In this document: piece by piece, positions 1-64,000 of the stretch
How the letters are laid out: each line of letters starts with the position of its first letter
Position numbering within the stretch: the first letter of the stretch is position 1
Assembly: GCA_976551045.1 (NCBI GenBank)
Contig: CDPCPM010000060.1
Span: 26,412,001-26,476,000 of the forward strand
Direction: 5' to 3'
DNA: 64,000 nt
Source of the DNA: Glaucostegus cemiculus
Lineage: Eukaryota
Notes under the pieces: model-generated
What the model was told of the DNA's origin: nothing
Database searches by the model: none
What the model saw: only the letters and a program-made list of their open reading frames with translations
Made by a program: the position numbers and the translations under genes

Positions 1-489
1 TCCAGCATCTGTGGTTTTATGGTTTCAAGGACTCTTCAAGGTAAACACCAAAGCTGACAATCAGTATCTCAAGAGTTATTGCTGTAATGACTAATTCTGT
101 ATATCACTGGTATTACTTGGTTTAATTTGGAGAAACTTGTCTCTTTAATTACTCTGAGGAAGGTAATGTTCACAATTAGCTTTCAAAAGTCTTCATTGTA
201 GTAGTTATGCTGCTTTATTATCAGTGCTTTTCAAATCTTAATTTAGAAATAAACACTTCTATTTTCCATACCGGTTATATGTTTGATATTATTGATTTGT
301 GTTTCAAGAATGTCCTGGGCATTGCTGGACAGAGCAACATTCATTAGCAATCCCTAGAAGGTGGAGGTGAGCAGCCTTCTTGAATCACTAGTTGGTGATG
401 ATGTTCCCACTGTGCGGTTGGGAAGGGAGTTCCACGATTTAGATCCACTGACCATCGATTGTATAATTGGACGACAATACCATTCCTCA

Positions 490-945
490 GAAGGCTAAGG
501 AAAGTTGGCATGTCCCCAATGCCTCTCACCAATTTTTAACAGATACACTATAGAAAGCATCCTATCTCGATGCATCACAGCTTGGTATGGCAACTGCTCT
601 GCCCAAGACAGCAAGAAATTGTGAATGCAGCCCAGTCTATCACGTAAACCAGTGGGCAGAAGATACAAAAGCTTGAGAACATGTAGCACCAGGCTCAAGG
701 ACAGCACTGTTATCAGACTCTTGAAACATACCTCTTATATGCTAAGGATGAACACTTGATCTACCTCATTGTGGCCCTTATTTGTCTACCTGCACTTCAC
801 TTTCTCTGTAACTGTAACACACAGTATTCTACATTCTGTTTTCCTTTTTACTACCTCGATGTATTTCTGTATGGAGTGATCTGTCTGGAGAGCAGGCAAG
901 ACAAAAGCTTTTCACTGTATCCCAGTACATGTGGCAATAAAAAGT
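490..945 (+). mobile_element. Degenerate 3' fragment of a Rex1/Babar-like non-LTR retrotransposon
   Basis: Similar to 18780-19200 (AGGCTAAGGAAAGTTGGCATGTCCCC...CAGCTTGGTATGGCAAC); ends with the family tail AAGCTTTTCACTGTA...GTACATGTGGCAATAAA. Confidence 0.75.
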
Positions 946-1009
946 TCCAATTATCATCACTTCGTGGCAGAAGGTGAGTTAGATAGGCCTTGATATTTCT
1001 TGATGCAAC

Positions 1010-1200
1010 CCTTCCCTTGTCACCACTAGGTCAGAATCCTGAATTCCCTGTGAAACAGCACTGGGGGGAGGGGGGGACCTCTACCAGTGGGGAATGGAGT
1101 GGACCATGAAGTGAATCACCATCTCCTTCTCACAGGTCAGTGGGGATGACCAACAAACAGTGGCCATGTCACTATAACTCATAACCCATAAACATGTGCA
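1010..1200 (+). mobile_element. LINE (CR1/L2-type) 3' end fragment
   Basis: Similar to 25240-25485 (GGTC...TCCTGGAACTCCCT...CAGCACTGTGGG...TAGGGATGGG.AATAAATGCTGG). Related pieces at ~310-420 (-) and ~1480-1600. Confidence 0.55.
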
Positions 1201-2059
1201 CAATGTAACTGGTAACTGAAATCTAGGCCAAGCAAGCAGATCTTTCCCACCCAGTGGAGAAGGAAGATTTACAGGCATTGTCAGTGACATTTACCTTATA
1301 CTTCAGCTCATTAGGAAGAATCATTTGGAAGTAAAGAAACTAAATTCCTTGCACTTAACTGAATGCAGTTTGGAACGAAGAATACAATACTCTAGGTCGA
1401 GCAGAAAATCGGTACCTAATAAAATAATAACTCTAAAAGTCAGTCCTCCAAACGTAGCTTTCTAGACTGAGTGTTCCCCAGTTCGTTCTGGGACTCGCAC
1501 TTTTCCAATACTGTGCCAGCAATCTCAACTGGTTCAAGAAGGCAGCCCATAAATACCAGCCCCGCACGGCAGCTGTACCCGACTCCCAGAATGACTGCGT
1601 TTAGTCGTTTCATGATAAGTGTCCCCTCACATTCCCACTTTTGAAAGCTAATAGAACAAAGTGGAACAATTTGCTATTACAAACATGTGTCGTGAAACCC
1701 GTGCAGCAAACTTCACTGAACAGCAATGCCAGTTCTCCCTACTTGGAGTTTAGCGGAGTTGACACCAGAATAGAGCGTCGCCTTTTAAATAAATCTGTCG
1801 TCTGGAGATACATTTCCTGTCTGTTTCATTTTAGAGCGCTGTATTTTATTTAGAACTATTCAGCAGCCAGTGGCTGTGTCGTAGGGTGTGAACTCGAGGT
1901 GTGGAGGTGGAGCGGAGGGGAAGGGGGATCTTTGATCTCAGGGCGGGACCTGATTGGGTACAGGATGTCCTGAATTACGGAATTAACCGCTCATACGGCA
2001 GCTTCATCTGAATAGCGGCTGGTTTATCGCAAGAATGGCCCAGGAATAAATAAGAAACG

Positions 2060-2940
2060 ATTTCTCAGTGGCTTATAGCCTGACATGGCTCAATTAACAA
2101 CTAATGTCAGGATTAATTTGCACTTGGGAATGGAAAAAAAATTATGGGGACTTTTAGTAGTCTCCCAGCGGCCGATTATTGTATCGTTGAACAATTTAAT
2201 GTCAATTGCACCTAGTTGGGTTGGTCGAACAGATTCACAAAAGCTGCATCATTTCAATGTAATCATGACAAAAGTTAATAATTAATCATTGCCCAAATCA
2301 TTTCGCTTCTTTTTTTTAATTGCACACGGATCCCATATTGCTCTACAGATTGTCTTATGTTCATTATTAAGACGCGGCGCGGCCTTCCCCGTTGTTCAAA
2401 CGCATTAATAACTGTTTTGTCGGCCGTTACTCTGACAATTGAAAGCTTTTCCACGCTCGTGTTTCTCTCAGACGTGTATTATTTCAACAGCTGTCTGCTT
2501 CCTTTACATCTTTTTGTTTGCAAAATTTAAAAAAAAAGCAACGAAAGGTAATTTCAGCATCCAGGCACTGGCCAAACCCCTCCAAGTCACAGACCGCACC
2601 GCTGGAAAACAAACGCCTAACGCTACGGTGCCTATTTAGAAAACTCTGAACTAAACTGATGGTAAATAAACACAGGTTGGCGGATTCAAAGCAAAAGATT
2701 GGTGTTGAATTAATTGATAGGCACGACCCGACCTGGAAAGAGTCAATAAACGAAAAGAATAACAGCGCTTCGAGGGAGTCCACTGAGAATGTTTAACAAC
2801 ATGGTGATTGTCACAATTAAACAAGTGATGGTATCTCTGTAACAATAAAGTCCCACCAGTCAGTGACGTTGAGCTCATCACTGTACATGAATGCTATCTG
2901 ATTTAGTTTAATGGGTCTGGATCAAGCGCGTTAATACTAA
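2060..2940. promoter_or_regulatory. Candidate distal conserved non-coding element cluster (~40 kb upstream of P0)
   Basis: Repeat-free, CpG-retaining, dense TAAT/TAATTA, TGTCA and ACAAT/ATTGT motifs. Position fits the known upstream Pax6 CNE clusters, but the specific identity was not recognised. Confidence 0.5.
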
Positions 2941-5900
2941 CTTGGGTTAACAAAGTACATTTTTAAAAAATCGAATGCATTAGACATTCATCATTTGTCA
3001 ACTTATTGAGAGCTATGCATTTAGTTTTATATCAACGCAATTTGCTTTGCAATATGATTATCTGTCTCCAAGTTAATCTGTGGGGTGCTATGCTAAATCC
3101 TCTGACTTTTTAATATGCTAATTAAGATTTATTTACATGTGTGTTGATAAGATGATGGACCGCAAGAGGGCGTCTCGACCATTCCGAGTCAAACAGCGTG
3201 ACAGCCCCCTTCGCCCACCGGAGTGATTGGGTTGAGTTACTGGATTTGCAAAAAAAAACTATAGTTTAAATTGTGCTAATCGTTTGGCCGGGCTTTTAGC
3301 GGGAGGAGTCTGTCCAAAACTCAATGGAGTTCAATGACAGGTGTACTTCAATGAGCATGTCTTTAACTAAACGGGCTTGAAGCACACCAAAGACCTTGAC
3401 CCGCATATTGTTAGAACTACTTGTATGAATTAAAGGCAGGGGGGGAAAAAAGAGTTTGAAGATGCAAATACCAAACTACAACTCTCTTCAGATTCAATTA
3501 GCGTTCAGGCTGCAGCTGTGGAAATGGGCCTGACTGCACTAATAAAGACAGTGTTAAAAGAACTATAAATTGCATGTGGCCGGGTTAAACAATGCTCTCC
3601 TTGGCTTTGAAATCACATAAAACGGGGTGATGTCTTTTACAGGATACCAATTAAATTGTCTTATTATAATCTGCTTGGAGTTGTTATCTATGAACTATAG
3701 CTGGTTGGCAAAAAGAAAATTCTCAGTGTGACAGACAAAATGGTTTCATTTGGTCTTGTTCAACGTCAGGGATGAATTAAGGATTAACTCATTAAGGGTG
3801 TTCATTAGCAAACCGGCGGCTTTTCAGTGGGAAGGTTGTTAAATATGCAAGTGATTTTTTTTTATTTCCAGTTACATTTTTACCAGATATAGCACAGCCT
3901 GCAAGTGCAACTATTTTACATTCTAAAGGCATGCAGGAAAGAGTAAGGTTTTAGCGTGAAAATAATGTGTTCAAAATTTACAGATAAAATCCTGCAAAAC
4001 AAAACATACGGGTTCAATAACTAATGCCTGCGTTAGGATGTTTTAAAATATGATCCAAATTATCCGAATTTCTGAACCGGGGCAGAGTATAATTGCCTTA
4101 TAGGCTGTGATGTACCCCAGAAGCTCTGAACTTTTAACTGCATGTGAGTGCTTATTGCTGTTAAAAAGTTACAGGAAAAGTTAATCCGGTCTACTAGGTA
4201 TATCATCCGCTTTCTGGTCCTGTTTGTCTATCGGCATCAACACAGTTTAAACTTTCAGTAACTGGCAACTTGTATTTATATTAAGGGTCGACGAGGAACG
4301 AAGTAAAAAATGTTGTGGGATATTCCAATTCTATCTTTAAGTGAACGCTGCAACTTATTTTGCTCTAGGCCTGTCCTATACAAGAAGAAATGTCCTCTGC
4401 CTCTCTGCTTCTGTCTTCCTACTCAAGCAAAGCTGTTGTATGTAAACCCACATTCACTGCTTGACAATGGGGCTGTTTTTTTTTATCCACAAGCTATTTA
4501 TTTTCCAATCAGAGGTATTGACTGTGGAGTTCTTTAGTATACTGGTAGCTTTGGGAGAGCTTTGAAGAATCACAAGTGGAGCTTTTTGTCTGGACGAGAT
4601 TTCTTAGCAGCGAAATCCTTTATCCGTGCGTTTTATTGGCTTTTCTTTACATATGTATAGTGAGAAGGGGGGAAAAAACTGTTGTTAGTCAAGCATGGAG
4701 TCTATTTCCTTGTGGCTTTCAGAGAAAGAGAAAAAAATAGTGCGGCTGCATCCCGTTGTATAGCGTCTCACCAGCAAAACGTGGCAAGGTTTAGAAATAC
4801 TTCAGATCCTGGAACAACTCGGTAACAAATTCGCCAGTCAGATCGTTGCTTGACAAGTGTCTTCATAAGGAGAGGCGTGAAAATAAATCTAAACCCTTTT
4901 CTGTTTGGGGGGGAAGGGGGGGTATGGATTCGGGATTTCTCTCCACCTCAACCTTTAAAGTTCACGTTGTAATAAAAAGGGGGGGGGGGCGGGGGGGATC
5001 TGGTTGCAATGGCGAATGAAAAGAGGAGGCGAGTGTCCTCCCGGTTGGTAAACCGGACAGATGTTTAGGAGTCCTAGCATGTTCTGTTGTATGTGTGAGA
5101 GAATGGGAGCATTGTTTGCATCGATTTACATCGGGCAGAATGGCCCTCTTTTTACCAATGGAGTATCATCCCATCTTTAAATGTTGATTTATTGAGCGAA
5201 AGTTGAATGAAAACGTAATTAGTATTACCGAAGCATTCGAGTCTATTTAATTTAAATGCCACTGAATATTTCACTCTCGGTTGCAAGTCACAATGTGTTT
5301 AGGATTGTCGGGGACTGACTTTGCCATCTGTTACCTACACTAGGAACAGAAGACATGAGAGAGCGGGGATGTGGCTTGTAGCCTAACATTTGCGTGACTG
5401 CGTCAATCCCTCACCCCGCAAGGAGCATTCTTTCGCCCTAAGATTGTGCCGGGGAATGGGCTGTATATTGTAACAACGGCAGAAACTTTGGTGGCATTTA
5501 TTGTGGGGAAGAGAGGGTGAGAAGTTAAGCAGGGGAAGGACTGGTCTCCAGGATGTAATCAATATTAAAAAGTGGTGCAGTTTCCTTAAAACTGTAGTAA
5601 TCCATTGCACTGTGGTTTAACATACTCCGTAACCGTGTAAACAAATAGTCTCCGCATTCCCAACGCACAGTATGCAAGACTACACGTCTGAACGGCAATA
5701 TATAAAGTCAGGCACGGTGCAGAGAGTTAGTTTAACGTTTGCTAATAACGTTTACTCAGATCAACATGTTACCAATCCCAGAATCACTGTATGTTGGTCT
5801 CATGCGGGATTGGGGGGGGTGGGGGGTGGAATTAATAATGATCTGTCATTCCAACGAGGTGTACAATTTCAGCACTGTCAGAGGGTGAAAAGAATGAATG

Positions 5901-8900
5901 TTCAGGAGGACCGGAGGTGAAAGTAATACGTCCTGATGCTAATCAGCAACAGCGCGTTCCCTGATATTTGGGATCCTTTGATTTCCCCTTTGCTTCCCTT
6001 CCCCCCTTCACCCTAACTCCAGAACCCCCTTCCCACCCACCCCCCGCCCATAGCATTAACCTGATGCTAGGCTTTGCGAAGCACACCTTTTCACGGCAGT
6101 GAGCGAAAGCACGCAAATTCGTCCCCCACACCCACACCCCCATTAATGTTGTATTTTTGAACAAGCGCAGTACAATATAAATATATAACATTTTTTCAGG
6201 TACGTCAGTTTTTTTGAAGAGCGGTGTGACTGTCGATCACAGCGCTTCATGTTGGTTAGAATTTAATTAGACAGTCTTTAAGGAGACAATATAAGGATCC
6301 TGCCTTTAGCAACAGCAACAACTTTCAGATTTACCCTAATATAATTCAAAACTCACATCCTTTCGATTTTAGTTTTAAAAAAATCATTTAATTTCCTTGT
6401 AAATTTTTCCAACCCTTCGCGAAGAGAACAGACATCTTTGTGAAGTAGATACATTGTCGATAACTTAGGGCTTTTTTTTTGAGCCCAGATATCACAGTGT
6501 TTTCGGAGCTTATAAAATACATATTTCATACTAAACGGGCGACGGAGAACCATAATATGGCAACTGCGTAATTTGGCAAGCCCCAATTCGGGTTAGTTTC
6601 GCAGCTACTTCAAACAATAATCTGCGTTCGTATCCCTTTCGCTACTTAAACTAAGGCTGGTGTAATAATACGTGGACAGTATTGTAAACTCATCACCGCA
6701 ATTAATGGCTGGAATAACGCAAATCCCCATGAACCGCAACCACTGTAAGGTCGTCCTAATTCAGTGCTAAATTAACATCCATGGTATTTATAATGGTTAA
6801 ATAGTGACAGTTTCTTTGGTACAGCAACAGTTTAAATCTCAGAACCATAACTTTCCACTTGTTATTTACTGAAAAGTGGCAGAATTTAAATAAATGTCAT
6901 GGAACACGGGCAGTGTGTGTTAAAATTGTGTTGGTGATGAGTGAAGTCTGTTAAGTAAACTTGACGTGCATCAGCAAGCAAGGTCTCAATGTTCTCTGCA
7001 GAACTTCAATATTCTTTGTAATTGTACCCAAATCAGCGCAAATAAAAAGACCACTAACGTATTCTGTTAGGCAATCAAAATAGGTTTTTGTCGCTATTTC
7101 TGGTGCCCCTACTGCTTATTTCAACTCCAAAGCAAAGAATGGTATTTGCTCCTTTTGAGGGTGATGTGACACATAATAGGGTCATTTTTCCTGTAAAGTG
7201 AGCCAATAACAGATGGCTCGTCATTTTGATGTTTGTTTTTAGTTCTTCCAGTTTGTATTTGAGAGAATTTAGCAGTCACCGTGATTGACGACGGGAAATG
7301 GCAGATTAATTTTGATAATCGTCAAGAAGGGTTCCTGACGGCTACACCACACAAAGTGTGATTTTGAACTACCTTGAAGCTTTGTAATGGGTAGTGTTTT
7401 CAATGTGCCGATCACGGAAGAAAGTGAAATGTGATACATAATGTAGTCTGTGTGAGTAAAAGAAAATCTCAAACTGCATTTCTCTTTCTCCAGTTCAGAC
7501 TGGAGAGCATCCAATGAGTTTTAACTGTAAATAAATGCAGTGCCGGGCATAAAACGCCCAGAGAAGAAAAGAAATCACCGGATTAATCCTTCACTTTGTC
7601 CTACGCTTAGAAATGTCTATAGCATATATATATATGAAATATAAAGTCTCAGTATTAATAAACAAACCCCTCCTCCCTTTCCATTAACTGCTAGTTCTGG
7701 GACATTAATACTTCCCAATTTTTGCTTGCAGTATTACGATGCAATGCTGGGGTTAACCTAAGGACTTACTGAAAATTCAATGAAATTTTTCGCTAATGGA
7801 CACTCACCTAAGTCAAAATGTTAACACTAGATACTTAATCAACTTGAAATTTGACAGGCGTTTTCATCTTTCTAGTCAGACAGAACCGTGTTTCTTTCAT
7901 TTTGACTACTAACAATAATTCGATCTGCACATATGATTTGTGGTCTAACTGCCCAATATAAACGTTTCGAAACGAAATCGAGTGGCTTCACATAACAAAT
8001 CCATCCATCGTTTTAAATTTGATTATAATACGTGAAATTAAAAAGTCGACCTTTATATAGCCATAAAATATCAGGATTATAAGTCTCAAATTCCCCACAT
8101 CGGGAAAAGTAAAAGGGTGGAAACTGGATTAAAGTTTCAGTCTGCGCTTTCTTCAAATAGAAGAGAATGCACGGACTGCTGGGTGGCTCAGATTAGTTTT
8201 GTGCTTCCGAGACAGGATTGTTTTAGATGTTAAATTGTATTTCAACGCAGCACCTCTGCAGTATGACAATCAAACTGAAATTCTATTCCCTGTTAGATCG
8301 TGCACTGTTGTGTCAACTTGAATCTCGAACAAAACAACCCACTGGAAGAAAACCATCTTATTACCTCCATTACTTCCCAGAGAAACGAACATGCAATAAA
8401 ACGAATGTCCATACTATTGGAGCACTTCAGATATCTCTGGGCCTGCTATTGTTATTTTTTATGTGATGGCCACGGCAATTTCAACATGGATTGACATTAA
8501 ACGCGAGAAACGAACTATTGTCTTGCAACATTGCCTCCTAACAATTGCGGGATGGAATAAACGTGGAAGCAAGGTGCATCGCCGTGGGTGGCTAAAATTG
8601 CTCAGCTTTCACTTTCCAGGGGAGGCCCAGTGCTTTTATCTCTCCACGCTCTGTGAAATACTTGAAAATCATTTCGGTGCACTAGGTCTGATCAGATGCT
8701 TTGCAAATAACTGCGGTGCAATGCTGGCAAACGCCATAGACAGTGTATATATCGCATTGCTGTGTGCAACACATTTAGATTACCTTCTATGAATGTTGCA
8801 TGTAACAATACAAGTACAAATCAACAGAGAATCCGTAATTAACTAAAACCGTTTGCTTAGGGTGTAACTGACAATATCTGTTACTCCTTCTGTTGTGGGG

Positions 8901-9468
8901 ATAATTTGGGTGAACTAATAACCTGGATTTCAGACGTGTTTGTATCGGAATGGGGATACATGTCTTGGCATCGGTTTTCCGATTGGGTAATTGGGTACAC
9001 TGACTCACTTTCGTTATGATCTTTTTGCGCCCCCTTTTTTCCCCCTCTCTTGTTTTATTCGGATAGCCTTTGTTTCTCTCTTCCCAACAGATACCGTCTA
9101 CATCTGTTGGTTGGGTAATGTAATTTGCAATTATTGCTCTTCGCGTAGTCTAGTGCCAAACTGGCCAGGCTTGGCAAGTGATTCCCTCGCGTTGTTCAAT
9201 CAAGGGCTTTTCAAAATGTTCCTCCTTCAAGAGAGAGAGAGAGAAAAAATAGAAAAAGAAAGCGTCGACCAACTGTATCAAAAATTTACAAGTGTTATTT
9301 GAAAGGGTTAGAAAGACATTTTAAGGTTAGCGAGAGGGAGTGGCATAGTGGGATTAATGTGATGCCTTTAACAAGAATGCTGGCACTTCCTTCTGTTAGA
9401 AATGATTATATGATTTAATATCATGAGTACTTGGAGATTACATCGACATGCTGCTCCGTAGCACAGAA

Positions 9469-9469
<1 letters not shown>

Positions 9470-9546
<77 letters not shown>
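9470..9546. repeat. Perfect (TA)n microsatellite, about 38 units
   Basis: Directly visible. Confidence 0.98.
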
Positions 9547-9549
<3 letters not shown>

Positions 9550-10499
9550 CAACGGGAAAGCACAATGTGCTGCTTCAGAGGTACAAAGGAAAGGGATTTG
9601 CTTTTCCAATTCCTCGCTTCTATAGGATGACCAGGAGTTGGTCATGTGGTTGACTGTCATATTTCTGGCCTCAGTATTCCTGTTCAAGTTATGCCATCAA
9701 GCTAATATATTTTGACTGCCCTTCTCTCTTGTGACAAAGCCTCGCAGCTGCCTCCGAATCAATATATGTCAAAGAAATATGAAAACAATCATGACAGAAG
9801 ACTTAAAGTCTCCGTACACTGTGCATAATGAAATGTCCCCTATATTCTCAAGGTACTTGGGCACACTGACTCATTTACAGTCAACTTTCCTTCCTGCTTG
9901 ATTTTTTTTATTCGGATACCTTTATCAGCAGATACTGGCTACATCTGTTAGTTTTGTAATGTAATTTGCAATTATTGCCCTTCATGTGGTATAGTGCCTT
10001 AAATTGTCTTTAATTAAAAGCATAATTAAGGGAAGGTCTTAAGCAAGTCAATTACTGGATGGCGTTTTAAGACAAACAAGAGCGAGTTTAAGATTTCATT
10101 AGTCGACATCTTATTTTTAATTTAATACACCAGTCCCTATTACGTCAGGGCGAGGTCAAGATCTAATTTTCCCACAGCATTTTTATATAATGTCGAATGA
10201 ATTGCCACATCTAAAAACATTTATGTCAACTGCCCAGTGTTTTATGCGACCCATTACTGCTGAACAATACTTAGGATGAATAATGTAATAAGTTCAACCT
10301 TCTAAATTTGTTGCGGCAGAATATTTTTGAAAAATGTTATGATTGAGAGAGAAGCAATTCAACGGTATAATCTAAATTTAAATTATATACAGCTACGGAT
10401 TTCTGCGATTGCTGTCGCTCTGTTTACGTCCCCTCACTTTTAAAAATGCGAGAAGTAATCATTTCAATTATCTTCACGATATTTACGTTATGATTGTTG

Positions 10500-10900
10500 T
10501 CATACAGTTGTAAAAGCATAAAATGTAAATTGCATCTTCTTCCTGGATTCTCTTTCCGGACGGTTTGTCGCTGTTATTGGCCCGATTTACTTCGTGTTAT
10601 TTCCCTTTCTTGAATTATTTCAAATATTCCGTCAATTATTTATATAAAAAATCCCTTTTGTGCTGATAAACCTCTGTTGTTAAGTCAGGCATGGCGCATT
10701 CTTGCTTTCTGCGGCCGCCCTTATTGCACGGTATCTATTATCCAGTCAATGAAATGTTCACTCCCCGTATTATCTAATTCCATTTGTTTGTTTCTGTGAC
10801 ATAATGCTTTATTAGTTATTATTGACTATCAGAGACATTCAAATATCATTTTTTAAATGAAAATAATGCATTTCCGAAAAGTCATGCCTCATAATGTAAC
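10500..10900. promoter_or_regulatory. Candidate conserved non-coding element
   Basis: Repeat-free, motif-dense (GATA, TGTTTGTTT forkhead-like, TGTGACA, TAAT) stretch in the CpG-retaining block. Inference only. Confidence 0.4.
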
Positions 10901-12479
10901 AAGTTTTGGGGGATATATTGCAAATACGTACAGCAGTCGCTTGCTGTTTTTAGACCTTTCGACCTTCAGTGAAGGGCTTGGGCTTTTTTTTTTGAAAATT
11001 AATTATGTCGATACACAGCCGTGTTTAAGATCTCAATCTCTTCAGTTCATTTTTTTTAATGTAATGCTTATACCATCCGTACTCACCTGGGACAGTGCGG
11101 CTTCACGCGAAGTTGTCGAACCCCAATCCATGCTTAAAAGAACAGCAATACTTTCTAATTCCCTCTGGAGAGAGAGAGAGAGAGGGGGGGGGGAACAATA
11201 CAGAACAAATGTAGAATTGTGGCTTGGATCCAGGCGCACAAGGAGCCATTTTAATTCAGACATTTGTGGAAAAAATGAATAGAAACACTCTTTAGATATT
11301 ATATTCGTGAACTATCGAGACATTAGAGCATTTCACACCTTCAGTGATTCCATTATTTGTGATTGTCATTAACGATTAGCCGTTAAACATTGAGCTGAGA
11401 GAGAATATGAAGAGATTTGGGGGGGTGGAATCCTTTGTATAATGTTAATTCAGCATGCATGCTTTTGTTGTACTTTGCATTATACAAACCTATTTTGTGG
11501 AAAAATATGTGTAATTTTTGTTTTGAGGGGGCATCATTTCATTTGCTTCGATACACAGCAAGCTCCTTTCGTTTCTAAAGCAGGCAGTTGGACAAGTGCG
11601 CCATTTCCTAGTGCCTAGCACCTGGAGTCTTGTAACATTAGCATTGATATAGATTTAGTTGAAATGTAATCTCTTAAATCTATCCCAAGTTACACAGAGA
11701 TAATTACACTTTCGCTGAATTGCCATGGGTCAGTGTCTCTGTAGACTCTAAGGAGTTGATTTAGTGACAATAGTGTATACATGAAAAACAGTGTTTGAGA
11801 TTATAATGTTAATAGATGTACTCACTGGGGAGTGCAGGCGGGCTAAAACTAATTCGGTGCACCGTAACTTGGCTGTCTCACCACAGCGCTCGAAATTACT
11901 TATGAAGCTTAATTTGAAGGTGGGAAGGTCCCGTTGTAATTAAAGACAAGACGGAGAATTAACATCACTGGGGTACTGGGATGCTAGTGAGGTTTTTAAT
12001 ATTGTTTTACAGAATCGTGCGTTAGCCCATGCCCGCGGAGGGGTGAAAGAAAGGGTATGCAATTGAGGAAAAGACTGCTTGAATATGGTTCGGGTCAATG
12101 GGGTTCCTCGTAATTTACGGAATGTGACATTCTATTCGAATATTTAATATATGTGAACTAAAAGCTGTTATATAAAATAATTCAGAATCCCAGGGGTTTG
12201 CTAAAAGCTGTAACCCCTCCTGATAAACAGTCCGATGGATATAGACACAAAGAAGTAAAAGCCAGAACCAAGTGAGATACCAGGAAGACCATCTGCAGAA
12301 ACTGTATGATCCCACAAGTTCTTTCAGGGAGGCAGAGCAGGTGAAATTTATGTCAATCAAGACGCTGTCCGGTTGTGTGAAAGAGATAGGAAGGGGGTGA
12401 GAGGGGAGGGGTCCATATTATGGAAGGATGAGGCCATTGAGTTCATCCATCAATTTTTTTGGTACTAAGTCTGCATTCT

Positions 12480-12740
12480 ATCTTCTGATCGCGTCCTTAA
12501 AACCAATTATTGGCGATCATGCCTCCAGCTCTGGAATATCCTTCTTAAACCTCTCCTCCTCCATCCCTCTCTCTCTCCTTCATTCAAGATGTTCCTTAAA
12601 ACCTGCAGGTTCTGGGTTATTGGTCTCAATATCACTAATTCGTTGTCCAATTTTGTTTATCTGAGAATGCTTTGATTAAGCAATTTTAGATGATTTATCA
12701 TAATAAAGAAGCTATATAAATGAAATGTATTGTTCTTGTC
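12480..12740 (+). mobile_element. Old L2-type LINE 3' end
   Basis: CTCTGGAAT..CCTTCTTAAACCTCTC...TTCAAGA....CTTAAAACC...GCTATATAAATG pattern. Reverse-strand relatives at ~16260-16630, ~19402-19920 and ~23840-24220. Confidence 0.5.
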
Positions 12741-12979
12741 CCCATTCTGATCTTTGTGTCTCCAACGATGAAATACAGTCTACACTGTAAATCACCAATA
12801 GATAACTCTATTTTATTCCTTTTCCTGTCAGATATTCTCAGGAGAATAGCAAATACTGTAGTGAAACATTGCAAAATCCTATGTCCTAAAATAACAACTG
12901 GAATTTGCCACCATAGAAGAGTTTGTGGAAATTCATTACTCAAGAAGGATGCCGTGTATTGCCATAAAAATGAAAGAAG

Positions 12980-13110
12980 AATGATGCAGATGCTGGATGT
13001 CTGAAATGAAACAGAAAATGCAGCAAATAGTCAGCAGGCCAGGCAGCATTTGTGGAGGGAGAAAGCAGAGTTAACGTTTCAGATCTGAGACCCTTCATCA
13101 GAACTGGGTG
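12980..13110 (-). mobile_element. Penelope-derived terminal repeat fragment
   Basis: Motif TGCAGATGCTGG...TCAGCAGG.CAGGCAGCAT.TGTGGA...CAGAGTTAACGTTTC, shared with the end of the GIY-YIG-bearing element at 13490-14170. Confidence 0.7.
13069..13105 (-). ncRNA. Minimal type I hammerhead ribozyme motif
   Basis: Minus strand reads AGUU-CUGAUGA-A-GGGUC-UCA-GAUCU-GAAA-C-GUU-AACU: intact catalytic core, stem I AGUU/AACU, stem II with G-U pairs, palindromic AACGUU stem III. Confidence 0.7.
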
Positions 13111-13489
13111 AGAGAAAAGGCAAGTTATTTATCAGTAGCGGAGGGAAACAAAGGGAATATCTCTGACATGGTGAGATCAAATGAGTTAATTTGGTAGTTA
13201 GAGTCAGATTGTGTATTTCTGTCTGTGTTAGGTGTGGCTCATAGTGGGGCTATGAGCCATTCTCAGCAGGCCAGACTATTCTAACGGAGAGAAGACTGTA
13301 TGACCATGTTGAGCACACAAACTGAATTTCTCCATAAAATGTAAATGGGTTATAATATCCGGTGTGGAACTCTGTCAGTTAAGGGATAATTACAAAACAT
13401 TGCAAATTATCCAATTTAACTGGAGAAACCAAAATCATCAATGCCTGAACTTTACCATAAAAATAAACTTTCTTCACTCAACAAAAGAA

Positions 13490-14170
13490 ACTGCAGATGC
13501 CAGAATCTAAAACAAACAAAAAAGAACGCTGGAAGAACTCGGTGGGTCAGGCAGCATCTGTGGAGGCAAAAGGTCAATGTTTTGGGTGGAGACTCTGCAT
13601 CAGGACAGACAGAGGAAGGGAAGGATTGCCTGTATGTAACAGTTCAAGGGGGGTTGTGATTGAGACTGGTAGGTGGGAGGTGGAACCAGACAGGGATGAT
13701 ATGATGGACACTTGGTACCAGGCGGGGAGAGGTAGAACAGATGTGGGAAGGTGATAGGTGGAACCAGATAGGGAGGGCGTGATGGGCAGATGAGAGGAGG
13801 TAAGGGTGGAAGTGAACAAAGGGAGAAGAGAGCTAGGTGAACAGGTGTGGGTAGAAGAACACCAGGGATGTTCATACCATTGGATGGCCAGCTCTCCAAG
13901 CAGATTATGAGGTGTTGTTCTTCCATTTTGTGTTTGGCCTCTCCGTTGCTATGGACAATCAGGTCAGTGTTGGAGTGGGTAGGAGAGTTAACATGACAAG
14001 CAACTAGAAGCTTGAGATGGCCATTGCGAACAAAGCACAGGTGGTCCACAAAATGGTTGCCTAGACTATGCTAGGTTTCACCAATGTAGCAGAAGCCACA
14101 TTATGAGCACTGAATGCACTAGACCAGGTCGGAGGGAGTGCAGGTGAACCTCTGCCTCGCTTGGAACTTT
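13490..14170 (-). mobile_element. Degenerate Penelope-like element (GIY-YIG endonuclease remnant plus terminal repeat)
   Basis: Minus strand near 14075-14128 reads LV*CIQCS*CGFCYIGET. ORF 13600-14049 begins with HL..V....L.VA.H.NS..HS..DL...EEQHLI..L...P.GMNI, typical of the Penelope GIY-YIG C-terminal part. Confidence 0.8.
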
Positions 14171-14799
14171 CTTCAATATCTCATTTTACACATCCACTTT
14201 ATTCTCTATCAAGTCCACGTCACCACCAGTTAATCTCTGGGAAGAACAGAGCAACAGTCTTTCCATATCATCAAATCTACCTGAAAAACTGAGCCAGCCT
14301 GTTCTGCAAGTTGTTGGTCATGTATGACCATAAGCTGAACATCTGACTCCAAACTGAACATCTGGGCCCATATTCCCTGGATCATAAAGATTGCCTATTT
14401 CCACCTCAATAACTTTCTCTCCCCACCCCTGCATCAGCTCAATGCTGGTCAACACCTATTGTTGTTTCAAACCATCCCATTACTCTCTTGGCTGGCTTCT
14501 CATCTTCCACCTTCCATAAGCCTGAGCTCATTCAACCTCTCCATCTGTACCTCAATCCCAACTGAGTCCAGTTTACACTCCCCTCTGTCCTTGTGGACCT
14601 ACTTCCCAATCTACCAATGCCTTGATTTTAAAATTCTCATGCATATGTTCTGCTAATTCCTTTAGCCACCTCCCTGAGAGCACAGCTTTCCCAAAATTTT
14701 GGCTTCTTATGCATCCCTGACGTCCTTCACTGGACACCAGGCACAAGGATTTACGTACTCTAAGTAGTGTCACAACCAATATTCAAACCTTAACCACCA

Positions 14800-14975
14800 T
14801 CATAATAAATAGACCACCTGATCATTGACACCTTGCCACTAGTGAGAGAATGCTTTGTGCAAGTTCCTACATTAAAAGGACAGTTACACTTTAAATAGTA
14901 TTGAATTGCCTTAAAGCATTTTGGGACATTCTGAGATTGTGAAAGGTGTTATCAAATGTATATTTATTTTCTGTA
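14800..14975 (+). mobile_element. DeuSINE/SacSINE-like 3' fragment
   Basis: TTCCTACATTA...GACAGTTACACTT...AAAGCATTTTGGGACATTCTGAGATTGTGAAAGG pattern; relatives at ~26380-26500, ~30890-31010 (-) and ~62120-62440. Family name from recall. Confidence 0.45.
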
Positions 14976-16061
14976 AACATCTCAACCTTTCAATCTTTTA
15001 AGGAGATCTTTAGATCCTGCCTCTTTGACCAAGATTTTGGTCACATACCCTAGTTGGTCCTTATTTTAAATATAAGTTTAAACCTAATTTTAAATCTAAT
15101 CATAGTTCTGGAATATTTGGAATATTTTACAAGAGCATTATATAAAGACAAATTTCCTTTTTGAGGCCAATAGGCATAACCAGCAATGGGTAAGCAATAA
15201 AAATATACTGTAAAGGGAAAGTTTATCACATATATTATATGTGAAATAAATATCTGCTCCAAAAGTAACTTAAAAATAAGTAATTCAGAATGTTTAACAT
15301 TCAGGATACAATCAGTTGATTTGCAAATTTCTCATTACAATTTTGTATGTATCATTTGTAAACTGATTGGAGTTTCCCTTTAAATTAATTACTCAGGAAG
15401 AATTGCAGCTGCACAGTAAATGATGCCTGGTAATTTCAGGTCAGTAACTTCAGCACCATTATAAGAAAATTATCATCATAATTTGTTTATAGTACATGGC
15501 TCTGAATCTCTTTGTATTTTATAGGATAAAATGCAAGTTCAGTTCCTGCAAATGCAGTTTACCTGGTGCACATCTGCTCAAGAGGAATAAAACATGTAAG
15601 TTGTCACATACTAACATTGTCTTTTCAGACTTGGCTGCACTTGTGGAAGTACTCTGAAATGTGATATATTAAAATATTTGCTTTTAAAGCCCCAGTGGTA
15701 CTCTGCATGGTAATGTATTGTGAAAAGTACTGGAATAGCAACTCAGAGGTTCAACTGATGCTCTTGCAGGATGCGAAATTTAATTTAATAAATGCTGTAA
15801 ACTATGTGCTCACACTAAGTAAAATGACCCAAAAGATGCAGACACAAGACAGGACAGATGCTGGAATCTGGAGCAACAAACAATCCGCTGGAGGAACTCG
15901 GCCTCTGTGGGTGAAAGGATGCAAAGGAAGCAACTGAATCTTGAAAAGAACCCAACGCAGTAAAGTGCACCGATTAAGGACATGAGCTAATCAAAACGTT
16001 TTGTCCCGGAAAGGTGTGCTGTTACTAAAAATATCATTAATAATAACTTACGTTTATAAAT

Positions 16062-16255
16062 AACAGAAATAAAAAATGCTGGAAGCACTCAGCAGGTCAG
16101 ACAGCATCCGTAGAAAGAGAAACAGAGTTAATATTTCAGGTTGAAGAGCATTTAGCTCTGTGTGCTCTGTTTCCTCTTCCACAGGAGCTGTCTGAAGTGC
16201 TGAGTGTTTCCAGCAGTTTCTGTTTTTATTTCAGATTTTCAGCATCTGCAGTTTT
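16062..16255. repeat. Foldback (head-to-head) Penelope-derived repeat
   Basis: AATGCTGGAAGCACTCAGCAGGTCAGACAGCATCCGTAGAAAGAGAAACAGAG followed by its approximate reverse complement. Confidence 0.75.
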
Positions 16256-17189
16256 GATTTGATTTGCATTTATAGGATCCCTTTAACATAGCAAGACATC
16301 TTAAAGCAGTTCATAAGAGCACAGCAAACAAAATTTGAAACGGAGCCACCTAAGGAAATACTAAGGGCTGGCATAAGAAGTAGTCTTTAAAAGAGTAATG
16401 ATAGAGAGAGGTTTAAGAAGGTAGCTTGGGCAGAGAGACTGGACAACTGAAGACAGAGCCAAGAATGACAGGGCAAAATAAACTGTGGATTGTGTACAAG
16501 AACTGAAATGGAAAAGATGTAAAGAATTCCCCACTGGGAGGGGGTTACAGAGGTAGGGAAGGGTGAGTTCATTTAGAGATTGGAATATGAAGATCAATAT
16601 CTTAAAAACAACATGTTGCCTGACCAGTAGGGGTGCATGTTTGTACTGAAAATGATGCCGTCATTTCACACTGAAAGGCTTGAGTCATTTTAGTTTTAGT
16701 GGTGCTAATGACTTAAGATGGAAATTATAATTAGTTTTGTGATTGCTGCAAAAATAATTCAGGTAATTTATTCATCTAATCATTTAACCCAATTCCTCGC
16801 ATGATTATTTAGACTACAAAGGGGACTTTGTACTTACAATAGTTCTCAACTCTGAAAAGACAAAATGTTCTATGCATATATTACACAAGGGGTACTTGTG
16901 AATTGTTATGCCATGAGAATAAACTTCAAAACTCTCTTGTGTCTTCATTAATTATGGGTTGAACGGTTTTCTACAGTATTGGGATAAAAAAATAAATAAT
17001 GTTAAATTTTTTAAAAACATCTAGTGCACAGATACAAAATGATACACTAGACATACTGCTAAACTTGGACTTAAATTCAAATATTACAGTTCAAAACAAT
17101 TGCAACAATACAAAATGACTGAAAGTTATTCAATCAACTGGATTTATCACAATGAGGAACAGAAGTGGTACTTAATATCAATTTTCTTA

Positions 17190-17255
17190 TCTTTGGTATT
17201 GGTTTATTATTGTCACTTGTACTGAGGTACAGTGAAAAGCTTGTCTTACAAAAGC
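17190..17255 (-). mobile_element. Short 3' tail of the Rex1/Babar-like LINE
   Basis: Reverse complement of 19143-19200 (CAAGCTTTTCACTGTACCT..GTACAAGTGACAATAA.AAACCAATACC). Confidence 0.75.
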
Positions 17256-17464
17256 TTGTCTCAAGAATGTATTAAGATGGACTAGTAATCAGTTGGGAGT
17301 TAACAACAGTTTATCTTTCACTTAAACATGCAGTATTTGGGGTTTAATGACTATTCATACCCTGGTATCACTGGACTAACATAACCATGTAGTATATGCA
17401 GGTTACTGGAAACAGAAGTGCTCTATCAATGTGAACTTCCTCATGAACAATAGAACATATCAAT

Positions 17465-17712
17465 TTAATTTAATTTAATTTACAGCGTGGTAACAGGCCT
17501 TTTCGGCCCAATGAGTCCGCACCGCCCATTTTAAACCCCCAAATTAACCTACCCCTACGTCTTTCAGAATGTGGGGGGAAACTGGAGCACCCGGAGGAAA
17601 CCCACGCAGACACGGGAGAACGTACAAACTCCTTACAGTCAGCAATGGGAATCGAACCCCTGATCGCTGGCGCTGTAACATCGTCATGCTAACTGCTACG
17701 CTATCGTGCCGC
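17465..17712 (-). mobile_element. tRNA-derived V-SINE with CR1-type tail (HE1-like)
   Basis: Minus strand has a tRNA-like head with B box GGTTCGATTCC, V domain TGGGTTTCCTCCGGGTGCTCCAGTTTCC and tail TGGGCCGAAAAGGCCTGTTACCACGCTGTA(AATTA)n. Confidence 0.85.
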
Positions 17713-18237
17713 ATATTGTCAACTACTTCCCTGAAATAGAATTAAAAGAACCAGAAAGAAAGACAATTTATGAAAAATTATTCTCTATTCTGTGTTCTGT
17801 CCAAGGATGTGCCCAATGTCTCCTTGAAGAAATATAACATCCCCACTGACTGCTGGGGATCCCTACACCATGAATGCTCAAGTGGAGAAGGAGGATTTGG
17901 GATGGTATAGAGAACCTTGGGTTCACATACCAGGACATCACAGAAACCTTGCATATGTGGTAGAAGGACAAATTACCCACTCACTCACTTTCAGCCATCT
18001 CCTGCCCCATCTGCGGAAGGGCCTGTGGTTCTCATATTGGCCTCATCAGCTCATCAGAAACTCAGACATCTGGAATGGAAGCAATCTTAGCACAAAGTGT
18101 TGATGGACGAAGTCACTTGCTGCATCCTTAATCTCGAGTCTGCCTGAGAAGAAGAAAATTTATGATGAATGTCGGCAAGTATTAATAAAAACAAAATTAA
18201 TTACTGCATTGCAGATATGTTTACAATCTTAGTTAAA

Positions 18238-19210
18238 TACAATAATCCCAAGCAAGCTTGTTGCCAAACTCCAAGACCTAGGACTCAACACCTCCCTCTG
18301 TAACTGGATCCTTGACTTTCTAACAAACAGACCACAATCAGTGGGGATAGACAGCAATACCTCTGGCACGATTATTCTCAACACTGGTGCCCCACAAGGC
18401 TGCATCCTCAGCCCTCTACTCTATTCCCTATACACTCATGACTGTCTGACCAGATTCTGCTCTAACACCATCTACAAGCTTGCAGATGATACCACCATTG
18501 TAGGCTATATCTCAAACGGTGATGAGTCGGAGTACAGGAAGGAGATAAAGAGCCTAGTGGCATAGTGTCATGACAACAACCTTTCCCTCAATGTCAACAA
18601 AACAAAAGAGCTGGTCATTGACTTCAGGAAAGGGAGTGGTGTACATGCACCTGTCTTCATCAATGGTGCTGAGGTCGAGAGGGTGGAGAGCTTCATGTTC
18701 CTGGGAGTGAACATCACCAACAGCCTGTCCTGGTCAAATCACGTAGATGCCACAGCCAAGAAAGCTCACCAGTGCCTCAGGAGGCTAAAGAAATTTGGCA
18801 TGTCCCCTTTGACTCTCACCAACTTTTACCAATGCACCATCCTATCTGGATGTATCACAGCTTGGTATGGCAACAGCTCCGCCTAGGACCACAAGAAACT
18901 GCAGAGAGTTGTGGACACAGCCCAGTGCATTACAGAAACCAGCCTCCCCTCCTTGGACTCTGCCTTTACCTCTCATTGTCTTGGTGAAGCAGCCAGCATA
19001 ATCAAAGACCCCACCCACCCAGGACATTCTCTCTCTGTAGCTGTGACACTTTACTCTGTACTGTTATTTGTTTTACTTGTACTACATCAATGTACTAACT
19101 CAATGTAACTGCACTGTGTAATGAATTGACCTGTACAATCAGTTTGTAAAGCAAGCTTTTCACTGTACCTTGGTACAAGTGACAATAACAAACCAATACC
19201 GATACCAAAT
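18238..19210 (+). mobile_element. 5'-truncated Rex1/Babar-like LINE, reverse transcriptase pseudogene
   Basis: [21 protein letters not shown]...KLADDTT RT motifs, then FLGVNITNSLSW and DPTHPGHSL; in-frame stops and deletions; 3' tail ends in CCAATA-like repeats. Confidence 0.9.
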
Positions 19211-19236
19211 AAGTCACTATCATGAACCAAACCATA

Positions 19237-19401
19237 NNNNNNNNNNNNNNNNNNNNNNNNNNNNNNNNNNNNNNNNNNNNNNNNNNNNNNNNNNNNNNNN
19301 NNNNNNNNNNNNNNNNNNNNNNNNNNNNNNNNNNNNNNNNNNNNNNNNNNNNNNNNNNNNNNNNNNNNNNNNNNNNNNNNNNNNNNNNNNNNNNNNNNNN
19401 N
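19237..19401. other. Assembly gap
   Basis: Run of N. Confidence 1.
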
Positions 19402-22155
19402 CAACAACAACTTGTACTTATATATATGCTTCACAAGAGCATTGTTAAACAAACTGACTTTTGGCCACACAATTATATATTAGGGAGCTTGGTCATAAAC
19501 TTGATCAAATAAGTCATTACCAAAGAACATCTTAGTGGAGATAAGAAAGGCAAAATAGTTTAGTGAGGGAATTCCAGAATGCTGACTGCTGAAGGCATTG
19601 CCACCATGATCAAATAATTAACTACAAGAACAAGCAAAAGGTCTGTATTAGAGGAGCATGGATATCCTGGAGATTTACTGGGTTGAAGAACATTACAGAT
19701 TAAGGGATAGAGAGGGGGCAAGGAGTGATTTGTAAACAAGGACACAAATTTTTAAAACTTTTATTTTTCAATTTGAAAAACTGAAACTTTGGAGCTTACT
19801 AGATCAATTTGCCTTTATACAGAAACTTTGATGTTGTAAATTTTCCCAAGGCAGTATGCAGGAACATCATCAAACAAAATTGGACACCCAGCTACAGAAG
19901 GACACGTGAGGACAGATGACCCAAAATTTGATCAATGACCACATAAATAGTAACACAGTGCCAGGGTCTGACGTCTCCATAAACTAATCCAGCACAACTC
20001 TTCCACTTCTAACATTTTTAAAGGTCCACAACCCACTTATAACTTCACATATTTTCAGCATTTTGTTGCTGCTACATAATATTGAAATTCCAAATTGAAA
20101 TGGGAGCAATGGGTGAAAGTGAACTGATGCGAAATTCCCTTCCCTTTTGCAGATGTAGTGGTATTAAAAGCCTTTAATAATTATTTTACATTTTGCAACT
20201 ATCACAGTTCTTCTGGTACTGGTTATTCCTATATCATGAGATGATACAGTGATACAAAAGCAATCATGGTAAGTCTTCTGTTACATTGCACCTTTGAATA
20301 TGAAGTCATCATTTACAAAGGAGTGCCAAAATGGATAGATATTATAGATATTACTATGCTGCAGTGCTTCTGAATGCACCAATCACAATAGCATCAACAA
20401 TCTTATGTACACTTAAGAGAGCAGCTACTTTGAGTTAGGGGTTTTGGTAACACTTGTGTAATCTGAGCTCTCAAACAGTCTCACTAGACCTAACATATTC
20501 CAAAACGGATAATGAGGGGCTGATTGGAACACATGGTGAGGACAGATATCTCAGCATGCTGAGCCCTGTGAACTGTAGGAAGTGTGCATTAAACTGTACT
20601 AATCTAGGAAACAGTTGAAAAATTATATCTAATAATACATTTTACTAGCTTTGCTTTCAAATAGAAAATCAAACTAATATATTACTGATTGCACAGCAAA
20701 TGTGATTTTATATATCAATATTATCTTATTATTTACCTTTGCAAAATTTATTTTCCAATATTTGAAAAGCTATACAACCATAAATTTGATATCTTTTCTT
20801 TACTACGAAGATTAAAAATATATGGGGCAAAGGCAAAAATTGGTTAAAGAGTTCCAGTTGATATCATATAATGTTTTATCCAACTGCATAAACTGGTGGT
20901 ATTCTGTGACTGGACGTCTATTAGCATAACACTATCATATTACTTAGAAAAATCTTGTATCCATTACAAACAAATAAGCCCAACAAGTCCTATCCTTTTC
21001 CGTGAAATAAGCCCAACCCAAAACCTTTGTTGTTGCTTTTGTCTTTTATTCAACCCAAACCTCTGTGTCTTGGTTTCTGACATCCTGTCCAGTGTCCTTC
21101 TACCTAGACCCATCTGTTACAATTATTTGATGAATCAATCCAATTCCCATCTGAATGCATCAACCGACTCATTATAATTGCACTAGGTGGCAGTCTATTC
21201 CATAAGTCAGCAATTACCAGGAAAGTTTATTTAAAAGTTAGGTTTAGCTCTTGATTACTTTGGTTTATTATTCTCTCCTATGCCTCTTCTATGCTTTAGA
21301 TCTGCCTCAGCAATTTTCTTCATTATATTAAAAACCTGGCTCCCATCCCACATATTTTTTTCCACAGTTGGAGTTGGTTCAGTTTCTTTAATCTTGCTGT
21401 TTCACAATGATCTAAACCTAAAATTATCTGAGTTTCCCAATAGCACAGTGGGTAATGTATCACATGATGTGTGGTTTACTACAAAGACAAGAAGCCCTCA
21501 GAACTGATTCCTGCTTTGAGCTGAGCTGGCTCATCCAAACCAGGTCAGATGTTGTGTAATTACAATTATCCTTGGTGACTCTGAGACAGAAAGGAGGAAA
21601 TAATTTAATATTCCTGCCACCAAACATTTAGAAGCATGGACTTTATCTGAGTACAGAACTGGAGCGAGCTCAGATGCGTTTTGTGAATAACCCTTCCGAA
21701 ACTAAAAATCCAGTCGCACTGCAGAAAGATGCTCGAGTACAATGTTTTGGATAGTGGGACTGCTGATGGAATTGTACCCATCGTAAATCACTGCCTTCAG
21801 AAGAGAAAGGAACAGAATTGAAGGGTAGTAAAAAACATAATAATACAGCTGTAGGTTAGACAAAAGCAATAAAAATCATCACATCTGCATTCTGTTTCTG
21901 GATGTAGACTTTGATTATACACTTCACATTGCAACTCAATTAGGCAACAACATGATATGGTTATTACGTAATAAGAAAGTTTATTTTACACTATTTAATA
22001 CTGCTATATATAAAATGTTGCATCTGATGCACACTCAGTGTGTCACTCTTTCTGTACCCTGCTTCAGGAATTGCCTTGAGGTCATTATGTCATGGGTATA
22101 TGTACATTTCTTGGAAATCAGTCCTTCAAGGATAAGAATATTGTGACTTTACAAG

Positions 22156-22477
22156 TCATTGGTGAGACCACCTTTGGAGTATTGTGCATAGTTCTGGTCG
22201 CCCAGCTACAAGAAAGATGTCATCGAGCTGGAAAGGGTGCAGAAAAGATTCACAGGGGGCTTGAGTTATAAGGAGAGGCTGGATAGGCTGGGATGTTTTT
22301 TTTTCCCTGGAGCATAGGAGGGGTGATTTTATAGAGGTGTATAAAATCATGAGGGGTGTAATAAAGTGCATGGTCCAAATCATTATCCCGGGGTAAGGGA
22401 GTCTAAAACTAAATGACGTAGATTTGTTGTGAGAGGGGAAAAATTTTAAAGGGACCTGAGAGGAAATTTTCCACACA
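22156..22477 (+). mobile_element. CR1 LINE fragment (ORF2 C-terminus)
   Basis: TTGGTGAGACCACCTTTGGAGTATTGTGCATAGTTCTGGTCGCCC encodes an LVRPxLEYCxxFWSP-like CR1 motif; interrupted at 22477 by the next element. Confidence 0.85.
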
Positions 22478-23607
22478 GAATCAGAATCAGAATCAGTTTT
22501 ATTGTCACAACCATATACATACATAGTATGCATAGGAGCGAGATACCGTCCTCCTCAGGTGCTCGTCCCATAAAATAACATAACAACCAACAGAGACACA
22601 TATACGCACTTGACAGAATAAACATTACAAAACATTAGACATTAAAAGCTATGGAAGTTAAAATTAAATTAGTACGCAGATTAAATTAAAAATGGCCGGT
22701 AAATAAATAAATAGTTATTAAAGTGAATGGGCTGGTGTTTGGCATTTAAAGTGCTGGTGCATTTCTGTGCACCTAGCATCTATTAGTGTTAACAAAGGAA
22801 GATGGAGGGATGAGAGAGTTTGCAGTTCTGATGGCTTGCGGAAAGAAGCTATTGTTCAGCCTGGTTGTTCTTGCCCTGATACATTTAAGCCTTCTCCCTG
22901 ATGGCAAAATTGTGAAGAGGTGGTGGGAGGGGTGAGAAGGGTCGGCCATTATGCTTTTGGTCTTCCTCACACAACGGTCTTTGTACATGTCTGCGAGGGA
23001 TGGAAGCAAGACACCTATGATCCACTCCGCAGCCCTAACGATCTTCTGGAGGGACTTCCGCCCAGCAGCTGAGCAGCTTCCAAACCAAACAGTGATACAT
23101 TGAGTTAGGATGCTCTCAATGGTCCCCCTATAGAAGGTTTTCATGACGGAGGGATGGGGGTATGCTTTCCTCAGTCTCCGCAGGAAGTAGAGGTGTTTCT
23201 GAGCTTTCTTCGTGAGGGCCATAATGTTAGTGGACCAGGTCAGGTCGTCGGTGATGTGCACCCCCAGGAACTTGGTGCTGCGTACTTGTTCCACAGCAGA
23301 CCCATTGATGGTCAGCAGGGCGTGCACACGGTGACCCCTCCTAAAATCCACTATCATCTCCTTGGTTTTATCCACATTCAAGGAGAGGTTGTTGTCATGG
23401 CACCACACGGCTAGTTGTTTCACCTCCTCTCTGTAGTCCGACTCATCGTCATTCGTGACAAGACCCACCACTGTCATATCATCGGCAAATTTAACAATGT
23501 GGTTGGAGCTGGATCTGGCCTCACAGTTGTGAGTCAACAAGGTGAACAGGAGCGGACTGAGCACACAACCCTGTGGGGAGCCAGTGCTCAGTGTGATGGT
23601 GCTTGAT
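22478..23607 (-). mobile_element. Young 5'-truncated Rex1/Babar-like LINE with uninterrupted RT C-terminal frame
   Basis: TGSPQGCVLSPLLFTLLTHNC, KFADD, KFLGVHI and DPSHPSHHLFTILPSGRR in ORF 22773-23666; (ATTCTG)n tail at 22478-22496. Confidence 0.93.
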
Positions 23608-23828
23608 TCTCCCCGTGTGTCGGCATAGATTTCCTCCGGGTGCTTCAGTTTCCTCCCACATTCCAAAGACCAACAGGTTAAGAGCCTGTGGACATGCTAT
23701 GTTGGCACCGGAAGAGTAGTGACACTTGCGGGCTGCCCCCAGCACATTCTCAGTAACGCAAAAGGATACGTTTCACTGTGTGTTTCAATGTACATGTGAC
23801 TAATAAATAAATAAATATCTTATCTTAC
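23608..23828 (+). mobile_element. Headless V-SINE with Rex/Babar-like tail
   Basis: Matches 28343-28555 (V domain, TTTCACTGTGTGTTTCAATGTACATGTGACTAATAAA); tRNA head absent. Confidence 0.85.
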
Positions 23829-25239
23829 AAAAAGGAAAATTATATTGAGCATAAGACAACATTCTTTTTTGTAGTGCCTTGAACAAAACCAAACATTCCA
23901 AAGAGCTTTGCAGGAACTTAATCAGATCAGAATCAATATCAAAGCAACAAAGACTTTAGAGAAGAGACCAAAACCTTGGTCAAGGTTTTAAGTAGGACCC
24001 TGAGGAGAAAGGAGGTGTAGCAAGGCAGAGAGGCTGAGGTGGGAATTCCAATGTTCTGAAGCAAAGCTGCCAATGGTGGAGTAGTGGGAATGGTCATTGC
24101 ACACTCAAAGGTAGATCAGCACAAATTTCTTGAAGGGTAGGGGAATGTATTGTATTTGGCTTGCAGGAGTTTGCAGGCATGAAGAGGAACTCAGTTTACT
24201 TGAACACAAGGATAAGAATTTTTAGATCGATTCTGCACTCCGTTTGATTGGTCAGCTGTGCCTGATGTGTTCCTAGAGTACCTGGGCCTGTTCCATGGTA
24301 GTTCTCGACTGAAGGTCAGGGCCATGTGTACAGCGTTCCCCGGTACCAACCCTTTTGCCACAGTGGCTCCGTGTTAGTTACACATGAACTCCTAAAAAAA
24401 CTCCCTCAAAAATGCCCAACACAGCCTGGGGTTGGATGTAAATCAGTTCTAACCAACTTGGGTCTCTTCTCTGACTTGAGTACCTAGAAATTAGATGCGC
24501 TTATCCACATCTTTATGCCTAACTTGTACATATTTTTCATTGCTCAAATACGCTAGTGATCATTTCCAGGTCAAACAGTAATCATCTAGAACCTGGCCTG
24601 GACATATCTGGGAGTGACTCACCCTAACACAGCTGACGTTTGCTATCAGTCACACCCCTAATAACATCACAGATTGAGCAACACATATTTTCTCCACCAC
24701 CAGCATAAATTGGAGGCTCTGGAAGCACCTACAACCTTTGATGTCCACTGACAAATAAGAGAACTGTGTACAGTGAATGAGATGGCATACAAAGGGTCTC
24801 TGCACTACCACATCAATATCTTGCACACAATATCTGTTGTCCTCTGTATTCTACAGTCAGCATTATGGAGAACTCTTCAGTGGTTCCCTTCTTCAGTCAT
24901 AGCCTTCCTTAAAACATCAGCTTGCTGTGATCAGACCTCACCTCACAGTGGTTTAGGGACACTATGTATGGGAATCAATCTTGCCGTTGTCAATCACGTG
25001 CAGAAGCACCATGTTCTTGCTCCTCTGAATTTTCCTTGCCACCATGCTATTGTTACCTTCAGTTAATATTTTCCAATTTCATGAATATTTTTGGAGGGTT
25101 TGATTGTGTATTAGTATGTGTGTTTAATGCACCAGAAAACGGGCACTGGAGTACACCAGGCCTCTAGACTCCCTCAAAATCACCCTCTCCATCCCATTTT
25201 AAATCAGAAGATTTAATTATATTACTGGGAGTTAATTGC

Positions 25240-25485
25240 AGCAGGCACAAGGGAACGCCACCACCTGGAGTTTCCCCTCCGCCCTGAATTGGAAATATAT
25301 CACCAGTCCTTCCCCATCACTGGGTCCAAGTGCTGGAACTCCCTCCCTACCAGCATTACTGTGGGTGTACATTCACCAGAAGAACTGCAATGGTTCAAGG
25401 TAGCTTGGTAAAACATCTTCAGGGTATTTAGGGATGGGGAATAAATGCTGGTCTTGCCTACGATGTCCAGATTCTGATAATGAAT
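25240..25485 (+). mobile_element. LINE 3' end fragment
   Basis: Same family as 1010-1200, better preserved. Confidence 0.6.
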
Positions 25486-26499
25486 TTAAGAAAGGCATCC
25501 ACCCATAGTCATGCACTACAGTTCCACCAGGATAAGTACAAACTCACCATGAGCAATGCCATATGTGATCTGTTAGTATAATAGCTAATACCTGAAACCC
25601 ACAACCCAATTCTGTCATCTGCCGCACTCTCCCTATTTATACACTGTAGTGCTCAAACTTCAGTTAACTGCCACTTTTATAATGATATGAAGCAATTTTG
25701 AGTGCTTCTTCATATGAAACTGTCAACATACCTTCTGTGTGAGACTGACAACCTACTTTGCAAGTACACCAAGCATGTGGTTATGATGTCAGTTTGGTAG
25801 CATTATCAAGTGACTTCTTCTTCACTGCAACTAAGAGTGACAGTATAACTCAGGTCAGACCAGAGGCAGGTTCTAATCTGGCTTCAATATGCAATGATCT
25901 GTTATTCTATCAGAGAAGCTATCAAGCTCTGCTTAGGCTTGACACTGGCTGGAATATGCATCTTCACGTTGTTGAACGAGCTTTAAAAAATGCTGAGAGT
26001 CTTTCATTTTTCCTTTGTACATTTAAACTAAGCTTCCTTGTGTATGTGCATGAAGATCAGAGTCCACCAAATGGCAGCAGAAAGTTTCTTGACACCAGGA
26101 GAAGGTATCTCTGTTCACTGCATTAAATGGATGTTTGATTCCAGTTTGCAATCAGACCAGTACCACGTACCAGCAATGGTACCATTCTAGCTCAGATCCT
26201 TTAGGATGTGGATTCAAGCACCATTCCAGATACTTGGATATGACTCTCCTTTCTCAGGACATGACTCCTGAGAAAGTGCCAACTTTTGGAAAAGGGAGGC
26301 CCAGCAGTTTGATGTAAAAGATCCTGGGCACTAGTTTAAAGGACAGTTCCACTCTCCAATACAGAGCCCTCAATAATTACCAATGATTCAGATTATCTGG
26401 TCATTATTTCATTGCTGTTTGTGACACTTGGTTTTAATAGTACTTCGAAAAGTACTTCACTTGCTGTAATGTGCTTTGGAATGCCCAGAGATCATAACA

Positions 26500-27340
26500 G
26501 AACTTTGGTGAGGCTGAATTTAGACTATTGTGTGCAATTCTGCTCACCTACCTACAGGAAAGATATCAATAAGCTTGAAAGAGTTCAGAGAAAATTTACA
26601 AGCATGTTGCCAGGACTTGAGCACCTGAGTTATAGGGAAAGGTTGAATAGGTTAGTACTTTATTGCCTGGAGCACAGGAGAATGAGGAGAGATCTTATAG
26701 AGGTATTCAAAATAATGAGGGGTACAGATAGGGTGATTGCATGCAGGCTTTCTCCCCCTCAGATCGGCTGAGACTAGAACTAGAGGACATAGGTTTAGGG
26801 TGAAAGGTGAAATATTTTAAGATATCTTCATTAGTCACATGTACATTGAAACACACAGCGAAATGCATCTTTTGCTTAGAGTGTTCTGGGGGCAGTCCAC
26901 AAGTGTTGCCACACTTCCAGCGCCAACTTAACATGCCCACAACTTCCTAACCCGTACATCTTTTTGGGATGTGGGAGGAAACTGGAGCACCCGGGGGAAA
27001 CCCACGCAGATGGGGGAACAACGTACAAACTCCTTACAGAGAGCGGCAGGAATTGAACCCAGGTCACTGACACTGTAATAGAGTTACGCTAACCGCTACA
27101 GGGGAAGCTTCTTCACTCAGATGGTGGTGCAAGTGTGGAACGAGCTGCCAGCAGAAGTGGTAGATGCAGGTTCACTGTAACAGTTAAGAGAAGTTTTGAT
27201 AGATATGTGGGTTTTGAGGGATATAGTCCGGGTGCAGATAGATGGGACTAGGCGGAAGATCAGGTGGCATGGGCTAGATGGGCCAAATGGCCTGTTTCTG
27301 TGCTGTAGAGCTCAATGACTCTATGACTCTATAACTCTAG
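26500..27340 (+). mobile_element. CR1 (HER1-like) LINE 3' fragment interrupted by a V-SINE
   Basis: TLVRLNLDYCVQFCSPTYRKDINKLERVQRKFTSMLPGLEHLSYRERL in ORF 26412-26771. Resumes at 27100 and ends ATGGGCCAAATGGCCTGTTTCTGTGCTGTA...(ATGACTCT)n. Confidence 0.9.
26818..27099 (-). mobile_element. V-SINE (Rex/Babar-like tail) nested in CR1
   Basis: Near-identical in structure to 63176-63451 and to the reverse complement of 28249-28555. Confidence 0.9.
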
Positions 27341-27354
27341 GCATCTATAACTGT

Positions 27355-27541
27355 GGGTGGCATGATAGCGTAGCGGTTAGCACGACTCTGTTACAGTGCC
27401 AGCGATCGGGGTTCGATTCCCGTCGCTGACTGTAAGGAGTTTATACATTCTCCTGTGTCTGCGTGGGTTTCCTCTGGGTGCTCGTTGAGCTGAAAGGGCC
27501 TGTTACCACGCTGTAAATAAAAAAAATAAAAAATAAAAAAA
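27355..27541 (+). mobile_element. Internally deleted V-SINE with CR1-type tail
   Basis: Head GGCATGATAGCGTAGCGGTTAGC...GGTTCGATTCCC, partial V domain, tail GGGCCTGTTACCACGCTGTAAATAAAAA. Confidence 0.85.
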
Positions 27542-28248
27542 TTATTAATTATATCTTCTACATTTTTAACATAGTCCAACCGTGCCACTTAACGAGAGAC
27601 ACATGTTTAGAAATTAGATTTCACCCATCTTTAATGCTAAAATGGGTGCTACATTTAGTCCTAGGACCAACTGGGGAACCTGCAAAAATCAACAGAATCA
27701 GTGAAATTTACATTCAAGGACACCAACTGTTATCAAACCTTTTCCCTTTGTTAAGATGCTACTTGCACGTGTCCCAGCTTCAGATATATGCTGAGCTTGC
27801 AACTCTATATCCTTCTAGTGCTGAGCTGACCACTCAACAGGAAGTCAGAGCCCTAAGGAACACACTTCATGGCTGCCACAGTACAGTTACCTAAGGCTGG
27901 CAAGAGTAAACAATTTGGAAGCAGTTTCTGAAGGAGGACACAGCGCTTCAATGCCCTCTGTGTGATGTTCCAGAGTGAGTGGCCAATGCACCAGAAGAGG
28001 TCCCAAGCTACTAGGAGGCATGGGGAAGGAGATAGCAGTGCTCTGTATTATGCACTGAGGGGCTGCAATCTTTAACAGTGACACCTGTGAATGAGGATGC
28101 TGTAGATAAAATTGATTGTGGCAGTGTCTGTACCTAAGACATCAGTGTCCCAGTGTGGACCCTTTAATTCACATGAGAATTCCACATTTCTGTGGCATTC
28201 CTTCCAAATTTTCCAGTGAAATGGAAGCAAAAGCCATGAGTCACAATG

Positions 28249-28555
28249 TGGTGGCACGGTAGTGTAGCAATTAGCATAACACTATTACAGCGCCAGCAAC
28301 CCGGGTTCAATTCCGGCCAATGTCTGTAAGAAGTTTGTACGTTCTCCCTGTGTCTGGGTGGGTTTCCTCCGGGTGCTCCAGTTTCCTCCCACATTCCAAA
28401 AACATACAGGTTAGGAAGTTGTGAGCACGCTATGTTGGCGCCAGAAGCGTGACGACACTTGACGGCTGCCTCCAGAACACTCTACACAAAAGATGCATTT
28501 CACTGTGTGTTTTGATGTACATGTGACTGATAAAGATATCCTATCTTATCTAAAT
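28249..28555 (+). mobile_element. Full-length V-SINE with Rex/Babar-like tail
   Basis: A/B-box head (TAGTGTAGCAATTAGC; GGTTCAATTCC), V domain, tail ATTTCACTGTGTGTTTTGATGTACATGTGACTGATAAAGATATC(CTTAT). Confidence 0.9.
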
Positions 28556-28831
28556 ATCTTGTAAATTTGAGCTGCTGGAACAGCAAGAGTGGGGATTGGC
28601 TGCTTTGATGATGTCTTATCATATGCAAATGATGCTAAGACATGTTAAGGTGATATGTGCAGAGAAAATGGGTGCACCCATTTCTGAACTGCTTGCTCAG
28701 CAGGTAGAACTAATAGTCTTGGGTTATATAAGGTGCAGGAATACACAAACAGCTATTTTAAAAGTTAGTTTTTGAAAGGGGGGTAAATAACTTTGCCTGA
28801 GTTTACTTGTGTTAAACTGGCAGCCACTTCT

Positions 28832-28955
28832 CACAGAATCCCACAGCACGGAAAAAGATCCTTCGGCCCAACTCATTCATGCCAACCAAGCTGTCTACCT
28901 CGGCAGGTCCCATTTGCCTGTGTTTAACCCGTATCCCTCTAAACCTTTCCTATCT
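28832..28955 (-). mobile_element. CR1 3' tail fragment
   Basis: CACAGCACGGAAAAAGATCCTTCGGCCCA...CCCATTTGCCTG...CCCTCTAAACCTTTCCTATC is the reverse of a CR1 3' end. Confidence 0.7.
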
Positions 28956-29149
28956 GTGGGTGAGCGAGATTGATACAGAAATCCACACCTACGCTACTAT
29001 GTGTTGACTAGGAGGAGTGTGCATCCACATAGCCAAGACCACGTTGATCACCAAGTACTGGCAAATAATGCAGATACTTAAAATACATTCCCCATGGCAG
29101 CTGCAGTACATTACGTGATAAGGTCAGAATAAGTTAGAATAAAAGGACT

Positions 29150-30345
29150 GAGTAGAGTCAACATGGATTTATAAAATATAACTTGTGTTCGACTAATCTA
29201 CTGGAGTTCCTTGAGGGTGAGAGTGCAAGGCAAAGTAGAGGGGAACCAGCAGAAGTGATGTATTTAGATGTATTTAGATTTTCGGAAGATAAAGTCCCAC
29301 ACAGGAGATTGATCATCAAGAGCAGAGACATGGTAGAGAATTGCCTGTCAGACAAAAAGCAAAGAGTGGGAATAAATGAAACCTACTCAGGTTGGCCGGC
29401 TGTGACTAGTGGGGTAGTGCAAAGGATTGGTCCTTGGCCCCTAACCATTCACCATCCTCCACTGAGAATCCAAATGTCACATTTCCAATTTTGGTGAGAA
29501 GAGAGGGACGTGATGTAAAGAGATTTTAAGGGAATATGGACAAGCTAAGTGGGTGAGAACATGGCTGACGGAACACAATGTGAAAAAATGTGAGCCCTTC
29601 TACTCTGGTGAACATAACAGAAAAGCAAAGTATTTGTTAAGTGGTAAGGGATTAGGTGTTATTGATGTTCAAAGGGACATGGGGGTATTTGAATGCAAGT
29701 CATTGAAGGCCAACGTGCAAGTTCAGTAGGTGAATAGGAGAGCAAACGGTCTGTTAGCTTTTATAATGAAGAGACTTGCTTGTAAGAGTAAGGAAGGCTC
29801 ATTGCAATTGCATGGGGCCTTGGTGAGACCAGAATGAGAGTATTATATTCAGTTTTGGTCTCCTCACCTTAGAAAGGATACATTTACCATGGAGGAAATG
29901 CAGCAAAGATACACTGTATTGGTTCCAGGGACGGTGGTGCCATAAAAGGAGAGACTGAGTAGACTGGGACAGTATTCTCTGGAGTTTGGAAGAATGGGAG
30001 AAAATCTCATTAAAACACAAAATTGTTAAAGAGCTCGACAGGTCAGACACAGGGAGGATGTTTCCCCCTGGCTGAGGACTCCAAGGGGCACAATCTGAGA
30101 AGAAGAGGAGGGCCAGTTTACACTGAGATTGCTGTTAACTCTGAGGTGGTGAACCTTGGAATTCTCTGTCCTTGAAGGCTGTGGAGGCTCAGTGAATGAA
30201 TTCATTCAAAACAGAGATCATTTGCTTTTTGGATATTAAGGGAGTCAAGTGATATTGTGGTAGTGCCGGGAAATGGTACTGAGGTAGAATAGAAGACCTG
30301 CTCAATCTTGGTCAATAGCAGAGCAGGTTCAAAGGGCCTGTTCTA
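29150..30345 (+). mobile_element. Old degenerate CR1 LINE (RT region to 3' end)
   Basis: SQHGF...C.TNLLEF.E...V.YLD..F.KVPH.RL...KQRVGIN..YSGW..VTSGV.Q motifs with frameshifts. Confidence 0.85.
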
Positions 30346-30889
30346 ATGTCTGCAAAATGGACATCATTGAACAGGAAGGCCAAACTTAAACAGGTTCCTC
30401 TATTCCTCTGATAAATCTCTAACTTCTTCTAGATCTGATGAAAAATCATTGACGTAAAGCCTTATCTCTTTTTTTATCTTCACAGATGGTGCCTGACAGT
30501 GAGTATTTCCAGAATTTCCTAATTTTATTTATTTCATTATACAGATGCCTGTCTGAAACTGGTATCTATAGCACTACACCAGCCCAGTATATCAACAACC
30601 ACAGCACATCTGCCAGTAGCAGAGAGGAAATGTCTATCACTCCACAAAAAACTAAAGAGAGTAAATAAGGTATTAATTAATGCTACAAAGAATAGCAGAG
30701 AGAAAAAAATCCTCTGGTAACAATACTAAGTGTTTGCTTTTATTTGAAATGCAAAAGCTTGTAATCTTTATTCAATTACCTCACGACACCCGCTTCTAGG
30801 GGGAAGTCTGAATTATGTCAACGGGAGTGAATAACGTACACCCACTAAATCTGCGGGTGGAGGAATCAATAGGTATGAGAGGACAACTT

Positions 30890-31980
30890 GGATTTCCGAT
30901 TTGTCATTCACAGTCTCAGCCAATGAAGTAATTTTGAAGAGTGCTCAACAGTATGATGTAAGGAATATGGAAGCCAACTCACACACATCCAAATCCCACA
31001 AAGAGTGATAATCGGATAATCTTTTTCATATAGCAAGGATACAGGCGCTTCAGCCCATCGAATTTGCACGACCCTTTGGCACCCATTTACACTCATCTTA
31101 CATTTTTCCCGTTTTTATTCTCCCTACATTCCCATCAACTCCCCTCAGATTCTGCCATTCACCTACACACTCGGGACAAACTACACAGGCCAATTAACCT
31201 ACCAGCCAGCATGCTTTGAGGGACATGGGGTGGGGGTGGGGCAGAACCAGAACTGTTGGCAAAACCCATGCTGAACCAAGGGATGAGGCAAATGGAGGCA
31301 CAGTGTGGAGCCTTCAATGTGAATGGGGTTGGAGATCAGTGCTGACCAAAGTAATCCCAAGGATTGTTTTACATCCATCTCAGGGGACAGATATGAATTG
31401 GGTCAACATTTTATTTGTAAAATGGCACCTCAGACAGTGCCGCCCTCTTTCCATCCTGCATTGGAATGAGAGCCGAAATTTCCATTTCCTGAGTCTCTGG
31501 AATGGGACAAGAATCATTGTCCTCCTGTGACCAACTGAGCTGCAGATAACAATTATACAACTTCCAAGAGCTCAGAGCATCCAAAAGAAATATTTTTAAA
31601 TGTTGCAATAGAAGATACCCTTCAGCTTTTGTTTTACCAGCAAGGTCACTCGAACAATATGTTAAATATCTGGATCATCTGTTGGAGATGCTGGTTAAAG
31701 GATAAATATTGACCAGGGTCCAAGAAAGACTTTCACTGCATTTCTTTGATATAGTGCATGAAAGGGTAGGTGGGCCCTTTGCTTGACCGTACCACTGACA
31801 TTCAAGCATCCCTTTAAATGCAACGTGTACATTGTCATGGTTGGCCAAAGGTCCTATTTCTGTTTCACCCTATACATAACATTACTGTTTCAACATGGTC
31901 TGACACTTTGAAATGAGACACGAACCAACAACCTCTGGCTCAGAGGTGACTGTGACTGTGCTTTCACTGAGTCACAGCTG
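30890..31980 (-). mobile_element. Cluster of old SINE fragments (DeuSINE-like pieces with a decayed V-SINE at ~31025-31275)
   Basis: CAGCCAATGAAGTA.TTTTGAAG...CAAATCCCACAAA, then CAATTAACCTACCAGCC...AAAACCCATGC, then ATGGCACCTCAGACAGTGC. Boundaries uncertain. Confidence 0.45.
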
Positions 31981-32069
31981 ACATAGCACTGTCATGTCAA
32001 GCAGTGAGGAGGAAATTGGATTGAGCGTTACCTGGTCTTTTACTTGCTCCCTCCCCCCCTCCCTGTTTA

Positions 32070-32280
32070 TTGTTCAACTGTAATAACACATCAACAATTT
32101 CATAATCTAGAATTTATAAGCAACTATGTAAAGACCTCAGGTGGCCATTTGTTACCTGTTAAACAGGCTCAAATATTGTCCCTCTATTATCAAGGGGGGG
32201 GGATCAAGTGGGGCCTCAATTACATTGCCAACTCAGGCTGACATTGTCTAACTGACTGCCAGCAAATTAATTTTACACAG
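32070..32280. promoter_or_regulatory. Candidate conserved element ~10.7 kb upstream of P0
   Basis: Unique-sequence island between repeats with ACAAT, CAGGTG, TGACATTGTC and TTAATT motifs. Position is similar to described upstream (Up-type) Pax6 elements. Inference. Confidence 0.35.
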
Positions 32281-32369
32281 AGTGTTGAAAATACGATGGA
32301 CCTGGATCACATTTTTTCTGCACCTCCTGTGAGCTTGTCCTCGGGCAGCGGTGAGACAATGGGGACAAT

Positions 32370-32545
32370 GGTCTGCTGGAAGAACTCAGCGGGTCGAGTA
32401 GCACCACTGGGAGGAAAGGAACGGTGGACATTTCAGGTCCTTTTCTGCCTTTCCTCCCACAGATGCTGCCCCAACCGCTGAGTTCTTCCAGCAGATTATT
32501 GGTTGCTTCAGATTCCAGCATCTGCAGTCTCTTGTGTCTCCAAGG
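32370..32545. repeat. Foldback Penelope-derived repeat
   Basis: CTGCTGGAAGAACTCAGCGG...GCA.CACTGGGAGGAAAGG followed by CCTTTCCTCCCACAGATGCTGC...CCGCTGAGTTCTTCCAGCAG. Confidence 0.75.
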
Positions 32546-33309
32546 GGACAATGGTGTTTTGTTCTATTATCCATTTCCAATTGCAGGTGAATTAGCCAAC
32601 AAGACAGAAAAACACACTATTGCTCTTCTGGGCTCCCATATTCCACCCTGTGGCTCAGTAAGAGTCCTTTCTCAGAGCCAAATCCACAAAGACAGGCCAA
32701 TCACTAACCAATGGAATTCCTTTGGATGACATTGTATTTGATTCCCCATTGTCCAATTTCTTTTTGTTACCGTGAGCACGTTAACCTGCACAGAATGTGG
32801 ATCCCTGTCTCTAAGCTGGTTTACTGGCGTATAACAATATCAATTCCGACTGTGCAATCCAGCGCTCACTAGATGCGATGCCTCACACCTTAATGTCACC
32901 AGGAACGCGTGAAGTATTTCTAACATGGTTAGAATTTTTTTTCTAATTCTTATTGCAGAGTCAGTTTATTTTCTTGTTAGAAAGGTTAACGAAACTGGCA
33001 GAGTATTCTTGATAGGTTTTGGTGCTCCTCGAACTTTCGTCTCTCGCTTGATACAGGTTAACGAAGTCACTGTCAGCCGGAACAAGGTCCACGTCCACCA
33101 ATAACAATTACCCAGGGCCTGATTAAAATCTGCATGGTCAGTACATTTGGCGGCCACCGTTTGAAACTATACAAATATGCGGTTAGTCTCCACGAATTAT
33201 TTCTTTGCCGTATTACCTCTTTGATGGATGTCTTTATTTCCCTCTGCTGTATGTAATCTTACCGCTTCAAGGATTATTATTCAATGATTAGATAGGATAA
33301 TTCATCAAT

Positions 33310-33497
33310 AAAATAGCAGAAAAGGCCGGAAGACTCAACCGGTCAGACAGCAACAATGGAAAGAGAAACAGAGTTAACGTTTCTCTGTCAACCCTTGGAC
33401 CTGAGGCATTAACTCTGTTTCTCTCTCCACGGATGCTGCCCGACCTGCTGAGTGTTTCCAGAATTTTCTGGTTTATTTCAGATTTCCAGCATCTGTA
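33310..33497. repeat. Foldback Penelope-derived repeat
   Basis: AGAGAAACAGAGTTAA...TTAACTCTGTTTCTCT inner arms, with outer arms matching the same family. Confidence 0.75.
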
Positions 33498-34173
33498 TTA
33501 TGTTGTTTAATTATCAATATCCGGGATAATTGATCGCCCACCCTGGACATTTTTACTTCAGGTAAAAAAAAGTCTTAGAACACCATTTGAAGTATAAAGT
33601 TCCATTAAATAATACATAGGGAGAGCGAAACCTAATTTTATGGATTTGATCCGGTAACTTTTTGATACAAACACTTCCTGCTCGTTCTATCTTTCCCGAC
33701 TTAGTTAATTGATACAAGATTTCCCGTGAACAAATAGCATGGAATTACACAGAATTCACCCTACACTGCCATACGGTGTAGCCTGTCCATCATATTTTCC
33801 CACTCTCTCTCCCAAAATTACTTCTTATACTTAAACGCAACAATCCCTTTCCCTTGCTCTCTCCTAGTGAGAGTTTCATCTTCTAGTCTCTCCCTAACTT
33901 ACTAGGTCTCCCTAAATTCCCTGTTGCGTGTATTAATGTATCGCCAGAAAGGGGATACAGTAATACATCTGGTATCCCCAGACAGTGCAATCCTCCTCTT
34001 CACCTTTATGCCGCAGAACGGTGCTTAATCACAGAGACCTCTGTCAGATCAACGCTGAACCTTCTCCAGAATAAATATAACTCGCCTGTTTGGTCTCACT
34101 GTTTGCTGTAACCTCTCAGTTCTGGTCTCATTCCCTGATTATATTCCCGTTACCTTTCCTGCAATGTCTTCAT

Positions 34174-34336
34174 TGCTGGAAATCTGAAATAAAAACAGAA
34201 AATGCTAGAGAGAAAAACAGAGTTAACGTCCGGGTCGACGAAATTTTAGCCTGAAGTATTAACTCTGTTTCCCTCTCCACGGATGCTGCCTGACCTGCTG
34301 AGTGTTTCTAGCATTTTCCGTTTTTTCATTATATTC
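34174..34336. repeat. Foldback Penelope-derived repeat
   Basis: GAAAATGCTAGA...AAACAGAGTTAA...TTAACTCTGTTT...TCTAGCATTTTC. Confidence 0.75.
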
Positions 34337-35574
34337 CAACTGGAAAGTTCTGCTCAAGGTAGTTTTATTTGTTTTATTTAATTTAGTTATCGTTGCCAAA
34401 GTAACGTTTGTACTCCAGCCCCCTGTGTTCATATATGGGAGCAGGGCAGTGGAGTTAATGTGCCCACAGAGCACAAGGATGCACTGCTGCACCCAAGAAA
34501 GTTTAAAGTATTAACATCATCAGAAAGAATGTTGGAACTTTTTTTTCCCTTAAATCCAGCTTTCATGGCAAGGTGCAACTGATACAGGTTCCCTTCAATA
34601 CTGTAAAAAAAACACTTCCAGGATTCCCTTGAGGATCGAGAGCGACAGTTTCTTGCTCCTGAGGTTGTCGGGTATGGAGAAACATGGCAAACTAAAGGGT
34701 GTGAAGCGAACCCGGACTTTTTTGTGTGCAGTGAAGCCCAATATATTATCGAAGTGACCCTATGATCAACAGTACATTGGGTCGTTTCGTCTTCGTTTCG
34801 CCTTATGATTCTGTAATGGGACGCTCAACTAATACCCGGGCAATGTTGAGATGGTTTTGTTACCGGCTGTGGTAGACTCAAAGATTGGGTTCAAATTCCG
34901 TTCTCTGCCAGGGGGAATCCAATAAGTTAGGTAATTTGTAGGTTAGCACTTGGTGATCTGAAGGTAAGACACCAACAATGAACCAATTAGCTGTTTGTCT
35001 TAGTTATCAGAATTTTTATACTGTTTGTCTTAGTTATCAGAATAATTGGCGGAGTGTCACATTACGATTATTCGCCTCAAATTCGTGCATCGCTCGGACC
35101 GATATTCGGTCGTTTGTAAAGTCTGCTCGGGGATGGGATAAAATACCAATGAACCTTTGCGTTATTTTGACGTTGGTGAATCTGTAATTACGGAGGTAGT
35201 GTGGTGGAGACCGTTTGGGGCAGATGTAGTGGGTATAGATGGAAATAATAGGACTGTGATTTATAAACGTTTGAGATGCATGACGGATGGAGGTGAGGAA
35301 TAAGACGGGTTCGTACATCAATAAAAAGTGATAAAACTAACGTTGTCCGCATCTCTAATGTTAAGTATTCTGTGCCATAGTAACCAGCGGAGGATGGATA
35401 GAAGTAACCAGTCAATGCAGAGCGCACGGTGGGAGCAAATAGACCCACTGTAAAAAGTCCTGGGCTAAACTTTCCTGTTTCACACATTTCCCATTCACGG
35501 TACAGCGTCACTTTACCGGTTCCGGCGGGTACCGCATGGGGAGAGGAGGGGAGGGGTGGGGGAAGAACGGGAGG

Positions 35575-36220
35575 TTTTATTAGCTACCTAATTAATTGGT
35601 AGTTTAGAATATGCCAAGATATTTCCCATTGATGTTTAATGAGCATGAATGGTTGATTCTGTCGCCGCCTGAAAGTTCTGCCTATAATGTTTTTTTTTCG
35701 TATTTGCTTGATTCCTTGTCAACTAACAGCTGCCAAAGATGCTAACATTCTCTCCCTCTCTCTCCCTCTCTCCCTTCCTCTCCCACCACCTCCCTCCATT
35801 CTCTCTCTCGCCCCCCCCCGCCCCACCTTTCTCTCTCTCTCTTGCTGGCAGAGAAATGACAAATGCGTTGCGTTATCCATGCAATTTATTTCATTATTGT
35901 TTGCTACACCAAGAATCATAATCAATCACAAGAAAGTTCAGTTGGCAGGTGTCAATCTTAGTATATATTTTTTTTGTGTCTCCGTCTATATTTAATCCAA
36001 TTATAAGGGTCAAGGACTGAGTGCAAGTTCCCTTGTTACAGCTCACTTGTCATCCCCGATTTATGGTAAAAGTTAAATCTGATCATACTCGAGTTAGGAA
36101 GCAAAAAAATTCTCTTCTAAGCGTGGAGAACCCCGCCATGGCTTTCATTAAACAGGTGCTCTCCGGTTGTTAATGGAATATTTATGAGTGTTTACGTGTA
36201 AATGAATCATCCTGTTATTT
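35575..36220. promoter_or_regulatory. Pax6 pancreatic (P) enhancer and flanking conserved sequence
   Basis: TTCATTATTGTT...AATCAATCA (Pbx/Prep-type)...CAGTTGGCAGGTGTCAATCTT (E-box/Meis)...TCTATATTTAATCCAATTATAAGGGTCA matches the recalled mouse element, in the expected position just 5' of EE. Confidence 0.8.
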
Positions 36221-36244
36221 CCTAAAAAGGGGGTTGGGGGGAGG

Positions 36245-36410
36245 CTTTAATGATGGAGGCTGTGTCTCGGCTCACTGCGCTTTCGACTACAATTGTAGAT
36301 CGAACTCAGCCCTTGTCACGTCGGGAAACAGTGAATCTATAACATACAGGACGTGGCTGTCGACATACAGCAAATTGCATTCAGTCAGCCCGAGGGAATT
36401 CGGCTAATGC
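36245..36410. promoter_or_regulatory. Pax6 ectodermal (lens/cornea) enhancer EE
   Basis: TTAATGATG...TACAATTGTAGATCGAA...CCTTGTCA (Meis)...AGTGAATCT...CAGGACGTG...AATTGCAT...AGGGAATTC.GCTAATG is collinear with the recalled mouse EE core; ~6.5 kb upstream of P0. Confidence 0.88.
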
Positions 36411-36651
36411 TTCGGCCGAAAAGCCGGCATGGGAGGGCGTGGGGGAGGGGTGAAGGGGGAGAACAAATCAAAGACCGTGGTCAGACTTACTTAAAAATAT
36501 GCAACTAGTACAGTAGACCCACGTGAAACGAAGTTTGGGGAGATATTGATAGCGTGTCTCGACACTTGGAGCACGGAAAATGTATACAAATTAAGAATTG
36601 CAATAGTCATTCAGATATTTTAGGGTTTATTGTAGTATTTTATTGTAGGAT

Positions 36652-36712
36652 TGTGTGTGGAGAGGGTTACTGGAGTGTGTGTGTATTTGTGTGCGTGTGT
36701 GACAGAGAGAAA

Positions 36713-36744
<32 letters not shown>

Positions 36745-37036
36745 CCATATCTGCCGTATCTGTGTGTCTGGGTTTGTGCGTCTGTCTGCTTGCGTGCGGG
36801 AGCTTGTTTATGCGTTTGACAGTGTGTGTCTGTGTCCCTGTCTGTTGTGTCTCTGTCAGCGTCGAGTCTGTGTCTGTATGCCCATTTGTGTTTCCTACAT
36901 GTGTGTATATCTGCATGTGTTTGTGTGCATTGTGTCTCTGTGTCAGTGTGTGTGTGTGTCGATGTGTGTTCGAGTCTGTGCGTGTGTATGTGCGTGTCTG
37001 TCTGTCTGTATGTGTGTGGATTAATGTGTGTTTGTA
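36652..37036. repeat. (TG)-rich low-complexity tract
   Basis: Imperfect GT repeats over ~380 bp; explains the C/V and H/T-rich ORFs here. Confidence 0.95.
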
Positions 37037-40000
37037 TTTGAACCAGAGCGGATGTTTAAATTCAAAATACAAGGCACCTCGATTTCAAGCCCTTGATCAC
37101 AGGCGTTATAATTCCGCGAGTCGGTGTTTGTTTAGAATTCACTTGCCATTTGGATTGACATATGCCAGTTGTGTACAATTACATTTCAGTGTCTGTTTAG
37201 TTGGGGGGATCATATAGTAGCGCAACAGCTCGTGGGGAACACCGTTCAACTCACAGCCACACTCGCGGCAAAAACATGGGAACATCGCAGCCCTACACCA
37301 GATCTTAACTCAGAACTGACCTGAGCGTTTCACTGACGCCAGACAGGTTCCTCGTGGTCTTTTCGAAGTACAAATCAAGCCATTTGTACTCGGCTGACGT
37401 GCATGAACATCAAATGCAAAATTAAAAAAAAACAAGTGCTAATGCATGGTGTTTATTTCTTATTAAAATAACAGTATTTATTAAATGCCAAAAAAATAAA
37501 CTTGCTTAGGAGCTGGGTAACGGTGTCCTACAATACCCCTTGTTCGAACGAATTATTCAAATAGGACGGCGTTTATCAAAGTTAACTCTAAAGGTATAAA
37601 TGTTGAACGATAATTGGGAGCAGCATTTTGTAACCGGACACCCTTTCTACCCCACTGTCACTCATCCTCCTATGTGCTTTCAGGTTCATATAAATTTCCT
37701 GCAACCACGATCCGGCTGCTAGTACTAAAATACCCAGTGTTGTCTGGTTGGCGGACCGGCGCTGAAAACGACATGTAATAAACGTTTTGTGAGACTCTTG
37801 GTGGGGGGGGGGAGGGGGTGTGCCTGATATTTAGACGTCCAAATCCTTGCAAATGACCGGTTCAAGCCAATACAAGTTTTAAACTGGAGTCCAGTACAGC
37901 GACTGCAACAATGTTAACTGTGAATGCTCGGGGACGCCTTGCCGCAAGATATGTTCCCCCATCCAGATGAACCCTCACCCAACCAATTGCAGCGACCCGG
38001 GCCAGTATCGCTTCAGACTGGTTTCCGATAGATTCACCGTATTTCATCTTTCGTTACCGTTATTGGGTTTTCTAATGGAGAGGACCCACGCAGAAAGTGC
38101 CCTGATTCTCATTGTGATTTCTAACACACCCTCTCTCTCTCTTCGTCTGTTTGAAATACCTACCGTGAATTACCGTGACATTCTAAAGCAAACGGATGGA
38201 TTCCCAAACCGAAAACAAACAGTAACTGTTTGCAGTCCTTTTTTGTTAAAGGTCAAGACTAAACGAGTCGGCGTAAAAGGAAAACTTATTTAAGGAACGC
38301 TTCGCATTCTGTTGCAATGTTCAAAGACTCTGCAATCCACGGTGCATTAATAGCATCTGCTGGACTGCTTTTCACCGTTATTCAGAATACACTTCTATTT
38401 AACATGACTATTACAGTATTTTGGTTTTTTTTCCAAAGGTAGTGGTGGGGTGGGATGTGGAATTACTTGTTTTATTTAACTGGAGGGATTTCGGAAATGC
38501 CCGATCCAGGAAGGAAGAGTCCAGTCAGATTCAGGGACGGGGGTGTTGATCGAGGGCTTGGGGGCTGTTATGGGGAAGGGGGGGGGTCATGCGGATTACT
38601 CTGCTGATGGCGTTAGTTCTTCCTTCAGTGCATTAAATCGGCTCTTTCATTTAGTTTAGATGCTGCCTGCTGGGCAATATAAAGGTGCAATGGCATGAAA
38701 TCTTAAAATGGATTTACTTTACGTTATCTCACCTGTCAGTGATGTGACTCCATTTTTCGTTGCAACCCAGGTCGCTCTCCATCACACCTTTTCCTTCAGT
38801 TCCAGCTTTCATGGCCATTCCGGCAAATCGGATTTAAATAACAAATCCTTCTGCTCTTGTGTCCAACCCAGTTGCTTCTCTGACACTTTTGCAATCGATT
38901 TTATCTCTGGCGGACCAGGTTCATGGTGTTGCTTAAACTGCGAGAATAGGCAGGTTAATTATTTAAATTTCTGTAGCGACTGCTGCACCTCACGTTAAGA
39001 ATGCCATAATTAAAGAGACAGCAGCTTCCTTCTGTTGGCCTAACTGAAAAAGCACGTCCGTGGTCACATTACATGGTCACGGACATCTTACGGAGCACCC
39101 CATAACTATAGCTTTCCTTGAAGTCGCCCAAGGAGTCGGTAATCTTGCAGAAATCCAGACCACATATTAATTTATTATTGGGCGTAATAATGGATAATAT
39201 TTAGCAACCTAAAATGAAAACGAAAATAAATCATGTTCTACAGGATGCTCTACAAAACAGGACATCCCGCGCAAAATGCAAATCGAATAGCTGGTGTTCT
39301 TGTCAGTGAAGTGACATCAAATAAAAACATGAAAAGAATACCTGAAGCATATTGCCTATTTACTGTAGTTGTGGTCTTATTAAATCAGCTAAATATGTTC
39401 TATATATTAAGGGTAACCTTGGACTAACTCAGCAGTTTGTGCATTAGGATAATGTTTTTAACAGGCGGGTTATAGAGCACATTTCTGTAGAATCGAGGGA
39501 AGGCAACTGTGTTCAAATATTTTATATTGTTGATGCTGCCAGAAATTCTCACCAAGTAAATACAATTAAACTCCACTCAACATAGCTGCACTGCATCCTC
39601 GGGGACCATGAAATGCATAAAACATTTGGCATCATGCACTCACGCTGCAAAGCAAAGTTCCATTCCTTGTGGACAGAACATGCCAAGATATAACTATTAT
39701 CTTATCGAAAGCCAAAATCTCCCCTTAGGAATTGTGTTTAAGTCTCAATGTAGCAAGCCTATTAATCATATGAATACATGGCGAAAGTATCAATACACCC
39801 AAGTGACTTCTCTCTGACGCGTTTGGGGTACCTCTGATGTCGAGGAGAGCGCCACATAAATGCAAACCTTTTTCATTGCATTAAACAAGGGCAAAATCGC
39901 CGCTGTAAATTACCCAGTTGCAACGTTCCTACGAGGGGCACGTGAACTAATCTTGCATATGCCTCTGGTGTTCTTGTGTTTTATCACCTTATGTAGCGAG

Positions 40001-40787
40001 GCACTAGTGTCAACTTGCTTAAAATGTCCCCAGGTCACACCTAAATGCTACTCTAACTCGGTGCGTGTCACTTGACACAAAAGAAGCCCAGATGAAGCAC
40101 CCATGTTTGGAACACCACATTAACTATAAGTCACCATCCGCTCCCTCTGACACCTTAACTACAGTTAAACAAAAAAAATAAACTCATCAAATGCTCATGA
40201 TGTAATCCTGCTCTTCGGCGACGGATCAGGCTGCACAGCTTGATTCACGGATGAGCTCGTTTTGAAGAGTTGTGTAGTTTGGAAAGGAAAAGGCAACACC
40301 TGGCTATTTTAGCTCCGTTTACCTTTGCCGAGAGACGGATAAGGGGACAGTACACCGTTTCCAGCCCCTCCTTCGAGAACCCTGGTCGGTTGCACGGTTT
40401 CAGCGCTCGCTTAATAGCAACGAGTCGGATCATTAGCGAAACACCTTTCCCCGACAGTTCCTCATATATATAAAAAAAACTATTGAAACATTATCCACCG
40501 ACTTCCTGACATACTGATCAACATATTGTTCCATCATATCTAGAGAAGGAGTAAACACCACTTGCTCTTATGTCCTTCCTGACATGGTAAACACACACAT
40601 TTATTTAAAAAAAACCATTGCTCCACTTAGCCCGACTTAAAACACAACCAAAATACCCTACCTTCTATAAAATAAGTGGACACGCAATGAGCAAAAGCTT
40701 CTCCACAGCCGAAATTAGAAAATGCATAGTGTCTTGTAACTAAAACAAAGGCAAAACACTAACCGGTTGCACAAATCCTATTTGAAT

Positions 40788-40959
40788 NNNNNNNNNNNNN
40801 NNNNNNNNNNNNNNNNNNNNNNNNNNNNNNNNNNNNNNNNNNNNNNNNNNNNNNNNNNNNNNNNNNNNNNNNNNNNNNNNNNNNNNNNNNNNNNNNNNNN
40901 NNNNNNNNNNNNNNNNNNNNNNNNNNNNNNNNNNNNNNNNNNNNNNNNNNNNNNNNNNN
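40788..40959. other. Assembly gap
   Basis: Run of N. Confidence 1.
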
Positions 40960-42849
40960 TATATTATTTACATCTGTGTGTGTATTTTATTTATATATAA
41001 AATATACATGTAATGTACTTTTAAATTTTATATAACATATACCCAAGTATATAGATTTATATATATATTTAAAAAGATCAGGAAAATGGCTTGTCTCACG
41101 GTAACATACCCTGATGGGTCATTTTTGTTCTCTAGTCCTTCAGTGCAACTTTGGTTGATGATCGAACTCACTCGGAATAGAGAGAGGGCAAAACGATGCA
41201 GGCGTGCAGATTATTTTCTTGGAATGTTTAGTTACGAGCGGTAAACCGTGGCTTGTGAGGGCAGATCCTAATCAATTATTTACTCTGCAAAATGTGTGTA
41301 AATAATGGCCTATCTGGAAATCAGTAAAACTATACTGGCGTTGAACGAGATGCCTGAGCGATTAAATGTTGGGTCAGACTGATAAAAATCGTTAAAGATG
41401 TGCAAATGCACCGATACACACCCATTAGACTAGTCATCGACGGGGCACACAAACACACACACATACACACACAGATACTTAGTTATTTAATTGTACATAT
41501 ATAAGAGCGCGTGTGTCTATCTGGAAGAATATATACATATATATATATTCTTCCAGATAGATATAATATGTATGTGCATGTGTATAGCGTGTATGAACAG
41601 ATGTACATGAAATCGCACATCAAAGGACGAACAGGCCACACGCTCAATGTCTGTATGGACACGTGTGTTTATGTTTTTATATGTTAACCAAATGACTCAG
41701 ATATTCCTTCCAGAATGATACCCAACTGCATAACGCTAAATGTCAAGGCATGGAATGAGAAAAGACCAGCAATTCTCGGAACTCTTTATCCAGAATCCCT
41801 GTATTTCATGATGTTCTGCAGAACAGAACGCGGATCATCAGTCACTTAGCAGCGCATTATATTAGACAGGAAGTGTGAGCCTTGATTTCATGTCGGTTGA
41901 CAAGTATTTAAGACATTTTCAGGGACTGTGTGGAGACGGTGTATTGGTAAAAGATGAAGGGTCAGGTAAGCTGTTTGAGGGCTTATACTTTCGATCTATT
42001 TCCATTGGGTTGAGGCTAGTTACCGTTTTAATGAAAGTATCCAGGCAGACGTAGAAAGTTGATTTTTCTACCTGACTGAACCCTTTCAATAAACAGAGCC
42101 GGGCGTCAATAGATCAATGTTTACTTTATTGGTGATTTCGAACTAAATCATGGAGAAACTGGCCGTAGAGCTGAGGTGGATGATAAATTATATAAAGCAA
42201 TTATTAGCCCTGGCGAATCTTTCCCCACTTAATGTCAAGCAGTGGGACTTAATTGCGTGAATAATTGTTATATGAAGACTGGTGTCTAATACTTCACACC
42301 AGATAAACATCACTTTCTTTCCCCCGTAGTACGTATGTACCACAAAATAAATCGGATGATGTATAAAGAGAAAGGAATCGGCTACTGAACACTTGCAGTA
42401 GTGATCGATTCTCATATGATAATTGCAATATTGAACTGTGCTAACATTTAATGTATTTATTGTAGAATTAGCTGTTTATATTTAGATATCAGATATGGAA
42501 TTTGGGTCATACGTTCACAATCATACATTTATAAAATGAGTCAATTATTTTGCCTCCTGTCCATCAACACCGATCTGACTCCGAAGTATGAAAAGTTTAT
42601 AGAGTCATTACTTGCAATGTTGCTTTAGGATAAACGGCCATATAAGGAAAATAGCACGGGGCCGCTCTTATCTTAAAGGGGGCATTATAAGTTTGGCACA
42701 AAAGAGTAATCAGCGTTCCCTGAGTGCTTCCGGTCTTTTCCATGTCTCACCCACGGGAGGAGGGGTGGGTGAGGGTGGGACAATCCCCAAACCGGGGAGC
42801 ATTTCCACTTAAAACGAGCCCGGCGTAAGTGCAGCCCCTGTGTTTGCAC

Positions 42850-42935
42850 AGGGTGTCATTACGTCACGCAGGCGCCTGGTCCAATCAGCGCCAAGCTGAC
42901 ACTGATATTAAGGGGGAAAGTTTGTGTTGAAGGAA
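42850..42935 (+). promoter_or_regulatory. PAX6: Pax6 promoter P0
   Basis: CRE-like TTACGTCA (42859), CCAAT (42881) and TATA-like ATATTAA (42905), followed by TGACATTTAAACTCTG as in recalled mammalian exon 0. Confidence 0.82.
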
Positions 42936-43091
42936 AAGCGACCCATGGTCCCGGTGACATTTAAACTCTGAGCGAGAGCCCGATGCGAAAAATAAGGCGA
43001 GAAAACCCTTCCTGATTCTTTCCAACTCACCCCACCGGAAGACAATGAAGACCTTTTGATCACCGCCTATACATCAGTGCCATTGATTCAG
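42936..43091 (+). other. PAX6: Pax6 non-coding exon 0 (approximate)
   Basis: Contains TGACATTTAAACTCTG. The nearest plausible donor cag|gtattg at 43091/43092 gives ~150 bp, similar to the mammalian exon. The 3' end is inferred. Confidence 0.6.
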
Positions 43092-46000
43092 GTATTGTGA
43101 CCCCTTCTGTCTCACCTCAACGCTACTCTCGGTCCTGTGCATTTTATAAGTACCTCCCCTATCTGTCCTCCTCTGTATGTGCTTTAGAAGCAAGTGTGCG
43201 TCTCTATCCTTTCGCCGCTCCTGATTTTAGAACCCCCTCTCCAACATATTTCTTGTTCAGTTCTGCGTGGGGTTTCTGTTGTCAGTTTTAACTCCTCTCC
43301 TGAGCCGGACTTTTGCAATTTTTTATTTTGTCTGCGTGTGGATGTTTCGATAGATTCGCGTTTTACAGGACCTATTGCGAGGGGCAGCGTGCCAATTTTA
43401 ATGACAGGAGGCGGATATAATTAAAATATGTAATGCTACAGGAAGCCAGGACCGTTCTGTTCGGGGAGGGGTTGGGTGAGAGGAAGGGAAGAGACTGGTT
43501 GTGGGGTTGCAGCGAAGTTGCTTTCAACATCTGTTAACAGGTGGCGCGGGGACGGCATGAACCTTAAATCTTGTCAATTCTTCCATGGTTCCCCATTCCC
43601 AGACTCTGGCACCCTTCCCTGAAATGACTGAGTGAAGGGACGTGAATGGGCGTCGGTATTCTTTTAGGAACAGCTAACTAATCTCTAAATTTAAGTAACG
43701 AAAGCCAAAGAATGCGCTTCACTCGCTTAACTAGAGATCTAATTCCTAGAGAGAAATAAAAGAATTGTTTGATCCCTTCGAACCGCTTGTAATTAACGGC
43801 ACTCAGGACCTCTGTCACACTCCAGTGCGTGATAGTGGTCCCTTAACTCGAGTGATCTTAAGCAGACCAACTGTGTGTATCAGTCGTGGTTTCACATCAA
43901 AAATGCATTCGGAAATGTAAAGGAAACTTCACAGAAGGTAAATCATTTTGTGCAGTTTAAGGAGAGGTTGCTAATTCTTCGCTGATTACCCCACGGTCGC
44001 TCGTTGTGGGAATCAAAATTAGACTTTAGCAACTCTTGAGTGAAATATAGTTGGGGTTAAAAAAAAGAGACAAACTTACCTTAAGTGGCTGCACTTTGCT
44101 TGCCGTGTTCATTTCAGTTCTGCCGGTGTAAGGATCATAAATCATTCAGAGAGATTTCCGAGGCTAGTCTTCTGGACACGGCTTGAACTAGGTGTTAGGT
44201 AAAAGTGCTACTGTACATGCGGCTCACCGGTAGTGGACCATACCTCGGTAATAAATCAAGCGTCCTGCATTACAGACCCTCCTCTCTAATTAGAGATGTT
44301 TATCTGAGATACTGTTTATCCAGCTGCCATTTCGAGATAGGCCTGTAACATAATTACCCTTAGTAGAAGCCCTTTGCCTGAATAACCAAAAGACTCTAAT
44401 ATACATTTAAACCTAATATGTTTCTTCGGGAATGTGCTCTGAAAGAGACTCTCTCGTTGACCTTTTGAGATAATTCCTGATCCAATATCCCTCCCTAGGT
44501 ATTAATAAAATGCGTAGATCTTCCATGTGCGATAAGATTCGGAGACTGATTAAACATTGGGAGGGTTTCATACCACAGCTATATTACATAGATTCTTTTT
44601 TTCCCCTCAATACTTGTGAAGCCTAGTATGAATGACACCAGAAAATTTACGTGCACAGAGAGGCGGCGAAGAGTCTCCAGAGTACAGGCTGAGGGGAGCA
44701 GGCGTTATCTCAGTTTGTGTCGGTATTATAGCTGGAAATATATTTTGTGTTCAATACACAGACAGGCATAAAGTATCCGCAAGGCACGGGTGTTGGGATA
44801 AGTTGTCAAAATCGTGCATCTCCACAATTTACCGAGTGGATCAGACAAGAGGACTTTAAGTATTCTGTGGATTGTGAAGTGAATTTGGTAGATTGGTTTG
44901 CTAATACAACGAGTCGAGGTCAGTTTTGGCACTAGTACGATTAAGTGATTTAGACTTCTTGAGGCTGCGGAGGAGCGCGGATCGGAGAGGGAGGGTTGTT
45001 ACAGTTAAAATGTTACTTCAACAACTTATTAGCTCTTCTGAAACCATATATTGTCAATGCGGCCTTAGGGGAGGAGGGTGTCTTCTCAATCTTCCGACTT
45101 TATAATAGACTCCAAAATTACAGAACTCTAGAGAGACTCAAAGTGGGATTGTCAGAAGACCTGTTCAAACGAATTGCACAGATAGTTTAATATAGTTTTT
45201 GACAAGATAATTTTTTTTTGGGGGGGGGGGGTTTGTGTAGTCTATGAGCTGACACCACCTCTGCCACTATGTCTACACAGATAAACGAAGCATGTTTTAT
45301 TATAATTACTTTAATTGGATGATTTTGTATATTATTTTCCAGCCAAAAGGTATTAATCGTAGTGCACTGTACCAACCTGCGTTAATGGTGACGATTAGTT
45401 TTATTAAACTGCAGGAGGAAGCTCCTGTTGTGGACCCCTGATTCTGTCATCTAATCCCTTGTTGATTTTTAAAAAATCAAAAAAAATCTCAACTACCACA
45501 AGAATTAATTCTATACAAATGACGAGAGCGACATACTTTGAAAGAGGGCGCGTTCATTCTTCCATACGTGTGTTGGCACTTGGCTTCTATTATGCATTCG
45601 GCGAAATTAAGAATCTAATTTTATTTATCGGACGGAGAAGAGATGTTCTACTCCAGCGATGCTAATAGTGGAACTTTCAGATCAGAGCCCGGCCTCACAA
45701 TGAACAATAATCCTCCCGCCGTTTAATGGTTTTCTCAAATTGAACAAAATTTATTTGAAACGTTGGTGTCATTTTTGTTTCAATCAAAAATCAGGCAAAC
45801 TTTAGTTCAAAGACTTTGGTTTGAAATTTTGGATGACGTCTGTTCCTGCTCCCTGATTTTACGAATTGTTCTCGTTGTCCTTTGCGTCACCTTTCTTGTT
45901 CTATTCTCTTCACTGGAGTTGGGAAACTAGGGAGAGCCTTTTAGGTTCATCGGTCTTAACAAGACAAGGAGTTTTTGACATGCTTCTTGTTCACAATTCT

Positions 46001-46583
46001 CTCCTTCCACTTACTCTCTTTAGGCAGCGCGTTTGACATTAAAAATTTAAAAGTGAACCTTTTTAAATTCGAGCCTACGGCCTAACAATTACAACAGTAA
46101 TCGTCGGCTGGGCGATCCTCCTTCTGCAAGTCGATGTCCCATCAAAAATAAAACAGAACTTCCGCTTGAGATTCCCACTTTAACTTTTATTTTAGAGCCA
46201 GTGGGCTTCACGTATCATTAAATCCCGCGCGCCGTCCTGATGATACCTTTCGGGTTGTTTTATTTAAGTGTCAATCTGGCGGTAACGTCGTTCAGGGAAG
46301 TGCAAGTTAATAGACTTTTTGCAACTGCATGGTCTCTCTTTGAAAATGCTGGGGAAGAGTCAGGTTCAGTAAAAATGGCGTCACTCCGTCTCTTCTACTA
46401 GACTCCAGAGAGGAGTGTGGGAGGGATTTTTTTTTCTTCAGGATCAAATCCCCCCACCCCCACAAACCCTCCCCCAACACCCCCACAGATAGGAAAGCTT
46501 TCGATCGGGTAATCTGCTAACTTTTTCTGTGAATTATTTTAGAGGGAGGAACTTATTCTGGGCAACAGCTATAGAGGGCCTGG

Positions 46584-46584
<1 letters not shown>

Positions 46585-46615
<31 letters not shown>
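46585..46615. repeat. (TG)n microsatellite
   Basis: Directly visible. Confidence 0.95.
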
Positions 46616-46618
<3 letters not shown>

Positions 46619-46699
46619 TCTATATATTGTTATTATTACAGCGATGGAGTTTTAAACGCTATACCAAAAGCAAGGAGGAAATCTACAGGCAGAACAATT

Positions 46700-46865
46700 G
46701 GAGATTTATTGTAATGATAAACCTTGGCTGATGTGCTTCCTCATTGGCTGCTCACGTCTATTCCCAACTCCTTGATAAATCTATGGCAGCCAATGTATCC
46801 CGGGCTCTGTTGGCGATGCGCTTTAATAAACCCCTTTCTCTCAGAGTATGACGTCAGTTGTATTC
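46700..46865. promoter_or_regulatory. Promoter-like element between P0 and P1
   Basis: Inverted CCAAT pair (CATTGGCTGC 46742, GCAGCCAATG 46787), GATAA sites and a perfect CRE TGACGTCA at 46849-46856. Confidence 0.5.
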
Positions 46866-48519
46866 AGCAGACTTCTCCCTCCGCATATTTTTTTTGTGTG
46901 GGTGTTGAGTGTGTTTAAAACTTTTTTTTTCGGGGCCCACAAAGAACACTTTGCCCCCGGGGGGAAATAGCGACAAGATTAAGGTCTTCTGGCCCGTATT
47001 AGTGCGTGTTAATCCCAACTGCGCTAATTGAGCTTGCAACGAAAGAGAGAGAGAGAAAAAAAATCACCATCGTCTCCTGCGGATTTTAGAAAGGCACCGA
47101 CTTTGCTTCTTCTAATTTTGTTTGTTGAGAAGAGACGCTTTTATTTCCCAACAAAATCCCTCATCCCCAACAAGTTTCAGAGAGACCCGAGCCGAAGAAC
47201 CGAGCATTTTATTAAACGTCAGCAATAAAAAAAAGTGGAGATTCATTTTAAATTGTCTTTAAAAAGAACGGCGGGGCGGATTCTCCCCTACAAATAATCA
47301 GAGTCTGACTAATGCACCATTGTTCGCAGCTAATTTGCAAAGATTTCGAAGCTATACTTTGCAGGAGCCGAACGACGAGAGACGGGTTTGTATTTCTCTT
47401 TCATTTTAACAAAAAGTCATGTGCATTTATTTTGTTGCGACTGTGGAGTTTATGTTTGAAGTCTTGTGCGAAAGTTGGAAGAGTTTTGAGTGTGTGCACT
47501 TCTCCCTGCTTCAGGAATAAATTACCAGCCCGACAAGTTCCTATGCGCTGTGGTCTGGCCCTCTCATTTCATCGCTGGTTATCCGCGGTTGGCTCATAAA
47601 TTGCTGCAGATTTGAATTGCAAAAGTTTATTTTTATGCAACTGTTTGTTCAACTCCTGCAATTAACCGCATCTGGTTCCAAAACTTTAATACACTCGGCT
47701 CTATCTCTCTCTCTCTCCCTTCCTCCGGGGTTAGTTAAGGCGAAATTCGAGCGATTCCTTGTGAGTCCGGCACCGGGCCGAGAGATATTAGTGCAACCGA
47801 AAGTGGAGCGTTTCTCCCGAGTGTAAAGCGGGTGCCGTACTCTTTTTTTTTGCTTAATAGAACAGGGAAGACTATCGACTTTAAGCAGTTGCAAACAGCC
47901 CCCTCCCACTTTCATCTCTCTCCTTCGACATTCGCTGTAACCACACCACGTTCCCATGCAAACTCCGCACAGCGTGACCTATAATTCTCCTTTATGTATA
48001 AAAAAACATTTTAAAAAAATTCCGCCCGCCCTCCCAGCTCACTTCCACTCTACAGATGACCAACACCTCAACAAAGGAGGGAGTTCAAAATATCACACTG
48101 CAATCCTGCAATATTGGTCTTAAGCTGGGGGAAAGATAGAACAGTGTTGGATCCATATTAAGAGAGTGGCAGATCTCGCCAGGACTCGAGATGACAGTGC
48201 ATGACGGTCTGGCTAGCTCATTATCCAGATCCCATTGAGACGTCCTTTTCAGACAGATGCAAAGTATTTGGCAGAGTCGTTTGTCTCCGCATTGTACTTT
48301 AGTTAGGAATGCAATGGTTGTCAGTGCCCTTATTCACTTTCAAGATACTTTATTGATGAGGTCTGACTTTTAGCACTTTTCACATGTCAAGAGAAGTCAA
48401 GTGTACGCGCCCACGACTTCATTTTATGCTTTGCGCGTTTCCAAGACCCCCGCCCTTTCCCTCTCCTGCTTGCTTGGTTTTTTTACACCCCTTTCTCTCG
48501 TTCTCCCTTACTCGCGTTT

Positions 48520-48541
48520 TCTCTCTCTCTCGCTCACACCA

Positions 48542-48573
<32 letters not shown>

Positions 48574-48574
48574 G
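48520..48574. repeat. Compound (CT)n/(CA)n microsatellite
   Basis: Directly visible, ~1.05 kb upstream of P1. Confidence 0.9.
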
Positions 48575-49599
48575 CTCTATTGCAATTGGATAAATAATGA
48601 AGACACCCTAAGCCGAAACTGGTGTTACCTCTGTAACCTCAAACCAGGCGCTGAGGGGTTGCTTTGGAGTTTACTGAGCTGTGCAGTAATGGTCGAGCAT
48701 TCAACAAATGTAGTTCTGGTGTGTGGTCACAGCGCCGAGTTCATTTACTTACTTTCTCTGAGATTTTTGGCAGCCAGTGAGGTGCCAACTGCCTATTGGA
48801 AATAATCAATTAAAATTAATAGATCTTGCGACGAACAGCTTCTAAAACAGGCGGCACACTTCTCTGTGTAGAATGTTAAATATGCTTGCCTCCCTCTCTC
48901 ACTCACTCAAACGTCGAGCATCTCCTTCAGAAAAGTTGAGGTTTAACTTATCACGAACACAGAAAAGCTAATAGCAGGCACAGAGCTAACAAAAGGGCGC
49001 GTGGGAGAGGTTTGTGAGTGTTTTCTCAAGGCCTATTAACCAGGGTCTCGAATCCACAAAGTAAATGTGTGTTTAATCAGTGCTGTCAAGGGGCCGGTTT
49101 CTCTAGTCCTTGCTTAGAACATTACCAGAGATAGGTATTTGTGAAAATTCATCATGAACCCAGATATACAGATTTACTTTTTTAAAGAAATACTGATTAA
49201 CAGTGTCCATGTTACATATACCCATAGTCAATTAACGTGATTAGTTTACAAAGGTCACCCTGATGTAAAGATGGAATCCTTTTAAATGAATTCTACCCAT
49301 TTAACAACCATGGTTGTCAAAGTGATTGGTTCCTGATATTTAATATCATTTCAGTCAACATTTAGCTCCCTCAAAACTTTCCCCCCTAAATGGAGAGAAG
49401 ACTTAAAATGTTCAATTCATCTAAAATAACTATGGGATTTGTCATTTGTGTGGTTTGTGTATTGATGGGCATTTCGTGTGCACACACACGACCATGATTT
49501 CACCGAATATTGTCACAAAACTTTTATACGCACGTACTATATCCATAGAACCTTCCCGTGTATCCGAGTGTGTGTCCGCCGTGCACGCCGTCCCCTTTG

Positions 49600-49841
49600 C
49601 TCTACATAAGGACATATTTATTCGTGTGCATTTGCATGTGGTGCAAAAAAAACCGCGTGGAATGATTAGTGGGTTTGAAAGAGTGCATTTCCCGCTCTGG
49701 AGAGGCGCAGGGAGGAAGTGTTTTGCTCGCCGATGATGACAAAGGTCACTCTTTGCTAATGGGCCATTGGAAGGCGAGGCGAGCGCACCTCCCGAATTCA
49801 GACATACATTAATACAACTAGCACAATCAGCAATCAGCTAG
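49600..49841 (+). promoter_or_regulatory. PAX6: Pax6 promoter P1 and non-coding exon 1
   Basis: The blocks GTGCATTTGCATGT (octamer 49630-49637), TGATTAGTGGGTTTGAAA, CATTTCCCGCTCTGG, GAGGAAGTGTTTTGCT, GCTAATGGGCCA and CAATCAGCTAG|gtgtg occur in the same order as in the recalled human P1/exon 1. TSS not determinable. Confidence 0.88.
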
Positions 49842-49847
49842 GTGTGT

Positions 49848-49879
<32 letters not shown>

Positions 49880-49927
49880 TCACGGCTACTCCCTTCTTAT
49901 CTCTCTCTTCTCTTCTCTCTCTCTCTC
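49848..49927. repeat. (CT)n tract in Pax6 intron 1
   Basis: Directly visible. Confidence 0.9.
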
Positions 49928-50010
49928 ATTTCTCCCCTTCCGCGTGCTTGAATAACTCCCCATCTCCTCCGTGACAGCAGCAGATTTCATTGTCCATCTC
50001 TGTCTCATTC

Positions 50011-50200
50011 NNNNNNNNNNNNNNNNNNNNNNNNNNNNNNNNNNNNNNNNNNNNNNNNNNNNNNNNNNNNNNNNNNNNNNNNNNNNNNNNNNNNNNNNNN
50101 NNNNNNNNNNNNNNNNNNNNNNNNNNNNNNNNNNNNNNNNNNNNNNNNNNNNNNNNNNNNNNNNNNNNNNNNNNNNNNNNNNNNNNNNNNNNNNNNNNNN
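50011..50200. other. Assembly gap covering the exon 2 acceptor and 5' part
   Basis: Run of N. Confidence 1.
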
Positions 50201-50281
50201 ACTGGCAAGGCTTAAAAAAGTCGCCCATCATCTTAACAGTTTGCAGGACATGTTGACAACGACGCGGAATGCCCTATGAAG
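50201..50281 (+). other. PAX6: Pax6 non-coding exon 2 (3' part; 5' part lost in assembly gap)
   Basis: Ends TGACAAC...ATGCCCTATGAAG|gtgagt, against recalled human TGACAAC...ATGCCTCATAAAG|gtgagt. Sequence just before the gap (ttcattgtccatctctgtctcattc) resembles the 3' end of human intron 1. Confidence 0.85.
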
Positions 50282-53200
50282 GTGAGTTTACTTGTCCTTC
50301 TATTTTGTTTATTGCATTTTGAGGATCTTGTTTCACATTTTTCTCAATCGCGAGCAAAGAAACCCCTCTTTGATTTCCCATCTATGATTTATTGCACAAC
50401 TCCGATTTAGCAAACATTATTTTAACACTTTAACGAGATTGGAAGGTTGTTTTGAAATACGGCTTTGTGCACATGAGTGATCTTCCAGGAAAAATATATA
50501 ATACCAGAGAATCTTCAGGAATTGAATGGGAATTTAGCTCTGTTCACGGCCGTGGTGTTAAACCGTTCGCTCGTCTTAACTTGTAGAGTGTTTTTATTCC
50601 AATCTTCCATTCAATAAATCATTTATTCTCTGCTCGGTTTGCATAATAGCTACCGATTTATTTTAATCGGATTCGGCAGTAACACGTCCGTCTATTTTAA
50701 CAACAAATTAAATAAATTTCTGTAAGAGAATTTAGTAAAATTCCCTTCAGCAAATGTAACCCGGGCTTGGGAGCGGACCGGCGATGTATCTGAGATGTTG
50801 TAACGTGGGCTTGTCTAACGTCACTTTTTCAGCATGTTTGTAAGTAGTTGATGTTTATTAACGATAAGAAAGAGCAAAATAAGTCACTTTAGGCCAAAGC
50901 TTGTTGTTTGATGAAGATGCAATGACCCGATGATGCATTGTGTCAGTTTGAATTAAGCAATCAGCCGATTCATTAGGGCCGTTTGCACAGTGTTTTCCAA
51001 CTCATCATAACTCTGTACAAACGTTAGGATTTGTTTAAAATCTCGAAATTAACGTGCTTCGCCGTCTCGGGGATTAATGTTCAGCGAGCTAGCACCAAAC
51101 TGCACGTGTCCATGTTAAAACACAAATTAATTGGAAAAAAAACTGCTTCCCTTTTCCAATGCGGTTCCCTGAAATTATTCCATAAATATTACCCTCTTCG
51201 TTGCCTGGTTATTATAAACTTTGTTTAATTTAGAGAAAGTAATTCACTGACAATTAAAATATCGCATAGGCCGGCGAAAGAAAAAAATATCCGAGTTTGT
51301 GATATATTTTTCGGGGCGTCAATAATTCATGCTGGTAATTTAGATCCAAAATATCATTTGAAATTCAGATCCAATGAGAAGAACCAGTAGGACATTTAGC
51401 GCCTAAAGGACAGAACTTTACAAATCTTTTTATAAACTAACTACTCCATATCCAGATTCATTAATACTGCCGCACCGCGCAGTCTACTATACACGTTGGA
51501 AAGCGATCAGTGCAGATTTCTCTGTAAAATGGGTACAAATATTTCTGCTGCTAACTGCAAGCACCTTTACGGTCAAAAACTGGGAAATAGCAACGCGAGA
51601 GGAAATGATATACAAACCCGGGTTAAAATGAAACTATGTGTAAGGCCGCTTGTTTTTGTAGAATTTCCGAGTGTAAATATTTGTTTCAAAAGTCAGGAAT
51701 GGAAATAGGTATCGCCGTGGTCTTACGTCGGTTGCGGTGCGCCTATGTTGTGTAGTTGAGTAGTTCACAATATATACCCTCGGCCAGCCGTGAGCAGTTG
51801 AGCTGCTGAAACAGAGTGACAGTTTGGATCGAAATCGGCAGCAAGGCAGGACGAGGAAGATCACAATCGGTAGATTTGACGCCCTGCCGTTCGGCGTAAA
51901 AAAAAATGAAAGGCGGGGAGGGGGGGGCGGTTAGGGACAGAACTCTCCGGCCGGGCCTTTGAGAAACAACTGCTTGATCAGCACTTGTTTTTATCTGTGC
52001 ACCGACTAGACAATAGTAAACAGTGGGCTTAAAATACTGCCCAGAAATAGATCAGCGCTTCATCCGCTACTGATTACATTTTCTATTATTTAAAACTACA
52101 ATTTGATAAGGCTGTAAAACAGCGTGTGAAATTTTCAGAAAGTGATAAATTGCTTTTTGCAATCCGGCTAATTAGGAAGGCACTTCGAACGCTGGGGGAA
52201 AAAATCCATCATAGTTGAAAGAAAGCATTTTTTTATTGTATATGTGTGTTGATCAAATGTTGCAAACACACCAGCCACTTCTTAAACGGAGGAGAGACAA
52301 ATGGTCGTTCTTGAAGTCTCCCGGGCAGCGACGGCTTTTTCTAGCCTCAGTTGGAGAAGTTAAGCGCCCGGGCACCGCTTTCTCGCTGACTTCTCTGGGT
52401 AATCAGGTAGCCAGCCTTGGCTGTTGTAAATATTTACGCAGAGGAGTCTGCATGCTGGGAGAAAGTGTTTGTTTGAAGTTTATTTTTTTTTTGTGAGTGT
52501 GTGCGTGCAGGAATAGATAACAAAGCTAGTCTATAAATTATTTTCCGCTGGTTTGTAATGAATAGAATGAAGAGGGGTGGGAGGGAAAGCGAGCATCCAG
52601 GAATTTGGGTTGGGATAGACTAGTGGGGGGGAAACAATATGCATCATGCGTACGGTAGCAAAGGAAACAGAATAAAGTATTTCGAAAAAGAGAAGGTAAA
52701 AAAAAAGAAAATGAAAGCTGGTCCATTTCGTTATTGTACCCCGCTTTTAGCAAACCCCTTCAATAGAACCTTTATTGTGAATGTCTCTTCGCAATTGAGC
52801 GCCCCACCGAGCTGTTGTATCTTTATACAACCCGTACCAGCAACACAATTACCTCCAGATACTCATAACAGAAATTACTTGCTTTAATTCTGGAGGGGGC
52901 TGGTGAGTGGGGGGGGGGGGGGAGAAGCGAGAGAGGAAAACAAAAGAAAATAATAATTCTACTCAGTGACTGTTCGGTGTTGGAAGTTGAAAGTCTTGAA
53001 GAGCGCGCTGCGTTTAGCTGGACGCTGTGTTGCTGGTTGGGGAGTCCGGGAGGGAGGGGCAGCCGGAGGGTCGGGGAGGAGAGGGGGGGTGTCGGGTGCA
53101 TGCTCGATGGGTATGGGCTGTAAGCAGAATAGAGAGCATTGTTCACTTTCTGTAGTCTTTGTCGATCAGTTCTGACCCCCTCCCGTTACTACTTTTTAAG

Positions 53201-54008
53201 CAACAAGACGCGGTAGACAGCGTGTGTCAGAGTACCTCAGTATAAAGAAGACCTAAAGACCGGGAAGAAAGTTAATCATGAGTAACTAAGTTCAAAAGTG
53301 CGTTATGGTGTACAGTACCTTAAGACCTTTTTGTTGTGAATGCAAAGAATGCGCAGGACAAAAACTGTCCGAATTAAACTGTACAGAATAACATACAGTA
53401 ATATCCGCAGCAAAATCCCTCAAGTTTTTGTTTCTCTCGTCCAAACCGGGCGCCAACAATTGAGTTTAAATATATTTTAAGGGAATTAAAATGAGACGAC
53501 TTTCCGCCCACACTCGTGTCGTTATTACACAGTATTATTGCACCAGGCAGGTTCACCAGCAACAAATTGAAGTCATTAGCACGAGCTTACTGCCCGACCA
53601 CTCTCAAAAACAAGAAACAAGAACCCCGTGTGTGGAGGCAAAGTACTTTCGGATGGGCATCTGTCGAAATTCTTGAATTGAATAAAATGGGTCTTTCACT
53701 GTTCCCCATGCAAGGGGGGAATTCGAGCGGAAATCCTTAGCGCCTCTTCAAAGCAAGTAATATGCAAAAAGGAAAAAAAAACTTTCAATAAGGATGGTAC
53801 ATTGTCTTAAAAGAACCAGACCCCATTGCAAACTTTACGCTTCCCGTAGCCAAGGCCAAACACCTACAAACCGTCGAAATGTTACCGAGTGATCTGACAC
53901 CTCAAATGATCTAAATAGGGAAACTCACGAAATTGCACCGATTATATATAGTGTATTAAAACAACTTCCTGGTTACCGTAATAAACTTTTTTTTTGCTTT
54001 TTCCATAG

Positions 54009-54072
54009 AGGGAAGACTTTAACTAGTGGTAAACAGATGTCTGTGGTCACAGATTGCCAACACAGCTTTCAG
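54009..54072 (+). other. PAX6: Pax6 non-coding exon 3
   Basis: Long T tract plus ccatag acceptor, cag|gtacgt donor. Begins AGGGAAGACTTTAACTAG, matching the recalled human exon 3 start GGGGAAGACTTTAACTAG. Confidence 0.9.
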
Positions 54073-54330
54073 GTACGTTCTACATATCAGTGTTTTCATT
54101 ATCCGAGTAGAATTTAATTACTGAAGTTTCCTTTAATATCAGAAAACGACTATTTTGTGCTGAAGTTTGTACTTTACAATTTGGCCTTTTTTTCTATTTC
54201 TACATTACATGTTTAGTCCATTTCAATGTGTTCTCTTAGTGGAGAATTTTAAAGTTAGATTTGGGAAAAGTTTGTGGAGTTACCACGGTTGTGACACTGC
54301 CTGATTAACGCATACTTTTATTACTGATAG

Positions 54331-54375
54331 AGCACGATAAACAAACCACGTGGGACACTGGTGTAACAATTCAAC
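54331..54375 (+). other. PAX6: Pax6 exon 4, 5' UTR part
   Basis: Acceptor ttttattactgatag at 54330, 45 nt before the ATG; similar in size to the human exon 4 UTR. Confidence 0.85.
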
Positions 54376-54385
54376 ATGCAGAACA
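54376..54385 (+). CDS. PAX6: Pax6 exon 4 coding part (start codon, M-Q-N-S split)
   Basis: ATGCAGAACA followed by donor gtaagt at 54386. Joins exon 5 (A|GT CAC AGT GGA GTG) to give [13 protein letters not shown], the canonical Pax6 N-terminus. Confidence 0.96.
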
Positions 54386-56139
54386 GTAAGTGAAGCTACG
54401 CCAACCTATATCAATCACTAGATAAATATCAAATATTAATGTACATGCCAGGAACAGGGCGTTCTTCTTGTAATTCAAGGGTTAAAGACAAGTATGCAGT
54501 TTCCATTATTAATAATAATTGTATAAAAAGCTGCACAGCCGGGCCTTCTCAGATTTTTAGCTTCAGTGGTTAAAGTAAAGATTGCTGGGATACCATTATC
54601 GTAACTATCGTTAAGTGACTGTGTGTGAACGGTTACTAGCTATCTGCTGTCCATGTGTGTCTGGTTAAACCAGCAAAAATTACTATCTGAATTTACTAAC
54701 CAGTTGAATAGAAAACGATAGCTGATCACGTCAATTGTCTACCATTTCTTATTTTGTAAGGACACTTGATATAAGCAGCTCTTGTTTTCTCGAACTCCAC
54801 GGTGGGATTGAATTGGAAACTTCAAATGCTTGTGCGCTCTTTGTTCACGTCTAATCACGGTCGCTTTCCGTCAGAATACCTATAATATTTAATCTCCAGC
54901 GTTTGCTGCAAATCTCACCCCTCCCGCCAAGAAACTCTCCTATTATTTCCGTTTATGGGAAATTACATTAGTTGCTAAGTAAGAGAACGCCTCCAAAAAG
55001 TGCCATCAAAATAACCACTGATCAAGAAGGTGTAAATATAAACTCGGACACTTTTTGTTAATCTTAATGGGATTAATTGAAATGGGATGTGTGTGTATTA
55101 TCGAGTAAACTGTTGTGCGAATCGCTGAGTAGATATCATTCGGGTGAAGCTTGTAGTTTGTCTAAAGGTCGCGTCGGGCTCTGCGGGCTTTGTGCTAATA
55201 ACTCCTGGGTGTATATGCCGCATAGCATCCAAATTGTCACCATATGTTTTCGTATTAGATGACTCGCAATAGAATACAGGGCGCATAATCATTGCCACTG
55301 GGCGATTGCTTCCCGTCTAAGCACGGAGATTAATACCGTGATTAAGATGCACTTTATTTAAAAAAATGTACAGTTTGCACCAACGGTACGATCCTATCTA
55401 CCTCTCTTTTAAAAATTAAAGCCCGGAAATTAGCAGGTGGGGTGTGGGGGAGGGGACTGGATGGGGTATTGCAAAGGCCTTAGTGTTTGTTAGTCAGTGT
55501 AAGGTATACCACTTAATATACAGAGAGCCTTTTGATAGGGAATTGGATACTCCCTCATCTTGTTGGGCGTCAGTAGCCCAGGTAGACGAAGCTGCCGGTT
55601 TTGTTTGAAAGATTCACACCTATTGCTGTTCTTTCAGAATGCTAAGCTTCTTTCAGGCGCGGTGTTCTGTTTGGTTGTGCGGTTTGAGAATTTATTTTTT
55701 GTTAATTACCGATAATATAGTTAAAACACTGATACGTCAGATGTGTGTGAAAACAGTGCCGAGGGTCTATTAGCCTTTAATAGATTTCCCATAGATAACT
55801 ATTATTAATCCTAAATTTGATTTTTTTGAGCGTTTGCCCAGATGTAGGAGGATTAAAAGTGGAATTTTGTTCACTTGGTTCTAATCAACGAAACAATGTT
55901 AAAGCACGCAAGGCGCACAAAGGGCTAGAAATAAGTATTGTACATACTTTTTTTTAAAAAAGAAAGTAAATCTCCTTACATTTGTATTTAAAAAAAAACA
56001 AAATCAAATGGCTTGTGCATCTCAGAACTGGACTGAATTAAGTAGGGCGCGCGTCCCCGGCGTCGTGACCGCGCCTTGCCCCAAAGCAACCTTAAAATGA
56101 AGCCTTCCTTTAAGGGTAATAAGCACGGAGCAATACACT

Positions 56140-56425
56140 ATGAATGATATACAAATGCGGACAGAAAGGGACGTTTTATCATGATACTATTTGTCGTGAC
56201 GATGCGATTTTCAAAGTGGAACCGTGTCATAAAGTGACATGCCTGCCACAAGTGTTTGCGACGGATCTTTTCAATTACCCTTCCGTGCGCTATCCAGGGA
56301 GACTTCCGCTTATTTCTAGAAATTAAGCTCAAAGTTGACGTGCAGCTTGCTTGATTTTCGAGACAAATGTCACCAAAGCTCATCATTTTCCCTCCTATAT
56401 TCAGAGCTTATTTATGGCTAAGTGA
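56140..56425 (+). promoter_or_regulatory. Intron-4 alpha enhancer / neuroretina element and exon alpha region
   Basis: AAAGTGACATGCCTGCCACAAGTG...GACTTCCGC.TATTTC.AGAAATTAAGCTCAAA.TTGACGTGCAGCT...GACAAATGTCA...GAGCTTATTTAT.GCTAAG matches the recalled human alpha region; located between exons 4 and 5. Confidence 0.85.
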
Positions 56426-56897
56426 CTGGGCTTTTTGGAGCCAATTTAGCAGGCGTTCCCAGGGAGAGGAGAACAGGTTCACCCACAGCTTCCTCCGGGG
56501 ACACAGTGGCAGCTGAGGTCCAGTTTCAGAGTCTTCACAGGCTTACGGTTACTGCCCCCATTTCTGTTTGTAATAAGCAAATGAAATGGCTTGCGTTCGG
56601 AGTGTGGACGCCCGTTGTAATTTCGGGAAAATAGTGCGTTGCTTGCAATGTTAGCTTGAGATGAGTTTGCGAAAGAGAGTTTGCGGTAAATTGTTAGCTG
56701 AATCGCTCGATTAAGTGCCCTCTCGTCCGCTTTGCCGAAACAAAATGTTGCTTGTGTTGGCTCTCTGCTTTTAATGTGGTGGTTGGGTCGATTTAGTCCA
56801 TTGCGGTTTTTTTTCCGGTTTAGGCAACTAAACCGGCGCCTTCTTTGCTGATCAGGTATTCTGTTTTGATTGGCAGTTTTTGTGTTTAGAGCGATAG

Positions 56898-57269
<372 letters not shown>

Positions 57270-57568
57270 TGAAACAGTTTTTAGAAAGGGGTTTTCTACA
57301 ATCCAAAAATGCTTCCTACAAATTACATTCGTACCTTCAAAGTAATTTCTTTCCGAATTGGCAAACAAGCAAGAAATTATCTTGAATTGATTGTAAAATG
57401 GTAACATTCCCCCTGCCATTTAAGGGTTTATTTTTGTATTGTAGACCCAATGTTGAAGCAAAACAAAATTAAGTTTGAAACTTTTTTTTCATAACTTTGG
57501 CACACGCCAAATTGATGCAATATTGGTACGTTTCCCTTTGCCATTTAAGGTATATTTTTGTATTGTAG

Positions 57569-57610
57569 ACCCAAACTGATGCAAAAGTCCAAGTAGTGGA
57601 TAATCGAAAA
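57569..57610 (+). CDS. PAX6: Pax6 alternative exon 5a (14-aa paired-domain insertion)
   Basis: tttttgtattgtag acceptor, gtaagc donor, 42 bp, phase 0. Translates TQTDAKVQVVDNRK, against recalled human THADAKVQVLDNQN. Confidence 0.95.
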
Positions 57611-57741
57611 GTAAGCTCAACGTTGTTTAACTATATTTAAATATCTACATAAATATATATTATAAAACAAAAAATGCCATTTCACATGTTAAACGTTCTT
57701 TGATATATTTGGCTTCCATTTATTCTTATGTGTATATATAG

Positions 57742-57975
<234 letters not shown>

Positions 57976-58148
57976 TAACTTTAACGGAGGGAATAGTGTA
58001 TTTATTACCACCAACGAGTGCACACATAAAAATAAACACTCTGTTTGACATGGACCATTTTTTAGTATATGTGTGGTTTAATTAACAAGAGGACCGGAGC
58101 TAAGGGGTAAACTCCAGATCCCACAAACGTCGTTTTCCCCCCCAATAA

Positions 58149-58508
58149 ATCGTTGACCAAGTTTAATTAATGCATTTGAATTGGCACAGAATTCTAACTG
58201 AAGTTACAACAAGGATTTCTGACGAATTTTACCTCACAGAACACTTTAAATGAACGTTTAAAAATCCATCTTCAAAAGCTAAACACGCAACGATGTGAAA
58301 TGAAATTATTTAATCCAGCGAAATTCTAATCGTTTTGTAATGCTGATCCCAGTAATTATTTTCAAGATTTATTTTAGATTTGGTAGTTAGTTGGTGAAGG
58401 TGCGTACAAAGCTCACTGTGCACTTTTTAATCCAACAGAATCAATTGTTGTACCTTCAGTTACAATTCTGTGCCAATTCACATGCATTAATTAAACTTGG
58501 TCAACGAT
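58149..58508. repeat. 64-bp inverted repeat in intron 6
   Basis: Arms 58149-58212 and 58445-58508 are reverse complements with 3 mismatches. Confidence 0.95.
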
Positions 58509-58781
58509 GCTTGCGGTTTATTTAATTTTGGAATGCTAATTGATATAAATGATTGTTTAGTTACGCAAGTTTTTAAGGATATACTTCACTTAACCACAAA
58601 GTCTGAAGAATCCCTGATCTTAATATGTAATCATTTTCATAGATCAATTGATACTGATTAGACGGCCATAATTCTTGCATGTTAATTTTCTTCTATTTTT
58701 GGTATAAACTCCAAATTATTCTCCTTCATCTTTGATTTTCGACATCCAAACTGCTGCTGTTAAGGGGGAAACGATATTTAA

Positions 58782-59027
<246 letters not shown>

Positions 59028-60599
59028 TAGTCCAGCATTCCTAAATGTACCAGATTAGAAAATCTCGCAGTCAGGTATTCAGATATTTCGTTAAGGCGAG
59101 CTGCTAAGCAGATGACCCAAACCAGGCCACACCAGACGGTTCAAGTAGACCTTATTCAACAAGCCTTTAACGATAATCATTCGTTTTCTGTGGAATGTGT
59201 TTCTCATCTGCTCCCACTGCCAAGGTTCAGTGGAATGCAAAGACCTTCTGTTTTTTTCCTTGAAGTAAATGTGTATTGGTATTGGTTTCATTCATTGTGT
59301 GCATTCGGGTAATCAGCTAACACACGTGAGAGGAGAAATTCGGACAACCAAGTAATAGAAATCAAACCAAAGGACGCCTTTTTTTTCTATTCTGTGCATA
59401 GTCGTTCCTGAACCCATAAATTAATTTGTACCCAGGAAGATTTCTGAGCATTGAAACTATCCGACGCATGACACGGGCAAATCACGTACTCGCTCCAAGC
59501 GGCGGGGACGGTCTTGCTATAAATGCAACGTTTGCATTGCGCCTTTTACTGGGGCAACCCCACGCCCATGCACTGAGCGGGACAACACTTCGTTCCCCAT
59601 AGGTGAATCACTCAAATTATCTCGACCATGCCGTCCTGTCGCGCTCGTTCCCGACTCAATTTCGGACGACTATGAGAATTAATGCGCGGCACAGCTTCAT
59701 AGCCCGGGACCTCCAGAGACCGAGTGGTGTGGCACCTCTGTTGGATTTGCCCTCCCATTTATTTGGCCAAAGGTCTACCTCCTTCGTCCCAATCTTAAAC
59801 TATCACTCACCATGCCCCCAATACATTTCGATGATGTTCAATAACTAGGTCGAATTTTTAATACGAGAAGCCTGATTCACTCCTTGGACACCTTAAGTTT
59901 CATATTTCTTTTTTATATTTCAATTTAAAACGATAAGAAGCAAGTTAAAGTGCGTGTCAGTGCTGATAATACGTCTCAAGTGTCGTAACTAGAACGGGAA
60001 TTGGAACAACAATGAAGGGAAAGGGGTTACGCGGCGCGGTGAAATCCCAGATAGGTTAGAAGAAGGTATTAGTTTAAAGTCTGTTCATTGGTGAATGGGC
60101 TTATCCGTGAATACTTTGCCGGAAGGTTAAGAGATACAGGAATCATAGTTGGCGAGGACCGGAGGGAGAAAATGCCTAGTGCAAATTTATCTAAGTAATC
60201 TTTTCTGTTCACACAATGACCCGGTTGACAGTGCAAGAGCGAAGCAGCTTAAGACATAGGCAGCTCCCGGGACAGACATTCTGAAAAAAAGAATAACCTG
60301 GTTGTATTTTTAAATACAGTGCACGGTGCAAGTGTGTCCCTTAAACTAAACTAAATTCCAATATCTGAGAAACACTGCAAGTAAACGGGCTACAGTGGGC
60401 AAAAGAGTTTACATTATCGGGCGTAACTTTCTTCGCTCGATGCCAACTGCGTGGCTGACGTGGTTCATGTTTAAGGTTAGCCGATGTTTATTATCGCGAT
60501 AGCAGCGAGATAATGTGAAGTATAATTGGAAGTGATGTTACTCGCTGGGTTGGAGGGGAGGGAGGTGGGGTGGGGGGGCAGTGGGGAAGAGAGGCCGGC

Positions 60600-60840
60600 G
60601 AGTGAAGCATTTTCTCAATCTTGTGTGTCATTAGTGAGCTTGTGAGTGACAGTCACCAGCCTCGGAGGAGGTGTCCCGTACACAACCTGCTTTTTGTTCA
60701 CAGATTCAGCAACAGTGTGCGGAATATATTGTACAAAGGATGTTTCTGCCACACGCAAGAATTTGTTATGGGAACAATTCTGTCGCTATGTAATTGCTCA
60801 TTAGAGAGCGTTTTGTTTCTCATTAAGCAACATGAATAAG
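60600..60840. promoter_or_regulatory. Candidate intron-7 conserved element (7CE-type)
   Basis: Repeat-free, with TGTCATTA, TGACAG and TTTGTT motifs, in intron 7 where conserved CNS/eye enhancers are known. Specific identity not confirmed. Confidence 0.4.
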
Positions 60841-62209
60841 CGTCTAGTTCTAGGAGACAGCTGTAGAAATGTTACACATGAGACCCCCGGACACCATATC
60901 GCACCACTTGCCAATTAGACATGTCAGCTTTCTGAGAAGCAAACAATATAAGAAGGGCACTAAAAGATACACAGCAGCGGATTGCTTTCTGTAAAATACC
61001 CCCAGCTTGTTATAGCACCCTTAATGAAGCTATCGACGCAACTAACAACGAATGTATTGCAACACAGGGGCGCTTCAAAAGTCCAGAGACCAAACTTCTA
61101 AACAACTTGAACTCGCCACTCGTCCCAGTGAAGAACAAACAAACCTGGGAACGTAACCATTGCTGAAAGAATGGGTAACGGGGGGCTTAGAGCAGGAGTA
61201 CAGTTAGTTCTGGAGCCTTGAGCACTTCTAGATGTAAAGCGGCGATGTAGTGGATCGGGGGAAGCCAATATAAACCAAATAACTGTTTCTTGCATTCAAC
61301 GCATTTTTAATTCCACAACCTTGGGCCTTTTATTTAAATCCTTCGTTTCTATGATACTTACTGTATAACCCGCTGTGAATTATATGTAGGATAGACACGG
61401 GTCACTGGTTGGTGTAATTTCAATAAATTGTTGGGTAAGGCGATTATTTTTTTTGAATAAAATGACACTTTAAGGTACTACTTTCGCTTAATGCAAAATA
61501 GGAGCCAAATTGCGTTTATTCTATAGGTCAAGATTTAAATCACGAACAGAAGTCATTTTCAATGTTTTTTTCCGTCCCCATGATGTGTTTACGTGCAGGG
61601 TTAGGGCCCGTATTGGTGGGCCATCAACGCGAAGTGACTGTTAAGGCTGTCTAGATATTTTAGGAGAATTATGTTGATTGGAATCCCTAGGGATAGCTAG
61701 GGAAATCCAAACTTGTTTACTGCAATTATACGGTAATGATGTCGGTGGAGGTGGGATTTGCTTGACAGTCGCCTTAAGTAGTTGGGACCGTACGGGCCGC
61801 GGGGAGAGTCAGCCCGAGGTTTCACTGCCCTGTATTCCAACCCTGGCTGACTGTTTACTAGATATACCCTCCGACACAACCTAATGGGCCACTTCGGGCC
61901 TTAAAAAAATCCGCATAACACAGAAATATTCTTCACACAATGTATATTGACAGAGTGGAATCAGAGAGTCAGATGGCGCAGGAAGATCTCGTTCAATGTC
62001 TCTCTTTGAGGCGTCCTATTTGATCGTAGATTTGGAAAGAAGGGATTTCTCTCTCTCGTCCGTTGCTTTCTTTTTTAAGCATTGTAATGTAGGCAATGTT
62101 ACACTGCAGTCAAGTTAATAAAACAGATGATCTGGTCGCTATTCACACTGTTGTGTATGGGAGCTTGCTGTGCGTAAATTGGCTTCCACCAGCAACAGCG
62201 ATTCCAGTT

Positions 62210-62355
62210 CATAGAACATAGAACAGTACAGGCCCTTCGGCCCACAATGTTGTGCCGACATTTTATCCTGCTCTAAGATCTATCTAACCCTTCCCTCCCA
62301 CATCGCCCCCCCCCCCAATTCCCCTATCATTCATGTGGCGATCTAAGAGTCTATC
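62210..62355 (-). mobile_element. CR1 3' tail inserted into a DeuSINE-like element in intron 7
   Basis: CATAGAACATAGAACAGTACAGGCCCTTCGGCCCACA is a reversed CR1 end; flanks 62120-62209 and 62365-62440 resemble the DeuSINE-like family. Confidence 0.65.
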
Positions 62356-62629
62356 TCACTCTTATAAGAAGAACTTTATTGACGGCAAAGTGACTTGGGA
62401 TAGCGGAGGCACAGAAAGGATGCTGCATTACTGCCAGTCCTTCGTTTATTGGATTGAGCTTGCCAGCCCCAATCTTGAAGTGTAATCATTATGTTCTTTT
62501 CGACATTAAGCAGAAACCGGATTACATTACCAGTGGTAGTTGGATTTGTCTCCGAGCCGTTTTAAGCAGTAAAGCTTCCCCTATCATCTGTTAGAAGATA
62601 TCACTCCCTGGGATTATCACAAACCTAAA

Positions 62630-62900
62630 TTTTACCAATTTAAAAATAAATCGATCTTAATCGCATTATCAATTTCGACCATTAACTTTCCTTTAGCGAA
62701 GGTAACTTGTAACGCCAATAGGTAATGACACTCTCTCCAGGAGCTAGACTCCGCTAAATAGTCTGAGGAAATTTTGAATTTGGCCTATTAGCCGCATCAA
62801 AATGACAGCGAAGTAAACGAAATAACCAGAAAATTGAAACAATTTAGCCGATAAAACCATAAAGAAATTTTGATTCGTTTCCTGCTTATTAAATATTTTA
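62630..62900. promoter_or_regulatory. Second candidate intron-7 conserved element
   Basis: Unique, homeodomain-motif-rich stretch between two repeats (TTAATCG, CATTA, TAATGACA, TGACAG). Inference. Confidence 0.3.
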
Positions 62901-63175
62901 AAGATTATCCCTCTGGCCAGTTTGGTTCCACTATAATCCGAAGTTTTCTGAACTTCTATTACATTCTGGTGGAGTGAGACTTCGTTGTATTACATCGCCA
63001 GGCGCTTTGTCAATGACCAACGCACTGGACGTTAAGAAGTGAAACATTCACCGATTTAATATTATTTCCTGCCCGTGAATTAGGGTAAGCAGCTGCAAAC
63101 GAACTTTTACAAGAAATCAAACTTGAGTTGGAGGCTTCTCCATTATTTCAATTAGCCAAGCCATGCGTGTAATAT

Positions 63176-63451
63176 TAAGATATCTTCATTAGTCACATGT
63201 ACATCGACACACAGAGTGAAATGCATCTTTTGCGTCGAGTGTGCTGGGGGCAGCCCGCAAGTGTCGCCATGCTTCCAGCGCCAACATAGCATGCCCACAA
63301 CTTCCTAACCTGTACATCTTTGGAATGTGGGAAGAAACCGGAGCACCCGGAGGAAACCCACGCAGACACGGGGGAGAACGTACAAACTCCTTACAGGCAG
63401 CGGCCGGAATTGAACCCGGGTCGCTGGCGCTGTAAAGCGTTATGCTAACCG
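63176..63451 (-). mobile_element. V-SINE (Rex/Babar-like tail) in intron 7
   Basis: Aligns end to end with 26818-27099. Confidence 0.9.
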
Positions 63452-64000
63452 GCAGAAGTTCTTAATTTCATTCGATACCCCCTTTTAAATATACAGAACA
63501 CGAGGTGGGAATAATTGCCTTAATGTCCAAGTTCTAACGAATTATTCCTCTATGTAGCTGAAGGGGAACCTTTGTATCTTTGACTAGTGAAGCGACATGC
63601 AACAGATGTATCCCCCAAATAATAAGCGGGACTTCTCTAAGAATATCCAAGTGTTTCAGATCCTACTCGTGCCGGGATGTTTGAGCAGGTTTTTAAAAGT
63701 CCATTATACGAAGCACAAGTCAGGGTTAGATCTCATAGAGGGAATATGGTTTCAAGATGATTTATGTCAGTCGGCAGAAGAAAATATAATAGCAATATCG
63801 AGTCTGACAATAGTTTAAGAGAGACATCTCCATAAACTTCATCCTTCAACTGAGGGACTGCGGCATTCTCCAGCGAATTAGGGGTTTAAGCATCGCTGTG
63901 ACAGTTTTTTTTAATCTTTTTTTTCTTATATGGCTAAAGACTTCTACAGGATTTAGACACTTCCCTTTCACAAGGGTTATAGTGAAAGCCAGTGTGTTTC

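Follow-up and report, generated by a model that had tools for sequence, protein, structure and literature searches.

The question posed by this locus is what a second, damaged copy of Pax6 exon 5a is doing in the intron immediately upstream of the functional exon, and why its 3' splice site matches that of the exon it resembles. The window, by which we mean the whole 64-kb stretch of DNA analysed, carries a Pax6.1 gene of canonical structure and ends within it (Table 1). The lengths of exons 5 and 6 (131 and 216 nt) equal the vertebrate values given in the available part of Fabian 2015 (PMC4488758), and a protein search with exon 7 returned chondrichthyan sequences as the best named matches. 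Exon 5a has been documented in chimaera and skate (Ravi 2013, PMC3554528; Fabian 2015, PMC4488758; here and below, papers cited by PMC number are used in the portions available). The window encodes His in exon 7 and Thr at position 3 of exon 5a, as do batoids and unlike sharks and chimaera (four batoid species were compared, with a 5a model in only three), a pattern that identifies the host as a batoid. At codon 2 of exon 5a (within 57569-57577) the window encodes Gln, where all eight chondrichthyan 5a peptides compared have His, as do the exon 5a-bearing rows of Figure S2 in Fabian 2015 (PMC4488758); the CAA codon for this Gln is common to copy 1 and copy 2.

Several observations concern the 5' part of the gene. 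An in-frame ATG upstream of exon 5 (57012-57036) opens the peptide MFAVALPLG, which is the N-terminus of the Rhinoraja Pax6 isoform X1 model. Within intron 4, the translation of 56244-56342 matches the N-terminus of a Pax6 gene model from a bat at 59% identity (E 2.6e-7); judged from this similarity, the segment is a conserved intron 4 element, presumably near the P-alpha promoter region. The assembly is a draft with 527 N in the window, including a gap that ends at 50200, some 4 kb before the start codon of Pax6.

Table 1. Coordinates of the Pax6.1 exons, the two exon 5a copies and the intronic pairing elements in the window.
Feature	Position	Strand	Remarks
Pax6.1 first coding exon piece (ATG, exon 4)	54376..54385	+	start codon 54376, donor 54386; MQN start shared with named references
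Pax6.1 exon 5, PAI subdomain	57037..57167	+	131 nt, phase-0 donor
Intronic antisense box	57289..57317	+	core 57289-57311 pairs with -16..+4 of either acceptor; 57314-57317 lengthens the helix
Predicted local hairpin between box and copy 1	57336..57386	+	would shorten their effective distance
Copy 1 of the tandem unit	57385..57508	+	homology clear from 57385 to about 57474, weak farther on
Copy 1 acceptor region	57414..57444	+	candidate branch point, U-rich tract, AG 57443-57444
Exon 5a remnant in copy 1	57445..57468	+	24 nt; 1-nt insertion, 19-nt deletion, in-frame TGA 57454-57456 (its codon 4)
Dead donor of copy 1	57469..57474	+	TT where the 5a donor has GT (57469)
Copy 2 upstream flank and functional 5a acceptor	57510..57568	+	AG at 57567-57568
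Possible substitute donor	57523..57531	+	GT at 57526; its use would give an 81-nt exon with a stop; distance to the 5a AG 43 nt
Exon 5a (copy 2)	57569..57610	+	42 nt, TQTDAKVQVVDNRK; donor at 57611; orthologous peptides found
Pax6.1 exon 6, RED subdomain	57742..57957	+	216 nt
Pax6.1 exon 7	58806..58971	+	

Every coordinate of the tandem unit given in the original prediction, which placed the two copies 124 bp apart, proved accurate. The acceptors described there as identical have AGs ending at 57444 and 57568 and share 22 nt (57429-57450 = 57553-57574), copy 2 is the ordinary 42-nt exon 5a (57569-57610), copy 1 carries a 1-nt insertion and reads ACC CAA TGT TGA with its stop at 57454-57456, and the G|GTACGT proposed as an alternative donor lies at 57525/57526. 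The copies are 79.7% identical over 79 nt (blastn, E 6e-13), and their local alignment score of 93 compares with a maximum of 69 among 2000 shuffles. Besides one (TA)n run and one repeat of 30-nt period at 34991, this is the sole exact direct repeat of at least 20 nt within 500 nt in the window. An identity of about 80% argues against a duplication introduced by assembly, and the several indels between the copies likewise led us to rule out such an artefact. Global alignment carried the homology further than had originally been seen, through the exon 5a body and donor; because copy 1 retains the exon end and the donor, the entire exon 5a with both of its splice sites was duplicated and later disabled. 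Tandem Repeats Finder did not report the unit, and Rfam returned no match to 56900-59000 at E up to 1. A literature search that covered titles, abstract openings and few subscription papers found no description of a duplicated Pax6 5a, and the available portions of Ravi 2013 (PMC3554528) and Fabian 2015 (PMC4488758) mention no 5a duplicate. Dating the duplication by codon parsimony against the His-Ala/His-Thr states was dropped, as it turned on a one-step difference only and the codons of the other species were not seen.

Copy 1 has two marks of a pseudoexon, namely homology to the adjacent exon that includes both splice sites and a set of disabling changes (+1 nt, -19 nt, TGA, GT to TT). Its acceptor block is nearly intact, with one substitution and one insertion in 36 nt, whereas the body of the remnant is decayed relative to copy 2. 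The dead donor forms a U1 duplex of -2.6 kcal/mol compared with -4.5 kcal/mol for the 5a donor, and the substitute donor at 57526 is about equal to the 5a donor by a crude test, with 6/9 consensus matches each and U1 duplexes of -4.9 and -4.5 kcal/mol, respectively. Splicing into 57445 would introduce a stop at codon 51, which would precede the next junction by 69 nt with donor 57526 and by 154 nt with the 5a donor; more junctions follow. By the usual rule, nonsense-mediated decay (NMD) acts on a stop that lies farther than about 50-55 nt ahead of a later junction, so a transcript opened at 57445 would be an NMD target with either donor, as expected of a poison exon. The substitute donor lies only 43 nt from the 5a AG, and given the minimum size of an intron the two sites are too close to serve in one transcript. 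Among 13 named chondrichthyan protein models (eight with 5a and five without), which may not include the host species, none carries an insert other than 5a, and protein searches returned no copy-1-derived insert; this negative is a weak one because stop-containing isoforms are absent from protein sets. Odd Pax6 inserts in langur, carp and bat and in four teleost models were compared and set aside, as they bear no resemblance to copy 1. As a separate observation on copy 2, an AAG|GT occurs 19 nt upstream of the 5a AG (57544-57555), with a pyrimidine tract of 0.82 versus 0.59 for the real acceptor and, at -35, a motif resembling a branch point; splicing there would change the reading frame, and the paralogous AAG of copy 1 is at 57424.

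The original prediction overlooked an intronic antisense box that lies between exon 5 and the duplication and that we found by scanning rather than by prior prediction. In a repeat scan, 57295-57310 is complementary to both acceptors at 15 of 16 positions, and the core helix contains one mismatch, one 3-nt bulge and one G-U pair. The paired arm covers the pyrimidine tract, the AG and exon bases +1 to +4, and duplex folding gives -22.9 kcal/mol for the box with copy 1 and -21.8 kcal/mol for the box with 5a. The 5a peptide of Hypanus opens with Asn rather than Thr, implying a substitution at exon base +2, one of the helix positions. Complementarity of this strength is rare. Three of 5000 dinucleotide shuffles, and none of 284 window tiles, equalled the best duplex (-22.4 kcal/mol) that the 5a acceptor forms within the 217 nt upstream of the duplication. 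A compact-duplex test gave z values of -4.7 for the 5a acceptor and -4.3 for that of copy 1, with none of 300 shuffles as good in either case; the same test applied to other acceptors gave +0.9 for exon 5, -0.6 and -0.2 for exon 6 (two regions) and +0.3 for exon 7. With a looser test that allowed large loops, partners of -20 to -25 kcal/mol were found for other acceptors too. Inverted repeats of box quality within 300 nt number nine in the 64-kb window outside the (TA)n run, and two of these are the box/acceptor pairs. An apparent extension of the box over the exon 5a body (57263-57281 with 57573-57590) was rejected as evidence, given that it was equalled in 569 of 5000 shuffles and in 857 of 1907 tiles. 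The 5a acceptor (57544-57573) is also predicted to form a bulged duplex of -25.3 kcal/mol with exon 6 at its 3' end (up to about 57954). Within the limits of the literature search described above, we found no account of a pairing box over the Pax6 5a acceptor or of a cis RNA structure controlling 5a, and no paper linking the 14-nt acceptor motif to PAX6. A catalogue of conserved complementary regions (PMC8052449) has no PAX6 entry in five supplement files, which perhaps do not hold the full catalogue.

The scan for inverted repeats also brought up elements elsewhere in the window. In Pax6 intron 6, 58149-58212 and 58445-58508 form a 64-bp inverted repeat with arms 95% complementary and 232 nt apart; its fold of -125.7 kcal/mol has a z of -12.6, with none of 100 shuffles as good. 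There is no second copy of it in the window and no obvious target-site duplication, and it may be what is left of a MITE or else a long duplex serving as an ADAR substrate, close to the exon 6 donor that is subject to alternative splicing. Shorter inverted repeats of 18-24 nt occur at 16077-16215, 32371-32496, 33357-33429, 34191-34325 and 41514-41563, of which 16077-16215 and 32371-32496 share a motif and look like the ends of a small mobile element.

To describe how the box might be shared between the acceptors, we folded the RNA at three temperatures, with the pairing span either limited to 300 nt or left free; these folds are thermodynamic, with neither proteins nor spliceosome. The box is predicted to be paired to one acceptor or the other at 0.83-0.94 in all 24 native folds, and copy 1 predominates in 14 of the 18 folds that contain both acceptors. 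The 5a acceptor wins in the other four, at 0.68-0.86 when the intron alone is folded with its span left free and at 0.49 versus 0.40 in a single truncated construct at 37 C. In these models the winning acceptor depends on the window folded, and the span limit favours copy 1 because it bars some longer pairs to copy 2. In a nascent RNA ending at 57505, before copy 2, the box is predicted to sit on copy 1 at 0.85-0.91, and once transcribed the copy 1 acceptor would lie within a duplex of 23-27 bp with the box; when copy 1 is removed, the box moves to the 5a acceptor at 0.90-0.92. The two pairings are predicted to be mutually exclusive and nearly equal in energy, with ensemble energies of the forced helices within 3 kcal/mol, of either sign, in all ten comparisons. 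The fold of 57280-57460 has a z of -3.3, and 1 of 200 shuffles was equally good. The 5a acceptor is predicted to be unpaired at 0.06-0.08 without copy 1 and at 0.08-0.39 in the native RNA, and removal of the box raises its accessibility only to 0.20-0.31 because other partners exist. The gain in 5a-acceptor accessibility predicted by these folds is thus modest.

We tentatively propose that copy 1, as a masked pseudoexon, and exon 5a compete for one RNA silencer, the intronic antisense box, a reading that we consider plausible but far from assured. A tandem duplication of exon 5a and its flanks left copy 1, which was then disabled by the change of its donor from GT to TT, by the deletion and by the stop, and its acceptor would persist as one arm of an RNA duplex. 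The single box would pair with the tract, the AG and the four first exon bases of either copy 1 or 5a, never both. Being nearer to the box and transcribed first, copy 1 would tend to capture it; occupation of the box by copy 1 would partly free the 5a acceptor and shift the Pax6:Pax6(5a) ratio, and little poison splicing would be expected since the box masks the copy 1 acceptor. We infer that the duplex forms in vivo and represses 5a, that the box is older than the duplication and that selection keeps the copy 1 arm. A broader form of the proposal, which we regard as rather unlikely, is that an antisense box masking a 3' splice site sets 5a inclusion, perhaps as an old gnathostome control, and that in this batoid lineage selection has kept a dead duplicate solely as an intramolecular sponge (a cis RNA decoy) that tunes Pax6:Pax6(5a), possibly in a manner dependent on elongation rate or temperature. 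The original prediction had suggested a retained decoy acceptor, and that idea would survive here as a decoy for an intronic RNA silencer, not for the spliceosome. No pseudoexon acting as a cis RNA decoy was described in the titles, abstract openings and few subscription papers searched.

It is quite possible, if somewhat less probable than the competition proposed above, that copy 1 is a neutrally decaying pseudoexon without effect on splicing, that the box is unpaired in vivo or irrelevant, and that the 22 identical nt are due to chance, to constraint acting on copy 2 alone or to gene conversion over a short tract between repeats lying 124 bp apart. The copies differ at none of 20 core positions, at 7 of 39 positions in the branch-point, exon and donor segments (a comparison set chosen as other segments likely to be constrained in copy 2) and at 10 of 29 positions in the upstream flank; the core differs from the other segments with a Fisher p of 0.045, or 0.014 when three indels are counted. 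Both the core helix and the run of identity begin at 57429; the helix ends at 57448 and the run at 57450, 2 nt farther on, which counts against a relic. Also awkward for a relic are the significance of the box for the 5a acceptor, shared by none of the three constitutive acceptors examined, and the consideration that if the duplex forms at all, an identical and nearer arm must compete for it. Neutral decay nevertheless goes some way towards explaining what is seen: the donor is lost, part of the exon body is deleted, the flank has diverged, and a longest run this long arose in as many as 567 of 20000 permutations. An identical run of at least 22 nt occurred in 1.6-25% of neutral simulations, depending on rate, and with decay set at 18% per site, 341 of 4000 runs retained a duplex no weaker than the native one (192-608 runs at 24% to 12%); pairing strength is kept in 5-15% of simulations and the copy 1 AG in 59-77%. 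The shared CAA, encoding Gln where other 5a peptides have His, is as expected from conversion or a late duplication, and unannotated tandem exon copies are common (PMC9013439). The retained block also spans a candidate branch-point 10-mer that lies mostly outside the helix, and its retention would be no less compatible with an acceptor in use or with gene conversion. Repeats this close would be expected to acquire a comparable island through gene conversion, and outside the core the rate could have been increased by selection for inactivation of the duplicate. Because some neutral simulations keep the pairing or a long run, the evidence from these comparisons for selection on the copy 1 arm is suggestive, not decisive. 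Homogenization of both acceptors by template switching from the box is unlikely, we infer, because both acceptors share the same bases at the positions mismatched to the box.

The remaining explanations assign a role to the copy 1 acceptor that requires it to be recognized. Copy 1 could bind U2AF and U2 without completing splicing and thereby delay or divert recognition of the 5a acceptor, with the box incidental; retention of the candidate branch-point 10-mer, tract and AG alongside loss of the donor would suit such a spliceosomal decoy. We consider it highly improbable, since a masked acceptor binds U2AF poorly and since the box, the retained tract purines and exon bases +2 to +4 are left unexplained, although the latter is a weak point alone. 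The original prediction saw in copy 1 a potential poison exon, that is, regulated use of its acceptor to open an exon of 81 nt when closed at 57526 or of 166 nt when closed at the 5a donor, with the stop directing the transcript to NMD and trimming Pax6 dose; the box could then be the gate. Part of this stands, as a complete acceptor has been kept better than the rest of the copy, the acceptor block is nearly intact, the substitute donor scores like the 5a donor and the stop is NMD-compatible at 69 or 154 nt before the next junction; moreover, PAX6 is dosage-sensitive (PMC6947179) and RNA-structure-gated cases are known in BRD2 and BRD3, in the portions available of the sources. We nonetheless judge it unlikely. 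The native donor is dead, the opposite of what selection for inclusion would be expected to leave, in the nascent transcript the acceptor would by prediction be 85-91% masked, what remains of the exon body is not conserved, and none of the chondrichthyan protein models has a non-5a insert, in protein sets that cannot reveal stop-containing isoforms.

Competition between two acceptors for one box recalls the docking/selector systems of Dscam1 exon 6, 14-3-3zeta, Mhc and MRP1 and of human ATE1 R1/R3/R4 (PMC6071210, PMC7797038). In the Ivanov-Pervouchine model, duplication of one stem arm yields two elements that compete for the other arm (PMC6071210), and ATE1 is a tested vertebrate case that depends on co-transcriptional folding (PMC7797038). 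Here, too, homologous exons carrying a stem arm are tandemly duplicated, the box is complementary to two elements and is predicted to pair with one at a time, and the outcome may hinge on co-transcriptional folding. Selectors, however, lie in introns and by pairing expose or activate the exon next to them (PMC6071210), whereas the duplicated arm here is the 3' splice site itself, covering tract, AG and +1 to +4, and pairing would mask the exon. Nor are both exons functional, copy 1 having a stop, a deletion and no donor; with the second exon dead, the output would be the inclusion level of a cassette exon rather than a mutually exclusive choice. For both reasons the arrangement would work like competing-structure systems without being a member of the class. 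Like the poison exons of SR-protein genes, SCN1A 20N and BRD2/BRD3, as far as the available descriptions go, copy 1 has an intact acceptor followed by an in-frame stop that satisfies the NMD distance rule, but its own donor is destroyed, its body is not conserved and its acceptor is predicted to be masked. Copy 2 resembles the gnathostome Pax6(5a) cassette exon (PMC3554528, PMC4488758) in its 42-nt length, its usual place and a peptide 1-2 residues from those of other chondrichthyans; it differs in the Gln for His and in having a duplicate and an intronic pairing element, neither of which is described in the available parts of those papers. Copy 1 also resembles unannotated tandem exon duplicates, in which a degenerate homologous copy adjoins a functional exon (PMC9013439), except that here a third, inverted element pairs, by prediction, with the acceptor segment of both copies. 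In human minigenes, inclusion of 5a, a shortened exon 6 and exon 5 skipping have been reported (PMC11936725, PMC9863980), and an intron 5 splicing enhancer for exon 5 has been hypothesised (PMC11936725). The available text of these two papers describes no box-like duplex over the 5a acceptor, and that of PMC1182360 gives no cis mechanism.

If copy 1 is only a relic, it would be a minor, lineage-specific pseudoexon, and the duplex between the box and the 5a acceptor remains the part worth checking. The box offers a concrete and cheaply testable mechanism for control of 5a. If other vertebrates prove to have an equivalent box, it would be relevant to deep-intronic PAX6 variants and to splice-switching oligonucleotides. 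Finally, the duplicate would be a natural snapshot of the proposed route from the copying of a stem arm to competing structures, in which the competitor here is a dead exon.
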